Source of the DNA: Arcicella sp.
GTDB taxonomy: Bacteria; Bacteroidota; Bacteroidia; Cytophagales; Spirosomataceae
NCBI GenBank assembly: GCA_043769985.1
Contig: JAYVIV010000136.1
Coordinates: forward strand, 5,802-69,801
Direction: 5' to 3'
DNA length: 64,000 nt
Shown here: positions 1-64,000 of the stretch, one piece after another
Position numbering within the stretch: position 1 is the stretch's first letter
Layout: each line of letters opens with the position of its first letter
Translations under genes and position numbers: made by a program
The notes under the pieces: model-generated
Told to the model about the DNA's origin: nothing
Databases searched by the model: none
The model's input: only the letters and a program-made list of their open reading frames with translations

Positions 1-56
1 TTTCAAAATCAATCTTTTAGAGCCTTGTTATAATTCCGTAAAGCCCCGACAAGGTA

Positions 57-704
57 ATGAACTATTTTTTAACTTTTCTAAGCATGGAGCATAACAAAAA
101 ATCTCATTGGGAGAATGTTTTTTCTACCAAAAATCTTACAGACGTAAGTTGGTATCAAGAAGTCCCAAATACTTCTTTGGCATTTATTCGCTCTTTAAAT
201 TTACCCAAAACGTCCCATATAATTGATGTGGGTGGGGGAGATAGTTATTTGGTAGATTATCTTTTGAAAGATGGTTTTGAACATATCACGGTTCTGGATA
301 TTTCGGAAAAAGCTCTTGAAAAAGCGAAAGAAAGATTAGGAGAATCTGCCAATAAAATCAAGTGGATTGTTTCAGATATAACTGACTATCAGAATAATAC
401 GAAACAATACGACGTTTGGCATGATCGTGCAGCATTTCATTTTTTAGTAGAAAATAAACAGATTGAAACCTATCTTTCCATTGCCAAAGAAAACATCAAA
501 AATGAAGGTTTTTTGAGTGTTGGAACGTTTTCGGAGCAAGGTCCTACTAAATGTAGTGGTTTAGAAATCAAACAATATTCAGAAGAATCCATGAGTGATA
601 AATTCAAGGAAAATTTTGAAAAAATAAGGTGTATTAATGAAAATCATGTGACACCATTTAAGACGGTACAAAATTTTACTTTTTGTACTTTTCAAAGAAA
701 GTAA
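57..704 (+). CDS. Class I SAM-dependent methyltransferase
   Basis: Motif IIDVGGGDS, DISEKAL, DVWHDRAAFHF. True start may be the Met at 84. Confidence 0.8.
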   Translation: MNYFLTFLSMEHNKKSHWENVFSTKNLTDVSWYQEVPNTSLAFIRSLNLPKTSHIIDVGGGDSYLVDYLLKDGFEHITVLDISEKALEKAKERLGESANKIKWIVSDITDYQNNTKQYDVWHDRAAFHFLVENKQIETYLSIAKENIKNEGFLSVGTFSEQGPTKCSGLEIKQYSEESMSDKFKENFEKIRCINENHVTPFKTVQNFTFCTFQRK

Positions 705-787
705 TAGATACAATTAAAAGAAATGAATGTATTTGGCAGAAAGATTATTCAATCCTTCTATCATTCATTCATTCTATCATTAAGTTT

Positions 788-2215
788 ATGAAAGTAGAAC
801 AAATTTACACGGGCTGTTTGGCTCAGGGGGCATATTATATTGAGTCTGATGGAGAAGTTGCCATCATTGACCCATTGCGTGAAGTGAATTCGTATATCGA
901 AAAAGCCAAGCGAAATAATGCTACGATAAAGTACATTTTCGAGACTCATTTTCACGCTGATTTTGTGTCTGGGCATTTGGAATTATCCCACAAAACGAAC
1001 GCTCCAATCATCTATGGACCAAAGGCAAATCCTAAGTTTGAAGCAGTGATTGCCACTGATAATCAGGAGTTTAAGTTGGGAAATGTAACGATAAAAGTAT
1101 TACATACCCCTGGACATACGATGGAATCAAGTTGTTTTTTGTTGTTTGATGAGAACGGAAAAGCGACAAATCTTTTTTCGGGAGATACGCTTTTTATTGG
1201 TGACGTTGGTCGCCCAGATTTGGCACAAAATGGCTTGATGACGATGGAGGATTTGGCAGGGCATTTGTACGATTCTTTGCAAACCAAAATTATGCCTTTG
1301 GCGGATGATATCGTGGTCTATCCAGCACATGGGGCGGGTTCGGCTTGTGGAAAGAATATGTCGAAGGAAACTTCTGATACTTTGGGGCATCAGAAGCAAG
1401 TAAATTATGCGTTGCAACCACAAACGAAAGAGCAATTTATCGTTGCTGTTACGGAAGGTTTAACTCCACCGCCATTCTATTTTCCGAAGAATGTACAATT
1501 AAATAAGACTGGTAGTCAGGATGTTGAGAATGTAATGGAAAGAGGATTGACTTCACTCTCCCCTGATGAATTTGAGGATTTGGCTAATACGATTGACACT
1601 TTAGTGATTGATACCCGCAAGCCAGAAATATTTAGGGTAGGCTTTATTCCTCGGTCAATTTTTATTGGTATTGATGGTGATTTTGCCCCTTGGGTGGGTA
1701 CACTCGTAAGGGATATTCAGCAAGAAATCTTGATTGTGGCTGATGAAGGACGTGAGGAAGAAGTCATAAAACGCCTTGCAAGAGTGGGTTATGACAATGT
1801 TTTGGGTTATTTGAAAGGTGGTTTTGAGGCTTGGAAAATGGCAGGGAAAGAGATTGATGAAGTTGAGTCAATTACTGCTGATGAGTTTGCGGATATTTAT
1901 ATAGTGAACCAAAAGCGAATAGCCAACAGCGAACATCAAACATCGAAAACCGAAAATCAAATCAAAATAAAAGACGTAAGAAAAAGCACCGAATTTGAGA
2001 CTGGACACATCAAAGAAGCTGAGAATATTCCCTTAGCACAAATTTCTGAATTGATGGACGAGTTTGATAAAGAGGAGACCAATTACGTTCATTGTGCAGG
2101 GGGCTATCGTTCAATGGTTGCGTCAAGTATCTTAAAATCAAGGGGTTATGACAATATAGTAGATATTCAAGGAGGTTTTGGAGCGATTGCTGCTACTGGG
2201 ATTTTAACCCAGTAA
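788..2215 (+). CDS. MBL-fold metallo-hydrolase fused to rhodanese domains (ETHE1/CstB-like)
   Basis: ETHFHADF, HTPGHT, GDTLFIGDVGRPDL, C-terminal HCAGGYRS. Start moved from 683 to 788 (MKVEQIYTGCLAQ) because the upstream extension runs through a repeat. Confidence 0.88.
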   Translation: MKVEQIYTGCLAQGAYYIESDGEVAIIDPLREVNSYIEKAKRNNATIKYIFETHFHADFVSGHLELSHKTNAPIIYGPKANPKFEAVIATDNQEFKLGNVTIKVLHTPGHTMESSCFLLFDENGKATNLFSGDTLFIGDVGRPDLAQNGLMTMEDLAGHLYDSLQTKIMPLADDIVVYPAHGAGSACGKNMSKETSDTLGHQKQVNYALQPQTKEQFIVAVTEGLTPPPFYFPKNVQLNKTGSQDVENVMERGLTSLSPDEFEDLANTIDTLVIDTRKPEIFRVGFIPRSIFIGIDGDFAPWVGTLVRDIQQEILIVADEGREEEVIKRLARVGYDNVLGYLKGGFEAWKMAGKEIDEVESITADEFADIYIVNQKRIANSEHQTSKTENQIKIKDVRKSTEFETGHIKEAENIPLAQISELMDEFDKEETNYVHCAGGYRSMVASSILKSRGYDNIVDIQGGFGAIAATGILTQ

Positions 2216-3070
2216 CAACAAAATAAAAAATAGATTCAAGCAAACAGAACCAAGCATATTTAACCGCATTGTGTGGTGAAAATCGGCTTGGTTTTCGTTT
2301 TTAAGCACTTTCAAAAACCATAAATTAAAGTAAATTAATACGGGAGACATCACTAAAAGGTAAACGGCAAAAGCGGGAAAATGATAGATTTGAACGCCTT
2401 GAAAATAGAAGAAAAATTCAATCGTAACAAGCAGAAAAATGCTCGCTGTGAATACGAAAGTCCCTTTAATTCCCAACAATCTACTCATCGTCATATCGCC
2501 TCTACGGGCATCTTCTTCGTGCTGATAAATCTGGGTCATGGGATAGAATCCTAAGAGATTTAGACTACTTAAAATGGCTGGAAAAAGATATTTATTTTGC
2601 AAAATTTCGCTCAATGAAATCTTATCAACGGCTTGAATAACAGTTAAATACGTGAATGCTCCTTGAAAAATACCCACCGTTAGCCAACTAATAATTGGGT
2701 ATTTTTTTAACCGTATTTTATCGTTGGAATATGCTTTTGAAATGGAACTATAAATAATTAAAGCCACGCTTAAAATCCAACCTCCCAGGAAGTATGCTAC
2801 GACGATTGCCACAATATCCAAAATCCATGAAACATAGAATAGTTCAATATTGACAGGGGGAGGGTTTTCAAGCCCACCGATAGGACCTTCATCTTTATCA
2901 AAATAGCTATTATAGGCATTTGAGGCAGGATAAATCAGTAAATGCAATATTACAAAAAGCCCTGCCGTAATGACCCAATCAGGATTTTGAGATTGACTAA
3001 CCGCAAACCAGAAAACTGGCATCAGGAATAATGAAAAGGGTATGCGTAGATGGAGGATAATGTTCTTCAT
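2204..3070 (-). CDS. UbiA family prenyltransferase
   Basis: Multi-pass hydrophobic protein with NSYFDKDEG and QIYQHEEDARRGD Asp-rich motifs. Confidence 0.8.
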   Translation of the reverse strand: MKNIILHLRIPFSLFLMPVFWFAVSQSQNPDWVITAGLFVILHLLIYPASNAYNSYFDKDEGPIGGLENPPPVNIELFYVSWILDIVAIVVAYFLGGWILSVALIIYSSISKAYSNDKIRLKKYPIISWLTVGIFQGAFTYLTVIQAVDKISLSEILQNKYLFPAILSSLNLLGFYPMTQIYQHEEDARRGDMTMSRLLGIKGTFVFTASIFLLVTIEFFFYFQGVQIYHFPAFAVYLLVMSPVLIYFNLWFLKVLKNENQADFHHTMRLNMLGSVCLNLFFILLLLG

Positions 3071-3094
3071 TTTGTTAAATTAGGGTTGGTTATT

Positions 3095-3220
3095 TTGTCT
3101 GGGCGACCCCGTCTGAATTAGGATTCATTGGATTATAGGATTTTTAAGATTATTGACTTCAATAATTTCGACAAATTAATCTAAAAAATCCATTAATCTG
3201 ACGAATCCAAATTCAGACAG
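3095..3220. repeat. Inverted-repeat element family A (TCTGAATTTGGATTC...GAATCCAAATTCAGA), copy 1
   Basis: Imperfect terminal inverted repeats; overlaps the helicase stop codon. Confidence 0.85.
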
Positions 3221-6200
3221 GTTTCTTCCAAAAATTACGACTAAAAATTCTTTCAAATTTCCACCCTTTCGCTCGTAAACCCGCAGGAATGTAGGCGAAT
3301 GTTTCCTTCGGAGAAAGGTGTTCGTAATATAAATCATCATCCGTTAAGATTAATGATTCATAGTTTTTACTGTTTTTTACAGTTATGTCTGCAAATGGTA
3401 ACTCTTTGATATACGAGCCATGGTCAGACTGTGCGCCCCAGTGTTCCCCACCGACCACTCCATTAATTAATTGCTCCTTCAATAACCACTCTGCCTGATA
3501 ATTTTCTGAGCGGTGGGCTTGTGGTTTATAATTTCCTTCTGATACTTTTAGGGCATATTCCAAATAGCTTTTCAGTAATCTTGGACCTTCATTTTGTGCT
3601 TCTTCCACTCGTAATTGATTCGGCAAAATACTACTGATAATATATATTTTTTCTCTGGCACGGGTAATGGCCACATTCAAGCGATTTTCACCTCCTTGTC
3701 CATTCAAAGAACCAAATTGCATTGCCATTTTGCCTTTTGCATCGGGAGCATATCCGATGGAAAAGATGATAATATCTCGTTCATCGCCTTGCACATTTTC
3801 TATGTTTTTTACGAACAGCCCCCTAACCCCCGAAGGGGGAACTTGCTCGTCCGATTTGGACGTTAATTTTGTGTCGAAAGTTCCCCCTTCGGGGGTTAGG
3901 GGGCTGAGTAAATCTTGAATCAAACCTTGTTGTTTGAAGTTAAAAGTAACAATTCCGATTGATTTTTCGGGAGATGTTTGATGAATATTTTTCACTAAAT
4001 CAATGACCCTTTCTGCCTCAATTTGATTGGTGCTATTTTCCCAAATTCCATCCACTTTAAAATACTGAATAGCGGGTTTTTGAAGATTAATCTCTTGAAA
4101 ATCAGGCAATAACGATAAAGTATTTTTATAAAAATATTGATTAGAAAAATCAATTAGGTCTAAAGATTTGCTTCGATAATGACCTCGCAGTTGCGTTTGC
4201 GGTAAATATTGACAAGCTAAATCCAAGAGCGAATCTACTTCTAATTCAGGGTTGTCATCCGCATCGTTTTCAAACCTAACTCTGTACAAATCACTGGGTT
4301 GCAATTGTTTGGAATCACCCGCAATGACCACTTGCTTACCCCTGTATAATGCAGGAATACCTTGTTCAGCAAAACATTGTGAGGCTTCATCGAAAATGAC
4401 CAAATCGAAAATACCCGAAGCGTCGGTAGCCCCCTGCCCCCCTTCAAGGGGGCAAAGTGGAAAAATCGCAGAAACTGTTTCGGGAGAAGCCAACCAACAG
4501 GGAACAAGTTTAAACAATTCTTCCGAATATTCAGTAATTAATTTCCGAACTGACCACAATTTACGTTTTTTACCAACTTGATGCTTCAAATCACGATAAG
4601 TTATGGTATTTTGAAGTCGATTTTTTTCTAAATTTTGATACGTTAATTCTCGGAGTTTCAACAATAAAATCTCTTGACTTAGGGTTTGTTTTTTCTGAAC
4701 TGAATCCTGCAAATCAATTTCTAACTGATTCATTTTCAAAGAACTAACGCTTCTTAGAATTGGATATTTTTCTTCAATATTTTCAATCCAAGCTAATTTT
4801 AAACTGTTCATAAAATGGTCGGTGGGGACACTGACCATTACGGACAGAAGTCTTTTTTCAGGTAAAAACAATTCAATCATCGACCATTCTGTACGACTAA
4901 AAGATGCCCTCAATGAATCAGATTCTTGCATTAAATCGAAGTTTTCTTTTAGGTAAGAATTAATGTTTGATAAATCTCCCGTGGCTTGTCTGGGCGACCC
5001 CGTGTTCACAAGTCCACACGCAAGAATATCTATTTGATTTTTAGATAAATAATTATTCCAAACTGCCTGAATATCAATTAATTGCTGTGATTGTTGAATT
5101 AAGAAATTGATTTGTTTTTGGAAATCGTTCCATGTTGTTGTTCCCGTTGTTGTCTGTGTCTTCACAGACAACCCCATAGTCGTCTGTGAAGACACAGACA
5201 ACAACGGGTATGACGGCAATATTTTCGTCAACGGTTTCCATATTTTATTCGCTTTTTCGGCTTGATATAATTGTTGAAAATTACGTTCAAACCAACGATA
5301 TCCTTTACGTAGCCATATTGGATCTTCATTCCTATCCAATTCGCCAAATAAAAATCCCCATTCATTCCACCATTTTTCTAAGCCAATACGATTTTGGATT
5401 CTTTGTTGTAATTTCTGTAAATCTTCCAACGAAAGACTTAAGCCATTCGCCCTCGTAACATTCTGAATATTAGCTTTTTGATTTGAAAAAAAACGCCAAA
5501 CTAATCCACCAATAACATTCGACTTTGTGTCAATTGCTTCGTTTAACTTTGACAGAAAAGGTAATAAATGGGAACTTGGTAAGGTAATTTCAATCCCTTG
5601 ACCGGCAAAAAATTGAGCCACTTGTGCTTCTAATTCACCAATTTTTGTAGTATTGAGTTTAATCTTTTCTTGAATATTTCTACTAAAAACCTGATAAATT
5701 TTCTCATTTCCAATTAATGATAACAAATTCTGAAAACGTTCTTTTTCCCCTGAAATCTTTTCCAATTCTTGAAAATTTAAGATGTTTTTCAGAATTTCTG
5801 ATGATTCATTTTCAAGGTTTTGTACAAAATCGTGTACTTCTTGAACAACTTTCAAAATCTGTGAAATTTCTGAATATTGACGGTTTTGAAAAGAGAGGCG
5901 AGATTGCCAAAAAGAAGCCTCTGTGACTTGTCTGGGGGATTCCGTGTTCACCAATCCACTTTTTAATTTATTTTCATAAACGCAATATCTTTCAAATTTC
6001 TTCGAAAAATCATTTATCTCATTGAATTTGAAGTGTTTATAATCTTCTTTCAAATTCAAAAAAGGTTGATTTGGCGAACTTGTTAAGTATAATTCTTTTA
6101 CGGAAACACCGCATACTGAAACATCAAAAAGGGCATCTTTGAACTCTTGTAAAGTATCAGAAATTTTATCAATTTGACGGCTTTCTTGGGTAAAATTTCG

Positions 6201-7502
6201 TTCCAAAAAAATTGCATCAAGGCTCTGATTTTTCTTTTGATAATCTTCGATTTGTTCAATTTGATTCAAAATCTGAGCGTACAAAGTTTTACGGTCATTC
6301 TTGAAGTCATGTACATTGCCTACAAACGGTCGCATTCCTGCTCGTGTGAGGCGTTCCTGCACAACATCGAGGGCGGCTCGTTTTTGAGAAACGACCAAAA
6401 CTTTTTTACCACGAGCCGTAAAATCCGCAATAAGATTACAAATTAATTGAGATTTCCCCGTCCCAGGCGGTCCTTGAACTACCATCGAAGCTCCCGCTTT
6501 TATTTGTTGCAAAGCCAATTCTTGAGAAGCATCAACGGCAAAAGGGGTTAGGAGGTTTTCTTCACGGGGTTTAGGGATTGGGGGATTTAGGGGTTGGGGA
6601 TTGGGGAAAAGGGACTCTAATCCCTCTTTCTCAAATTTTCTATCAATATTTTCTAAGTTTTCTACGCTGTCTTCCGTCTTCTTTTCTCCTTTTTCCTTAC
6701 TGCTTTCCTCCAATAACTCCTCATAATCAGGCACTAAAAATGATCCTGCCTGTGGAAAAATTCCTAAGACTGCTTGGGGGTATAATTTTAATTCTCCATT
6801 GTTTTCAGAAAGGTCTAAATCTGATTTTAATTGTTTCTCAAAATGTTGTAACCCATTGACAAAAATCTCTTTATTGAAATCAATTTTTAAAGAAGAATCT
6901 TTCAAAAATTCGTATAATTGTGTTCTAAATTCAAGCGAATCTTTTGAAAAATCTTCAAAACTATGTTCTAAAAATTCATCCGAAATTTGGAGTTGATTGA
7001 AGTGTGAATAAGCTAAAAGGAAACTACGATTGAGAATAGCCCCCTGACCCCCAGAGGGGGAAGTAAAAACGTACTCGGAAACTCCCCCTCTGGGGGTTAG
7101 GGTGGCTATCGTTACAGGAAAAAATAATAAAGGACAACGCACAACCGTTCCGTCCGAAAACTTGCCTTTAATGATGGGATAACCCACATATAAATCTTCC
7201 GAACCACGTTCCTCTTCAATAAATTTTTCAGTCCTTGAAATCTTGCGTAAATACTTACTTACTTGATTTACTCGCTCATATCGTGGGTCGTGAATTTCAC
7301 AAAGAGAAATAGCATTTTTTTGAGCGATTAATTGCTCTATGATGTTAAATGAAGGTTTATTTTGTAAAAAATCAAGCTCGTGAATATCTAAAAACTGTTC
7401 AGCAGAGAGGTTTAATAACAACAAAGATTTATTCCTTGAGGTTAGATTGGTTAGTCTTTTTTGATATGATTTTAGGATTTTTTGTAATTTATTCTCTTGC
7501 AT
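3213..7502 (-). CDS. DUF4011 / superfamily-1 (UPF1/Dna2-like) helicase carrying multiple in-frame repeat insertions
   Basis: QGPPGTGKS, FDEASQ, GDSKQLQP, HYRS, ENVQGDERD, RLNVAITRAR. ORF is open from 7538; likely start MQENKL at 7502. Confidence 0.85.
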   Translation of the reverse strand: MQENKLQKILKSYQKRLTNLTSRNKSLLLLNLSAEQFLDIHELDFLQNKPSFNIIEQLIAQKNAISLCEIHDPRYERVNQVSKYLRKISRTEKFIEEERGSEDLYVGYPIIKGKFSDGTVVRCPLLFFPVTIATLTPRGGVSEYVFTSPSGGQGAILNRSFLLAYSHFNQLQISDEFLEHSFEDFSKDSLEFRTQLYEFLKDSSLKIDFNKEIFVNGLQHFEKQLKSDLDLSENNGELKLYPQAVLGIFPQAGSFLVPDYEELLEESSKEKGEKKTEDSVENLENIDRKFEKEGLESLFPNPQPLNPPIPKPREENLLTPFAVDASQELALQQIKAGASMVVQGPPGTGKSQLICNLIADFTARGKKVLVVSQKRAALDVVQERLTRAGMRPFVGNVHDFKNDRKTLYAQILNQIEQIEDYQKKNQSLDAIFLERNFTQESRQIDKISDTLQEFKDALFDVSVCGVSVKELYLTSSPNQPFLNLKEDYKHFKFNEINDFSKKFERYCVYENKLKSGLVNTESPRQVTEASFWQSRLSFQNRQYSEISQILKVVQEVHDFVQNLENESSEILKNILNFQELEKISGEKERFQNLLSLIGNEKIYQVFSRNIQEKIKLNTTKIGELEAQVAQFFAGQGIEITLPSSHLLPFLSKLNEAIDTKSNVIGGLVWRFFSNQKANIQNVTRANGLSLSLEDLQKLQQRIQNRIGLEKWWNEWGFLFGELDRNEDPIWLRKGYRWFERNFQQLYQAEKANKIWKPLTKILPSYPLLSVSSQTTMGLSVKTQTTTGTTTWNDFQKQINFLIQQSQQLIDIQAVWNNYLSKNQIDILACGLVNTGSPRQATGDLSNINSYLKENFDLMQESDSLRASFSRTEWSMIELFLPEKRLLSVMVSVPTDHFMNSLKLAWIENIEEKYPILRSVSSLKMNQLEIDLQDSVQKKQTLSQEILLLKLRELTYQNLEKNRLQNTITYRDLKHQVGKKRKLWSVRKLITEYSEELFKLVPCWLASPETVSAIFPLCPLEGGQGATDASGIFDLVIFDEASQCFAEQGIPALYRGKQVVIAGDSKQLQPSDLYRVRFENDADDNPELEVDSLLDLACQYLPQTQLRGHYRSKSLDLIDFSNQYFYKNTLSLLPDFQEINLQKPAIQYFKVDGIWENSTNQIEAERVIDLVKNIHQTSPEKSIGIVTFNFKQQGLIQDLLSPLTPEGGTFDTKLTSKSDEQVPPSGVRGLFVKNIENVQGDERDIIIFSIGYAPDAKGKMAMQFGSLNGQGGENRLNVAITRAREKIYIISSILPNQLRVEEAQNEGPRLLKSYLEYALKVSEGNYKPQAHRSENYQAEWLLKEQLINGVVGGEHWGAQSDHGSYIKELPFADITVKNSKNYESLILTDDDLYYEHLSPKETFAYIPAGLRAKGWKFERIFSRNFWKKPV
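3816..3906. repeat. C/G-rich inverted-repeat element (family B) inside the helicase CDS
   Basis: 28-bp perfect IR CAGCCCCCTAACCCCCGAAGGGGGAACT with a 35-bp spacer. Confidence 0.9.
5143..5208. repeat. REP-doublet-like element (family C, GTG-RRGA-CAC hairpin) inside the helicase CDS
   Basis: 27-bp perfect IR CCCGTTGTTGTCTGTGTCTTCACAGAC with a 12-bp spacer. Confidence 0.9.
7039..7106. repeat. Family B element inside the helicase CDS
   Basis: GCCCCCTGACCCCCAGAGGGGGAAGT...ACTCCCCCTCTGGGGGTTAGGGTGGC. Confidence 0.85.
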
Positions 7503-7642
7503 TTTTTTTGTTAATATCTGCGAAAGTAATAACAGCAAAGTCGCTATGACGCTAAGATAAGTATGACTATGGTAATTATTTCATTCACTTAAATTTTTTA
7601 AAATCTTAGCATCCTTGTAGCTTTGTAGTATCACAATTTATT

Positions 7643-9076
7643 TCACAAGCCTAAACTCTTATTTACATACCACTGAATTTCGTCGTTATCACCATAATAT
7701 AGCCAATTCCAAGCAATTACGGCACTTTCTACTGAGAAATAAAAGATTGTCAGTACCGCAAAAAGCGTTAAATTTAAAGCTAAATATTTCAATAAATCAG
7801 GCTTATCCCTCTTAATAAAACTTAATCCCGTTGCCAGTAATAAAACGATTGGATAAAAAACGTGTGCTAATAATCTTGTGTGCATGAAAGCCCAGTCGTT
7901 ATACTTTATCAACCCCGTAAACATAATAGCAAAACTTCCCAAAAGCAAAATTAAACAAGTGGCTCGAAAAATTTTTTCCCAAAAAATTATAGTTCCATAT
8001 TGTTGCCTCCAAGTAAAAAACAACAACATAAATCCTTGTCTAATTAATAAAGCTAATCCAATGATAATCAGCATTGTAGGCAATATTCCTAAGATAAAAA
8101 AGATACTTCCAATATATCGAAAACCTGAATAGTTTCCGAATGTTAAATTATTTTCAAAATATTGGTGTTTATACCAAAAAGTTCCGTACATCAACAAAGG
8201 TGCTGAATGAATACTTGGATTTCGAGAGGATAAATTGGGGTCTTTGATAAGCGTGAAAATATTAATATTGTAATAACTCTGAGGTCCAATGTAAAAAATG
8301 GCATTGCTCGCCAGTGGAAAAATATCAAGATTATGCACAAAAATTTTATGTTGCTGCCATCTATAATTTTCTACGAATTTATAGGTGCCTGAAAACCCAA
8401 TTATCGCTCCACACAAAATCATCGTAGAGGTCATTTTCCAGAATGGCTTTCGGAAGTTTACTAAGAAAATTATTAACAAAACTACTGGTATAAAAGGAAT
8501 AAAAGTAGATTTCGTTAAAAGAGCTAACCCTGCTGATAGTGAGAGAATTACAACATTTTTTAGCGTCTGGTCTCTCAAATATTTAATGAGATTATAAAAA
8601 AACCACGTCCCCATCAAGACAGAAAGTGTATCGTTTGAAACGAATAATGAATAGATGAGATATGTTCCCAAAAAGGTGGCTAAAAGGAAACTTAAATTCC
8701 GAATCTCCACATCTTTAATCGTCATTTTTACTAATTTTGACATTAACCACAAGTTCAAACAAGACGTGATTAACCCATAAAATTCAACCATTTTCAATCC
8801 TCCAATTACATAAAAAGGAAGAGATGTCAAATAGTATAAGGGAGGATGACAGGCTAAAAAAAGTTCATTTGTACGGGGCAAACGATGGTTTTTAATTATG
8901 AAATCCAATACTTCATAGTGTGCATCAGCACCTTGAGGATTCATGACAATAAATACTAAGACCCGAAGTATAATTCCAAGCCAAAGGATTTTATTCAGTG
9001 AAGTCTCTTTACTGAAAAAGTTAGCTATTTCATTAAGCATTTTTGATATTTTTAGATTAAAGACGCTCAAATTCAA
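7643..9076 (-). CDS. Polytopic membrane glycosyltransferase (GT-C, ArnT/PMT-like)
   Basis: Many TM segments, DAHY...HPPLYY, NDTLS, LALLTKST; divergent from a GT2 gene. Confidence 0.6.
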   Translation of the reverse strand: MNLSVFNLKISKMLNEIANFFSKETSLNKILWLGIILRVLVFIVMNPQGADAHYEVLDFIIKNHRLPRTNELFLACHPPLYYLTSLPFYVIGGLKMVEFYGLITSCLNLWLMSKLVKMTIKDVEIRNLSFLLATFLGTYLIYSLFVSNDTLSVLMGTWFFYNLIKYLRDQTLKNVVILSLSAGLALLTKSTFIPFIPVVLLIIFLVNFRKPFWKMTSTMILCGAIIGFSGTYKFVENYRWQQHKIFVHNLDIFPLASNAIFYIGPQSYYNINIFTLIKDPNLSSRNPSIHSAPLLMYGTFWYKHQYFENNLTFGNYSGFRYIGSIFFILGILPTMLIIIGLALLIRQGFMLLFFTWRQQYGTIIFWEKIFRATCLILLLGSFAIMFTGLIKYNDWAFMHTRLLAHVFYPIVLLLATGLSFIKRDKPDLLKYLALNLTLFAVLTIFYFSVESAVIAWNWLYYGDNDEIQWYVNKSLGL

Positions 9077-9180
9077 TGGAATTCAGAATCTTTTCGTTAG
9101 GAAACTACTCTGGTATTCATTTTGTAAAGAACTTTGTATGAATTACCTTAAATAAAACCTTTAAAAAATCCGTTCCATAG

Positions 9181-9915
9181 ATGTATAAAAACAAAAAAGT
9201 TATCGTTGTAATGCCTGCGTATAAGGCTGCCCTCACGCTCGAAAAGACTTATCGAGAAATTCCATTCGACCTTGTTGATGATGTAATTTTGGTTGACGAC
9301 CATAGTCCCGACAACACTTCTGAGGTTGCTAAATCTCTGGGAATCAAGCATATTATTCGTCACGATAAAAATAAAGGCTACGGCGGAAATCAGAAAACTT
9401 GTTATACCAAAGCCCTTGAATTGGGTGCTGATATTGTAATTATGGTTCATCCCGATTATCAATATACTCCCCTCCTATTGCCCGCCATGATTACGATTAT
9501 TGGCAATGAGCTTTATCCAGTTGTTTTTGGTTCAAGAATTTTAGGAAAAGGAGCTTTGAAAGGTGGAATGCCCATGTATAAATATATCGCAAACCGTTTT
9601 TTAACGCTTTTTCAAAATATTATGCTATCCCAAAAACTCTCTGAATATCACACAGGCTACCGAGCATTTTCAAGAGAAGTTTTAGAAAAAGTACCGTTTC
9701 ATAAATGTGATGATGATTTTGTGTTCGATAATGAAATGATTGCCCAAATTTTTTGGCAAGGCTTTGAAATTGGGGAAGTTACGTGTCCGACCAAATATTT
9801 TGATGAAGCATCTTCCATCAATTTTGCCCGTAGTTCAAAGTATGGTTTAGGTGTTTTGCGTGTTTCGATGCGTTATCGTTTGGCGAAATGGGGAATTAGC
9901 TGGAGATTGTTATAG
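9181..9915 (+). CDS. Glycosyltransferase family 2 (DPM1-like)
   Basis: VVMPAY, VDDHSPD, GYGGNQK, HPDYQY, FVFDNEM. Confidence 0.9.
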   Translation: MYKNKKVIVVMPAYKAALTLEKTYREIPFDLVDDVILVDDHSPDNTSEVAKSLGIKHIIRHDKNKGYGGNQKTCYTKALELGADIVIMVHPDYQYTPLLLPAMITIIGNELYPVVFGSRILGKGALKGGMPMYKYIANRFLTLFQNIMLSQKLSEYHTGYRAFSREVLEKVPFHKCDDDFVFDNEMIAQIFWQGFEIGEVTCPTKYFDEASSINFARSSKYGLGVLRVSMRYRLAKWGISWRLL

Positions 9916-10050
9916 AGGTTTTTGTAATTAATTTTCAATATTCAATGTTCAATTAGAAATGTTCAAGTCTTTCAGTGTAATCACTTGAACATTCGTCATT
10001 GAAATTTGAACACGGAACGCCGCCCGATTGAAAATTAAACCTTTTTTAAC

Positions 10051-10695
10051 ATGAAAACAGCCATCATTATTGGTGCTACTGGCTTGGTCGGAAGCACACT
10101 TGTAACGCAAATTTGCGAGAATCCCAACTATTCAAAAGTGGTTTTATTATTACGTAAACCCTTGAATATCAGTCACTCAAAATTAATTCAAGAAGTTATT
10201 GATTTTGATAATATAGATGCTTTAAAGGTTGTGGCAGATGATTTATTTTGTGCGATGGGAACAACTTTGGCGAAGGCTGGTTCAAAAGAAGCACAGTATA
10301 AAATTGATTGCACTTATCCTTTCGAAATTGGAAAAATTGCCAAAGCAAATGGCGTAAAGCAATTCATTTTAGTTTCGTCAGTTGGGGCAGACTTTGACTC
10401 TTCCAATTTTTATTTACGAACAAAAGGAGATTTGGAAAAAAAGATACAATCACTTGGTTTTCAGAATTTTGTGAGCGTTCGTCCATCTATGCTTTTGGGA
10501 GATAGAGAAGAGTCTCGTTTGGGTGAAAAAATTGGAAAAGTATTTTCAAATCTTCTTTCGCCTTTGCTGTTTGGAAGCCTTCGGAAATATCATGGAATTG
10601 AAGCCTCTGACGTTGCCAAATCTATGCAACGATTTGCTAATCAAGGACTTAGCGGCGTGAAATACGTAGAATATGATGAGATAATGGGTACTTGA
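10051..10695 (+). CDS. NAD(P)-binding Rossmann protein (TIP30/YraR-like)
   Basis: IIGATGLVG, CAMGTTLAKAGS, SSVGAD, YLRTKG, RPSMLLG. Confidence 0.78.
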   Translation: MKTAIIIGATGLVGSTLVTQICENPNYSKVVLLLRKPLNISHSKLIQEVIDFDNIDALKVVADDLFCAMGTTLAKAGSKEAQYKIDCTYPFEIGKIAKANGVKQFILVSSVGADFDSSNFYLRTKGDLEKKIQSLGFQNFVSVRPSMLLGDREESRLGEKIGKVFSNLLSPLLFGSLRKYHGIEASDVAKSMQRFANQGLSGVKYVEYDEIMGT

Positions 10696-10762
10696 TAATC
10701 AATAAGCAAGCAAAACTTGTTTATCAATATGAATGTTATTACTTTTGAAAAAACAATATACA

Positions 10763-10936
10763 ATGGACAAAGTAAATAGATATTATGAATTAGAAACTAA
10801 ACCCGTTATTGGTGCAGCGGGTGGTGCTTCTCTCGGCGGGATATTTGGAGGAACAGGAATTATTGTAGGTGGACTTTTAGGTTTTTTCACTGTTCTGGGA
10901 ATAGTGTTGTATCTCTTTTTTTACAAGAAAAACTAA
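10763..10936 (+). CDS. Small glycine-rich membrane protein, hypothetical
   Basis: GAAGGASLGGIFGGTGIIVGGLLG glycine-zipper-like stretch followed by one TM helix. Confidence 0.4.
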   Translation: MDKVNRYYELETKPVIGAAGGASLGGIFGGTGIIVGGLLGFFTVLGIVLYLFFYKKN

Positions 10937-10941
10937 TTTTC

Positions 10942-11250
10942 ATGTCCTACACACAAATTTCTTATTTGTTGGGTTTTATTATCGTTTCCATTTATATAAT
11001 TTTATCGTATTGGAAAAAATCAATTCCTCAACTGCCTGATGCCATTATTCTTTTGCTTGCCACAACTTCTATTCCACCCTGTGTTCGAGTAATTTATATT
11101 TTCTTTAATTATGATGGAAATTCAATCAAAGAAATTGGCAATAACGAACAATTTTATATCATTGTTGGAGCTTTCTCCGTTATTTGGCTTTCAATTAATG
11201 AAATTTATCGAAAATTTAAAGAAAAAATATCTCCTCAAAATATCATTTAA
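10942..11250 (+). CDS. Hypothetical small membrane protein
   Basis: 102-aa AT-rich ORF with about three hydrophobic segments. Confidence 0.45.
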   Translation: MSYTQISYLLGFIIVSIYIILSYWKKSIPQLPDAIILLLATTSIPPCVRVIYIFFNYDGNSIKEIGNNEQFYIIVGAFSVIWLSINEIYRKFKEKISPQNII

Positions 11251-11314
11251 CAAAATTAAAAGACCTATCAAATGACCAAAATCTGATGGGTCTTTTTAGT
11301 ATACTTTTTAAAAT

Positions 11315-13159
11315 ATGACCCCAATCGAAACCTTTCAATCCAGAAAAGAAAATTTCCAAACCCTTACTGATCAATTCCAAAAACAGTATAATCAATGGGC
11401 AATCTTTAGAGCAATTTTGTTTTTAATAATTGCCTTGATTAGTTATTTAACTTATCAGTATTCAAGCGGTGATTATGTAATTCCAGTTGTAATTATTGGT
11501 ATTTCAATATTTCTATTTTCAGTAAATAAACACTTGAAAATCAAATATTTACGTGATAAAAATAAAATTTTATCTATGATTAATGAAGATGAAATTAAGC
11601 GTTTGGATAATGTTTTTACCAGAGCAGAAACAGGCGAACAATTTGCTGAAACGAATCATTTTTATGCTTCTGATTTAGATATTTTCGGGAAACAATCGCT
11701 CTTCAAACTGCTCAATCGCACGCATACTTATACGGGAGGGGCTACTTTGGCAAATTGGTTGAAATTTCCCTCTCAGAAAGCTGAAATTCTCAGTCGGCAA
11801 GAATCTATTGAAGAATTATCCGCTAAAATTGATTTCAGACAAGATTTAGAAGCCTCCGCCATGTTGATTGAAGAAGTTGCTGAACCTACGCAAAAACTAA
11901 TTTCTTGGAGTGAAGAGCCTGAAAATGAGACGATTAAAAAGCCAATTTTTCAATACGGGAAGTTCCTGCCATACCTCACCGTTTCCTTGATTTTGGCTTG
12001 GGCTTTTGGGTATATTCCTATCGGTTATCCACTGTTAATGTTGATTTTTCATGGGTTTATTCTGAAACAGATTTATGATACCGTTAGCCATGCCCTCGAA
12101 CAAACCATTCGCCTTTCTGCCACTTTGAAAGCATACGCTAATCTATCGGAACTAATTGTTAATGAGACATTTACGCATCAAAAACTTAGAGATTTACAAA
12201 CCGAACTTTCAGAGGCAAGTCCTGCGATTAGAGGTTTAGAAGACATTTTGAATAAGTTAGGAAACCGAGCCAACCCGATTTTTGCTTTAATTGCAGGTGT
12301 GCCTTTGTTGTGGGATATTCAATTTTTTATCAAATTAGAAACCTGGAAAAAAAAGCATCAAAAAAATCTTCCTAAATGGTTATGTGCCATTGCTGAATTT
12401 GAAACCTTAAACAGTTTTGCGGGACTAAAATTCGCCAATCCAGAATTTGTAAAACCTGAGATTTCAGAAGATTCTATTTTACTAAAAACCAAAGGATTAG
12501 CCCATCCAATGATTCGTAGAACGAAACGAATTGCTAATAACATCCAGCTCGTTGGCGAAGGGAAAACTATCATAATTACAGGCTCAAATATGTCGGGCAA
12601 AAGTACCTTTCAGCGGACGGTTGCGGTGAATATTGTGTTGGCTTTGGCGGGTTCAGTCGTGTGTGCAGAGGCGTTTGCGTGTTCATGTATGCAAGTGTTT
12701 ACGAGTATGCGTACGCAAGATTCTTTGGAGGAAGATACATCGTCATTTTATGCAGAATTGAAGCGATTAAAGACGTTGATTTTGGCGGTTAATAGTGGGC
12801 AATCTATGGAAACCCCACCCAAGTCGAATGCGACCCCAGCCGCCCTCAAAGGGAGGGCTTTTCTACCCATTTTTTACTTTTTAGATGAGATTTTGAAGGG
12901 GACAAATTCCAAAGACCGTCATGAAGGGGCGAAGGCTTTGATGTTACAATTACACCGAACAACGGCATCTGGTTTTATCTCAACGCATGATGTAGAATTG
13001 GGTGATGAGTTTGCTCATCAAGGCTTTGTGGAGAATTATAGCTTCTCTTCGGAGGTTGTGAATGATGATTTAGTGTTTGATTATAAACTACGTTCGGGCG
13101 TTTGCCATAGTTTTAATGCGAGTATGCTGATGAAAGGGATTGGGATTGAGATGGGGTAA
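11315..13159 (+). CDS. MutS-family ATPase (domain V with N-terminal TM helices; not the mismatch-repair MutS1)
   Basis: ITGSNMSGKSTF, SMRTQDSL, SSFYAEL, LDEILKGTNS, STHD. Confidence 0.85.
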   Translation: MTPIETFQSRKENFQTLTDQFQKQYNQWAIFRAILFLIIALISYLTYQYSSGDYVIPVVIIGISIFLFSVNKHLKIKYLRDKNKILSMINEDEIKRLDNVFTRAETGEQFAETNHFYASDLDIFGKQSLFKLLNRTHTYTGGATLANWLKFPSQKAEILSRQESIEELSAKIDFRQDLEASAMLIEEVAEPTQKLISWSEEPENETIKKPIFQYGKFLPYLTVSLILAWAFGYIPIGYPLLMLIFHGFILKQIYDTVSHALEQTIRLSATLKAYANLSELIVNETFTHQKLRDLQTELSEASPAIRGLEDILNKLGNRANPIFALIAGVPLLWDIQFFIKLETWKKKHQKNLPKWLCAIAEFETLNSFAGLKFANPEFVKPEISEDSILLKTKGLAHPMIRRTKRIANNIQLVGEGKTIIITGSNMSGKSTFQRTVAVNIVLALAGSVVCAEAFACSCMQVFTSMRTQDSLEEDTSSFYAELKRLKTLILAVNSGQSMETPPKSNATPAALKGRAFLPIFYFLDEILKGTNSKDRHEGAKALMLQLHRTTASGFISTHDVELGDEFAHQGFVENYSFSSEVVNDDLVFDYKLRSGVCHSFNASMLMKGIGIEMG

Positions 13160-13171
13160 AATGGCTGTCAG

Positions 13172-13266
13172 AATCAGTCTGAATTGGGATTCGTCAGATT
13201 AAAGGATTTTTCGTCAAACATTAATCCTTAAAATCCATTAATCCCACGAATCCCAATTCAGACAGG
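13172..13266. repeat. Family A element, copy 2
   Basis: GTCTGAATTGGGATTCGT...ACGAATCCCAATTCAGAC between convergent genes. Confidence 0.85.
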
Positions 13267-13282
13267 GTTACTTAGTAAAGTT

Positions 13283-16200
13283 CTACTCCTTCGTCACCTT
13301 CTTAGCCACAATTCCCTCATTGGTCATAATCTGCAAAACGTAATTCCCTCTGGACAGATTATGAATGTTCAAGGTCATTGCATTTGACTTATCTCCTTGC
13401 TTTTCAAGCACTTGACTACCTGACATGGCATTAAGTTTTACGGATTCAATTCTTAAATTCTTAGGAACAACAATCCTTATTTCATCACTCGTTGGATTAG
13501 GTGAAACCGTTATGCTTGCTTCCAGCGTGGGTTCTGATGAAAGAGGTTTTGTTAAGGCTACATCTTGACGAGCGTCTGATTGGACACTCGCACAACCATC
13601 CATCGTTACTACTTGTACATTAAACTTCAAGCCCGAAACAACTTGAATGACTTGCGAACCTCTTAATGATTCCAAAATTGCATTATCACGATACCAAACA
13701 TTGCCCGTTGCCGAACTTGATGTGTATTCCCAGAAGTCCCCGTTATTATCCGTCTTTTTCACCACTGAAATGGTTGGTTTTAGGGGATTTACGCAAAAAG
13801 AATCAGCTCTGGCTACATTATAAAAACTACTATTCCCATCTTGAAAAGCATTCACTTTCACTCGCCCAGCCGTACCTGTGAGGGTAATACGTCTGTTTGA
13901 AATATTGGCGGGTCCATAAACAATTGATAGCCCAACTGCCAAACTTGAACTTGCCGAAACCGTTACATCAAAAGCGGGGTCACCAACTAATTTATCAGGA
14001 ATTTTGGTCATACTAATCGTCTGATTCTGTTTCGTTGGTAAAGCACGAGTTCCCACCGTGTACCAAACCGCATAGGCAGACTGACCAATCAAATATTTTT
14101 GAGAATTTTTGATACTTTTAATTCTACTTTTCTCCATCGTGATTTGATAGGTATTCAGAATATTTTTTGCGTCTAAATAATTATACAAGAGCAAATCATC
14201 AGTTCTGGAATATTCTGGATAGCCCAACGTATTGTTCTCATAGATATAATCCAATCCATCGGTACGTTCAGTATTTACCCCAATTATATAGTTCAAGTCA
14301 TCCTGTTCTATGAAGAAATCGAAGGCAATTATGTTGGTCGAATTCTTTGAAAAAGATGGGTTTCCAATATTTTCTCCTTCGTCCAAGCTGGTAAATAATT
14401 TATCAATTTGTCCAGTACCATAATCATTTTTAGAGGCATTCCAAACGTTGATAAAACCAACATCCCAAAACTCAGATTCTCCTCCTGTGGCATTCTTTAT
14501 CGTATTGAAAGCATCATAAACAAGGTTTTCACTCTGATGATCCCATTCTATGGCATCAGCATTTTGAACCTGGCCAGTGTTTACGCCTTGTGTATAAGTT
14601 GGATTATAAAGTGTATAAACTCTGCTCGTTCCCGCCGATAAATTAAAGACTGCAATTTGTTTATCCGTTGTGGCAACATTAGTCCCCAATGTTCGTAATG
14701 CCGCTAATTTCTTCCCATCTTTTGATACCGCTGCGTTTCGCCAAACTCCCGAAGAAGACACATTTTCAACCTTTGGCGTTCCTACTAAATTGACTCTTTT
14801 AATGAAACCATCGGCAGGCACAAAATACGCAAAAGTTCCATCATCAGGCACTGTTGGCTTGTGTTCAATCACAATATTCTTTGCTAATTCAACAAAACTG
14901 TTTGCATCTGCTTCCCCTTTCGTACTTGACTTGTAGAGTGTTTTTGTAACTGGGTCATAACTCAACAACCCTTCTGTTCCGATATTCACAGGTACGTCTG
15001 CTTTTGGTGCTGGTGGAATTGGAGTTGTTGGATTAGAAGGGGTTGGCGTAGGTGCATTTCCATCCGTAATTCCAACGGCATCAAAAGCTGCTTTAGCAGC
15101 ATTTATATCCGCATCTGTCACCCCTGCTGAGGCTTTTAAATCTGTGGCAGATTGAATAACGGCACGACGTAAATCCAAGAACTTAGAGGTACGAGTTAAG
15201 TAGAACGCCAAAGCACGATAATAGATTTTTTCAGCCTTCGTTAAGTTCATTCCACTTGCAGTTGCAAAACGATAAAAAGCGTTATTTGGCACGCCAGAGT
15301 TGATATGCACACCATAATTATCTTCCGAGCCTGAATAATATTGGTTCATGTTAGTGGGCTGATAACCATTGTCATTCAGACTTCTACCACCGTTATTTGG
15401 ATTCGACAAATCCCTTAATGCACCCGTTGGATAAAAACGAGCCACCACCACATCTTCTCCTAATTTCCATAAATCATTGCCCGTTTTAGCTTCAACCAAT
15501 GCCCCAAAACAATCTGCTAAGGATTCATTAATTGCCCCTGATTGTCCTTTATATTCCAAATTAGCCGTTTTTTCAATAACACCGTGAGTCATTTCGTGTC
15601 CTGCCACATCCAAACCACCAGCTAAGGGTTTAAAAGCCGTTCCACCGTTTCCGTAGCCCATATATTCTCCATTCCAAAAAGCATTATCAAATCCTTTACC
15701 ATTTTCGTCGGTGATATTGATGATAGAGATAATCGTTCCGTCACTACCATTCAAAGACTTACGACCATGTTTTTTCTCGTAATAATCGTATGCTAATCCT
15801 GCATTGTAATGGGCGGAAATAGCAGTTGCATTATTCCAACTGTTATTGGTTGAAGAGACTTGTTTTATTGTTAAATCTTCACTCACTTTTGAATTGGTCG
15901 CATCAATCGTCCATATAACTCGTTGTGGGTCATCGGCTTTCACCACTTTATTACCCCTGATGAACATTCCTCTCGAAGCATCTATCAAATTATAAGAACT
16001 TCCCGACTGATAAGTATTGATGGTTCTGTTGAATCCATTGAGGTCTCTTGCAGTAGCTGTTGCCACGCCGTCAAGGGTACAAGTGTAGTTATATTTATCT
16101 AAGATTTCGCCCGAATTTGCATCAATAACATATACCCATCTTTCTAAAAAATTTGGACGCACAGTCACGTGATATGCCAAACGCTCGCCATCCGATTTTT

Positions 16201-16927
16201 CATTTTGATGATAAATAATGAGTTCCGTCTTGGGCTTTTCGTATTTCAATATCGTCATTTCAGTTGCCGTCATAGGTTTTGTGATGGAAGTTTTACTAAC
16301 ATCAGAAATGGCCAATACCCCAACGTTATCTCCTGTTAATGAAGGCTTTACGTTTTCTATCTGAGGTGTTGGATAAAAATGTCCGTTCAATAATGAAACT
16401 TCTTCTTTGTCTTTTTTATGCAAAATCATTTCACCCCCATATACAGGCACACCTTTATACATCTGTTTCATCCGTAAGTGAGTCGTTTTGATTTCGTCCG
16501 TTTCGCTGTTTGAAATATTCAATTCAGCCTCTGGATTGACGAGTTTTAAATAAGGCTTCACGGCTTCCAAATAATTGTAGGCTGAAGCCGCCACCCCTGA
16601 CATTCGAGCGTTACGGACAGAGCTTTTTTTGATGCTTGCGATATTGGTTGGAATTCCCTCAATCATCGAAGGCATTCCGTTTTCATCCATTGTAACTTTC
16701 AAACCATCCTTTTTAGAAATCAGATTCATATAAGTCTGATTATCAGTAGGTTTTGTCAAATATTTTGGACGAGCAATGGTATTTTGAAACGCTGAGTTAT
16801 CCACAATGTTATCCACATTTTCTTGGGGGATAGACACATCAGAACGCTTGACGGTTTTGAATTTATTTTGTGTAAATCCAATCATGGAAATACATAAAAG
16901 GGAGGAAATAAGGAATAGTTTTTTCAT
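13283..16927 (-). CDS. Secreted M4 (thermolysin-like) metallopeptidase with propeller/Ig domains and T9SS C-terminal sorting domain
   Basis: NAFWNG, HEMTH, GAINESLAD, GVHINSG; FTP/PepSY-like prodomain; C-terminal VSPNP...KKVTKE. Confidence 0.9.
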   Translation of the reverse strand: MKKLFLISSLLCISMIGFTQNKFKTVKRSDVSIPQENVDNIVDNSAFQNTIARPKYLTKPTDNQTYMNLISKKDGLKVTMDENGMPSMIEGIPTNIASIKKSSVRNARMSGVAASAYNYLEAVKPYLKLVNPEAELNISNSETDEIKTTHLRMKQMYKGVPVYGGEMILHKKDKEEVSLLNGHFYPTPQIENVKPSLTGDNVGVLAISDVSKTSITKPMTATEMTILKYEKPKTELIIYHQNEKSDGERLAYHVTVRPNFLERWVYVIDANSGEILDKYNYTCTLDGVATATARDLNGFNRTINTYQSGSSYNLIDASRGMFIRGNKVVKADDPQRVIWTIDATNSKVSEDLTIKQVSSTNNSWNNATAISAHYNAGLAYDYYEKKHGRKSLNGSDGTIISIINITDENGKGFDNAFWNGEYMGYGNGGTAFKPLAGGLDVAGHEMTHGVIEKTANLEYKGQSGAINESLADCFGALVEAKTGNDLWKLGEDVVVARFYPTGALRDLSNPNNGGRSLNDNGYQPTNMNQYYSGSEDNYGVHINSGVPNNAFYRFATASGMNLTKAEKIYYRALAFYLTRTSKFLDLRRAVIQSATDLKASAGVTDADINAAKAAFDAVGITDGNAPTPTPSNPTTPIPPAPKADVPVNIGTEGLLSYDPVTKTLYKSSTKGEADANSFVELAKNIVIEHKPTVPDDGTFAYFVPADGFIKRVNLVGTPKVENVSSSGVWRNAAVSKDGKKLAALRTLGTNVATTDKQIAVFNLSAGTSRVYTLYNPTYTQGVNTGQVQNADAIEWDHQSENLVYDAFNTIKNATGGESEFWDVGFINVWNASKNDYGTGQIDKLFTSLDEGENIGNPSFSKNSTNIIAFDFFIEQDDLNYIIGVNTERTDGLDYIYENNTLGYPEYSRTDDLLLYNYLDAKNILNTYQITMEKSRIKSIKNSQKYLIGQSAYAVWYTVGTRALPTKQNQTISMTKIPDKLVGDPAFDVTVSASSSLAVGLSIVYGPANISNRRITLTGTAGRVKVNAFQDGNSSFYNVARADSFCVNPLKPTISVVKKTDNNGDFWEYTSSSATGNVWYRDNAILESLRGSQVIQVVSGLKFNVQVVTMDGCASVQSDARQDVALTKPLSSEPTLEASITVSPNPTSDEIRIVVPKNLRIESVKLNAMSGSQVLEKQGDKSNAMTLNIHNLSRGNYVLQIMTNEGIVAKKVTKE

Positions 16928-17038
16928 TAGAAATTTATTTTAAACCGCTAAGACACCAAGTCGCTAAGTCAAATAGTGTATCTATCTTAGTGTCTCCGTG
17001 TCTTAGCAGTAATTAGCAATCTTTTTTATTTTTGAATC

Positions 17039-17437
17039 CTACTTCATCAACGCCATAAATGTATCATAAAAAATCTTAACTGAGTCAACAGGCAGCTTTT
17101 TATCTCCCCATTGAACTTTATGAGCAAACTTTTTTCGTTCCGAAAACTGAACCGTATAAGACATATTGCCAGATTCGCCCGAAGGTTTTTCATTCAACTT
17201 CAAAGCCTCAATTTGCTTAAAAAAGTCCTTAGTTTTCGATTTTGAAATGGTTTTTACCACCATAGCCGAATCTTCGTTACTGGCTTTATGAAGCAGTTGC
17301 CCATCAGCTTTGAGTGTATATTCGTGCCATACGCCCGTAACACCTCCACCCGAAGCCACCGTAATTTGCTGATTTTCAGGAACAGATTTACAACTAAAAA
17401 TGAATGTTGCGAGCAAGAAAGTAATGTATTTTTTCAT
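17039..17437 (-). CDS. Hypothetical lipoprotein
   Basis: MKKYITFLLATFIFSC lipobox, then SGGGVTG. Confidence 0.65.
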   Translation of the reverse strand: MKKYITFLLATFIFSCKSVPENQQITVASGGGVTGVWHEYTLKADGQLLHKASNEDSAMVVKTISKSKTKDFFKQIEALKLNEKPSGESGNMSYTVQFSERKKFAHKVQWGDKKLPVDSVKIFYDTFMALMK

Positions 17438-17600
17438 AATGGTAAGATGTTGTAACCGCAAAGACGGAAGGACACAAAATAGTGCTTCTTACGTCTTTGT
17501 AGCAAGTTTATTAATAGTAAACGTTTTTTGTGCCTTCCCGTTTTGCAGTAAAATTAATTAATTGTAAATTTTTGCGTCTTCCCGTCCTTGCGGTTAAACA

Positions 17601-18782
17601 TTACAAACCCAACTCACTAACCGCCAACCATGACATCAATCCCGCTCCGATTTCCAAGGCACTTTCATCAATATCAAACGTTGGGGTATGCACGCCCGAA
17701 ATAATTCCTCTTGCCTCATTACGAGTTCCTAACCGATAAAAACATGAATCGACGTGGTGCGTATAATAGGCAAAATCCTCAGCGGCCAGCCAAATATCTA
17801 AATCAAGTACATTGTCCTGACCCATAAATTCAATGGCTGCCCCTTTCATTCTGCGAGTCAATTCTGGTTCATTTTTCAAGAATGGATAACCTTTCTGAAT
17901 AAAAACCTCACAAACGCCACCCATTGATTCAGCGATGCCTTCCGCCATTTTTTTGATACGAGCCAACGCATCGGCACGCCATTCTTCGTCCATTGCACGG
18001 AAAGTTCCTTCTACATACACCTCATTCGGAATCACGTTGGTAGCACCGTTGGCAATCACTTTTCCAAAACTCAACACCGAAGGATAACGTGGATTACGAT
18101 TTCGACTGATAATTTGTTGTAAAGCCACAATAATATGCGAAGTAATCAACACTGGGTCGATGCCTAATTCGGGCATGGCACCGTGTCCGCCTTTGCCTTT
18201 TACGGTAAAATAAATTTCATCGGCACTTGCCATATACATTCCTTCACGGAAACCAATTTTACCAACTGGAATATTCGGAGCAACGTGCTGACCCAACATT
18301 TTATGGGGCGTTGGGTTCAACAGAGCACCTTCCGCAATCATGACAGACGCACCACCAGGGGCTTTTTCCTCGGCAGGTTGGAAAACCAATTTCACCGTTC
18401 CCTCAAATTCATGCCGTAAGTTATATAAAATCTTGGACACACCCAACAACGAAGCCGTGTGAACATCATGTCCACAAGCGTGCATAACTCCTTGATTAAG
18501 AGACTTATACGGCACATCGTTCGCCTCCACAATTGGCAAGGCATCCATATCCGCCCGCAAAGCCACCACTTTTGAAGCTGGATTTCTGCCTTCAATCGTG
18601 GCAACCAAACCCGTATTGGCAATGGACGTTGGCGTAATTCCAATTTCTTTCAAACGTTCGGCAACGTATTTCTGGGTATTGTATTCCTGATAAGACAACT
18701 CAGGATTTTGATGTAAATGTCTGCGGTTAGCCACAAATTCGCCTGCATGGGCGTTGGCTAATTGTTTTATTTTTTCTTTCAT
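17601..18782 (-). CDS. M20D family amidohydrolase
   Basis: RRHLHQNPELS, LRADMDALP, MHACGHDVH, FQPAEE, AEDF. Confidence 0.92.
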   Translation of the reverse strand: MKEKIKQLANAHAGEFVANRRHLHQNPELSYQEYNTQKYVAERLKEIGITPTSIANTGLVATIEGRNPASKVVALRADMDALPIVEANDVPYKSLNQGVMHACGHDVHTASLLGVSKILYNLRHEFEGTVKLVFQPAEEKAPGGASVMIAEGALLNPTPHKMLGQHVAPNIPVGKIGFREGMYMASADEIYFTVKGKGGHGAMPELGIDPVLITSHIIVALQQIISRNRNPRYPSVLSFGKVIANGATNVIPNEVYVEGTFRAMDEEWRADALARIKKMAEGIAESMGGVCEVFIQKGYPFLKNEPELTRRMKGAAIEFMGQDNVLDLDIWLAAEDFAYYTHHVDSCFYRLGTRNEARGIISGVHTPTFDIDESALEIGAGLMSWLAVSELGL

Positions 18783-18812
18783 TTATTGGTTAAAAAACAA
18801 TACAGAGAGGTT

Positions 18813-19115
18813 CTATACTACTGGCAAATACACAAGCTTCCCCTCACTAAAATACTTTACCTTTGTACCATTATCTAATGTTTTAGCTATCATTTTCGCT
18901 AAAAATATTCCTTTTTTATCAAGCTCATCTATTATTTGACTGGATTTTTTTCTTTCAATATCTTCCATTAAAATAATTGGCAAGTATTGTTTGTGCCAAC
19001 CTTTGATGTCTTCTAATAAATTTGATGAAAGATTTAATTCGTCTATATCAAAATCAAAGGTAAACTCATTCTTTAAAAATGAATTCACATTAGCAGAAAG
19101 TATTAAGTACATCAT
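18813..19115 (-). CDS. Hypothetical AT-rich orphan protein
   Basis: 100-aa ORF with no recognised motif. Confidence 0.5.
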   Translation of the reverse strand: MMYLILSANVNSFLKNEFTFDFDIDELNLSSNLLEDIKGWHKQYLPIILMEDIERKKSSQIIDELDKKGIFLAKMIAKTLDNGTKVKYFSEGKLVYLPVV

Positions 19116-19153
19116 TAGACTTGAAATGAATATGGTTACATTACTAAATTTTT

Positions 19154-19499
19154 CTAAGCCATCATAGCCCCCAAAATACTCTCTCTTTTTTGAGATGAAA
19201 TATTCAGATTTTGAAGACTTATTTCTGTTTTATTTCTTGTTTCTATTTTATCAAAAAGTCGTTGGAGTTTCACCCAAAGTTCGGCTTCAATACCTAATAC
19301 TTCTTCTAATTTGATGGCTAATTCAATGCTTATTTTCTTCTTTTCTTTTAATAAACCATTTAAGAAAGGTTGGCTAATGGATAATTTATCCGCTAAATCG
19401 GTTTGTTTAAGCCCCCCTTTCTTTGATTTCGTTACGCAATAATTCACCTGAGTGCATTACCACAGACGGAATGTGATTTTGGTTTAATCTTCTTTTCAT
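19154..19499 (-). pseudogene. higA: HigA-family (XRE-HTH) antitoxin split by a +1 frameshift; no higB toxin adjacent
   Basis: MKRRLNQNHIPSVVMHSGELLRNEIKERG in one frame, then LKQTDLADKL...AELWVKLQ in another; break at the C6 run 19412-19417. Confidence 0.75.
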
Positions 19500-19529
19500 G
19501 TTGGTAGAATTTGAATGTCCATTAAAATT

Positions 19530-19626
19530 GTCTGAATTTGGATTCGTCAGATTAAGGGATTTGTGGATTTTTCGTCGAATTGTAATCCAAAAAATCCATT
19601 AATCCTACGAATCCAAGTTCAGACAA
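19530..19626. repeat. Family A element, copy 3
   Basis: GTCTGAATTTGGATTCGTCAGATT...ACGAATCCAAGTTCAGAC between xisI and higA. Confidence 0.85.
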
Positions 19627-19633
19627 CAGCAAT

Positions 19634-19972
19634 TTACGCCATAGCAAACCCCGACAATTCCCTCATATAAGGTGCATGAAAACCCAACACAAGGTCTTCT
19701 TTCGGAACGCCAGCGTCTAATAATAATTGAGCTACGGGTATATCTGTAATATCATGTTGTACCCAAATTTTATCATTTCGTATATCAAAATGAAAAACGC
19801 AATAATGCACCCTTTTACGGTTTTCAAAACCCACTCGCACTAACTGATAGCTATCTCTGAACGTATCCACAATTATCTCATTTTCTACGTCTGGGAGATT
19901 TACAGGCGTTATTTTAGCGTACTTCTCTAAAATATTTGTGATAATATTTCGGTAATTTTCTACTTTATCCAT
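19634..19972 (-). CDS. xisI: XisI family protein
   Basis: DSYQLVRVGF, HFDIRNDKIWVQHD, GVPKEDLVLGFHAP. Confidence 0.9.
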   Translation of the reverse strand: MDKVENYRNIITNILEKYAKITPVNLPDVENEIIVDTFRDSYQLVRVGFENRKRVHYCVFHFDIRNDKIWVQHDITDIPVAQLLLDAGVPKEDLVLGFHAPYMRELSGFAMA

Positions 19973-20373
19973 TTTACAACAGTGTTTAAGTCTGGATTAA
20001 CAACAATAATTTTCATGTTTATTTCTTTGATAACCATCTGAGGAAAAGGTAGTTCAAAAACCTCTTCATACACGTTATCGGTTATGCCCACGTACAAAAT
20101 CCTTTCGGGTTCTTTCGTTTTCAAGGCAATTCGATAATCAATAAATTGTCCAACGGCTAAGTGAAAATCATATACTTTTGAAAGACCCGCAAATGTTTTT
20201 ACCTCAATCGCTATTTTCTCTCCTTCTCTCTCGGCAGCTACCAAATTTTCAGCTCCTAAATCTATCTCCATTTCAAAACCCCCAACTTTCACAGGATATG
20301 GGTCGTGGGTTATCTTCCAACCATCGTTAATGAGGGCATTCTTTACAATATTGTGGATTAGGTCTCTTGCCAT
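19960..20373 (-). CDS. xisH: XisH family protein (PD-(D/E)xK fold)
   Basis: MARDLIHNIVKNALINDGWKITHDP, IDLGAE, IAIEVKTF, AVGQF. Confidence 0.9.
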   Translation of the reverse strand: MARDLIHNIVKNALINDGWKITHDPYPVKVGGFEMEIDLGAENLVAAEREGEKIAIEVKTFAGLSKVYDFHLAVGQFIDYRIALKTKEPERILYVGITDNVYEEVFELPFPQMVIKEINMKIIVVNPDLNTVVKWIK

Positions 20374-20396
20374 TATAAATTTGGATTTATTTTTCC

Positions 20397-21884
20397 CTAC
20401 AAATTTAACCACAATTTCAGATTCTCGTTCTTCCCATCCATTATTTCCAAATGAATCTTTCCTTCCTCATTCCACTGCATTTGCAAACCAAAAGCATCCA
20501 ACAACTCGTTGACCATGCTTTCGAGAGGCATATTTCCGTGGATGCAGCCTTTGAAATATTGGGATAATGAACGCCCATAAACTTCTTCACAAACTCGCTG
20601 ATAATCCGTTATCGAATAACCTACGCCCATTTTTCCGAAGCGTTCCCACATCGTTTTCATGACGGTCTCTAAGGATTTTTGATGTCCAAAACGCAAGCGA
20701 ATCATTAAATCCAAAATCAACGCAACAACCGCCCCTTTCTGATAAATTGAAACTCTACGGTGCGGAATGGCTTGCGAATATCCATCCAACCATAAATCAA
20801 AAGAAGATTCTACCAACGACTGAAAAGCCTTGCCATCTTGCTCAAAATGACGTTTCAAGACGGTTTCTAATTCCTTTAAATATTGTTCTTGCGTAAAAAC
20901 ATCCGACTGTACCAAAAATAAATCTCCATAATAAGTCGTAACACCTTCCGCTACAAAACCCGTTGAAAAGTAGTTTTCCTTCGTAAAATCATAAGGCATC
21001 ATCTCAACGGGACGAATTTTACAGATATTCCAAGCATGATACAATTCGTGTGAAGAAACGCCCAAAAGGTCATTATACAATCCATCGCCTTCAGAATCTG
21101 GTCCTAAGACAATCATTGTAGAATTCCGATGTTCTACGCCATGATAGAAGGAAGTCGGTAGAATCCAGTTGATAAAATGGTAATCTTTTTCTGGAAAATC
21201 ACCCATTACTTGAATTTGTTTCTCCGTAAATGCTTGAAAATCAATGAGTAATTTCGTCCAATTGGGCGTATGATTTCCCAAAAACCAAACGTGGAAATCA
21301 ACATTTTCCACTTGGTAGCTTTGATGTTGGAGGTACGGACTGGCGAGAAGAGGGGAATCGACTAAAGCCCCCCAACCCCCAGAGGGTGAGTCAAAAACTA
21401 CATTCAACCTTCCATCCTTGAAAGTACCAAAATTGGACTCGAAAGCTCCCCCTCTGGGGGCGGGGGGGGCTTCTACTTCCAACGCACAAGCCTCATCTAT
21501 ACGCCCTTGTACATAAGGCAAACAGTTTACGAAATTAACGTACATTACCGATTCATCCACGAACGAACTTCCTGCATTTTGGACATTAGCAAAATAAGTG
21601 AATTTGATAACAATCTCCTGTAAATCATTTGTTTGAATTAGCCAACGGTCTTTGGTGAGTTTGTGAAACAAGACCTCCCCCCCCAGCCCCCTCTCCGATA
21701 GAGAGGGGGGGTAAAACACCTCAAATAGTTGAATATTTTTGGCAAAATTTTGGAGTTCATAACGCCCAGGTCGCCACGCAGGGAGTTGCAGTTCGATGCT
21801 GTCGGACTGAATGTTATCAATCACCATTTCTATATTGAGGAAATGGCTTTGAGGGTTTTGGGAAGATATTTTGTATTTTATCAT
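20397..21884 (-). CDS. M61 family (glycyl aminopeptidase-like) metallopeptidase with two in-frame repeat inserts
   Basis: LPAWRPGRY, GVEHRNS, SHELYHAWN, EGVTTYYG. Confidence 0.88.
   Translation of the reverse strand: MIKYKISSQNPQSHFLNIEMVIDNIQSDSIELQLPAWRPGRYELQNFAKNIQLFEVFYPPSLSERGLGGEVLFHKLTKDRWLIQTNDLQEIVIKFTYFANVQNAGSSFVDESVMYVNFVNCLPYVQGRIDEACALEVEAPPAPRGGAFESNFGTFKDGRLNVVFDSPSGGWGALVDSPLLASPYLQHQSYQVENVDFHVWFLGNHTPNWTKLLIDFQAFTEKQIQVMGDFPEKDYHFINWILPTSFYHGVEHRNSTMIVLGPDSEGDGLYNDLLGVSSHELYHAWNICKIRPVEMMPYDFTKENYFSTGFVAEGVTTYYGDLFLVQSDVFTQEQYLKELETVLKRHFEQDGKAFQSLVESSFDLWLDGYSQAIPHRRVSIYQKGAVVALILDLMIRLRFGHQKSLETVMKTMWERFGKMGVGYSITDYQRVCEEVYGRSLSQYFKGCIHGNMPLESMVNELLDAFGLQMQWNEEGKIHLEIMDGKNENLKLWLNL
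21365..21472. repeat. Family B element inside the M61 peptidase CDS
   Basis: AAGCCCCCCAACCCCCAGAGGG...CCCCCTCTGGGGGCGGGGGGGGCTT. Confidence 0.85.
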
Positions 21885-21897
21885 AAGATTCTATGGC

Positions 21898-21967
21898 ACA
21901 CGGATTGAACGGATTAGACACGGATTTACAGATTTTTAAATCCGTGTCTAATCCGTTCAATCCGTGT
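21898..21967. repeat. Nonamer-periodic (CACGGATT) inverted element
   Basis: 30-bp perfect IR with a 10-bp spacer. Confidence 0.9.
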
Positions 21968-22057
21968 TCTATTTCTGCGAACAACCAAATTACTCATAAT
22001 CAATCATATAAAAACCAAAACTTTTAAAAAAGAGTTGGGGAATAATAATAAGTTCCT

Positions 22058-22065
22058 TACCTTTG
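22058..22065 (+). promoter_or_regulatory. Bacteroidota -7 promoter box TAnnTTTG upstream of rpmH
   Basis: TACCTTTG about 45 nt before the rpmH ATG. Confidence 0.65.
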
Positions 22066-22109
22066 CAGTCCTGTTTTAAGAACGCAACAAGATTTCAAAG
22101 ATACAAGTC

Positions 22110-22265
22110 ATGAAAAGAACATTTCAACCATCGGTAAAGAAAAGAAAGAATAAGCACGGTTTCCGTGAGAGAATGTCAACTCCAAACGGTCGTCGTACAT
22201 TAGCGGCTCGTCGTGCAAGAGGAAGACACAAATTGACTGTTTCTGACGAGAAGAGAGGTAAGTAA
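22110..22265 (+). CDS. rpmH: 50S ribosomal protein L34 (absent from the ORF track)
   Basis: Hand translation: [51 protein letters not shown]; directly upstream of rnpA. Confidence 0.97.
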
Positions 22266-22340
22266 TTCAGTGAATAGTTAATAATTAATAGAGAATAGTT
22301 AGTTCAACTATTACTTATTATCTTTTAATTATTAATTAAC

Positions 22341-22805
22341 GTGAAATTTACTTTTAAGAAGTCCGAAAGACTCAATTCCAAAAAAGTTATAGAACAACTC
22401 TTTGATAAAAAGGGTAGAGAAACAAACCAATCGGTTTTTCTCTACCCTTTTCGTGTTTCTTATTTAGGTGTTAGGGGTTTGGATTTAGGGGCGGCAGCCG
22501 TTGCTGTTAGTGAATCAGAGTCCGACACCCTAACCCCTAATCCCCAATACCCAACAGCAACGGCTGCCGTCCCTAATCCCCAAATTCTCATTTCCGTTTC
22601 CAAACGATTCTTCAAACACGCCGTTGATAGAAATCTCATCAAGCGTCGTACCCGTGAGACATACCGCCTGAATAAGCACCTTTTGCTACAAAAACCATCC
22701 TCCCAAATTCCAGCTTACATTGCTTTTGTGTATATTGCAAAGACAATCGAAGATTACGCCAAAATAGAAAAATCCATGAAGGCGATTTTTCAGAAAATGG
22801 TTTAG
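22341..22805 (+). CDS. rnpA: Ribonuclease P protein component with an internal repeat-derived insertion
   Basis: FTFKKSERL, SVSKRFFKHAVDRNLIKRRTRETYRL (RNR motif); follows rpmH; GTG start. Confidence 0.92.
   Translation: MKFTFKKSERLNSKKVIEQLFDKKGRETNQSVFLYPFRVSYLGVRGLDLGAAAVAVSESESDTLTPNPQYPTATAAVPNPQILISVSKRFFKHAVDRNLIKRRTRETYRLNKHLLLQKPSSQIPAYIAFVYIAKTIEDYAKIEKSMKAIFQKMV
22465..22586. repeat. Composite inverted repeat inside rnpA
   Basis: 17-bp perfect IR (22492-22508 / 22553-22569) embedded in TTAGGGG/CCCCTAA heptamers. Confidence 0.85.
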
Positions 22806-22866
22806 TTTTTGTTTGAAATATCGTATTTGATTTTGCGTTAAATGTATTGATATAATACTTGAAAAC

Positions 22867-23151
22867 ATGGAAAATATAAAGCAACGACTCTATAAAGTCA
22901 ATATCACGAAAGACCCCGAACAAGGATATTTTGTGGCAGAAGTGCCTACATTAAGCCCTTGTATTACTTACGGCGAAACCTTTGAGGAAGCCATAGAAAT
23001 GGTAAAAGAAGCCATTGAGGCAGTTGTGGAATCGAGATTAGAGAATGGTTATCCCGTGCCTGATGATAATGCAGAACTCGAAAAGAAATCAACAACAACC
23101 CATACTGTCCTAAATATCAACACTTTACCCTATCAATACGCCACAGCTTAA
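22867..23151 (+). CDS. hicB: HicB family antitoxin
   Basis: GYFVAEVPTLSPCITYGETFEEAIEMVKEAI. Confidence 0.88.
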   Translation: MENIKQRLYKVNITKDPEQGYFVAEVPTLSPCITYGETFEEAIEMVKEAIEAVVESRLENGYPVPDDNAELEKKSTTTHTVLNINTLPYQYATA

Positions 23152-23354
23152 TGGGATATTCACCAAAAGAAATTATCAAAGTGATAGAAGAAAATGGTTG
23201 GTATCTTGACAGAATTAGAGGCAGCCACCACGTTTATAAAAATGATGAATTACAAAAATCTGTACCTATCCCCATTCACGGAAAGAAGGATTTGGGGAAA
23301 GGATTGTTTTATAAAATATTGAAACAATGTGATATTGATAGAGAGGAGATTTAG
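23151..23354 (+). CDS. hicA: HicA family mRNA interferase toxin
   Basis: IRGSHHVYK, VPIPIHGKKDLGKG; overlaps the hicB stop. Confidence 0.9.
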   Translation: MGYSPKEIIKVIEENGWYLDRIRGSHHVYKNDELQKSVPIPIHGKKDLGKGLFYKILKQCDIDREEI

Positions 23355-23382
23355 GATTGATTAACTTTAAAAACACAATAAA

Positions 23383-23586
23383 ATGGAAACCGCAACTATA
23401 CAAAGAGGTATCAGTTATGTTACCAATAATTTTGGTGAAAAAACCGCTATGATGTTTGATTTAAAAAATGAAGCCATAAAGGAATTAATGGAAGATTTAT
23501 TAGATACGCTCTCGGCTGCGGAGAGAATCAATGACCCCGTTGTTCCATTTAGTGAAGTGCGTGCAAGAATTAAAGCCAAACTATAA
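23383..23586 (+). CDS. Putative antitoxin
   Basis: 67 aa, YVTNNFGEKTAMMFDL, ends VPFSEVRARI; upstream of a RelE-like gene. Confidence 0.65.
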   Translation: METATIQRGISYVTNNFGEKTAMMFDLKNEAIKELMEDLLDTLSAAERINDPVVPFSEVRARIKAKL

Positions 23587-23595
23587 ACTCGGAAA

Positions 23596-23868
23596 ATGTA
23601 CGAAATAGTAATTAGCGAAAAGGCAGACAAAGAACTTGATAAACTACCAGCCAAAGTGGCGGATAAAATCTTGGATAAAATTGAGATTTTAGCAATTGAC
23701 CCAAGACCTCGCAAGCATAAGAAACTAACCAATTTTCATGTAGCAAATGTAACAGGTGACCTTTACAGAATTAGGATAGGAGATTACAGAGCAATTTACA
23801 CCATTGAAGATGACATTTTAAGGATTTTGGTTGTGAAAATTGCTCATCGGAAAGAGGTTTATGAGTGA
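23596..23868 (+). CDS. RelE/ParE family toxin
   Basis: MYEIVISEKADKEL, DPRP, YRIRIGDYRAIYTIED, VKIAHRKEVY. Confidence 0.9.
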   Translation: MYEIVISEKADKELDKLPAKVADKILDKIEILAIDPRPRKHKKLTNFHVANVTGDLYRIRIGDYRAIYTIEDDILRILVVKIAHRKEVYE

Positions 23869-23950
23869 TATAGACATATTAAAAAAGTTTAAGTATTTGA
23901 TTATCAGTAAATTATGATCAAAAATTAATTGGTGAATTGCTTACGCAAGA

Positions 23951-24040
23951 GTGGTCGGTGAGGACACACGACCATGGGACGGAGAGTTACCAGCCGAGGA
24001 AAAAAACACATGACCACGGGACGGAGAGTTACCAGCCGAG
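23951..24040. repeat. Family C hairpin followed by a 29-bp direct repeat (two copies)
   Basis: GACCA(T/C)GGGACGGAGAGTTACCAGCCGAG at 23970 and 24012. Confidence 0.85.
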
Positions 24041-24050
24041 TAAATAGAAA

Positions 24051-24692
24051 ATGCAAAATTTTAAAGAACTTAAAATAGAATTTGGAGAACATATCAATAA
24101 GATTTTTCCATTTGAAAATAAAAAACTAAAAATATCTCGTGACGGAGGAGAAGTTTTTTGCAAAACAGATTTTGGTTTATTTTGCTTTTTCTTTGCTGCA
24201 TCAGACTGGGGAAATGAATATGAAATTAGTTTTGGGGCAACAATTGGTTTCAGAGATGTTTTTACATTGTATCAAAAATTTCAAAAAATAAAACTTGGTA
24301 GTTCTTATTCTCATTTAGTTTATAACATGAAAGAACTTGATACTATATCTATGAGAGACTATTTTGTTAGAGAAAGTACAGATATTGAAGCTATTAAAAA
24401 TGAGGTGGCATTATTTTATAAAAAAGTATTATCAGATTTTTTTTCAAAGTTCTCTTCAAATAATGACTTACATAAACATCTTAATTCTAATCCTACAATT
24501 GAATGTTTATGGGCAGAAAACGTTTCGGGGAGGTATATAGATGGAATTATTATAGCAAAGATTGTTGGCGAGAATTATCATGAGTTATCAGAAAAATATA
24601 AAGATTATCAAAAAAAGAAATGGAATTATAAAAACGATGAACCTCGATTAGTTGAGATTGATGAATTAGTTGAATTTTTGGATAGAAATTAG
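24051..24692 (+). CDS. Hypothetical AT-rich orphan protein
   Basis: 213-aa ORF with no recognised motif. Confidence 0.55.
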   Translation: MQNFKELKIEFGEHINKIFPFENKKLKISRDGGEVFCKTDFGLFCFFFAASDWGNEYEISFGATIGFRDVFTLYQKFQKIKLGSSYSHLVYNMKELDTISMRDYFVRESTDIEAIKNEVALFYKKVLSDFFSKFSSNNDLHKHLNSNPTIECLWAENVSGRYIDGIIIAKIVGENYHELSEKYKDYQKKKWNYKNDEPRLVEIDELVEFLDRN

Positions 24693-24803
24693 CTTCTTAA
24701 TCAGTGACACTTGTTGTGTTTTATAATTTCCTTCCAAATTTCCAACCTATAAACCAACAATAACAAATTAATAATTCAAAAAATAAGACTTAAAGTAAAT
24801 AAA

Positions 24804-26471
24804 ATGAACATAAAAAAATATACTAAAACCCTAATAATCAGTGGAATAACGATTATGGGACTATCGTTTGCTTCCTTCTCTGACCCAGGCGAGCGATTCT
24901 TTGATATTGCTAAAAACTTGGATATTTATGCCACGCTTTTCAAGGAATTGAATCGCTATTACGTGGACGAAATCAATCCAAATAAGACGGTTAAGACTTC
25001 GATTGATGCGATGTTGAAATCGTTTGACCCTTACACCGTCTATTATGCCGAGGACGATATTGAGGATTATATGACCATGACAACAGGCAAATACAACGGT
25101 ATCGGCATCGTGACGGGTAACCGCAACGGACGTATCATGGTGATGCTGATTGATGAAGGTACACCCGCCGAAAAATCGGGCTTGAAAATTGGTGATGAAA
25201 TTGTGAAAGTAGATGGCGTTGATTTGAAATCTAAAAAAGGAATCGACCCCGGCAAATTGATAAAGGGACAAACGGGTACATCCGTAAAATTGACCGTAAA
25301 ACGCTACGGAACGGATAAATTGGAAGATATTTCCGTTACTCGTGATGTAGTGAAAATGAAAAATGTTCCTTACTACGGCATGATTAATGACGAAGTGGGC
25401 TACATTGATTTGAAGGATTTTACGGGTACTGCCTCCAAAGAAGTGCGTCAGGCTTTTACGGAATTGAAGGGCAAAGGCATGAAAAAATTGGTGCTTGACC
25501 TTCGTGAAAATCCAGGTGGATTATTGAATATGGCGGTGGATATTTGTAATGTTTTCTTGCCCAAAGAATCTGAAATTGTTTCGACCAAAGGAAAGGTTCA
25601 AGAATGGAATAAAACCTACACGGGACTCAATCCTGCGATGGATACGGAAATGCCAATTAGCGTTTTGACCAATTCGAGAAGTGCTTCGGCGGCGGAAATT
25701 GTGTCGGGCGTAATTCAGGATTATGACCGTGGCGTGTTGATTGGACAACGTACTTATGGCAAGGGTTTAGTGCAAGTTACTCGTGATTTGACGTATAATA
25801 CCAAATTGAAAGTTACCACCGCAAAATATTACATTCCGAGTGGACGTTGCATCCAAGCGATTGACTATGCACACCGTAATCCAGACGGTAGCGTTGGAAA
25901 ATTACCAGACTCTTTGAAACGTCCTTTCAAGACTAAAAAGAGTGGAAGAACGGTTTATGATGGTGGAGGAGTTTTGCCAGACATTGAAATCGAAAAACCA
26001 TTGCCAGCGGCTATAACGATGTCATTATCAAATAAATACGTTTTGTTTGACTATGCCATCAAGTATCATTTCGACCATCCAACCATTAAATCTGCGAAGG
26101 ATTTTGAATTGTCGGCAACGGAATATCAGGACTTTGTGAAATGGGCAGTTACGCAAGAATTTGATTATACAACGCAAGCTGAAAGAGACTTAAATACCTT
26201 GGAAGCTTCGGCAAAAAAGGAGCGTTATTTTGATGTAGTTTCGGAACAATTGAAGTCCCTTCGTTCAAAATTATCGCACAGTAAGGAGCAAGACATGATG
26301 AAGTTTAAGGACGAAATTAAGACGGCTTTGGAGCAAGAAATCATCGTACATTATTATCTCCAAAAAGGCACTCGGGAGCAATCATTCGCCAAAGACCCTG
26401 AAATTCAGTCGGCTTTAAAATTGTTTTCGGATATGAATCGTTATCAGGCGATTTTGAAAGGGTCGAAATAA
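24804..26471 (+). CDS. S41 family carboxyl-terminal processing protease (PDZ)
   Basis: DPYT, GIG, LDLRENPGGLL, SASAAEIVSG, GQRTYGKGLVQ. Confidence 0.92.
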   Translation: MNIKKYTKTLIISGITIMGLSFASFSDPGERFFDIAKNLDIYATLFKELNRYYVDEINPNKTVKTSIDAMLKSFDPYTVYYAEDDIEDYMTMTTGKYNGIGIVTGNRNGRIMVMLIDEGTPAEKSGLKIGDEIVKVDGVDLKSKKGIDPGKLIKGQTGTSVKLTVKRYGTDKLEDISVTRDVVKMKNVPYYGMINDEVGYIDLKDFTGTASKEVRQAFTELKGKGMKKLVLDLRENPGGLLNMAVDICNVFLPKESEIVSTKGKVQEWNKTYTGLNPAMDTEMPISVLTNSRSASAAEIVSGVIQDYDRGVLIGQRTYGKGLVQVTRDLTYNTKLKVTTAKYYIPSGRCIQAIDYAHRNPDGSVGKLPDSLKRPFKTKKSGRTVYDGGGVLPDIEIEKPLPAAITMSLSNKYVLFDYAIKYHFDHPTIKSAKDFELSATEYQDFVKWAVTQEFDYTTQAERDLNTLEASAKKERYFDVVSEQLKSLRSKLSHSKEQDMMKFKDEIKTALEQEIIVHYYLQKGTREQSFAKDPEIQSALKLFSDMNRYQAILKGSK

Positions 26472-26628
26472 GGTTGATGGAACGCAGATGACGCAGATGC
26501 CTTCGGCAACGCAGATTTAAGAAGATTTTTTTACTTCGTAAATTGTATTTCAAAAAATAGCAACTAAGAAATTGGTCGCTATTTTTTGTTTAAGGGGTTT
26601 GGGGTTAATTTTGTGAGAATAAGTTTCT

Positions 26629-26730
26629 GTCTGAATTTGGATTCGTCAGATTAGAGGATTTTTTGGATTAAATCATTGAGCAGATAATAATCCAAAAAAT
26701 CCATTAATCTGACGAATCCAAATTCAGATA
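26629..26730. repeat. Family A element, copy 4
   Basis: TCTGAATTTGGATTCGTCAGATTA...TAATCTGACGAATCCAAATTCAGA. Confidence 0.85.
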
Positions 26731-26783
26731 AAAAAACGAACAAACAAAACTCCACACTCAAGACTCAAAATTCCAAACTCAAA

Positions 26784-27473
26784 ATGTCCTTAATCCTCAG
26801 CATAGATACCTCCACAAAAGTATGTTCCGTTGCCTTGCATCAAGACGGTAAATTACTGGCTGTCAACGAATTATATACTGAAAAATCTCATTCTGGAATG
26901 CTCACGACACTTTGCGAAAATGTGGTGAAGTATGCGGGTTTTTCGTTGAACGCTGTAGATGCTTTTGCCGTTGCGAAAGGTCCTGGTTCATATACGGGTT
27001 TACGTATTGGTGTTTCCACTGCCAAGGGTTTTTGCTTTGCTTTGGATAAACCTTTGATTGCTGTAAATACGCTCGAAGCAATGGCGTTTCAAGTCAAAGG
27101 TTTTTATGATGAAACCTATTTACTTTGTCCGATGATTGATGCTCGAAGAATGGAAGTTTATTGCCAAGTTCTTGATCATCAAATGAATGTAATTTCCGAA
27201 ACGGAGGCAAAGATTATTGATGAATTATCTTTTTCTGAGTTATTAAACGAAAAGAAGATTGTATTTTTTGGCGATGGTGCGGCAAAATGTCAAGCAGAAA
27301 TTACCCATAAAAATGCTGTTTTCTTAAATACAGAGATTCATCCTTCTGCCAAAACGGTTGGATTATTGGCAACCAATTCTTTTGAAAAATCGTTATTTGA
27401 AAACGTAGTAACTTTCGAGCCTTTTTATTTGAAAGACTTTGTGGGAACACAGGCTAAGAAGGTGCAGAATTAA
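26784..27473 (+). CDS. tsaB: tRNA t6A biosynthesis protein TsaB
   Basis: LSIDTST, GPGSYTGLRIG, IDARRMEVY, FEPFYLK. Confidence 0.95.
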   Translation: MSLILSIDTSTKVCSVALHQDGKLLAVNELYTEKSHSGMLTTLCENVVKYAGFSLNAVDAFAVAKGPGSYTGLRIGVSTAKGFCFALDKPLIAVNTLEAMAFQVKGFYDETYLLCPMIDARRMEVYCQVLDHQMNVISETEAKIIDELSFSELLNEKKIVFFGDGAAKCQAEITHKNAVFLNTEIHPSAKTVGLLATNSFEKSLFENVVTFEPFYLKDFVGTQAKKVQN

Positions 27474-27523
27474 GATAAATAATTTGTGTTATTTTTTGTA
27501 ATATTGAATAAAAAATTAGCATC

Positions 27524-27754
27524 ATGCAAATATCCTTAAATGTCAATTTATCACTATCTTTTCATCAATTGGTAGAATTAGCACGACAACTTCCCAAGAA
27601 GGAACGGGTTGAACTTGCTTCAATTTTAATAGATGATGAACCTTCAAAAGAACAAATTTTGCAAGGATTAAAAGAAGCTATTGAAGAAGTAAACTTAGCT
27701 AAAAAAGGAAAAATAAAACTTAAATCTGCCCGAGAATTTATAAATGAGTTATAA
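27524..27754 (+). CDS. Putative antitoxin
   Basis: 76 aa, overlaps the downstream toxin; C-terminus LKEAIEEV...GKIKLKSAREFINEL. Confidence 0.7.
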   Translation: MQISLNVNLSLSFHQLVELARQLPKKERVELASILIDDEPSKEQILQGLKEAIEEVNLAKKGKIKLKSAREFINEL

Positions 27755-28073
27755 TATTTCACTATCGGATAGATTCCAAAAAGAAGCAAAACGACTCTCT
27801 AAAAGATATACTTCCTTTAAATCGGATTTAATAAAGTTAATCGAAGATTTGGAAGAAAACCCAACTCAAGGCGTTAATTTAGGAAAATCATGCTATAAAG
27901 TTCGACTTAAAATTGACTCTAAGAAAAAAGGGAAATCTGGCGGAGCAAGAGTTATTACTTATGTTCATATTGTTGAAGAGGACGTCTATTTATTAACTGT
28001 TTATGACAAATCAGATAGAGATAGTCTTGAAAAGGGAGAGCTTGAAGAATTATTAGAAGCTATTGAAGCTTAA
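27744..28073 (+). CDS. RelE/HigB-2-like toxin
   Basis: FQKEAKRLSKRY, CYKVRL, KGKSGGARVITY, YLLTVYDKS. Confidence 0.85.
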   Translation: MSYNISLSDRFQKEAKRLSKRYTSFKSDLIKLIEDLEENPTQGVNLGKSCYKVRLKIDSKKKGKSGGARVITYVHIVEEDVYLLTVYDKSDRDSLEKGELEELLEAIEA

Positions 28074-28077
28074 AAAA

Positions 28078-28590
28078 ATGGAAAAAGAGTTAATTATTAA
28101 TAAAGTAATCAATAGCGGACTCGTTACTTTTGACTTGGAAGACCTTTACGACCAAGGCGAAAGAGTGGTTTATGACCTCAAAGACAATCTATTTATGGGT
28201 ATGATTTTGAAGGAAAAAGATTTTAGAGAATTCCTCAAAAACCATGATTGGAGTCCGTACACAGGGAAAAATGTTGCCATTATCTGTTCGGAAGATGTTA
28301 TTATTCCCACGTGGGCATACATGCTTTTGACCTTGAAATTACAGCCTTTTGCTAATGCGGTCGTTTTGGGAAGTTTAGAGGAATTAGAAAATAAACTGTT
28401 TTATGATGCCCTTCATAAGGTCAATCCGTCAGCATATCAGGGAGCGAGAGTTGTTGTGAAAGGCTGTTCAAAAGTACCTGTGCCTGCGGCGGCTTATGTA
28501 GAAATCACTCGAATTTTGCAGCCTTATGTGCAGTCTTTAATGTTTGGAGAACCTTGCAGTACAGTTCCTTTGTACAAGAAAAAAGCATAA
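28078..28590 (+). CDS. DUF2480 family protein
   Basis: IINKVINSGLVTFDLED, LKEKDFRE, IIPTWAYML, SLMFGEPCSTVPLYK. Confidence 0.85.
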   Translation: MEKELIINKVINSGLVTFDLEDLYDQGERVVYDLKDNLFMGMILKEKDFREFLKNHDWSPYTGKNVAIICSEDVIIPTWAYMLLTLKLQPFANAVVLGSLEELENKLFYDALHKVNPSAYQGARVVVKGCSKVPVPAAAYVEITRILQPYVQSLMFGEPCSTVPLYKKKA

Positions 28591-28602
28591 TCTATTTTAC
28601 AC

Positions 28603-28640
28603 AAAAAAGCCGTCTCATTTGTTGTTGGGACGGCTTTTTT
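28603..28640. terminator. Bidirectional intrinsic terminator
   Basis: AAAAAAGCCGTCTCA-loop-TGGGACGGCTTTTTT between convergent genes. Confidence 0.75.
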
Positions 28641-28862
28641 AGTTTATCCAATCGAAAGAAACTTTATCAAATTCTGGATTTATACTTTCGTTTAATCTAT
28701 GATTATTGACATTTTTACGATTCACATTTCGTTTGTTCTGAAAATCTCTCCAACTGTTTTGTTGAAAAATTGCTCGGTGTTGTTTCATGTTTTTGATGTA
28801 AAATTACTACCAACATAACAACACATGATAAACGGATTGTTATTAAAATGTAAAGAAAATCT

Positions 28863-31781
28863 TTAATCCTTCTTCACCACCTTCCCAAGCAATTTTCCAC
28901 CATTTTCCATTATAATTGATAACAAAAATACGCCATTTTGGAACGTTGAAACATCAAAATCAAAACGATTTAATCCTTGATTTAAGTAAATATTTTCAGT
29001 CTTTAAAACCTGTCCGTTAAGGTTTACAAACCTGAAAGTACTTGACTGGTCTGCCGTGGAGTAAACTTCAACCTTGAATTTGCCATCATTCGGATTGGGA
29101 TAAAGCGTTATTTCTTTGTCGAAATCATTCTGATTGATGCACAAATCTGATTCTTGGCATATTTGTTTTTCTTGACAACTCAACACAAACGTTTCAGATT
29201 CTGCCAATGGAGTAATTGTATTGCCATATCTTACCGTCAATCTTCTTGATTTCCCGTCCTTATACAACGCATACGCACTGGCAGGAATATCAAAACAAAA
29301 GGCTTTGTAAAATAGTCTTTCAGTTCCCAACGTATTAACTAAATCAAAGCGATAACCTCGATTAGCTTGCGTAGAGCCTATTTTTTGCTTATCTAAATAA
29401 AAATCTACCGTTAAAATATCATCGTAATTATCAGCATTAAACGCCCAGCCTTTCACAGAACAACAGTTGGCTTTTTCAACTAATCCACGGTAAGACAAAA
29501 ATGCTACTGGACCTTTTATTGGGTCAATTATAATTGGATTGTTACTGCAATCTGTACACTTCTCCCCTACTCCTTTTTGGGTAATGAAAATGGTTTTTGT
29601 AATGCCTTCGCCCGTGACTGTAACTTTTCCAGTACGAGTATCTTTTTCGGAAGAAGCCACTATTTTTAATCGAAACGTTTTATCGAAAGAACCTGTATCT
29701 GCACTGACAGTCAACCAATTAGCTGATTTATCTACTTTCCATTTCAGATTTGAACTTACTGAAACTTCATATTCTGCCCCCGTCGGAAAAACGTTAGCCA
29801 ATGAATCGGGCGAAATACCTAATCTAAACTTAACCCCACAAATTCCCGAACCACTACCCGAACAACGTAAGGTTTTTTCAGCTTCAGTTAAAGGTTCTAA
29901 AACTTTATTTGTTCCGCCAAATCTTACTGAAACCTTGTGTCGAAGACTACTTTTAAACCAAGCTGAATCTGGCAAAACATATCTGAAAGAACGAAAATAG
30001 GCTTTTGAACCTTGGTAAGTCGTTACCAAATCTGGGCGATTTCCCAAATTTGCTTGAGTCGTTCCAATTTTAATATCATCTACGTAAATATCCACAGTAA
30101 GGATACTTTCAACGTTTTTAGTATCCAAAGCCCAACCCGTAATTTCTTGACAATCAACACTTTCCACGCCTCCACGATAAGATTCAATGGCATTGGGCAA
30201 GGTTTGTAATTTTTGACAATCACTATTATACGTATCCTTAAAATTAGGAATTGAACCACAAGTTGAATAGTCAGTCAAGGGTTGATTATAGCGAATATCA
30301 GTCGTGTATTCTTCGTTCAAAAACATTCGCACGGGTTTGTTTCCATTGCCGTCAAATACACTTCGCCAATTTTTATAGAGTTTACAATTATTAGCTACAT
30401 TGGTTCGGTCTGATGTATTGCAGCCATCATTCGTGAGCATATCATCAACGCTGTAAAGTGCTGAACCACAGGTTTCAATGGGTTTCATAATGCCATTTGT
30501 GCCTTTTATGTATTTATTTACGACTTCCACGAGCATTTTTCTTTGAGCACCATCATCTAAATCATAATTGAAAGCACTCATCAATTTTGCCCCGTGCGTA
30601 TAACATTCTTCAAATTGGTCTTGGGTTGCGTAAGGTCCTTCGGCTTCATTCATAATCCACTTATCGGGCAAATTGGTTCGGCACATATCTGTAACCATTC
30701 GGTGGTCCGTTTGAGGTCCATTGTTTACTTTTATGCCGTCCGTTCCCTCGCCAATGTCCTTAAATCCATAATTACCGATGCGGGTTTCCAACAAAGAACC
30801 GTAGTCATTTACGACCTTAATTCTCGCATCGATTCCCTTCACGGTTTTCACAAAATTCATCGAAAAATTCTTTAATGAATTATGCCTAAATTGATACCAG
30901 TCTTGGGTGTGTTTTCCGTTGGTAATAAAGACTCCGTACGAAAATGAGCCAGCTGGTGCAGTAGGTTCAATTGCATCAAAACCATTAAAATCCTTCCCTC
31001 GATTCCCCCACGCCAATTGCAATTTCTTGAAATCATTTTTGTATTTTTCCTTCAAAAACTCCCTAAAACCTTGAATCGCAACTGGCGAATAATCAAAAAG
31101 AGCATTGAAACCACCGTCTGAACCTTTTGTAGTTTTATACGGAAATCCAAATTCTTGCTCAGGCGTTGTGACCACGCTCATGTAAAGCAACTCATTTTTA
31201 TCCAATAAATATTTATACCGATTAGTCACTAAACGTACAAAATTTTGAGTACGTTCTTGAAAGGGTTTTGAAGCAAAACTATAATTAAGAACGTGCCCAC
31301 AATCATCTATTAAATCACAATCTTTATATCCCGTAGCCTGTTGTTGAAGTCGTTTATTTTTACCCGAAACATCGTATCCAACCATTCTGTCTGCATTTGA
31401 AAGCCCATCGCAGGATGCAATCGTATTGTCCTCTGGACCACCAATAACTTTCGTGTTGCACCAGGTGTACATACACACACGTAAACAAATTTTCATTCCT
31501 TTGCTTCTTGCGGCTTGAATTTGTAGGTCATATTGCTCCCAAGGATTAGCAGCATTAACTTTAAATTGATAAATCACATCCCATCGAACGGTAATTATCA
31601 CCGCATTCATCCCAATATCAGCAGCTTTTTGGATTTGTTCGAGTTGATTATCTCTGTAATTCACATTCACCAACGATAAAGCCATGTACCGTTGATTATC
31701 TTGAGCATGTATAGAAAAAGCCGTCGAGAATATGATACAGAGTGTCGAGAATATAAGGGAGTAAGTAAAATGTCTTTGCAT
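28863..31781 (-). CDS. T9SS-secreted putative glycoside hydrolase (TIM barrel, two Ig-like repeats, BACON domain, CTD)
   Basis: Signal peptide, WYQFR, NEAEG, duplicated GWA...TVD.Y.D...IG.TQAN module, SNLKWKV BACON-like stretch, LYPNPNDG CTD. Confidence 0.6.
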   Translation of the reverse strand: MQRHFTYSLIFSTLCIIFSTAFSIHAQDNQRYMALSLVNVNYRDNQLEQIQKAADIGMNAVIITVRWDVIYQFKVNAANPWEQYDLQIQAARSKGMKICLRVCMYTWCNTKVIGGPEDNTIASCDGLSNADRMVGYDVSGKNKRLQQQATGYKDCDLIDDCGHVLNYSFASKPFQERTQNFVRLVTNRYKYLLDKNELLYMSVVTTPEQEFGFPYKTTKGSDGGFNALFDYSPVAIQGFREFLKEKYKNDFKKLQLAWGNRGKDFNGFDAIEPTAPAGSFSYGVFITNGKHTQDWYQFRHNSLKNFSMNFVKTVKGIDARIKVVNDYGSLLETRIGNYGFKDIGEGTDGIKVNNGPQTDHRMVTDMCRTNLPDKWIMNEAEGPYATQDQFEECYTHGAKLMSAFNYDLDDGAQRKMLVEVVNKYIKGTNGIMKPIETCGSALYSVDDMLTNDGCNTSDRTNVANNCKLYKNWRSVFDGNGNKPVRMFLNEEYTTDIRYNQPLTDYSTCGSIPNFKDTYNSDCQKLQTLPNAIESYRGGVESVDCQEITGWALDTKNVESILTVDIYVDDIKIGTTQANLGNRPDLVTTYQGSKAYFRSFRYVLPDSAWFKSSLRHKVSVRFGGTNKVLEPLTEAEKTLRCSGSGSGICGVKFRLGISPDSLANVFPTGAEYEVSVSSNLKWKVDKSANWLTVSADTGSFDKTFRLKIVASSEKDTRTGKVTVTGEGITKTIFITQKGVGEKCTDCSNNPIIIDPIKGPVAFLSYRGLVEKANCCSVKGWAFNADNYDDILTVDFYLDKQKIGSTQANRGYRFDLVNTLGTERLFYKAFCFDIPASAYALYKDGKSRRLTVRYGNTITPLAESETFVLSCQEKQICQESDLCINQNDFDKEITLYPNPNDGKFKVEVYSTADQSSTFRFVNLNGQVLKTENIYLNQGLNRFDFDVSTFQNGVFLLSIIMENGGKLLGKVVKKD

Positions 31782-31869
31782 AAGCGGGAATAGGTTTTTA
31801 ATTTCAACGAAAAATTTACGAAGAAGTTATGAAATACTTATCGAAAATGAGTAAAACAATTCATTTCGT

Positions 31870-31877
31870 TACCTTTG
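31870..31877 (+). promoter_or_regulatory. Bacteroidota -7 promoter box upstream of GH3
   Basis: TACCTTTG about 55 nt before the ATG. Confidence 0.55.
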
Positions 31878-31930
31878 CATTAATAATAATATCAGGATTC
31901 CTGATAAACTAAAACCAACAAAATTATCCA

Positions 31931-34246
31931 ATGAAAAAATTACTGTTGTTGTGCCTTGTATGCTTGTATATATTACCCGCTAACGCTCAGAAAAAATGGT
32001 CAGAAACGCAAGTTGATGGCAATAATATTATCAAAAATAAAGGTGGACAAACCTTGGGTTACTCCCCAAAATCTGGTATTAAAATACTAACATTTAATGG
32101 ATTAGCTTTCAAAGATTTGAATAAAAATGGCAAATTAGACAAATATGAAGATTGGCGTTTACCCGTTGATGTCCGAGCCAAAGATTTAGCTTCAAAATTG
32201 AGTATTGAACAAATTGCAGGCTTGATGCTTTATTCTTCGCATCAGTCGCTTCCTGCCCGTTCGGGAGGATATTTTGCAGGGACTTATAACGGAAAACCTT
32301 TCAAAGAAGGCGAAACAGACCCTTCGGATTTAACCGACCAACAAAAGACATTTCTGAAAGATGACAACCTTCGTCATGTTTTATTGACAACCGTAAAAAC
32401 ACCCGAAATTGCGGCCCAATGGAACAATAAATTACAAGCTTTCTGCGAAAGTGTGGGTATGGGAATTCCTGCCAATAACAGCACTGACCCACGACATGGC
32501 ACAAAAGCACGTGCAGAATTCGATGCGGCAGCGGGTGGAGAGATTTCAATGTGGCCAAGTTCTCTGGGAATGGCAGCAACTTTTGAGCCTTCATTAGTGG
32601 AAAAATTTGGAAAAGTTGCAGCGGCAGAATACCGTGCTTTGGGTATCACAACTGCCCTTTCGCCGCAAGTAGATATTGCCACAGAACCTCGTTGGGGACG
32701 TTTTAATGGCACTTTCGGTGAAAGCCCTCAGCTTTCAGCGGCAATGGCACAAGCATATTGCAATGGTTTTCAGACTTCATTAGGAAAGAATGAAATCGCC
32801 AACGGTTGGGGTTTCGGAAGCGTCAATGCAATGGTGAAACATTGGCCTGGCGGTGGTGCGGGTGAGGCTGGGCGTGATGCACATTATGCCAACGGAAAGT
32901 TTGCAGTTTATCCAGGCAATAATTTTGATGCTCATTTAATTCCTTTCATTAACGGAGCGTTCAAATTGAAGGGTAAAACTTCGATGGCTTCTGCCGTGAT
33001 GCCTTATTATACAATTTCGTGGAATCAAGATAAAAAGAACGGGGAGAACGTTGCCAACAATTATAACAAATTCATTATCAACGACTTACTCAGAACAAAA
33101 TACGGTTATGATGGCGTAGTGTGTACGGATTGGCTCGTAACGGGAGACCACAAAGCAATGGACAATTTCGTAGATGGGAAATCTTGGGGCGTTGAAAGTC
33201 TCACAATTGCTGAACGTCATTACAAAGTTTTGATGGCGGGTGTTGATCAATTTGGTGGAAATAATGATGCAAAACCCGTTTTAGAAGCCTATCAAATGGG
33301 TATCAAAGAAATGGGAGAAGCTAAAATGCGAGCAAGAATGGAGCAATCGGCAGTTCGTTTGTTGCGTAATATTTTCAGAGTGGGCGTTTTTGAAAACCCG
33401 TATTTGGAAGTAGCTTCAACTAAGAAAATAGTCGGCAATCCTGCTTATATGAAAGATGGTTATGAGGCTCAGTTAAAGTCGGTTGTGTTGTTGAAAAACC
33501 AAAATAATACCTTGCCAATTGTCAAAACAAAAACGGTTTATGTACCAAAACGTTTTACGCCAGCAAGTCGTAATTTCTTGGGAATGGAAACGCCCGCTTC
33601 GACAGATTATCCAATAAATATGGCTATTGTTAAAAAATATTTTAACGTTACCGATAATCCAAATGAAGCAGATTTTGCCTTAGTTTTCATCCAAAATCCA
33701 AGTGCTACAATTGGTTATGACAAAGAGGATTTGAAGAATGGTGGAAACGGATACATACCCATAAGCCTTCAATACGGTGATTACACCGCAACTGATGCCC
33801 GTGAAACAAGTATTGCAGGAGGCGACCCAATGGAAAAATCAGCGAATCGTTCTTATAAAAATAAAGTAGCGAAAACTTCCAATATTACGGATTTGAAATT
33901 GGTTTTAGATACGAAAGAAGCCATGAAGGGCAAGCCAGTAATTGTGTCTGTAAATACGATTAATCCCATGATTTTCTCGGAATTCGAGAAAGAATCAACA
34001 GCAATTTTGTTGAGTTTTGGCGTACAAGATCAAGCACTTTTAGAAACGATTGCGGGTAAATCGGAGCCGTCGGCTTTATTACCTATGCAAATGCCCGCCA
34101 ATATGTCAATCGTAGAAAAACAAGCCGAAGATTTACCTTACGATATGGAATGTCATAAAGATTCGGAGGGACATATTTATGATTTTGGTTTTGGGATGAA
34201 TTGGAAAGGGGTGATTAAGGATATGAGGGTTACGAAGTTTAAATAA
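31931..34246 (+). CDS. Glycoside hydrolase family 3 (beta-glucosidase/xylosidase)
   Basis: STDPRH, ALSPQVD, KHWPGGG, VMPYY, VCTDW, SVVLLKN. Confidence 0.92.
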   Translation: MKKLLLLCLVCLYILPANAQKKWSETQVDGNNIIKNKGGQTLGYSPKSGIKILTFNGLAFKDLNKNGKLDKYEDWRLPVDVRAKDLASKLSIEQIAGLMLYSSHQSLPARSGGYFAGTYNGKPFKEGETDPSDLTDQQKTFLKDDNLRHVLLTTVKTPEIAAQWNNKLQAFCESVGMGIPANNSTDPRHGTKARAEFDAAAGGEISMWPSSLGMAATFEPSLVEKFGKVAAAEYRALGITTALSPQVDIATEPRWGRFNGTFGESPQLSAAMAQAYCNGFQTSLGKNEIANGWGFGSVNAMVKHWPGGGAGEAGRDAHYANGKFAVYPGNNFDAHLIPFINGAFKLKGKTSMASAVMPYYTISWNQDKKNGENVANNYNKFIINDLLRTKYGYDGVVCTDWLVTGDHKAMDNFVDGKSWGVESLTIAERHYKVLMAGVDQFGGNNDAKPVLEAYQMGIKEMGEAKMRARMEQSAVRLLRNIFRVGVFENPYLEVASTKKIVGNPAYMKDGYEAQLKSVVLLKNQNNTLPIVKTKTVYVPKRFTPASRNFLGMETPASTDYPINMAIVKKYFNVTDNPNEADFALVFIQNPSATIGYDKEDLKNGGNGYIPISLQYGDYTATDARETSIAGGDPMEKSANRSYKNKVAKTSNITDLKLVLDTKEAMKGKPVIVSVNTINPMIFSEFEKESTAILLSFGVQDQALLETIAGKSEPSALLPMQMPANMSIVEKQAEDLPYDMECHKDSEGHIYDFGFGMNWKGVIKDMRVTKFK

Positions 34247-34290
34247 ATTCAAATTTCATTTTTCATTACATTTTTCAGATTTGTACAAAA

Positions 34291-34405
34291 TCCCGTAGGG
34301 ATGACCGATATATTAGCAACCGGTTTCAACCCGTTGAAAGTGAGATAATTGATTTCTGCCAACGGGTTAAAACCCGTTACTAATATGTCGGTCGTTCCTA
34401 CGGGA
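34291..34405. repeat. 115-bp REPIN-like inverted element (CCCGTAGGGATG...GTTCCTACGGG)
   Basis: 46-bp imperfect arms between the GH3 and esterase genes. Confidence 0.85.
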
Positions 34406-34461
34406 CTAATATAGTTGGTTAAAACAAATACATTCCTACTTATAAACTAAAAAAACAAACC

Positions 34462-36069
34462 ATGAAAAAAACATCATTTCTCCTACTAACAACAGCTTTT
34501 TGCTGTTTACAGAAACCCATCTTCGCCCAAATACAATCTGGCGAAAACGTGGCAGTTACCAATACCGAATCAGGTAAAGTTCGTGGATATATTCACAATG
34601 CCATCTTCACGTACAAGGGTATTCCGTACGCAGAGGCAAAGCGTTTTATGTCTCCCGAAAAACCAAAACCTTGGTCTATTGTGCGTCCTTCATTGGTTTA
34701 CGGACCCGTTGCTCCCCTACTCGACCCAACCACAAGCGTACAGGATGAGGGCGAATTCATTTTTCATCACGATTGGGGATTCACCAACGAAGATTGTATG
34801 CGTTTGAACGTTTGGACTCCCAATATCAACGATGGCAAAAAACGCCCTGTCATGTTCTGGATTCACGGTGGCGGATTTGTGGCAGGTTCTTCACAAGAAT
34901 TACCTGCGTATGATGGTGAAAGTTTGGCAAAGAAAGGGGATGTTGTGGTCGTATCCATAAATCACCGTTTGAATATTTTGGGGTATTTAGATTTATCGGC
35001 TTATGGTGAAAAATACAAACAATCTGCCAATTTGAGCATTTTAGACATGAAAGTAGCTTTGGAATGGGTGAAAGCAAATATCGAAAACTTTGGCGGTGAC
35101 CCAAACAATATCACGATTTTTGGACAATCGGGTGGTGGTGCAAAGGTGAATACTTTAATGGCAATGCCGTCTGCAAAAGGACTTTTTCATAAGGCAATCA
35201 ATCAAAGTGGCTCGTTCAGAGCTGCCATGTTAGAGAAAATTGATACGCAATTAATTGCTTCCGAAGTTTTGAAAGCCCTTGATTTACAACCAACTCAAAT
35301 AGACGAAATTCAGAAAATACCTTTTGAAAAATTGAGTATGGCAGGTAAAAAAGCCCTCAAAATTGTTGCCAATAAAATGAAAGCCGAAGGAAAACCTATG
35401 ATCGGTTTTGGATTAAGTTGGGGACCAAGTCGTGATGGAGAAGTTTTACCTTATCAATTATTCTCAAACGAAGCTTTTGAAATGTCTAAAAACATTCCCC
35501 TATTAATTGGTACTACAAAAAATGAGTTTACACCCTTTGCGGGTATGGCAACATTTAATAGCACGCAAGAACAAGCAATGGAAATTCTTAAAAAGAAGTA
35601 TAATACAAAAACAGATGTCTATTTAGAAGCCGTCGAGAAGGCGTATCCTAATCATACAAAACCATCTGATTTATTGGATATTGATTTTTCATTCAGACCA
35701 GGAGCAGTTGTTCAAGCAAACCAAAAATCAGCTTTGAGTGGTGGTGCGGCAACTTATATGTACTTATTCACGTGGCAATCACCTGTTTTGGATGGTAAAT
35801 TTAAGGCGGTTCATTGCATGGAATTACCTTTCGTTTTCAACAATATCACTCGTTGCGAAGAAATGACTGGCGGTGGAAAAGAGGCTTACGTTTTAGCCGA
35901 TAAGATGAGTCAATCATGGATAAATTTTGCCAAGACGGGCAACCCAAGTCATGCGGGATTACCAAAATGGGAAGCGTATAATGCAACTAAAGGCACAACG
36001 ATGTTTTTTGATAATACTTGTGAAGTAAAATACAATCACGATGCAGCATTGTTGGAATTTGGAAAGTAA
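34462..36069 (+). CDS. Type B carboxylesterase/lipase
   Basis: YKGIPYA, EDCMRLNVWTP, WIHGGG, FGQSGGG, HCMEL. Confidence 0.92.
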   Translation: MKKTSFLLLTTAFCCLQKPIFAQIQSGENVAVTNTESGKVRGYIHNAIFTYKGIPYAEAKRFMSPEKPKPWSIVRPSLVYGPVAPLLDPTTSVQDEGEFIFHHDWGFTNEDCMRLNVWTPNINDGKKRPVMFWIHGGGFVAGSSQELPAYDGESLAKKGDVVVVSINHRLNILGYLDLSAYGEKYKQSANLSILDMKVALEWVKANIENFGGDPNNITIFGQSGGGAKVNTLMAMPSAKGLFHKAINQSGSFRAAMLEKIDTQLIASEVLKALDLQPTQIDEIQKIPFEKLSMAGKKALKIVANKMKAEGKPMIGFGLSWGPSRDGEVLPYQLFSNEAFEMSKNIPLLIGTTKNEFTPFAGMATFNSTQEQAMEILKKKYNTKTDVYLEAVEKAYPNHTKPSDLLDIDFSFRPGAVVQANQKSALSGGAATYMYLFTWQSPVLDGKFKAVHCMELPFVFNNITRCEEMTGGGKEAYVLADKMSQSWINFAKTGNPSHAGLPKWEAYNATKGTTMFFDNTCEVKYNHDAALLEFGK

Positions 36070-36086
36070 AATGAATTACATTTAAA

Positions 36087-36128
36087 ACAAAAATACTCGC
36101 TCAAAATTTGAGCGAGTATTTTTTGTTT
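36087..36128. terminator. Bidirectional intrinsic terminator
   Basis: AAAAATACTCGCTCAAA-A-TTTGAGCGAGTATTTTTT between convergent esterase and rpmA. Confidence 0.75.
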
Positions 36129-36184
36129 TTATTATGAGTGATTCACTCATTTTACACTACCACTATGTTTAAAACATAAATGAA

Positions 36185-36604
36185 TTAGATTGAATCTTCT
36201 GAAGTATCTTCTTTCTTAGCTTTTTTTACTTTTTTCACTGGAGCTTCTTCAACAGCCTCAGCTACTGGAGCAACAACCTCAGCAACTACTGGAGCTGGAG
36301 CAACTTCCGCTTTTGCTTCTTTGACAGGAGCATCAACAATTACAGCACCACCCAAAGGAAGGATTTCAACGTATGAACGTCCTTTAAACCCTTTTTTGAA
36401 ATGAACTGTTCCATCAACTAAGGCGAACAATGTATGATCTTTTCCAAGACCAACACCAACACCTGGGTTGTGGGCAGTACCTCTCTGACGTACTAAAATA
36501 TTGCCTGCAATTGCTGGCTGACCTCCGAATATTTTTACACCGAGGCGTTTACTATGTGATTCACGGCCGTTCTTAGAACTACCCGCACCTTTCTTATGTG
36601 CCAT
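36185..36604 (-). CDS. rpmA: 50S ribosomal protein L27 with long C-terminal extension
   Basis: [24 protein letters not shown]...GKDHTLFAL. Confidence 0.97.
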
Positions 36605-36722
36605 TTCTTAGTAAGATTTTTATCAGCTATAAATTTCAAGTAGCAAGTAATAAGTAGTAAGTGATAAGTCTTAAAAACTCATTGCACTAAGTAACTCATA
36701 ACTCATAACTCATAACTTATAA

Positions 36723-37034
36723 CTATAATGTGATTCCTTCGATTAATACTTTTGTAAAATTTTGACGGTGTCCGTTTTGCTTTTGATAGCCTTTACGACG
36801 TTTCTTTTTGAAAACCAGAACCTTCTCTCCACGAACGTGAGCTAAAATTTTACCTGATACTGTTGCACCTGCTACGGTTGGGAGACCTACTTGAATGTCC
36901 CCGTCATTATCGACAAGAAGAACCTTATCGAAAACCAGTGCAGCGCCTTCCTCGCCCGCCAAACGGTGGGTGTAGAGGAAACGGTCTTTCTCAACTTTAA
37001 ATTGCTGACCAGCGATTTCTACGATTGCGTACAT
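36723..37034 (-). CDS. rplU: 50S ribosomal protein L21
   Basis: MYAIVEIAGQQFKVE, KKKRRKGY, GHRQ; start trimmed from 37073. Confidence 0.97.
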   Translation of the reverse strand: MYAIVEIAGQQFKVEKDRFLYTHRLAGEEGAALVFDKVLLVDNDGDIQVGLPTVAGATVSGKILAHVRGEKVLVFKKKRRKGYQKQNGHRQNFTKVLIEGITL

Positions 37035-37070
37035 TTGAAAATGTTTAAATATGAATTTTAAATTGGGTTG

Positions 37071-37078
37071 CAAAGGTA
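37071..37078 (-). promoter_or_regulatory. Bacteroidota -7 promoter box for rplU-rpmA
   Basis: CAAAGGTA on the + strand reads TACCTTTG on the - strand. Confidence 0.65.
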
Positions 37079-37344
37079 CGGGTTTTGTTTTGAAATCTGA
37101 AAAGAAAGCATTACTTTTATTTAAGAGTTTAAGTATTTTATATATCCATAACGCATTGTTTGATAATGAGTTAGGAGAATAAAGTGAAAATAAAATCGTT
37201 TTGAGGCAGTAAGAAGTTTTTAGTTTGCAATAGGCAGTTAAAAAATATCTCTTATTTGTTTTATTTTATTTACTGCTAACAGAATACTAAATTTTACTGC
37301 CAACTCATTACCAGATTTATTTCTAAATTCTAAAACAAACTCCA

Positions 37345-37860
37345 ATGTTTCTCAAACGAAGTGCTTTAATATTTATAATTGGGCTTTATTTGTCTGTATT
37401 TCAAGCATTTAGCCAATCAGGAAGTGTGCGTGTGATTAAATTTGAGGATTTGCAGAAGCAAATAAATAAGGTTTCGGACACGACTTTGGTAGTACATTTT
37501 TGGGCAACTTGGTGTAAGCCTTGCATTGAAGAATTACCGAATTATGAAAAACTGAGTCAGGAATTTATTAAGAAGAAAATTCGTTTTGTATTAGTAAGCA
37601 TGGATTTCCCGAAAGACTTGAAGGATAAAGTTGAGCCTTTCATCGCAAAAAATAATATAAATTCGGAAGTGGTTTTATTGGACGAACCCGATTATAATGC
37701 TTGGATTGATGAAATTGATAAAGATTGGTCAGGAACAATTCCTGCCACTTTAATGGTGAACTTAACGATGAGAAAACGAATTTTCTTTGAAGGGCAAGCC
37801 AAGATGGATAAGTTTTTGGAAGAATTAAAGGAAATGACTCCTGCGGTGGGAGCTAATTAG
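37345..37860 (+). CDS. TlpA-like thioredoxin-fold protein
   Basis: FWATWCKPC, WSGTIPAT. Confidence 0.85.
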   Translation: MFLKRSALIFIIGLYLSVFQAFSQSGSVRVIKFEDLQKQINKVSDTTLVVHFWATWCKPCIEELPNYEKLSQEFIKKKIRFVLVSMDFPKDLKDKVEPFIAKNNINSEVVLLDEPDYNAWIDEIDKDWSGTIPATLMVNLTMRKRIFFEGQAKMDKFLEELKEMTPAVGAN

Positions 37861-37934
37861 TTGTGATTTAGTGAATTGTGATTGGTGATTAAATTCTCCA
37901 CGCAATTTTTAAATCACAACTCACTAAATCACAA
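37861..37934. repeat. Inverted heptamer array (TTGTGAT / ATCACAA)
   Basis: 23-bp arms, 22/23 complementary. Confidence 0.8.
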
Positions 37935-37957
37935 ATTGTAAAAATTTAATAATTAAA

Positions 37958-38611
37958 ATGAAAAAGGTCATGAAAAAAATATACATTTTGAGTTCTGTGG
38001 GCGTATTGCTAATGGGACTTACGGTTATATTTGCTTTTAAGAATAGTGCTGATGTAATCGTAGATAAAGGTTATGCCATTGGCGACGTCGTCAATGATTT
38101 CAAACTTAGAAGTACGTCAGGTGGCGTTACTTCCATGGCTGAAAATCGTTCTGCTAAGGGATATGTCATTGTTTTTACGTGTAATCACTGTCCATTTTCA
38201 AAGGCTTATGAGAGTAGAATCATGGCCTTGGATAAAAAATATGCTTCACAGGGTTATCCAGTTTTAGCGATAAATCCCAACGACCCTGCGGCTTATGAAG
38301 AAGATACTTTCGAGAATATGCAAGCTGTTGCGAAGTCAAAAGGTTATACTTTTGAATATTTACAAGATGAAACACAATCAGTTGCTCGTGCATTTGGGGC
38401 TGCCCGCACGCCTTCTGCCTACGTAGTGAAGCGTGAAGGAGACAAGTTTATCATGCAGTATATCGGTGGAATTGATGATAATACGCAAGATGCCAATGGT
38501 GTAACAAAACGTTATATTGAAGACGCTGTAAATAGCCTTTTAGCAGGCAAGCCCGTAGTCGTAAACCTCACAAAATCAGTGGGTTGTGCGATTAAATGGA
38601 AGGGGGTTTGA
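37958..38611 (+). CDS. Thioredoxin/peroxiredoxin-like (AhpC-TSA) protein
   Basis: FTCNHCPF, INPND, ARTP, GCAIKW. Confidence 0.85.
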   Translation: MKKVMKKIYILSSVGVLLMGLTVIFAFKNSADVIVDKGYAIGDVVNDFKLRSTSGGVTSMAENRSAKGYVIVFTCNHCPFSKAYESRIMALDKKYASQGYPVLAINPNDPAAYEEDTFENMQAVAKSKGYTFEYLQDETQSVARAFGAARTPSAYVVKREGDKFIMQYIGGIDDNTQDANGVTKRYIEDAVNSLLAGKPVVVNLTKSVGCAIKWKGV

Positions 38612-38631
38612 GTTTGAGACTATAATCGTAA

Positions 38632-38735
38632 AAAGTTAGACCACGGACAACTCAGATTAAACAGATTTACACGGATTATTTTTAATTTTATCCGTGTAAA
38701 TCTGTTTAATCCCTAAAATCCGTGGTCTATTTTCG
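38632..38735. repeat. GACCACGGA...TCCGTGGTC inverted element, copy 1
   Basis: Inner 22-bp perfect IR; termini identical to the copy at 49617. Confidence 0.85.
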
Positions 38736-38770
38736 TCTTGCGATAAACCTTTTATCATTTTAATCCGTTT

Positions 38771-39580
38771 TCATATTCTCTGTCGATTTGCACAAAAATA
38801 CGTCGTCCTCCCTCCTACTTTACTAATACTAATTTTCTCTCCGCATTCTGCACATTTATCTGCCCTAATGTCCTGCAAACCTGCCCGTCCCCAACCTCTT
38901 GCGTGTATGAGAAAACTCTCTGGAAAATCATCGTAATTTGCTTGTGAATCTATGGCAGTTTGAATGACAAATTGCATGGACTTATGAATTTCCGTTATCT
39001 CCTTTTCAGACAATTGATTGGCTTTTTTCTCTGGATGAACCTTGGCTTGATATAGCACTTCATCCACAATCCAATTGCCAATTCCTGCAACCGTTGATTG
39101 ATCTAACAAAACTGATTTTATGGGTGCATTCTTCTTATTAAGGGTTTTTGATAATTCCTCCACCGTGATTTCTAAGGCATCTTTATTGATTTTTTTGCGA
39201 GACAGATATTCTTCAATGTCTTCCACAATCCCGATTCGCTCAAATTTTCTTGGACATAAAAAACCTAATCTAAAACCGTTGGTAAATTTGAAAATGATTC
39301 TTGCAAAACGGGGTGTATCTTCATCGTCTTTGAAATAAACCAAATCGCCCGTCATGCCAAAATGAAGATGCAGCCAATAAGGAGCATCCAATTGAGCAAA
39401 CAGGTTTTTACCCACTCTTTTTGTACCAATAAATTGATGATTTTTTAATTGCTGATTCAGCGTATCGTAGTCAGTAGTTAGCAATTTTGTATCCTCCACA
39501 TAAACATCGCTAATGGGTTGATAAAGGCTGGTTTCTTCAAAATAACGACGATAGGTTTCTACTTCGGGGAGTTCGGGCAT
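38771..39580 (-). CDS. Fpg/Nei family DNA glycosylase
   Basis: MPELPEVE, RVGKNL, HFGMTG, LLDQSTVAGIGNW..DEVL, GGRTTYFC. Confidence 0.9.
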   Translation of the reverse strand: MPELPEVETYRRYFEETSLYQPISDVYVEDTKLLTTDYDTLNQQLKNHQFIGTKRVGKNLFAQLDAPYWLHLHFGMTGDLVYFKDDEDTPRFARIIFKFTNGFRLGFLCPRKFERIGIVEDIEEYLSRKKINKDALEITVEELSKTLNKKNAPIKSVLLDQSTVAGIGNWIVDEVLYQAKVHPEKKANQLSEKEITEIHKSMQFVIQTAIDSQANYDDFPESFLIHARGWGRAGLQDIRADKCAECGEKISISKVGGRTTYFCANRQRI

Positions 39581-39657
39581 GAGGTTGAGGGTTTAAGGTA
39601 GAACTGGTTTTTGGAGGGATTTGTTTGGTGATACGAACTTATTTACTAATTCACCCA

Positions 39658-39991
39658 TTAGTAAAAATCATCTCTGACTTCCTTAATCAGTTTTTTAATA
39701 TCACTATCTTTAGTATTCGAAATTTCTGATTTATCGTAAATACTGACAAGATAGACTTCTTTTGTTCTGTGATAACATAGGTAATTATCCTTGCACCACC
39801 ACTTTTACCACTATTTTTACTTTCAATAGCAAGCCTAACTTTATAGGTACTATTGCCTAAATCTGTTCCCTGATTAGGATTTTCAGATAATAATTCTTCA
39901 AATTCAATCAGTTCACTGACCAGTGATTTGTATTTCTTTTTGAGCTTTTTAACTTGGCGTAAAATCTCGGTGTAGGAATAACGTCAAACAT
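39658..39991 (-). pseudogene. RelE/HigB-2-like toxin with two single-base frameshifts
   Basis: Reconstructed MFDVIPTPRF/LRQVKKLKKKYKSL...TYKVRLAIESKNSGKSGGARIITY.../EVYLVSIYDKSE; 334 nt, two short of 336. Confidence 0.8.
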
Positions 39992-40199
39992 TAAGAGCTT
40001 CTTTTAAAGATATTTTCCTCAATTTCCCCTGCTGCATCTGTTTAATTTCACTGAATGATGCCTTCAAGTCTCTTTTTACTTTTAAAAGTTGCTCATATCT
40101 ATTGAACTTTTCTTGAAGTGAGTCCCAATCTTCTACTGGCATTTGGACTAATTTTCGTCCTGTGGTGTCTGTAATGTATTGAATATGTGATGTTTGCAT
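39984..40199 (-). CDS. Putative antitoxin of the broken RelE
   Basis: IQYITDTTGRKLVQMP; C-terminus SFSEIKQMQQGKLRKISLKEAL; overlaps the toxin start. Confidence 0.7.
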   Translation of the reverse strand: MQTSHIQYITDTTGRKLVQMPVEDWDSLQEKFNRYEQLLKVKRDLKASFSEIKQMQQGKLRKISLKEALNV

Positions 40200-40231
40200 T
40201 TTCTTATTTATTGATTAATAATTATTTCCTA

Positions 40232-40651
40232 TCACTTCGGAAATAAACCCATATTCTGTAAATATTCACGCTCTTCTAATCTTTCTTCGTCGTTGATTCT
40301 CAGCATTTTAACCGTTACTTCTCCAATATCAGTAATGCCTAAAATCATATTGCCAATAATTTGAAAATGTTCCAACCAATTGTCAATACGTGGATTATAA
40401 AAACGGGTTAGTATGCCTTTTTCAGTCACTGAACCAATATAAGTGCCTTTAAATCTGTTACATGGTAAACACGAAAAAGCCAAATTGGTATCATTATTCT
40501 TCCCGCCATGTTTGATACTAATAATATGGTCTATTTCACAACCAATATAAGTATCTTCTTCATGAATCAAACAATATTCACAATGACTATTTGCTCTTTT
40601 TTCAACTAATCGACGGGTACTTTCTGAAATATAATCACTACGACTGGGCAT
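40232..40651 (-). CDS. HNH endonuclease
   Basis: CEYC, EIDHIIS..HGG, NLAFSCLPCNRFKG, FYNPR. Confidence 0.88.
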   Translation of the reverse strand: MPSRSDYISESTRRLVEKRANSHCEYCLIHEEDTYIGCEIDHIISIKHGGKNNDTNLAFSCLPCNRFKGTYIGSVTEKGILTRFYNPRIDNWLEHFQIIGNMILGITDIGEVTVKMLRINDEERLEEREYLQNMGLFPK

Positions 40652-40868
40652 ATTTTTTCGCTCGTGCTTTGGTTAAACGCATAAGATGTTCAAGTCTCAA
40701 ATAATCGTCTAATTCTGTCTTTTCGGAGGAAGTAGCAACGCCTTCTTTTTCGAGATGTAATAATTCTCGAACCCGTAGTTTAGTTGATTCTGATGCTTTG
40801 AAAAGAGAAATTCCTCTTGGAGTTGTTCCGCTTGCCAAAAAATCTATAATTTCTTCGTAGGCTTTCAT
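40638..40868 (-). CDS. Small protein coupled to the HNH gene (antitoxin-like)
   Basis: 76 aa, MKAYEEIIDFLASG...ELDDYLRLEHLMRL; overlaps the HNH start. Confidence 0.65.
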   Translation of the reverse strand: MKAYEEIIDFLASGTTPRGISLFKASESTKLRVRELLHLEKEGVATSSEKTELDDYLRLEHLMRLTKARAKKYAQS

Positions 40869-40906
40869 TTTATAAATGTTATTTGTTTTTCAAAAATAAC
40901 CAATTC

Positions 40907-42814
40907 CTAACGCAAAAACAACCCCGCCATTTCCTCCAAAGACACAATTTTCATCGTGGATTCTCCACTTGGGGTGTAGCTTGGATTGGAGGATGCAAAA
41001 AGTTGTTCAACCAACATATTCATCTCCAAAATCGTGAGGCTATGATTGCCAAAACGCCCTGCCGAACGTTTTGCCATCGAACGGGCTACGTTTTCAGATT
41101 TATCCAAATGCAAATTGGCTTCGTTTTGCTTGAATTGCTCCAAAATTCCTTCAATCATTGCCTGTTCATTTTCTTCGGGCGAATCGGCGGGAATGCCATT
41201 TATTACGAAAGTATCATGTCCTGTAACACTCAACACAAAACCCAAATTGCGGATTTCGTCTTGAATTTCAACTACTAAATGAAAATCTGCGGGGGTGAGT
41301 CGCACCGTAGTCGGGAAGAGTAATTGCTGTGATGCTCCGTTGTGTTTTTGAAGATGTTGCGAGAATTTTTCGTACAAAATCCGTTCATAAGCCGCCCGTT
41401 GGTCAATCAACAACATTCCAGATTTTACCTGAGAAATGATATACTGGTTATGAATCTGAAACGTGGTTGCTTCAGAATCTTGATTGCCTCTTTGTGGACG
41501 GTTTTGTAAGAAATCATTTGCTTTACTTTTTAAAGTAAATGGCTCATCATCAATACCTTTTTGATTAAATGTCAACGATTCTTGACGACTTCCAATCCGT
41601 TCAAAAGCACTTACATCACGGTCTAATCCTTCGTATAATTTATTCCAATTGGTCAGATTTGTACGCTCACGAGCGGGTACTTCTGGGCGTGGATATGAAC
41701 TTGCTCCTCCTCCACTATTGAACGCATCGGCACTTTCCTTTTTCGTTTGAAAGGGTGAATTTCCGAAATTGAAAATGTTGTTGGTATAATTTACGTCCGT
41801 CTCAAAATCCAAAGAAGGTGTAAGATTATGCTGGCTCATTGCCTTTCTGACGGCCGCTTGCACAATGGCATAAACGGTGCGTTCATCATCAAATTTTATT
41901 TCCGTTTTGGTTGGATGAACGTTTATATCAATGTGAATGGGGTCAATTTCAATGAAAAGCACATAAAACGGATGCGTTCCTTCGGGAATTAATCCCTCGA
42001 AAGACGACATCACGGCATGATTCAAATAACCATTTTTGATGTAGCGATTATTGGCAAAAAAGAACTGCTCTCCACGAGTTTTTTTAGAAAATTCGGGCTT
42101 ACCTACGTATCCACGCACACTCACGAAAGAAGTTTCTTCTTCACAAGAGGCCAATTGTTCTCGATAATTTTTACCAAATAAATCCACAATTCTTCGGCTC
42201 AATTTCCCTGCGGGCAGATTATAGATTTCTGAATCGTTGTGATGAAGCGAAAACGTAATTTCTGAATTAGACAAAGCTACTCGCTGAAATTCATCAAGGA
42301 TGTGACGCATCTCTACGGGATTGGATTTCAAGAAGTTACGTCTGGCGGGAACATTATAAAATAGATTTTTTACTTGAATACTCGTACCTTTTTCAGTTGC
42401 AATGGCTTCTTGGGCTTTCACTTCTGAGGCTTCCATTTTAATCAAAATTCCTAATTCATCCGTACTTCTACGAGTTCGCATTTCGACTTGGGCAACGGCG
42501 GCAATGGATGCCATCGCTTCGCCTCTGAAACCCATCGTACGGATTTTAAAAAGGTCTTCGGAAGTACGAATTTTTGAGGTTGCATGGCGTTCAAAACACA
42601 TTCTGGCGTCGGTTTCAGACATTCCTAAACCATCATCAATCACTTGAATCAACGTTTTGCCAGCTTCACGGACGATTAATTGAATGGTTGTTGCCCCTGC
42701 ATCAATCGAATTTTCTAACAACTCCTTCACCACCGAGGCAGGACGCTGAACTACCTCACCAGCCGCAATTTGGTTGGCAATAGAATCAGGAAGAAGTTGG
42801 ATAATGTCTAACAT
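40907..42814 (-). CDS. mutL: DNA mismatch repair protein MutL
   Basis: IAAGEVVQRPASVVKELLENSIDAG, TMGFRGEA, DINVHPTKTE, DQRAAYERILYE. Confidence 0.97.
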   Translation of the reverse strand: MLDIIQLLPDSIANQIAAGEVVQRPASVVKELLENSIDAGATTIQLIVREAGKTLIQVIDDGLGMSETDARMCFERHATSKIRTSEDLFKIRTMGFRGEAMASIAAVAQVEMRTRRSTDELGILIKMEASEVKAQEAIATEKGTSIQVKNLFYNVPARRNFLKSNPVEMRHILDEFQRVALSNSEITFSLHHNDSEIYNLPAGKLSRRIVDLFGKNYREQLASCEEETSFVSVRGYVGKPEFSKKTRGEQFFFANNRYIKNGYLNHAVMSSFEGLIPEGTHPFYVLFIEIDPIHIDINVHPTKTEIKFDDERTVYAIVQAAVRKAMSQHNLTPSLDFETDVNYTNNIFNFGNSPFQTKKESADAFNSGGGASSYPRPEVPARERTNLTNWNKLYEGLDRDVSAFERIGSRQESLTFNQKGIDDEPFTLKSKANDFLQNRPQRGNQDSEATTFQIHNQYIISQVKSGMLLIDQRAAYERILYEKFSQHLQKHNGASQQLLFPTTVRLTPADFHLVVEIQDEIRNLGFVLSVTGHDTFVINGIPADSPEENEQAMIEGILEQFKQNEANLHLDKSENVARSMAKRSAGRFGNHSLTILEMNMLVEQLFASSNPSYTPSGESTMKIVSLEEMAGLFLR

Positions 42815-43037
42815 TGTTTGATAGTGAATAATTAACAGAGAATAGATAATAGTTGATTAACGGAACATTCTTCCGACAAATAACCATTAATTATTCTCTA
42901 TTAATGGTTAATTAAAATCTTTCCTCTAAGTTCGTGATAAATCATACCATTGACAATTAAAACGGTAAGTTTGATGTTGATAAAACGTGGATAAGTTTGT
43001 AACGTTTTGACTTTCAATTTCTTACGAACTAAAAAAC

Positions 43038-43073
43038 AAAACGCTGACTGAATTTGAGTTCAGTCAGCGTTTT
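43038..43073. terminator. Intrinsic terminator hairpin
   Basis: AAAACGCTGACTGAA-TTTGAG-TTCAGTCAGCGTTTT. Confidence 0.65.
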
Positions 43074-43094
43074 GGATATAAATGATTGTTAATT

Positions 43095-43244
43095 CTAAGC
43101 CACTTGACGGCTTCGACGTTTTGCCATTTGTGAAGACTTCAATTGTTGAGCCTCTTTCTTTTTTTCTTCAATATCAAAAATACGATAGGCTTCTTTGATT
43201 CCTTCGTCAATAATGTCTAAAATATCTCTATTTTTCTTTTCCAT
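43095..43244 (-). CDS. Small ORF overlapping the zeta-like gene
   Basis: Hand translation, 49 aa MEKKNRDILDIIDEGIKEAYRIF...; overlaps the upstream stop. Confidence 0.4.
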   Translation of the reverse strand: MEKKNRDILDIIDEGIKEAYRIFDIEEKKKEAQQLKSSQMAKRRSRQVA

Positions 43245-43815
43245 AAGATTGTAGTTTTAACCAAATTTCTTCGTTTTCAATAATAACACTTTTGTCTTCT
43301 TCATTCTTTGCAATCAGTTGTGGATTTCTGAAATTATAGTCAGAATTATCATAAACAGACCAACGATTAACCACAGGAATAAATAAATCTACTAAGTTCC
43401 TTATCCCTCCTTCATAACGTCTTTTCACGTCTTCGTCGGGTATAAAATGTCCTCCTTCCCTCACTCTTTTAGCTACTCTTCTGAGTGCCATATCATAAGA
43501 TTCAAGCCAAAAATACATCAATACAACTTCATAACCAAGAGATTGAGCTTTTTTAGTTAATCCTACATAACTCTTTGTGGCTAAGGTAGTTTCAATAGCA
43601 AAACTGGATTTTTCAGACAATAAAATGTCCACCCTTTCCAACATAATTCTACCCGCTTGAAAGGAAACCGATTCTGGAAAATCGGGATTGAGTTTTGCTG
43701 CAATAATATCAGCATTTACAAATTCTATTCCACCCAAGAATTTGGGTAAAAGAATTTTGGCAGTAGTGGTTTTTCCTGCACCATTACAACCCGCAAGAAT
43801 AAAAAGTTGTGGCAT
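43228..43815 (-). CDS. Zeta toxin-like P-loop kinase (AAA_33/Zeta)
   Basis: ILAGCNGAGKTT, FVNADII, FAIETTL, RVREGGH, YDNS. Confidence 0.85.
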   Translation of the reverse strand: MPQLFILAGCNGAGKTTTAKILLPKFLGGIEFVNADIIAAKLNPDFPESVSFQAGRIMLERVDILLSEKSSFAIETTLATKSYVGLTKKAQSLGYEVVLMYFWLESYDMALRRVAKRVREGGHFIPDEDVKRRYEGGIRNLVDLFIPVVNRWSVYDNSDYNFRNPQLIAKNEEDKSVIIENEEIWLKLQSYGKEK

Positions 43816-44024
43816 TATAGTTGATTTAAAAGGAGAGAATTTTAGCAAATGTAACAAAAACAGTTTTAAACTCCATCCACCAAACTAATTTCGTAAATTT
43901 GCTGTTTAAGCGTTGAGTACGAAGTATTGAGTATTAAGTCCCAAGCCTTCATAACGTGTAAGTTTTCTTAATACTTAGTACATAATACTTAATACAACAA
44001 GTTAATACTTAATACAAAATTCCA

Positions 44025-44615
44025 ATGTTGAAGCCCCACATACTCATTTATACCGAATCAACGCCCAATCCTAATTCAATGAAGTTTGTCTTGAACTTTG
44101 AATTAGTGCCTGATGGTTCGTCTTTTGATTACGCAACACCCTCTGATGCACTCGTAGAAGGCAAAAATTCACCTTTGGCTGTTGCATTATTCGGTTTTGA
44201 TTTCGTTCAGCGAGTATTTATTTCTTCTAATTTTATCACCGTTACCAAAGACGATGAAACCAAATGGGAAGATGAATTATTCGGAACGAAGCAATTTTTG
44301 AAGCAATTTTTTGAAGATAAAAAAGACGTTTTCACTAAAACTACCATTGCAGCTTACGAGTCGGCAGGAGGGGAGCAAGATTCTGAAACCGTTATCAAAA
44401 TCAAAGCGGTTTTGGATCAATACGTGCGTCCAGCGGTGGAATCTGATGGTGGAGCAATCAATTTTCATTCGTATCATGATGGCGTTGTGAAGGTGCTTTT
44501 GCAAGGTTCGTGTTCGGGCTGTCCATCTTCAACGATTACCTTAAAACAAGGTATTGAAAATCTTTTAACTCGTATGGTTCCAGAAGTTACAGAGGTGTTG
44601 GCGGAAGGCGTTTAG
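44025..44615 (+). CDS. NifU/Nfu family Fe-S scaffold/carrier
   Basis: TPNPNSMKF, VRPAVESDGG, GSCSGCPSS. Confidence 0.92.
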   Translation: MLKPHILIYTESTPNPNSMKFVLNFELVPDGSSFDYATPSDALVEGKNSPLAVALFGFDFVQRVFISSNFITVTKDDETKWEDELFGTKQFLKQFFEDKKDVFTKTTIAAYESAGGEQDSETVIKIKAVLDQYVRPAVESDGGAINFHSYHDGVVKVLLQGSCSGCPSSTITLKQGIENLLTRMVPEVTEVLAEGV

Positions 44616-44640
44616 TTGATTTTAAAAGTATTTATTTCAT

Positions 44641-44682
44641 AACAAAAGGGTATCAGAATTTATTTTCTGATACCCTTTTGTT
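44641..44682. terminator. Terminator hairpin after nfu
   Basis: AACAAAAGGGTATCAGAA-loop-TTCTGATACCCTTTTGTT. Confidence 0.7.
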
Positions 44683-44774
44683 ATCATAAATAACTGATTT
44701 CCAGTATAATATTTGAATAATGACAAAACTTTCCCTTGATTCAAAACATTTTAAAACATACATTTGTTAAATAT

Positions 44775-44790
44775 TTTAGGTAACTCTAAA
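44775..44790. promoter_or_regulatory. Candidate DtxR/MntR-type operator
   Basis: TTTAG-GTAACT-CTAAA palindrome 38 nt upstream of the TonB receptor. Confidence 0.4.
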
Positions 44791-44827
44791 TTTTATTTAA
44801 GTCTGTCAAAAATTAAAATCAAGACAC

Positions 44828-47098
44828 ATGAAAACAATTAAACACACTCGAAATCTAATTTATGCTATTTTATTGATATTCAGTTCATTACCAATTTTTT
44901 CGCAAGGATTGAAAGGAAAAATAATTAGTGAAGGAAAAGCCGCTGAATTTGTGAATATCACCGTTCCTTCGCTCAAAAATATCGGTTCGCAAGCAGATAG
45001 AGAAGGAAATTTTTTATTAGAAAATCTTCCTCTTGGAAAGCAAATTATTCAAATCTCTGGCGTTGGATTTAAGACAACTCAACGTACTGTGCAGATTCAG
45101 AACGATAAAATTTCCACGGTTAGTTTTGAAATCGAACCCGACCAAACGGCTCTAAATGAGGTAGTTGTGAGTGGAACAATGAAAGAAACGATGGTAAATT
45201 TATCCTCTACGCCTATTGAAATTTATACCCCCACATTTTTCAAGAAAAACCCAACGCCAAGTCTTTTTGAAGCCATGACAATGGTTAATGGCGTTCGTCC
45301 GCAGTTGAATTGTAGCGTTTGCAACACGGGCGATATTCACATCAATGGCATGGAAGGAGCATACACGATGATTACAATCGACGGAATGCCCATCGTGTCG
45401 GCACTTTCTACGGTCTATGGACTTTCTGGAATTCCGAATTCGATGGTGGAAAGAATTGAGGTTGTAAAAGGTCCAGCCTCAACGCTTTATGGTTCAGAAG
45501 CGGTTGGCGGATTGATAAATGTGATTACAAAAAATCCTATAAAAGCTCCTCTCGTTTCATTGGATTTGAATTCAACGTCTTATGGAGAATATACGCTTGA
45601 CGGGGCTGTGAAGGCGAAAATTGGAAAAGCGAACACGATGTTAAGTGCCAATTATTTCAATTTCCAGAATAGATTCGATAAAAATAATGACGGTTTTACG
45701 GATATAACTTTACAAAATAGAATTTCCATTTTCAATAAATGGTCGTTTGAAAGAAAGCAAAATCAGACGTTTACGCTGGCGGGTAGATACGTGTATGAAG
45801 ACCGTTTTGGAGGCGAGCTTGGTTGGCAAAAAGAGGATAGCGGAGGAGATAAAATTTATGGTGAAAACATTTTAACAAAACGCTGGGAACTCATCAGTAA
45901 TTATCAGTTACCCATTGATAATCAGCAAATTAACCTTCAAATATCCTATAATAATCATGACCAAAACTCTGTTTATGGACAGCAACCCTACATTGCCAAA
46001 CAAGAAATTGCTTTCGGACAGTTACTTTGGGATAAGAAATTAGGCAAAAATCATGATGCTCTTTTTGGAATGGCTTTGCGTTATACTTTTTATGACGATA
46101 ATAACACTTTAACCCAAGATGAAAACGATTCGACCGTAAATAAGCCAAGTAGAACGTTTTTACCAGGAATATTTGCCCAAGATGAGGTTAAATTGAATAG
46201 TAGAAATACAGTTTTATTAGGTCTTAGATATGACTATAATTCAATTCACGGAGGTATTTTTTCGCCCCGAGTTAATTGGAAATATAATTCAAAGAAATCG
46301 GATATTATTAGGTTAAGTTTTGGAACGGGTTATCGAGTGGTTAATTTGTTTTCGGAAGATGAAACGGTTTATACGGGATCAAGAAAAGTGGAAGTTGTGG
46401 CAAATTTGAACCCAGAAAAATCTTGGAATACAAATCTTAATTATCAAAAAACAATTACCCATTCCAAAGGATTTTTATCACTTGAAGGCAGCCTTTTTTA
46501 CACTTATTTCAGTAATAAAGTAGTGGCAGATTACGATACAGACCCACAGAAGGTGATTTTCGATAATTTGAAAGGCTACGGAGAATTATTGGGTGCAAGT
46601 TTAAACTTAGATTTCAACTTCACGAATGGCCTAAAATTTATGCTTGGCGGAACATATACCGACATTTACAGAATAGAAAATGATTCAAAAATTCGTCAAA
46701 AGAAAACGCCTATTTTTACCACAAATTATGCCATATCATACACGCATCCAAAGTCTCAAATCATGCTTGATTTTACTGGAAATGTTTATGGTTCAATGGA
46801 TTTACCGCTAATTGCAGATGACATTCGTTCTGCACAATCGCCTGTTTTTAATCTCTCGAATCTTCAAATTTCGAGACGATTCAATAATGGATTACAGATT
46901 TATGCAGGATTGAAAAACTTGTTTAATTTCTTTCCAGAACAAAAGATAGTTTATCAAGCCAAAGAGCTGCGTTCAGAGCAAATAAAAACGTCAGCTTTGA
47001 GTACTTTGCCGCAGGGATATTATTTCAATACAGATGCCAGTTTCGCTCCAATACAAGGAATTAGAGGCTTTTTGGGTGTTCGTTGGAATTTATTTTGA
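44828..47098 (+). CDS. TonB-dependent receptor (CarboxypepD_reg-like N-terminus, CxxC in plug)
   Basis: EVVVSGT, RPQLNCSVCNTG, ERIEVVKGPASTLYG, terminal aromatic beta-strand. Confidence 0.9.
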   Translation: MKTIKHTRNLIYAILLIFSSLPIFSQGLKGKIISEGKAAEFVNITVPSLKNIGSQADREGNFLLENLPLGKQIIQISGVGFKTTQRTVQIQNDKISTVSFEIEPDQTALNEVVVSGTMKETMVNLSSTPIEIYTPTFFKKNPTPSLFEAMTMVNGVRPQLNCSVCNTGDIHINGMEGAYTMITIDGMPIVSALSTVYGLSGIPNSMVERIEVVKGPASTLYGSEAVGGLINVITKNPIKAPLVSLDLNSTSYGEYTLDGAVKAKIGKANTMLSANYFNFQNRFDKNNDGFTDITLQNRISIFNKWSFERKQNQTFTLAGRYVYEDRFGGELGWQKEDSGGDKIYGENILTKRWELISNYQLPIDNQQINLQISYNNHDQNSVYGQQPYIAKQEIAFGQLLWDKKLGKNHDALFGMALRYTFYDDNNTLTQDENDSTVNKPSRTFLPGIFAQDEVKLNSRNTVLLGLRYDYNSIHGGIFSPRVNWKYNSKKSDIIRLSFGTGYRVVNLFSEDETVYTGSRKVEVVANLNPEKSWNTNLNYQKTITHSKGFLSLEGSLFYTYFSNKVVADYDTDPQKVIFDNLKGYGELLGASLNLDFNFTNGLKFMLGGTYTDIYRIENDSKIRQKKTPIFTTNYAISYTHPKSQIMLDFTGNVYGSMDLPLIADDIRSAQSPVFNLSNLQISRRFNNGLQIYAGLKNLFNFFPEQKIVYQAKELRSEQIKTSALSTLPQGYYFNTDASFAPIQGIRGFLGVRWNLF

Positions 47099-47110
47099 GG
47101 TTTCTGAAGA

Positions 47111-47144
47111 AACTTCCCGAAAGTTTTAGAACTTTCGGGAAGTT
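47111..47144. repeat. Perfect 15-bp-stem palindrome between the two TonB receptor genes
   Basis: AACTTCCCGAAAGTT-TTAG-AACTTTCGGGAAGTT. Confidence 0.8.
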
Positions 47145-47170
47145 AAAAAAACAGACTCAGTACTTTTCTT

Positions 47171-49579
47171 ATGTACAAAAATATAATCCTTCCAATTTTA
47201 TTAATAATCCTTCCATTATCAAACATTTACGCACAAAACAACGTCACAATTTCAGGAATTATGAAAGATAAAGTAGCAAAAACGGCTTTGCCTTTTGTGA
47301 ACATTATCCTCAAAACTGAAAAAGATAGTGTCTTTGTAAGTGGCTCAGTAAGCAACGAAGAAGGGCGTTTTTCACTACCCAATATCAAGTCAGGCAATTA
47401 TATTTTAGAAACCTCTTTTGTGGGATATTCTACGAAAAAGCAAGCTCTTTTTGTGGGAAATCTTACGCAATTTTTAGATGTTAATACCATCGAATTAGAA
47501 GAAAATTCTACGACTTTGAATGAAATTATAGTTACTGGAAGACAGGAAGAAATCAGCGAGAAAATGGACAAAAAAACGTTTTCTCTTAAAGATAATATCA
47601 GTCAAAGTGGTGGTTCTGTTTTACAGGCAATGCAAAATCTACCAAGTGTTACAGTCCAAGACGGGAAAGTGCAACTACGTGGTAATGATAAGGTTACGGT
47701 GCTGATTGATGGAAAACAAACGGCTCTTACGGGCTTCGGCAATCAGTCGGGATTAGATAATATTCCTTCCTCTGCGATTGATAAAATTGAAATAATTAAT
47801 AACCCCTCCGCTAAATATGATGCTAACGGAAATGCTGGAATTATCAATATTATTTACAAGAAAAACAAAAAAGAAGGCTTCAATGGTAAGGCAGGTTTCA
47901 CGACAGGTTTTGGCTCGCTTTGGGAACGAAAAAGCAATTTACCTAACATCAGACCCCAATATACTTTTACGCCCAAAATTAACCCCAGTTTATCGCTCAA
48001 TTATCGCAAAAACAAGGTAAATACTTTTTTTCAAGGTGATTATTTATATACTGAAACGCTCAATAAAAATGAATTTGTTACCCGAATTTATGATGATGGC
48101 GATGTGATAAATTCACAATTAAAACGTAACCGAGATACGCATTTCACGACTTTCAAAACGGGCATTGATTGGAATATTGACGAACAAAATACGCTCACCA
48201 TTTCGGGATTATTCGGTAGTGAAAAAATAATTGATAACGGAGACCAACCATTTTTTAATAAAAGTTTATCAGAAAGAAGAAGACTATGGCAGTTTTTGGA
48301 AGATGAATTGAAAACTACCGTCATGGCAACTGCTACCTATCAACATAAATTTAAGGAGGCGGGGCGTTTGTTGAATATTGGATTTAATTACACCTTTCAC
48401 CGAGAAGATGAGAAGTATTTTTACGATAATATTTTGCCAAATTCAGTTGGAACAGATGCTTTCAAATTACTTTCAGACGAACAGGTTTATGATTTGAATG
48501 TGGACTACATAAAACCACTAAAATATGGCAGAATTGAAACGGGTTTGAAGCTCCGCAAAAGAGATATTCCGACCAATATGTTGTTCATTCCTGGCAAAAA
48601 TTCTGTGATAGATGCCAATGCGGGAGGCGAAGCTACTTACAAAGAATTGATACCTGCGGTGTATGGAAATTACGTTTTTGAAAACAAGAAATGGGAGGCA
48701 GAAGTGGGTCTGAGAGTCGAATACGTTGATTTACGGTATGAAGTTAATCCAAATCATCCCACCTATAAAAGTGATGGCTATGATTATACACAACCATTTC
48801 CAAACCTAAGATTTGCTTATAAATTGAATGATAATAACAAAATTTCCCTTTTCTACAATCGCAGAGTAGATAGACCGAATGAGGTGGATATTCGGATTTT
48901 TCCAAAGTATGATGATGCTGAAATTATTAAGGTTGGAAATCCCGCTTTGCGTCCACAGTTCACCAATTCGCTTGAATTAGGCTACAAAACCAATTGGTCG
49001 AAAGGTAGTTTTTATAATGCTTTTTACCACCGTTTTGCCGACGGAACTATCACCAGAATTTCGAGTACAGCACTTGGAAGTAACTTAATTTACGCTACTT
49101 TTCAGAATGTAAATAAGAGTTTCAACACAGGTCTTGAAATGGTTTTGGCTCAGGAAATTTCAAAGGCGTATTCATTCAATGTCAATCTGAATGCTTACAG
49201 AAATCAAATTGATGCTTTTACGGTTTTGAATAAATATCCTGTAAGTCTCTCATTTTCAGCTAATAAACAAGAGATTTTTTCTGGAAATATCAAACTCAAT
49301 AATACCTTTCATTTCTCAAAAAGTATAGATGCTCAATTAACCGCCATTTATTTAGCTCCCGATATTATTCCACAGGGCAAAATCAACACAAGATTTTCGT
49401 TGGATTTAGGTTTGAAAAAAGCCATTCAAAATGGAAAAGGCGAATTGTTTTTTAATGCTACCGATTTATTGAATACGATGATTATCAAACGTGAAATTCA
49501 AGGAGAAGGGTTTCGTTACACCAGCAACGATTATTATGAAACGCAGGTGGTGAGGCTTGGGTATGGGTATAAGTTTTGA
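47171..49579 (+). CDS. TonB-dependent receptor / outer-membrane beta-barrel family 3
   Basis: IDKIEIINNPSAKYDANG, GNPALRP, ends YKF. Confidence 0.88.
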   Translation: MYKNIILPILLIILPLSNIYAQNNVTISGIMKDKVAKTALPFVNIILKTEKDSVFVSGSVSNEEGRFSLPNIKSGNYILETSFVGYSTKKQALFVGNLTQFLDVNTIELEENSTTLNEIIVTGRQEEISEKMDKKTFSLKDNISQSGGSVLQAMQNLPSVTVQDGKVQLRGNDKVTVLIDGKQTALTGFGNQSGLDNIPSSAIDKIEIINNPSAKYDANGNAGIINIIYKKNKKEGFNGKAGFTTGFGSLWERKSNLPNIRPQYTFTPKINPSLSLNYRKNKVNTFFQGDYLYTETLNKNEFVTRIYDDGDVINSQLKRNRDTHFTTFKTGIDWNIDEQNTLTISGLFGSEKIIDNGDQPFFNKSLSERRRLWQFLEDELKTTVMATATYQHKFKEAGRLLNIGFNYTFHREDEKYFYDNILPNSVGTDAFKLLSDEQVYDLNVDYIKPLKYGRIETGLKLRKRDIPTNMLFIPGKNSVIDANAGGEATYKELIPAVYGNYVFENKKWEAEVGLRVEYVDLRYEVNPNHPTYKSDGYDYTQPFPNLRFAYKLNDNNKISLFYNRRVDRPNEVDIRIFPKYDDAEIIKVGNPALRPQFTNSLELGYKTNWSKGSFYNAFYHRFADGTITRISSTALGSNLIYATFQNVNKSFNTGLEMVLAQEISKAYSFNVNLNAYRNQIDAFTVLNKYPVSLSFSANKQEIFSGNIKLNNTFHFSKSIDAQLTAIYLAPDIIPQGKINTRFSLDLGLKKAIQNGKGELFFNATDLLNTMIIKREIQGEGFRYTSNDYYETQVVRLGYGYKF

Positions 49580-49616
49580 AATTTTGAAGGAACGATAGAC
49601 TACTTATGGGACGACG

Positions 49617-49718
49617 AAAGTTAGACCACGGATAAAACAGATTTTACTGATTTACACAGATTTTTTACATTTAATCCGTGTAAATCAGTCTAATCCGCAC
49701 AATCCGTGGTCTATTTTC
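49617..49718. repeat. GACCACGGA...TCCGTGGTC inverted element, copy 2
   Basis: AAAGTTAGACCACGGA and AATCCGTGGTCTATTTTC shared with the copy at 38632. Confidence 0.85.
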
Positions 49719-49798
49719 ATCTACGACAAACAGTTTTTTAAACCATTCCCCTCATCCATAGTCAAAGAAGTGTTTAACGGAATAAAACACATCACAAC

Positions 49799-51004
49799 AT
49801 GGCATCCAGACGTGAATTTATACAAAAATCAGCCCTCGCTACGGTAGGTACAATGCTGATTCCCAACTTCTTAAAGGGATTTGAACAACAAGCTTTTGCT
49901 TTACAACAAGCACAAAGCCAAGGAAAAATATTGGTAATGGTTCAACTTTCAGGTGGAAATGATGGCTTAAATACTGTCATTCCATTCCGAAATGACATCT
50001 ATTATCGTGAACGTCCAAGTATAAGCTACAAGACTGATAAAGTTTTGAAATTGAATGATGAAATTGGGCTAAATCCAGCCTTAGAGTCAATCAGAGGACT
50101 TTATGATAATGGTTCGATGCAAATTATTAACAACGTAGGCTACCCAAATCCTGACCGTTCACACTTTCGTTCGATGGATATTTGGCAAACGGGTAGTAGT
50201 TCGGATGAATATTTGAAGAGTGGTTGGTTAGGACGATATTTAGATGCCCAATGTTCGGGAAAATGCGAACCGCACGCTGCCATTGAAGTGGATGATTCGT
50301 TGAGTTTGGCACTCAAAGGCTCGAAAGTGAAAGGTATGGCGGTGCAAAATCCTGCTCAATTATACCGACAAACTAAAAATCCATTCCTCGAAAAACTCGC
50401 CAAAGTCAATCACGAAGAATTTGATAACGTAAATTATCTCTACAAAACGCTTTCAGAAACCATTTCTTCGGCAGATTATATTTACGAAAAATCGAAGGTT
50501 TATCAATCAAAAGCCACTTATCCACAATCGGATTTGGGTAAAAGAATGAAAACCATTTCGGAATTAATCAACTCGGGTGTGCAAACACAGGTATATTACG
50601 TATCGCACGGGAGTTTTGATACGCACGTCAATCAGGTAAATCAGCAAGAACGTTTATTGAAACAATATGCCGAAGCCATGCGTGTTTTTATGGACGACAT
50701 GAAAGCCAACGGACGAACGGAAGATGTGATGGTGATGACGTTCTCTGAGTTTGGCAGAAGAGTAAAACAAAACGCCTCAAACGGCACAGACCACGGCACG
50801 GCAAACAATGTTTTTTTGATGGGAGGGAAGTTAAAAACCGACTCAAACCTCATGCAAGCCCCTGATTTACAGAATCTTGACGAAGGAGATTTAAAATATA
50901 AAGTAGATTTCAGAAGTATTTATTCAACTATCTTGGATAAATGGTTACAGACGGATTCAGTGGCGATTTTGGGGAAAAGATTTGGGGGTTTGGGGTTTGT
51001 GTAG
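49799..51004 (+). CDS. DUF1501 family protein with Tat signal
   Basis: SRREF, QLSGGNDGLNT, SHFRSMDIW, GSFDTH, SEFGRR, GTDHG. Confidence 0.88.
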   Translation: MASRREFIQKSALATVGTMLIPNFLKGFEQQAFALQQAQSQGKILVMVQLSGGNDGLNTVIPFRNDIYYRERPSISYKTDKVLKLNDEIGLNPALESIRGLYDNGSMQIINNVGYPNPDRSHFRSMDIWQTGSSSDEYLKSGWLGRYLDAQCSGKCEPHAAIEVDDSLSLALKGSKVKGMAVQNPAQLYRQTKNPFLEKLAKVNHEEFDNVNYLYKTLSETISSADYIYEKSKVYQSKATYPQSDLGKRMKTISELINSGVQTQVYYVSHGSFDTHVNQVNQQERLLKQYAEAMRVFMDDMKANGRTEDVMVMTFSEFGRRVKQNASNGTDHGTANNVFLMGGKLKTDSNLMQAPDLQNLDEGDLKYKVDFRSIYSTILDKWLQTDSVAILGKRFGGLGFV

Positions 51005-51040
51005 ATTGTTTTTGTAAATTTGTAAAAACAGATTTACAAA

Positions 51041-51712
51041 ATGGCTACTGTATCTTCAAATATCCCAAAATATAATTTTGAGCGTTGCGACAAGACTTTT
51101 GTCGAAACAACTTTTGGTATTTCAAGGGTTGAAAATCTGTCCGTTCTTACGGATTGGATAAACTCGAAAAATGTTGAAACGGTCAATGATTTTGAAGAAA
51201 AAATATTAGAAATTGCTCGCAAAAAAGCCAGTCTTAGAATCAATGATTGGAATGAAGAAACTTTGAAATTGAGCTTTATCTCAACGATTTTGAATCTTGC
51301 AGAATTTGACGGAAAAAATTATAGTGCCTTTGCTGATGAGAAATTAGAAGCGAATTTTGGGCACCTCATCCTCACGGGAAAAATAGATTGGTTTGTAGCA
51401 AAAGGACTTTATAAACCTCAAACTCCTTATCTGTTTTTTCATGAATACAAACGAACCAAACAATCCTCCTCAGACCCCGATGGGCAATTATTGGCAGAAA
51501 TGGTTGCTGCCCGATTCATAAATAAACAACCAGAAGACACCATGTATGGTATTGTGGTTTGGGGTAAAGAGTGGTATTTTATGACTTTAAAGAATGATGA
51601 ATACGCAATCAGTAAATCTTTGGACAGTACCGTGAAAGAGGATTTATTTGATATATATAAAATTTTGAAATCTTCTAAGGCTATTATTGAAGAGAGATTG
51701 TTGAAAGAATAG
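51041..51712 (+). CDS. Standalone restriction-endonuclease-like (HSDR_N-like / PD-(D/E)xK) hypothetical protein
   Basis: WNEETLK, GKIDW, HEYK, GQLLAEM, YGIVVWGKEWYF. Confidence 0.55.
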   Translation: MATVSSNIPKYNFERCDKTFVETTFGISRVENLSVLTDWINSKNVETVNDFEEKILEIARKKASLRINDWNEETLKLSFISTILNLAEFDGKNYSAFADEKLEANFGHLILTGKIDWFVAKGLYKPQTPYLFFHEYKRTKQSSSDPDGQLLAEMVAARFINKQPEDTMYGIVVWGKEWYFMTLKNDEYAISKSLDSTVKEDLFDIYKILKSSKAIIEERLLKE

Positions 51713-51783
51713 AATTCCCTTAAATCTTCTTAATTTCCCCACAAACGTATCAATCCTACGCATCAAGGTTTTAACTTTGTTGT

Positions 51784-53517
51784 ATGACAGAAAAACGCTG
51801 GATTTATAAACCCACTCCTCCCCAAAAACAGATTGATTCGTTAGTCGAAAAACTGAATGTTTCGACTGAAATCGCTACGCTTTTGGCTCAACGTCAGATT
51901 GCGAGTTTCGACGAAGCCAAAGATTTTTTTCGCCCTGAACTTTCGCAATTGCACGACCCATTCTTGATGAAAGACATGGATAAAGCCGTTGCCCGTTTGG
52001 AAGAAGCCATTTTCAAAGGCGAAAAAATCTTGGTTTATGGCGATTATGATGTTGATGGAACTACCTCGGTTGCCACGTTTTATGGATTTTTAAAGACCGT
52101 TATTTTTCAAAATAGAGAAGATTGTCCCTTAGAATTTTACATTCCCGACCGTTATACCGAAGGCTACGGCGTTTCGCAAAAAGGCATTGAATATGCGGCG
52201 GATAATGGTTTTGGCTTGATTGTGTGTTTAGACTGTGGCATAAAATCAAAAGATAAAGTGGCTTGGGCGAAGGCACATAACGTAGATTTCATCATCTGCG
52301 ACCATCACCGCCCAGACGATAACGACCTCCCAGATGCTGTGGCGGTGCTTGACCCAAAACGTGCCGATTGTACTTATCCTTTCGATGAATTGACGGGTTG
52401 TGGTGTTGGATTTAAATTATTGCAGGCATTTTGCACAAATCAAGGCATTTCCGACGACCTCCTCCTCCCTTATCTCGACTTGGTGGTTACGTCCATTTCT
52501 TGCGACATCGTTCCTATCGTAGGCGAAAACCGAACAATGGCATATTTTGGTTTGCAACAACTGAACACCAATCCAAGAACGGGTTTGAAAGCCTTGATGT
52601 CTGCGGCAAGTATTGCTGGTAAAATGGACATCACGAAAGTCGTTTTTGGGCTTGGACCACGCATCAATGCGGCGGGTAGAATCAAGCATGCTTATGACGC
52701 AGTGAATTTGTTACTGTCTGATAATGAGGAGGCTGCGTTTGATTTTGCGAAGATAATTACAAAACATAATACCGACCGCAAAGGATTTGATAGTACCATT
52801 ACCGAAGAAGTATTGGCGATGATTGAGGGTGATGAAATTCTCTTAAATGCCAAGAGTACCGTCCTTTTCAAGAATGATTGGAACAAAGGTGTAATTGGCA
52901 TTGTAGCGAGTCGTTGCATTGAAAAATATCATCGCCCGACCATTATTCTCACCGAATCGCAAGGACACGCTGCGGGTTCGGCTCGTTCTGTGCCAGGATT
53001 TGATGTGTATGAAGCCATTGAAGAATGTGAGGAACATCTAATTCAGTTTGGTGGACATACTTTTGCGGCGGGTTTGACCTTAGAAATCAGCGAGATAGAG
53101 AATTTTAAGCGTAAATTTGAAGAAGTGGTTTCTCGTAAAATTTTACCCGAACAACTTTCTCCCATGATTTCGGTAGATATGAATTTACCTTTAAGTCAAA
53201 TTACCGATAAATTTCACAGAATCATGTGCCAAATGTCACCATTTGGACCTCAAAATATGACTCCCGTTTTTGTTTCTGAAAACGTAATTTTACACGGTGT
53301 ACCTATAAAAATGAAAGAGAAACACTTGAAAATCAATGTGTTTCAAGAGGATTCAGCGGCTTTCACTTGCGTAGGTTTTGGCATGGTAGAAGATTTTTAC
53401 GAAGAACTATCCAAAGGAAAACCCTTTTCAATTTGTTATACCATAGAGATTAATGAATGGCAAGGGAAAAAGAGTTTTCAGTTGATGTTGAAGGATATTA
53501 AATTAGGGGTTGGGTGA
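51784..53517 (+). CDS. recJ: ssDNA exonuclease RecJ
   Basis: GDYDVDG, DCG, DHH, GPRINAAGR, GSARS, GGHTFAAG. Confidence 0.97.
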   Translation: MTEKRWIYKPTPPQKQIDSLVEKLNVSTEIATLLAQRQIASFDEAKDFFRPELSQLHDPFLMKDMDKAVARLEEAIFKGEKILVYGDYDVDGTTSVATFYGFLKTVIFQNREDCPLEFYIPDRYTEGYGVSQKGIEYAADNGFGLIVCLDCGIKSKDKVAWAKAHNVDFIICDHHRPDDNDLPDAVAVLDPKRADCTYPFDELTGCGVGFKLLQAFCTNQGISDDLLLPYLDLVVTSISCDIVPIVGENRTMAYFGLQQLNTNPRTGLKALMSAASIAGKMDITKVVFGLGPRINAAGRIKHAYDAVNLLLSDNEEAAFDFAKIITKHNTDRKGFDSTITEEVLAMIEGDEILLNAKSTVLFKNDWNKGVIGIVASRCIEKYHRPTIILTESQGHAAGSARSVPGFDVYEAIEECEEHLIQFGGHTFAAGLTLEISEIENFKRKFEEVVSRKILPEQLSPMISVDMNLPLSQITDKFHRIMCQMSPFGPQNMTPVFVSENVILHGVPIKMKEKHLKINVFQEDSAAFTCVGFGMVEDFYEELSKGKPFSICYTIEINEWQGKKSFQLMLKDIKLGVG

Positions 53518-53581
53518 TTGGGGTTAAGGGTTAGTAAAATTTTGATTATCAATAAGTTACCGATAAAATATTTTTAGAAAT

Positions 53582-54892
53582 ATGAAACAAAAAATCATCA
53601 TCAAAAATTTTGGTCCAATCAAGGACGTTGAAATGGAAATTGACGACTTTACGATTTTTATTGGTCCACAAACCAGTGGAAAAAGTACGATTGCAAAAAG
53701 TGTGTTTTTCTTTTTGTCTTTGAGGGATGATATGATGGTTTCATTACAAAAAGATTTTGATAATTATATTTTAAAAAATGAATTAGAGAGTTTTAGGCAA
53801 GTCATTAAGTCTAAATTTTACGAGTATTGGGGTGGAGCTAACATGGGTAGTGTTAGTAATTTTGAATTAAAATATTTCTACTCTGAAAAAATTTGGATAC
53901 AGTTAATATATGAGAGACCCTCCGAAGAACTTTTTATTGTAAATTTCAGTAAAGATTTCGTGAGTCAAATTCATACCATATCTCACTCCTTAAATATGAG
54001 TTCTCGTATCGTTCGTATTTTTTCGACATCCAAAGATTTAGCTCAAAAAGCATTGGAAAAAGACAAAGTATTAACGGAGCTAAATAATAGCTTAAATGAA
54101 ATTTTTGGTTTTGACAATGACTTATTATTTATTCCCGCAGGAAGAAGTATTATATCCACTTTATCAGAACAAATCCAAAATATTAATCCTAAAAGTTTAG
54201 ATTCGTTGACAAAATTATTTATTGAAAGGATAAATGCTTCAAAAGGATTTAAGGGTTCTAATGATTTAGAGTCATACAATCTTTACGGACATTTAGATAT
54301 GGAAAATGAAATGGTACTATTACTTAAAAATTTATCGGAATCAATTTTACAGGGTTCTTATTTTTATGATGAATTTGAAGATGGAGGTGATAAGATAAAG
54401 ATTAGTAATACAAACTATATTAGGCTTCTTTTTGCCTCATCAGGGCAGCAAGAAACCGTTTGGATTATTCAAATGGTACTTTTATTAATTCTCAATAAAC
54501 AAAAAGTATTCATCGTAATCGAAGAACCAGAAGCTCATTTATTTCCCAAAACTCAAAAAGATATTTTAAACCTAATCGTCTTATTATCAAATACTTCTGA
54601 TAATAAAATTTTCATTACCACGCATTCTCCCTACATATTAACTTCGCTTAATAATAACATTTATGCATATCAAGTAGGGCAACAACATGAGGAAAAAGTT
54701 GATAAAATTATTGATAAAAAATTGTGGATGAATCCCGATAAACTACAAGCCTATTTTGTGGGTGGAAAAGATAATCAAGGAAAAATAAGGAGTATTATCC
54801 ATCCAGAATTACAAATTATTCAAACTGAGGAGATTGACAGTGCTTCCAGTATTAATAATGAAGAATATGACTTACTTTTTGATTTAGACTGA
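53582..54892 (+). CDS. ABC-type ATPase (AAA_15/AAA_21, OLD/AbiEii-like)
   Basis: IKNFGPI, GPQTSGKS, SSGQQE, IEEPEAHLFP, ITTHSPY. Confidence 0.85.
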   Translation: MKQKIIIKNFGPIKDVEMEIDDFTIFIGPQTSGKSTIAKSVFFFLSLRDDMMVSLQKDFDNYILKNELESFRQVIKSKFYEYWGGANMGSVSNFELKYFYSEKIWIQLIYERPSEELFIVNFSKDFVSQIHTISHSLNMSSRIVRIFSTSKDLAQKALEKDKVLTELNNSLNEIFGFDNDLLFIPAGRSIISTLSEQIQNINPKSLDSLTKLFIERINASKGFKGSNDLESYNLYGHLDMENEMVLLLKNLSESILQGSYFYDEFEDGGDKIKISNTNYIRLLFASSGQQETVWIIQMVLLLILNKQKVFIVIEEPEAHLFPKTQKDILNLIVLLSNTSDNKIFITTHSPYILTSLNNNIYAYQVGQQHEEKVDKIIDKKLWMNPDKLQAYFVGGKDNQGKIRSIIHPELQIIQTEEIDSASSINNEEYDLLFDLD

Positions 54893-55374
54893 TGAAAAAC
54901 GAAATACCTAACTGCCATCCATTTGATAAAAAATGTGAAGAATTCTGCGACCATAGAACAAAAATAGTTTTGAGGGACAAAAAGGGTAAAAGTCAATTTT
55001 TGGTTAATAACCCTAATCGTTTTAAGGTTTGTTGCCTACTAATTGATGGATGTTTAATTGAAAGTCAAGAAGAAGAAAAAACGGATTTTTTACTACTGAA
55101 ATGCCCTAAAAAAGAAGAAGATGAGTCTTCAATTGCTTTTTTCGTAGAATTAAAAGGTTCAAATTTGATAAAAGCCGTGCGACAAATCAATAATTCCTTG
55201 AATATCCTTTTACCAAAATTGGAAGAATATTCAATTATCAATGGAAGAATTGTTACTACGAGAGTTGATAAAATTGACCTTGGACATACAGAGTATAAGG
55301 CTTTGATGAAAAGATTAAAAAACCTAAAAGGAACACTCGAACAAAAGAGTATTCAGATGGAGGAAAATATTTAA
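54892..55374 (+). CDS. Small PD-(D/E)xK-like protein translationally coupled to the ATPase
   Basis: TGATG stop/start overlap; IDGC...TDFLL...VELKG...AVRQI. Confidence 0.6.
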   Translation: MKNEIPNCHPFDKKCEEFCDHRTKIVLRDKKGKSQFLVNNPNRFKVCCLLIDGCLIESQEEEKTDFLLLKCPKKEEDESSIAFFVELKGSNLIKAVRQINNSLNILLPKLEEYSIINGRIVTTRVDKIDLGHTEYKALMKRLKNLKGTLEQKSIQMEENI

Positions 55375-55979
55375 TCACGAAACGTAGTAACAACTCTCTG
55401 CAAAACCCCAAGTAATTGCGGTAAATTATTGAGATAATATCGGTCAATATCAATGTAAATAATGTCGTTTTCGAGATAAAGGAAAATCCATTCGTAACCA
55501 TTGGTACAAGCTCCGTAAATATTGGTGTATGGAAGATTATATTTTTGGTTAAAATGCCTTGCTCCTATCATCTGAGCGGCATTTTGGGCTAAGGTTTTAG
55601 AGTTGTCAATATCACCTTTTTTAGCCTCACAAACATCAATTAATGGGGCTGTTAATTCAACAGAACCAGGGGCTTTGGCGAAAATAAAATCACATTCGCC
55701 GTTTAGACCTTTGGATTTTTCGCCATCAAGATTTTCACCCGAAAACAGTTCGATAAAATCTTTATTTAGGTTACGAATTTCTCTGAGAATCGGTAAAATA
55801 ATAGCTTCTGAAACGGCTTTTTCGGTAGTCAAAGGCATTCCTTTTGATAATTCGAGCAGGGAAACTAATAAATCAGAAGGCTCAACAGGGGTAGTAGGCG
55901 TAACAAATAAGCGTTTGGTCGTTTGATGAATACCAAAACTTTCTTTAATATCTGAAAATCGAAAATTTTTATACGACAT
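55371..55979 (-). CDS. Standalone HSDR_N-like / PD-(D/E)xK hypothetical protein (paralogue of 51041)
   Basis: [37 protein letters not shown]. Confidence 0.55.
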
Positions 55980-56070
55980 TGGATGTTTGTTTATTTTGTT
56001 ACACAAATTTAAGGCTTATGTTCTTACAAAAAACAAAAACTTTCAAAGCCAAACCAAGAACTTTAAATAC

Positions 56071-56802
56071 ATGATACTAAGAACAGAAAATTTAGTTAAA
56101 AAATACGGACAACGTATTGTCAATGACAACGTTAGCTATCAAGTGGCACAAGGCGAAATTGTGGGGCTTTTGGGACCGAATGGTGCTGGTAAAACCACGT
56201 CTTTCTACATGGCTACGGGCTTGGTGAAACCCAATTCTGGCAAGGTTTATTTGGATGATTTGGACGTTACGGACCTGCCAATGTATAAGCGTGCAAGGCT
56301 CGGAATCGGCTATTTGGCTCAGGAGGCATCGGTGTTTAGGTCTTTATCCGTAGAAGAAAATATTTTGGCGGTTTTGGAAATGACCAAACTCTCGAAGAAA
56401 GAGCAAAAGGAAAAAACCGAATCACTTTTAGAGGAATTTTCGTTGACGCACGTCCGTAAGAATTTGGGACAAGTTTTGTCGGGAGGAGAACGCCGCAGAA
56501 CTGAAATTGCCCGTGCTTTGGCAGTTGACCCAAAGTTTATTTTATTGGATGAACCCTTTGCGGGTGTTGACCCAATTGCAGTTGAGGAAATTCAAGGCAT
56601 CGTAGCAAAACTCAAATACCGCAACATCGGAATCTTGATTACCGACCACAATGTTGATGAAACCCTTTCCATCACCGACCGTGCCTATTTACTCTTTGAA
56701 GGCAAAATTCTAAAAGCAGGAACACCCCAAGAACTCGCTGACGATGAGCAAGTTAGACGTTTGTATTTGGGTAAACATTTTGAGTTGAAGAGGAAGATAT
56801 AG
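56071..56802 (+). CDS. lptB: LPS export ABC transporter ATPase LptB
   Basis: [42 protein letters not shown]. Confidence 0.95.
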
Positions 56803-56837
56803 GAAGAATTTATTATATTTGATTAAAAATTAGAAAC

Positions 56838-57071
56838 ATGACAAGAATCGTTTTAGATATTCCAAACAATAATGATGTGGAATTTTTACTTCCATTACTT
56901 CGCAGACTTGGGATAATAATCTCTAATGAATACCACGAATTAAGCGAATCAGAGGCTATTTATCATAAAAAAGTTATTGAAAAAGGTGGTAGAAATATAG
57001 AGAATTTTGAAAATTTTATGCAAGATTTTGAGTTAAGTCGTCAGGACAGACCTATGCCATTTAGAGACTGA
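56838..57071 (+). CDS. Putative antitoxin (VapB position)
   Basis: 77 aa, 5 nt upstream of a PIN gene. Confidence 0.6.
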   Translation: MTRIVLDIPNNNDVEFLLPLLRRLGIIISNEYHELSESEAIYHKKVIEKGGRNIENFENFMQDFELSRQDRPMPFRD

Positions 57072-57076
57072 TAAAC

Positions 57077-57448
57077 ATGAAAATTTTTGACAGTAACCTA
57101 ATCATTTATTCTTCTCAGGCAGAGTTTCAATTCTTAAAACCAATCATTAATCAGCCTAACAGTTTCGTATCTGAAATCACAAAATTAGAGGTTTTGGGGT
57201 ATCATCAGATCAATTTGATTGACAAAAACTATTTTGAAAGTCAATTTGCTGTGTTGAAGATAATTCCGATTGATAAAAGTGTGATTGATACCGCTATTGA
57301 TTTACGTCAAAAAAAGAAAATGTCAGTTGGAGACAGCATCATAGCTTCTACTGCTTTGCTTTATGATTATGAACTTTACACAAGGAATACTGGAGATTTT
57401 AGCTGGATTAAGGGTTTGAGAATTGTTAATCCATTTACTGATTTGTGA
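57077..57448 (+). CDS. vapC: PIN domain VapC toxin
   Basis: IFDSNLII, ITKLEVL, DSIIASTAL, LYTRNTGDF. Confidence 0.88.
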   Translation: MKIFDSNLIIYSSQAEFQFLKPIINQPNSFVSEITKLEVLGYHQINLIDKNYFESQFAVLKIIPIDKSVIDTAIDLRQKKKMSVGDSIIASTALLYDYELYTRNTGDFSWIKGLRIVNPFTDL

Positions 57449-57490
57449 ATTGAGTAAACTAATCATCCACACACCAATTTAAAGAATACC

Positions 57491-57892
57491 TTGAATAAAG
57501 ATAAAGTAACCCATAGTATTATGAAAACAGATGTAGAAATTTTAGATAAATTTGGTCAGATAGTCACAAGGGATGTTCATGATGAATTATTTTATTTTAT
57601 TTCAAGTGATTTAGGCGTTTTAGCTCAATCAGAAGGTGTCATGAACCTTTTTGCGAATATGTCTCAAATTCAAAAAAAAGAGTTAGAGAGTTACATTGAT
57701 GGATTACTGACAGACTCTATATTTCAATTTCTGAAAATATTTGATGAAAATAGTCAATTCAAATTAATATTTGAAGATGAAGACGGTAGAGTTAAAGATT
57801 TGAATAAGATTAGTGATATGCTTAAAGCTGAACCACTTATAGAAAATGGATGGATTCAAAGATTCAGTAAGTATAAAAGAGTGAATAAATAA
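57491..57892 (+). CDS. Hypothetical AT-rich protein, possible orphan immunity protein
   Basis: LDKFGQ..., FQFLKIFDEN, GWIQRFSKY; start uncertain (TTG or Met at 57521). Confidence 0.55.
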   Translation: MNKDKVTHSIMKTDVEILDKFGQIVTRDVHDELFYFISSDLGVLAQSEGVMNLFANMSQIQKKELESYIDGLLTDSIFQFLKIFDENSQFKLIFEDEDGRVKDLNKISDMLKAEPLIENGWIQRFSKYKRVNK

Positions 57893-57938
57893 TTTTACCT
57901 ATCCGCACGTTATTTCCCAACAAATCAGACAAATAACC

Positions 57939-58175
57939 ATGCAACAATTCCCATTATTCTCAACGGTTATTTTAACCAAATATTTCCCTCTATATCAGTT
58001 CACGAAGGGAGATGTCGCTACGGTTGTTGAATTCATCGAACCAAGCGAATATATTTTATAAGTATTTGATAACCAATGTGATACACTTGATGTAATTCCC
58101 GTTTTAGCCTCAGATATTACTTTACCAAAACCTCATGCAGTAGTCAATTATCGTGATTATGCGAGTGTTGCGTAA
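57939..58175 (+). pseudogene. DUF4926 protein with internal nonsense codon
   Basis: MQQFPLFSTVILTKYFP...KGDVATVVEF...YIL*VFDNQCDTLDVIPV; TAA at 58059-58061. Confidence 0.7.
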
Positions 58176-58183
58176 TCGTCCCC

Positions 58184-58873
58184 TTACCCCCGCATAACCT
58201 CCTGTAAAATCCCCAACGACTTCACTTCTGTAAGCGTATCCACGTGCAAACAATAAAACAAAATGATTGAATCTAATAACTGATTTCTGGAAAAACGGTC
58301 AATTTTGGGGGCTTTGTCGTATTGCGTATTCATCAACACATCCAATTGATTTTCAAGAACTTGTGTTAAAGTTGGCAAGTTATGAAGACTCAATTCATGT
58401 GAAATTTCGTGGGCATTTTCGGGTGAAAAACCTAAATAGGTTCCAAATTCTAAGAGAAATTGTAAGTGGAAATTTTCGTAGTTTTCAGTAACGCCATCGA
58501 GCCAAAGAATAGAATTATTGAGGAAGTGAAAAAGGGGCGTATTTCCATTTTCTTCTTGTAATGATTTACTTAAAATTTCAGTAATGAATAAAGCAATCGA
58601 AGACTTCTGAATGTTGAAAGGAATGGTTTGAAAAGGAGCATTACATTTCATCTCCGAAATCCGATGAATGTTCTTTCCGTCTTTATGATAAATCACTAAA
58701 TCTAATAACGTAAGTGGCTGAAAAAGAGCGATTTTGTTCTTTGATTTGGCACTTCTGACACCGTTTTCGATATATGTCTGAATCCCAAACTCTTCGGTAT
58801 AAATCTTCACAATCACCGAGGTTTCTCGATAACGAATATAATTAATAACTATGCCACGAGTTTTGAATAACAT
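58184..58873 (-). CDS. recO: DNA repair protein RecO
   Basis: KTRGIVI, YRETSVIVKIYTEEFG, FQPL, KSLGILQEV. Confidence 0.92.
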   Translation of the reverse strand: MLFKTRGIVINYIRYRETSVIVKIYTEEFGIQTYIENGVRSAKSKNKIALFQPLTLLDLVIYHKDGKNIHRISEMKCNAPFQTIPFNIQKSSIALFITEILSKSLQEENGNTPLFHFLNNSILWLDGVTENYENFHLQFLLEFGTYLGFSPENAHEISHELSLHNLPTLTQVLENQLDVLMNTQYDKAPKIDRFSRNQLLDSIILFYCLHVDTLTEVKSLGILQEVMRG

Positions 58874-58877
58874 TTTA

Positions 58878-59018
58878 TTTCGATGTTGGATGTTCGTTTT
58901 CCGATGTTTGGTTTTCGAGTATAATTAACATCAAACGTCAAAAAAACTATCTTCAATTTTTGCAGTTTATTTTCCGAGTAACGAACATCTAACATCGAAA
59001 ACCGAACCGAAGCGTCGG
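58878..59018. repeat. Inverted heptamer array (CGAACAT/AACATCG) between plsC-like and recO
   Basis: CGATGTTGGATGTTCG... arm and the ...CGAACATCTAACATCG arm. Confidence 0.8.
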
Positions 59019-59023
59019 ACGCA

Positions 59024-59827
59024 TCAAATTTCTCTCTTCCAAGTCCATTTTTCTACTGGAATATTTTGTTCGATTTTGTCTCTTAAAATCTCCATAATCT
59101 CTTCCACAGGCATTTCTGGGTCGAAGCGGATTGGTTCTTTGAAATTTACCGTTAATGTGGTATTCGCCTTTTTGAAGCGTAATCCTTTCTTATCAAACGC
59201 CCGCCTAAAACCATTTATTACTACGGGTACAACTATTGGATTATGGGTTTTTATTAAATGTGCCGTTCCTTTACGTAGTGGTGCATAAGGCGTTGTTGTG
59301 CCTTGCGGGAAACTTACCACCCAACCATAAGAAAGTCCTTTTCCCACTTTGTCATCCGCCGAAGAATCAACTGCCCTTTTCACATCTTTACCCTCCGCAC
59401 GCCATGAACGATTCACTAAAATTGCTCCTGCCTGAGAAAAAATCCTTGGAATCAATCCTCCTTCTTTCATTGTTTCGGAAGCTGCCACATAAAAAACCCT
59501 CGAACGTGGAGCCAACAAATAAATTGGAAAATTAACTGAATTCCTAAATCCCCATTTGATACTGAAAAAGATGTGATATAGGGCAATCACATCCATAAAA
59601 TAAGTCTGATGATTAGATAAAAACAACACTCCCGTGCGTGGAAGTCCTTCCAAATGCTCTGTTCCGCTGATTTGCGTTTTGTTAACGCCTCGCAATCGGG
59701 TATAAGTCAACACTCCCAAAATCATCACAATAGCTCTCTTCAAAAGCATCGAATTGCCGAAGGGATCCCGTTCAAAGATTCCAAAGACATCAGCCATGGA
59801 GAGCAATTTTTTTAATACTGAATTCAT
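59024..59827 (-). CDS. Lysophospholipid acyltransferase (PlsC family)
   Basis: SNHQTYFMD (HxxxxD), FPQGT, IVPV. Confidence 0.85.
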   Translation of the reverse strand: MNSVLKKLLSMADVFGIFERDPFGNSMLLKRAIVMILGVLTYTRLRGVNKTQISGTEHLEGLPRTGVLFLSNHQTYFMDVIALYHIFFSIKWGFRNSVNFPIYLLAPRSRVFYVAASETMKEGGLIPRIFSQAGAILVNRSWRAEGKDVKRAVDSSADDKVGKGLSYGWVVSFPQGTTTPYAPLRKGTAHLIKTHNPIVVPVVINGFRRAFDKKGLRFKKANTTLTVNFKEPIRFDPEMPVEEIMEILRDKIEQNIPVEKWTWKREI

Positions 59828-60035
59828 GTTTTACGCAATGAGTGAATGATATAATGAGCGAATGATTGAATATTTTCAGAAGTAAAGTTCCCTGCACTTC
59901 AATTTTCAGTTCAATCGTTTCTCAAAAATACTCACTCATTCTATCATTCTATCATTCTATCATTGTTTTTTCTATCATTCTATCATTGTTTTTTCGTAAT
60001 TTCATTCATTTCTTTCATTACAAAACCGTCTAAAA

Positions 60036-60686
60036 ATGAAAAAAAATACGCTTTTAATCTTATTTTCTTGCCTGATTTTTAAAGGATTAGCTCAAAAAAT
60101 CATTGACCGACCCATCATTTATGACTCTACTCGAAAAGCACTTTCCATTCAATATCTTAAAGAAAGACACGGCTTAGAACAATCTGAGCCTACACTTACA
60201 CCAAAAATGATTGTTTCTCATTGGACGGCAATTCCCACGCTCGAAGGTTCATTCAATGCTTTTAATTCCGTGATGTTGCCTTCGTATCGGAAGGAATTAA
60301 AGGGAGTAAGTCCACTTAATGTTTCGGTTCATTTTTTGGTTGATAGAGACGGAACGATATACCGATTGATGCCCGAAAATCTTATGGCTCGTCACGTCAT
60401 TGGACTCAATTGGTGTGCTTTGGGTATTGAAAACGTAGGAGATGGCAATAAATTTCCCTTAACCAAAGCCCAATTGAAAGCGAATATTTGGCTCGTGAAA
60501 TATCTGAAAAAGAAATATACTAACATTGAATATTTGATTGGACATCATGAATATACTTCATTTCAAAATACACTACTGTGGAAAGAATCTAACCCAAATT
60601 ACAGAACCGAAAAAGACGACCCTGGCATAGATTTTATGAATAAATTGAGAAAAGGAGTTAAGAAATTAAACTTGCAGGGTATTTAG
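60036..60686 (+). CDS. N-acetylmuramoyl-L-alanine amidase (Amidase_2)
   Basis: IVSHWT, VSVHFLVDRDG, ARH, GIEN, IGHHE, DDPG. Confidence 0.85.
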   Translation: MKKNTLLILFSCLIFKGLAQKIIDRPIIYDSTRKALSIQYLKERHGLEQSEPTLTPKMIVSHWTAIPTLEGSFNAFNSVMLPSYRKELKGVSPLNVSVHFLVDRDGTIYRLMPENLMARHVIGLNWCALGIENVGDGNKFPLTKAQLKANIWLVKYLKKKYTNIEYLIGHHEYTSFQNTLLWKESNPNYRTEKDDPGIDFMNKLRKGVKKLNLQGI

Positions 60687-60806
60687 GGGTTTAAGGATTA
60701 TAGGGTTTAGGAATCATCCTTATATTTTTCCTGTACTCCAAAAACAATTAATCAATCCCCTTTTCCTAAAACACATAATCCCTAAACCCCAAAACACCCA
60801 AAAAAT

Positions 60807-61742
60807 ATGAACGTATTAATCACAGGAGGCTCAGGTTTAGTTGGAACTCGCCTAACAGAAATATTAGTAGAAAGAGGTTTTACGGTATCGCATCTTACTC
60901 GAAAAGTGGAAGTGGCAGGTGGGGACACCAGCCACAGCGTAGGAGGGAAGCCCATAAAAACTTATCTCTGGGATATTAAAAAAGGAATTATTGACGAAAA
61001 AGCCCTCCTCCAAGCCGACTATTTGGTTCATTTGGCAGGGGCAGGAATTGCCGATGAGAACTGGTCGGAAGAAAGAAAAAAGGAAATTATTGAGAGTCGA
61101 ACAAAGTCTATAGATTTAATTGTCAGCAAGTTAAAGACAATACAACACAAAATCATCTCTTTTGCATCAGCTTCTGGGATTGGTTACTACGGAGCCGATA
61201 CTGGCAATGAACACATTTCTGAGCAACATAAACCAGGCAATGATTTTGTGGCTGATTGTTGTATTCAATGGGAAGCGGCGGCTGATAAAATTGAGGCTTT
61301 GGGCATTAGGACCGTTAAATTACGTACTGGCATCGTTTTGAGTGAAAAAGGTGGAGCTTTACCACGACTTACGCAACCTGTGCGTTGGGGTGTGGGTGCC
61401 GCTTTGGGAACGGGCAAACAATGGCAATCATGGATTCATTTAGATGATTTATGTGAACTATTCATTAAATCGCTGACTGACCAACAAATGACGGGAGCCT
61501 ATAATGCTGTTGCTCCGAATCCAGTAACAAATCATGAGTTAACCAGAATATCAGCCCAAGTGTTGAAACGCCCATTTTGGATGCCTAATGTGCCTGAATT
61601 TGCTTTAAAGTTAGTTTTTGGAGAAATGGCAAGTATCGTTTTAGGAGGGAATTATGTGTTAAATCAACGGATAAAATTAGAGACTGATTTTGATTATAAG
61701 TTTGTGGAGGTAAGGGCGGCTTTGACGGATTTATTGAGATGA
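60807..61742 (+). CDS. TIGR01777 family NAD-dependent epimerase
   Basis: ITGGSGLVG, HLAGAGI, ASGIGYYG, LRTGIVL, WIHLDD. Confidence 0.92.
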   Translation: MNVLITGGSGLVGTRLTEILVERGFTVSHLTRKVEVAGGDTSHSVGGKPIKTYLWDIKKGIIDEKALLQADYLVHLAGAGIADENWSEERKKEIIESRTKSIDLIVSKLKTIQHKIISFASASGIGYYGADTGNEHISEQHKPGNDFVADCCIQWEAAADKIEALGIRTVKLRTGIVLSEKGGALPRLTQPVRWGVGAALGTGKQWQSWIHLDDLCELFIKSLTDQQMTGAYNAVAPNPVTNHELTRISAQVLKRPFWMPNVPEFALKLVFGEMASIVLGGNYVLNQRIKLETDFDYKFVEVRAALTDLLR

Positions 61743-62072
61743 CTATAAATCCAAAGCCTTTATTCTTTTTAATATTTCCTTATCTTTCAATGTTGAATGC
61801 TCACTTTTATCATAAATTGCTAACAAATATGCAACTTCATCAATAATTTTAACGCAAGTTATTACCCTTGCTCCTCCACTTTTCCCTTTATTTTTTGATT
61901 CAATACTCATTCGTACTTTATAACAATCTTTACCCAAAGATTCTCCTTGAATTGGATTTTCTTGTAAGTCCAAAAGAAAGTTTATATAGTCCATTTTCAT
62001 TGAAACGTACTTTTTATTAAGTCGTTTCAATTCTTTTTCAAATTCGGGAGTCGAAATTATCTCAAAGTTCAT
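61743..62072 (-). CDS. RelE/HigB-2-like toxin
   Basis: FEKELKRLNKKY, CYKVRM, KGKSGGARVIT, YLLAIYDKSE. Confidence 0.85.
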   Translation of the reverse strand: MNFEIISTPEFEKELKRLNKKYVSMKMDYINFLLDLQENPIQGESLGKDCYKVRMSIESKNKGKSGGARVITCVKIIDEVAYLLAIYDKSEHSTLKDKEILKRIKALDL

Positions 62073-62274
62073 TAATCAAGTCAAAGGCATTTTTAAGTTT
62101 TAATTCTCCTTTTCTATATTTTTTAACGTCTTCTACACTCTTTTCTAATCCTGCCAAAAACGTTTTTTTCGTTGGTATTTCCTGTTCTAAAAAATCAACT
62201 TTTAACCTTTTTGCTAAATCAATAAAAAGACGATAATCAGTCATATTATTTGGTTGTATAGTGAGTGTTTTCAT
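62062..62274 (-). CDS. Putative antitoxin
   Basis: 70 aa; C-terminus LEKSVEDVKKYRKGELKLKNAFDLINEL; overlaps the toxin start. Confidence 0.7.
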   Translation of the reverse strand: MKTLTIQPNNMTDYRLFIDLAKRLKVDFLEQEIPTKKTFLAGLEKSVEDVKKYRKGELKLKNAFDLINEL

Positions 62275-62371
62275 TGCCTTATTTTGAATATTTTAAATAC
62301 TCTTCTCGCAAAAATCGGTGTTTGAGTATATTTTATTTATTTTTACAAATTAACTAAACAAATCTGAGATT

Positions 62372-62953
62372 TTGAAAAATATTTTAATCTACTGCGGTTC
62401 ATCGGCAGGTCATAACGAAGTTTATAAAAATACTGCTACGGAAATTGGCAAAACACTTGCTAATCAAGGACTTACCTTGGTTTATGGTGGAGGAAGTGTG
62501 GGCTTGATGGGAACGGTTGCCGATGCAATTTTGGCAAATGGTGGAGAAGCCATCGGGGTAATTCCATCATTTATGGAGCCTTGGGAAGTGCAACACAAAG
62601 GACTTACCGAATGTATCGTAACAGAATCCATGCACGCTCGTAAGCAATTAATGGCCGTAAAATCTGATGCAGTAATTGCCCTGCCAGGTGGTTGGGGAAC
62701 GTTGGATGAACTTTTTGAAATCCTGACTTGGCGACAATTAGGACTCCATAAAATGCCGATTGGAATTCTGAATACCAACGGTTTTTACGATGATTTACTG
62801 ATTATGCTTAAAAAAATGGTGTCCGAAGGTTTCGTGAAAGAAGCAAATCTTGAAATGTTAATTGTGGACGATAATATTGAATCTCTATTGGAAAAACTGC
62901 GTAATGATGTCTCTGAGGGGGAATTAGTGGGGAAGTGGATTGGGAGAGCGTAA
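62372..62953 (+). CDS. LOG family (TIGR00730) nucleotide-binding protein
   Basis: YCGSS, YGGGSVGLMG, MHARK, PGGWGTLDELFE. Confidence 0.92.
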   Translation: MKNILIYCGSSAGHNEVYKNTATEIGKTLANQGLTLVYGGGSVGLMGTVADAILANGGEAIGVIPSFMEPWEVQHKGLTECIVTESMHARKQLMAVKSDAVIALPGGWGTLDELFEILTWRQLGLHKMPIGILNTNGFYDDLLIMLKKMVSEGFVKEANLEMLIVDDNIESLLEKLRNDVSEGELVGKWIGRA

Positions 62954-62958
62954 ATCTT

Positions 62959-63088
62959 TTGTCTGGGCAACCCCGTCTGAATTTGGATTCATTGGATTAG
63001 GGGATTTCTTGGATTTTATGTCATAAGTTTTAATCCAAAAAATCCATAAATCTGACGAATCCAAATTCAGACGGGGTTGCCCAGACAA
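62959..63088. repeat. Family A element, copy 5, with a 32-bp perfect terminal inverted repeat
   Basis: 62959-62990 is the exact reverse complement of 63057-63088. Confidence 0.9.
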
Positions 63089-63166
63089 GAGAATATTAGC
63101 CCTTTTTCCACAACAATTTTAACCGCCATTTTACGTTTATTACAAAAAATAGCTATCATTTTCTCT

Positions 63167-64000
63167 ATGAAAACCACTCTCCAAATCCTTTGCACTGTTT
63201 CATTGCTCGCCGCCCAAAATTCAGTGCTTATAGCTCAAAATAAGCCTGAAAGTATTGGTTCTGCCGTCAATACTGAATATTCTGAACTCAATCCTGTGAT
63301 GTCACCCGATGGGAAAACGCTTTATTTTGGGCGTAAAAATCATCCGCAGAATAAATATGGTATAGCAGGCACTGACGGTATTAAAGGTTCACAAGATATT
63401 TGGTATTCTGAAAGCCTTATGGGTGCCTGGACGACTTCCAGACGAATGTCCGAAGCCCTCAATCGTGACCAATACAATACTATTTACAGCGTTTCACCCG
63501 ATGGACAAACCATTTTGATACAAGGAGCTTATGTGAACGGACAATACGAAACTCGTGGTTTTTCAATAGCTAAAAAGTCCGCTACGGGTTGGGAAATTCC
63601 GAAAAAGCTGGATATTCCCAAATATGAGAAATTGAGTCGTGGGATGAATGATTGTGGTTATCTTTCTAACGACGGTAAGGTACTTTTAATGGCTTTTTCC
63701 CAAAAGAAAAAGTCAGATGAAGACGATATTTATGCTTCTTTTTTAGAAAAAGATGGCTCATGGTCTGAACTCATAAATTTGGGCGACGATGTCAATACCG
63801 ATTTTACAGAAACAACCCCATTCTTAGCGGCAGACGGCAAAACGCTCTATTTTTCGAGTAATCGTGAGGGAGGAAAAGGTAGTAATGATATTTGGGTTTG
63901 CAAGCGAAAAGACGAAACTTGGATTCATTGGACAGAACCTACCAACATTGGTGAACCCATCAATACTGACCAATACGATGCCAGTTACACCATCTCGGCA
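63167..64000 (+). CDS. PD40/TolB-like beta-propeller protein (probably OmpA-associated), truncated by the window end
   Basis: Hand translation from the ATG at 63167: signal peptide, VNTEYSELNPVMSPDGKTLYF, TPFLAADGKTLYFSSNREGG. Confidence 0.8.
   Translation, partial: MKTTLQILCTVSLLAAQNSVLIAQNKPESIGSAVNTEYSELNPVMSPDGKTLYFGRKNHPQNKYGIAGTDGIKGSQDIWYSESLMGAWTTSRRMSEALNRDQYNTIYSVSPDGQTILIQGAYVNGQYETRGFSIAKKSATGWEIPKKLDIPKYEKLSRGMNDCGYLSNDGKVLLMAFSQKKKSDEDDIYASFLEKDGSWSELINLGDDVNTDFTETTPFLAADGKTLYFSSNREGGKGSNDIWVCKRKDETWIHWTEPTNIGEPINTDQYDASYTISA

Follow-up and report, generated by a model that had tools for sequence, protein, structure and literature searches.

Within rnpA, the gene for the RNase P protein, the genome of a freshwater Arcicella carries 40 codons whose DNA is built of heptanucleotide repeats and forms a hairpin. 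Our analysis indicates that this insert is probably a tolerated passenger, namely an STRR-like heptamer hairpin that sits in a permissive loop of RnpA and is read through. The gene was studied in a stretch of 64,000 nucleotides, here called the window, and in its counterparts from relatives. A long RnpA loop as such is normal for the Spirosomataceae and is not recent damage to a normal gene; the hairpin form alone is lineage-specific. That the insert is neutral, and how its hairpin was generated, is what we infer from the comparisons presented here.

The product of the gene has the features of an RNase P protein. The match to the Pfam profile PF00825 reached 53.6 bits, with the cut-off at 22.3, and spanned profile positions 1 to 108, the helix bearing the RNR motif included. 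The structural elements follow in the order of the family, and the gene is present as a single copy that starts 75 nt downstream of rpmH, a synteny kept across all Arcicella loci examined. A second intact rnpA, with this copy silent, would have spoken against the original prediction; the genome to which the window belongs (G000, metagenome-assembled, 5.16 Mb, 94% complete, 302 contigs) yielded one match only and no second copy. In an alignment of 42 sequences, residues A94, R97, N98 and R102 are invariant. An AF2 model built from 42 diverse sequences contains a helix at residues 14-20 (alpha1), strands at 29-34 (beta1) and 37-42 (beta2), the insert, a strand at 81-86 (beta3), the RNR helix at 94-111, a strand at 126-131 (beta4) and a helix at 139-153 (alpha3). 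The pLDDT is above 90 in the core, low for residues 43-80 and below 50 at 49-58 and 64-75, and the model places the insert between beta2 and beta3 as a surface loop without order. Each of the ten best Foldseek matches in the PDB is an RNase P protein; their TM values, normalised to the target, are 0.56-0.74. RNase P proteins are known to bind RNA through the central cleft and the RNR motif (PMC4919922). The features of the region are collected in Table 1.

Table 1. Features of the rpmH-rnpA region, with positions counted from the first letter of the window.
Feature	Position	Strand	Evidence or remark
rpmH (ribosomal protein L34), first of the rpmH-rnpA pair	22110..22265	+	Pfam PF00468, E 2.3e-21
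rpmH-rnpA spacer, AATAGTT-type heptamer-repeat hairpin	22267..22340	+	fold -17.8 kcal/mol
rnpA, RNase P protein, 154 aa, GTG start, single copy	22341..22805	+	Pfam PF00825
H1, 15-bp perfect hairpin AAAAGGGTAGAGAAA / TTTCTCTACCCTTTT, codons 23-37	22408..22451	+	inverted repeat I6; separate from the insert
Insert, 40 codons (residues 42-81), peptide LGVRGLDLGAAAVAVSESESDTLTPNPQYPTATAAVPN	22464..22583	+	alignments; between beta2 (37-42) and beta3 (81-86)
Left arm, G-rich heptamers TTAGGTG TTAGGGG TTTGGAT TTAGGGG, encodes LGVRGLDLG	22464..22491	+	direct repeat D2
Left 15-nt module GCGGCAGCCGTTGCT (AAAVA), with mini-hairpin CAGC-CGTT-GCTG	~22491..22506	+	indel among relatives
Central loop AGTGAATCAGAGTCCGAC (SESESD)	22509..22526	+	part homologous among Arcicella inserts
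Inner right arm, CCCTAAC CCCTAAT CCCCAAT ACCCAAC, encodes TLTPNPQYPT	~22527..22555	+	inverted repeats I2-I5, pairs with left arm
Right 15-nt module AGCAACGGCTGCCGT (ATAAV), inverted copy of left module	22556..22570	+	indel among relatives
Outer right arm CCCTAATCCCCAA, two C-rich heptamers	22571..22583	+	direct repeat D1, inverted repeat I1

The insert is bordered by FRVSY, whose last residue is Y41, and by ILISVSKR, whose first is I82, and the encoded peptide lies, as predicted, between YPFRVSY and PQILISVSKR. About 12 of the 40 codons of the insert are the counterpart of the native loop in outgroups. The 120 nt form a hairpin, at the heart of which lies the 17-nt perfect inverted repeat of the original prediction, found again as CGGCAGCCGTTGCTGTT at 22492-22508 and AACAGCAACGGCTGCCG at 22553-22569; 100 shuffles gave no such 24-mer match. 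The repeat extends to arms of 31 nt (22478-22508 and 22553-22583) with 87% complementarity. The outer right arm, 22571-22583, forms a direct repeat with 22535-22547, and its pairing partner is 22478-22491. The heptamers said to wrap the inverted repeat are there on the left, where TTAGGGG (22485-22491) abuts the arm, while on the right the arm runs into TCCCTAA, which differs from the proposed CCCCTAA at one position; an exact CCCCTAA occurs inside the hairpin loop, at 22533-22539. Folded as RNA, a stretch of 141 nt reached -57.1 kcal/mol compared with -33.2 +/- 3.7 for shuffled sequences (z = -6.5), a value that none of 200 shuffles equalled, and the insert hairpin alone has an mfe of -51.9 kcal/mol (z = -5.1). 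A G-quadruplex was also considered and set aside, the left arm holding just two GGGG runs.

To place the insert in its lineage we collected 37 genomic loci, among them 22 full-length rnpA genes of Arcicella including that of the window. The closest proteins in a collection of 5.8 billion are all from Arcicella-like bacteria and have 134-161 aa. They share more than 90% identity outside the insert segment and are hypervariable within it, with peptides wholly different between lineages. An insert of 31-41 codons occupies the same site in 22/22 Arcicella loci; four outgroup loci (L023, L024, L027 and L056) have a loop of 12-14 aa, which in the first three takes up 12-13 codons. The M61 peptidase encoded nearby gave a tree that splits the genus into clade I (A. 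aquatica, rigui, rosea, gelida and lustrica) and clade II (A. aurantiaca, Arcicella sp. LKC2W, metagenome-assembled genomes and the window). All 16 clade II inserts are encoded by a hairpin, with z from -0.9 to -8.5, and the units of their arms vary by lineage: TTAGGGG, GTTGAAA/GTCGAAA, GTCGTAA/GTCATAA or GGATTTA. Clade I inserts are equally long and gave no significant hairpin (z +0.8 to -2.1). The sequence AGTGAA and an acidic S/E core stand at the centre of most clade II inserts, and an ES.EF motif is shared with clade I; because this centre is common across the groups, we regard the Arcicella inserts as homologous in position and core.

The same tolerance of length extends through the family. 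Among 81 Spirosomataceae genomes from 51 genera the shortest loop has 11 aa and the longest 75. Some genera have 11-14 aa, and most have a low-complexity loop of 22-39 aa with no hairpin encoding (z about 0). In one genus the loop of 71-75 aa is encoded by GGTCTGACGGTACGTCTGACC palindromes with z = -7.9. The idea of an unusual insertion into a compact protein therefore did not survive the comparison, since cultured Arcicella and most other genera have non-palindromic loops of 22-41 aa. The long loop must hence be regarded as old and tolerated. The counter-case that the original prediction had itself set out, an equally long and non-palindromic loop in relatives, thus holds for clade I and other genera and does not hold for clade II. 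The hairpin may have been ancestral, with decay in clade I, or may have been gained in clade II. More generally, the beta2-beta3 loop of RnpA is a site that accepts 11-75 residues.

These comparisons also bear on whether the insert is an artefact of metagenome assembly. The genome is in 302 pieces, and in two relatives, L025 and L030, a truncated piece of rnpA is fused to unrelated DNA. Against this, the same architecture recurs in independent JGI, ENA and NCBI assemblies, including those of the isolates A. aurantiaca and Arcicella sp. LKC2W, which reduces the probability of an artefact to next to nothing.

The view of the insert as repeat-derived is corroborated by the rest of its genome. A scan specific for the unit counted about 89 arrays of the TTAGGGG type in G000 compared with 0-1 for control heptamers. 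Strict period-7 detectors miss the arms in rnpA because stop-avoiding substitutions break their periodicity. Fifteen hairpins of a G-rich and a C-rich TTAGGGG arm were found, the G-rich arm being 5' every time; the 14 besides that of rnpA adjoin gene starts or, in a single instance, lie within rnpB, and none is in a protein-coding gene. A BLAST search of the own genome with the 141-nt query found no full-length copy of the element, the matches being heptamer runs of 13-24 nt and the 15-nt module, and no donor copy for the insert was found. Pattern matches of the TTAGGGG type number 18-100 per genome in seven clade II genomes and zero in three clade I genomes, and the genomes without these arrays are the ones without a hairpin in the rnpA insert. 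Similarly, the GTCRTAA family, of which the rnpA arms of locus L011 are made, occurs at about 25 places in the genome of that locus and once in G000. Heptamer hairpins are depleted from coding DNA, with only 3 of 134 in the interiors of ORFs although these make up 71% of the genome, and for that reason the persistence of the rnpA hairpin throughout its clade is not trivial. In-frame hairpins of other families are common in the same genome, where 93 loci in 85 long ORFs have perfect stems of 13 bp or more. Our literature search found no paper that links Arcicella with palindromic repeats.

The gene for the RNA subunit of RNase P was inspected as well. At 594 nt, the rnpB of the same genome (G000:C64, about 4961-5554) is longer than the 380-nt gene of A. 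aurantiaca, and three heptamer hairpins lie in it, one at the tip of P12 (TTAGGGG), one in the P15-P17 region (AATAGTT) and one before the 3' strand of P4 (GTTATTA). At these three sites relatives have other unit families or nothing. With the rnpA insert and three rnpB hairpins in one genome, both subunits of RNase P have been colonised.

Frame 0 of the insert is free of stops in all 22 lineages, while the other forward frames contain 0-8 stops, 3-8 in most. Outside protein-coding genes, 12 of the 14 TTAGGGG hairpins are closed in all six frames. A perfect TTAGGGG array would bring a TAG every third unit, and exactly at that unit rnpA has TTTGGAT (GGT TTG). The third unit of the C-rich arm reads CCC CAA where the perfect repeat would give an in-frame CCC TAA. 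Judged by the sequence, such stop-avoiding changes bear the mark of selection on an array that ribosomes read. Because the frame is open in 22 lineages and the changes fall exactly at the would-be stops, we strongly infer translation of the insert as 40 extra amino acids, and the earlier proposal of an insert that is tolerated and translated gains support from the in-frame, stop-free reading in 22/22 lineages and from the stop corrections at two heptamers.

An insert that is cut from the mRNA, or bypassed by the ribosome as in T4 gene 60, would by contrast be relieved of constraints on frame and stops, yet 22/22 lineages are in frame and stop-free and their other frames are nearly all stopped. 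All indels among close relatives, those of the 15-nt modules included, are multiples of 3, there is no stop codon at a take-off site, and no intron or ribozyme of Rfam matched. Such removal or bypass, for which the strong hairpin and nothing else speaks, is in our judgement highly improbable. A search of Rfam over 21900-23000 returned no family at threshold and merely sub-threshold matches to miRNA hairpins. An intron, an intein and a translational bypass element were each ruled out as candidates on the evidence of frame and stops together with the lack of an Rfam family at threshold.

If the insert is translated, the loop itself might be useful, as an acidic arm that touches P RNA or the substrate, and the hairpin would then be merely the mutational route by which it was lengthened. 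A long loop in all Arcicella and most Spirosomataceae and the acidic centre (SESESD, ES.EF) of most Arcicella sequences would fit such an adaptive role. The beta2-beta3 loop is presumably the 'metal-binding loop' of the B. subtilis structure. In other bacteria the 'metal binding loop' of the RNase P protein is near P3 of the RNA (PMC2858038). However, the insert is hypervariable between flanks of more than 90% identity, loop lengths within one family span 11 to 75 aa and the AF2 model gives the insert no order. Furthermore, P3 of rnpB is about equally long in genomes with and without the hairpin and does not co-vary with the loop of the protein. We therefore rate an adaptive arm as quite improbable, and return to the reading of the insert as a tolerated passenger in asking what the hairpin does.

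Upstream of the insert, rnpA contains a second hairpin, H1, that behaves differently. Every Arcicella and most of the Spirosomataceae genera examined have it; in other Bacteroidota it is missing, as are the 4-5 residues that form its loop. H1 is far more stable than synonymous recodings, the median z being -4.1; for 20 of 24 sequences, 1% or fewer of the recodings were as stable. Its right arm has shifted by two codons between genera, and the nucleotide motif CTACC[CT]TTTT has been kept. As MAFFT misaligns this shifted arm between Arcicella and the other genera, a covariance model was used for the alignment, which showed compensatory changes, some of which alter amino acids (R/L to S/H). A T-rich run follows H1. 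The terminator scan made no call at H1 because the loop of 14 nt exceeds the limit of 8 in that scan. H1 may be a putative intragenic attenuator, and may thus be a new regulatory element of the rpmH-rnpA operon.

The neighbourhood of H1 is one of several reasons to ask whether the insert hairpin, too, is a selected structure. In that case an RNA or DNA structure would control rnpA and the peptide would be the price paid; it could take the form of a translational brake, of an entry site for RNase III/E or RNase P, or of an attenuator that holds RnpA far below L34. The hairpin starts 12 nt past H1, which is itself maintained family-wide at the nucleotide level. The rpmH-rnpA spacer is likewise a hairpin in every Arcicella examined, of the AATAGTT or the TTTGAAA type in relatives, and its type is uncoupled from that of the rnpA insert. 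One site in rnpA has been kept despite the rarity of heptamer hairpins in ORFs, and RNAalifold found double compensatory changes in 12 of 14 consensus pairs across clade II. On the other hand, neither the Arcicella of clade I nor almost any other genus has the structure, and within clade II it has decayed in L003, L006, L008 and L010 (z = -0.9 to -1.8). Its arms are built from the unit family that happens to be dispersed in the genome concerned, and a like turnover is seen at the three sites in rnpB, where there is no rnpA regulation. Taking both sides together, we consider control of rnpA by this hairpin, the chief competitor of the passenger reading, unlikely.

The compensatory changes deserve a comment of their own, since changes in 12 of 14 pairs are also expected from selection on RNA structure. 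We nevertheless attribute them to turnover and homogenisation, because the units of the arms match the dispersed families of the same genome, because several clade II lineages have decaying hairpins, and because the rpmH-rnpA spacer and rnpB likewise follow the pattern of the same site with a different family. According to the tolerated-passenger reading, the ancestral Arcicella loop would already have been expanded, in line with the length tolerance found throughout the Spirosomataceae. In clade II the DNA of this loop would then have been converted into a hairpin made of whichever unit family is dispersed in the respective genome, possibly by insertion, by gene conversion or by strand-switch copying from dispersed arrays. 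The rnpA mRNA would be translated straight through to give a disordered loop of 40 residues. Selection would act solely on the frame and on the absence of stops, and the hairpin would be a passenger and no device of RNase P. Loops with no insert, long plain loops, hairpins of several unit families and 15-nt indels thus form a natural series in which the entry and turnover of palindromes in coding DNA can be followed. The series is also suited to gauging how much 'covariation' arises without selection on RNA structure.

A bolder reading can be offered as tentative. In it, the heptamer hairpins of Arcicella clade II would be structure-targeting, self-renewing DNA, and permissive sites such as the RnpA beta2-beta3 loop, three helices of the RNase P RNA and the rpmH-rnpA spacer would be overwritten repeatedly by the active unit family, so that covariation appears without selection on structure. 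Separately, H1 would be a genuine cis-regulatory element in the rnpA frame, for example an intragenic attenuator that sets the ratio of L34 to RnpA.

Several known classes of repeats resemble the insert in part. The Rickettsia palindromic elements (RPEs; Ogata et al. 2000, 2002) are in-frame palindromes in unrelated housekeeping genes which are translated and tolerated by the fold (PMC10969869). Like them, the insert is palindromic hairpin DNA (about 100-150 bp in RPEs) that lies in frame at a structurally permissive place. RPEs, however, have a conserved full-length sequence and peptide, whereas the arms of the rnpA insert are arrays of 7-nt units that vary by lineage. The hosts differ as well, Arcicella being a free-living member of the Bacteroidota and not an intracellular alphaproteobacterium, and most heptamer copies in Arcicella are intergenic. 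As it lacks a conserved full-length sequence or peptide, the insert is not an RPE.

The heterocyst-forming cyanobacteria reportedly carry STRR heptanucleotide repeats, which are associated with the names of Mazel (1990) and Vioque (1997) and, in the work of the latter, are said to occur in helix P12 of rnpB. The insert shares with them tandem 7-nt units and dispersed, mostly intergenic arrays of few families, and the P12 tip of the own rnpB carries one. Differences lie in the units, which in Arcicella are TTAGGGG and not CCCCAGT-like, in the phylum, and in the pairing of arrays as hairpins of a G-rich and a C-rich arm; moreover, the Arcicella hairpin is located in the gene for the protein subunit and is in frame. 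Since lineage and units differ from those of the cyanobacterial STRR1-3, the insert is not a classical STRR. We know of no report of an STRR-like array in an RNase P protein gene that is read in frame. The present case suggests that STRR-like heptamer hairpins, which are chiefly familiar from intergenic DNA and cyanobacterial rnpB, are able to live in frame in the protein subunit of RNase P of a free-living member of the Bacteroidota.

MacGregor (2015; PMC4679880) described direct repeats of the heptamer TAACTGA that are often placed shortly before start codons and occur in Beggiatoaceae, Cyanobacteria and some Bacteroidetes. Their distribution is similarly patchy and includes Bacteroidetes, and several TTAGGGG hairpins of Arcicella are likewise near gene starts. 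Unlike the Arcicella arrays, those repeats are direct and not inverted and paired, and no in-frame copies in essential genes were reported for them (PMC4679880). Taken together, the rnpA insert is closest to the RPEs, in being in frame and tolerated, and to the STRR repeats, in units, dispersal and presence in rnpB.

The two 15-nt modules were followed in an alignment of nine close relatives. The window shares the left module with L059 and L060, and the module is cleanly missing from L061, L004, L003, L015 and L002. The inverted module on the right occurs in the window and in L005, and L060 has it as the variant AGGAACGCCTGCCG; it is missing from L059, L061, L004, L003, L015 and L002. A MITE, considered as a further candidate, would have terminal inverted repeats, a target-site duplication and a related autonomous IS; the arms of the insert are inverted, and no target duplication was visible in the comparison with the insert-free outgroups. 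Small dispersed repeats (SDR) of about 21-27 nt are said to have been described in cyanobacteria by Elhai et al. in 2008, in Genome Res 18:1484, a paper to which PMC3116915 refers. The module is like these in being a mini-hairpin with clean presence or absence and no visible target duplication, and in being dispersed and nested in a heptamer array. It differs in its length of 15 nt and its unrelated sequence. In its genome GCGGCAGCCGTTGCT has four exact copies, and a doubly compensated variant, CGGCAGGCGTTCCT (CAGG-CGTT-CCTG), has about 14 copies inside a longer repeat; it is in this CAGG-CGTT-CCTG form that the right arm of L060 carries the module.

A long RnpA insert is also found in the high-GC Spirosomataceae genus g28, in which RnpA from both loci (L052 and L053) carries an insert of 71-75 aa in the same beta2-beta3 loop as in Arcicella. 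In g28 it is repeated GGTCTGACGGTACGTCTGACC palindromes that encode the insert (z = -7.9), whose peptide reads GLTVRLTD..., and this represents a separate hairpin invasion, of independent origin, at the Arcicella insert site. In the same g28 genomes rnpB, the RNase P RNA gene, is likewise long (approximately 500 nt). The rnpB gene of the Arcicella genome itself (G000) measures 594 nt, compared with 380 nt in A. aurantiaca, and contains three heptamer-repeat hairpins. In relatives the three hairpin sites are occupied by different unit families or are empty. The coordinates of these and the following features are compiled below.

Features in and around rnpA, in rnpB and elsewhere in the genome (C, contigs of G000; L, genomic loci of relatives and, for L069, of G000)
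Feature	Location	Description
rnpA with long insert	L052:101-664; L053:98-649	Spirosomataceae genus g28
rnpB (RNase P RNA)	G000 C64 ~4961-5554 = L069:1501-2094	outside window; RF00010, 204.9 bits
rnpB hairpin 1	P12 tip	TTAGGGG type
rnpB hairpin 2	P15-P17 region	AATAGTT type
rnpB hairpin 3	before 3' strand of P4	GTTATTA type
rpmH-rnpA spacer	window 22267-22340; homologous spacers in L002-L022	heptamer hairpin
H1	window 22408-22451	15-bp perfect hairpin, rnpA codons 23-37
HicB-like + HicA-like pair	window 22867-23354	immediately downstream of rnpA
Partial rnpA	L025:1500-1734; L030:1500-1632	3' part only, two metagenome-assembled relatives
Dispersed repeat, examples	G000 C9:953/1034; C56:11120/12322/12425; C151:5526
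M61 peptidase	window 20397-21884	adjoins rpmH

In all Arcicella examined, the spacer between rpmH and rnpA consists of a heptamer hairpin, built from either the AATAGTT or the TTTGAAA family as alternatives, and the choice of family does not match the rnpA insert groups. Some spacer copies additionally contain a tiny GCGGTTCGCCGC hairpin module at variable position. A further hairpin within rnpA, H1, is kept across most Spirosomataceae genera and shows compensatory substitutions, some of which even change the encoded amino acid. Against synonymous recodings, H1 stands out as far more stable (median z = -4.1); a T-rich run comes after it, and it may act as an intragenic attenuator.

Downstream of rnpA, the HicB-like/HicA-like gene pair is shared only with the closest relatives (L015, L025), and RelE/ParE-type genes take its place in the others. 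In the partial rnpA copies the adjoining DNA is unrelated: one is joined to a rhodanese-like ORF, the other to a tRNA gene. The copy of L030 stems from the same MAG as the complete rnpA of L005. These pieces may reflect chimeric assembly or may be genuine fragments.

Hairpins also occur within other reading frames: counting perfect stems of 13 bp or longer, there are 93 loci genome-wide in 85 long ORFs of G000. The commonest of the encoded peptide families are APPAPEGGAF...KAPPSGAGGA and LLSVSSQTTT...LSVETQTTT, and the M61 peptidase contains SLSERGLGGEV and PPAPRGGAF...SPSGGWGA. Finally, a dispersed repeat that includes ...CTCTGTGGCTCTCTG CGGCAGGCGTTCCT GTGT... is present at about 14 places in G000, and its core is a doubly compensated variant of the 15-nt mini-hairpin module from the arms of the rnpA insert.
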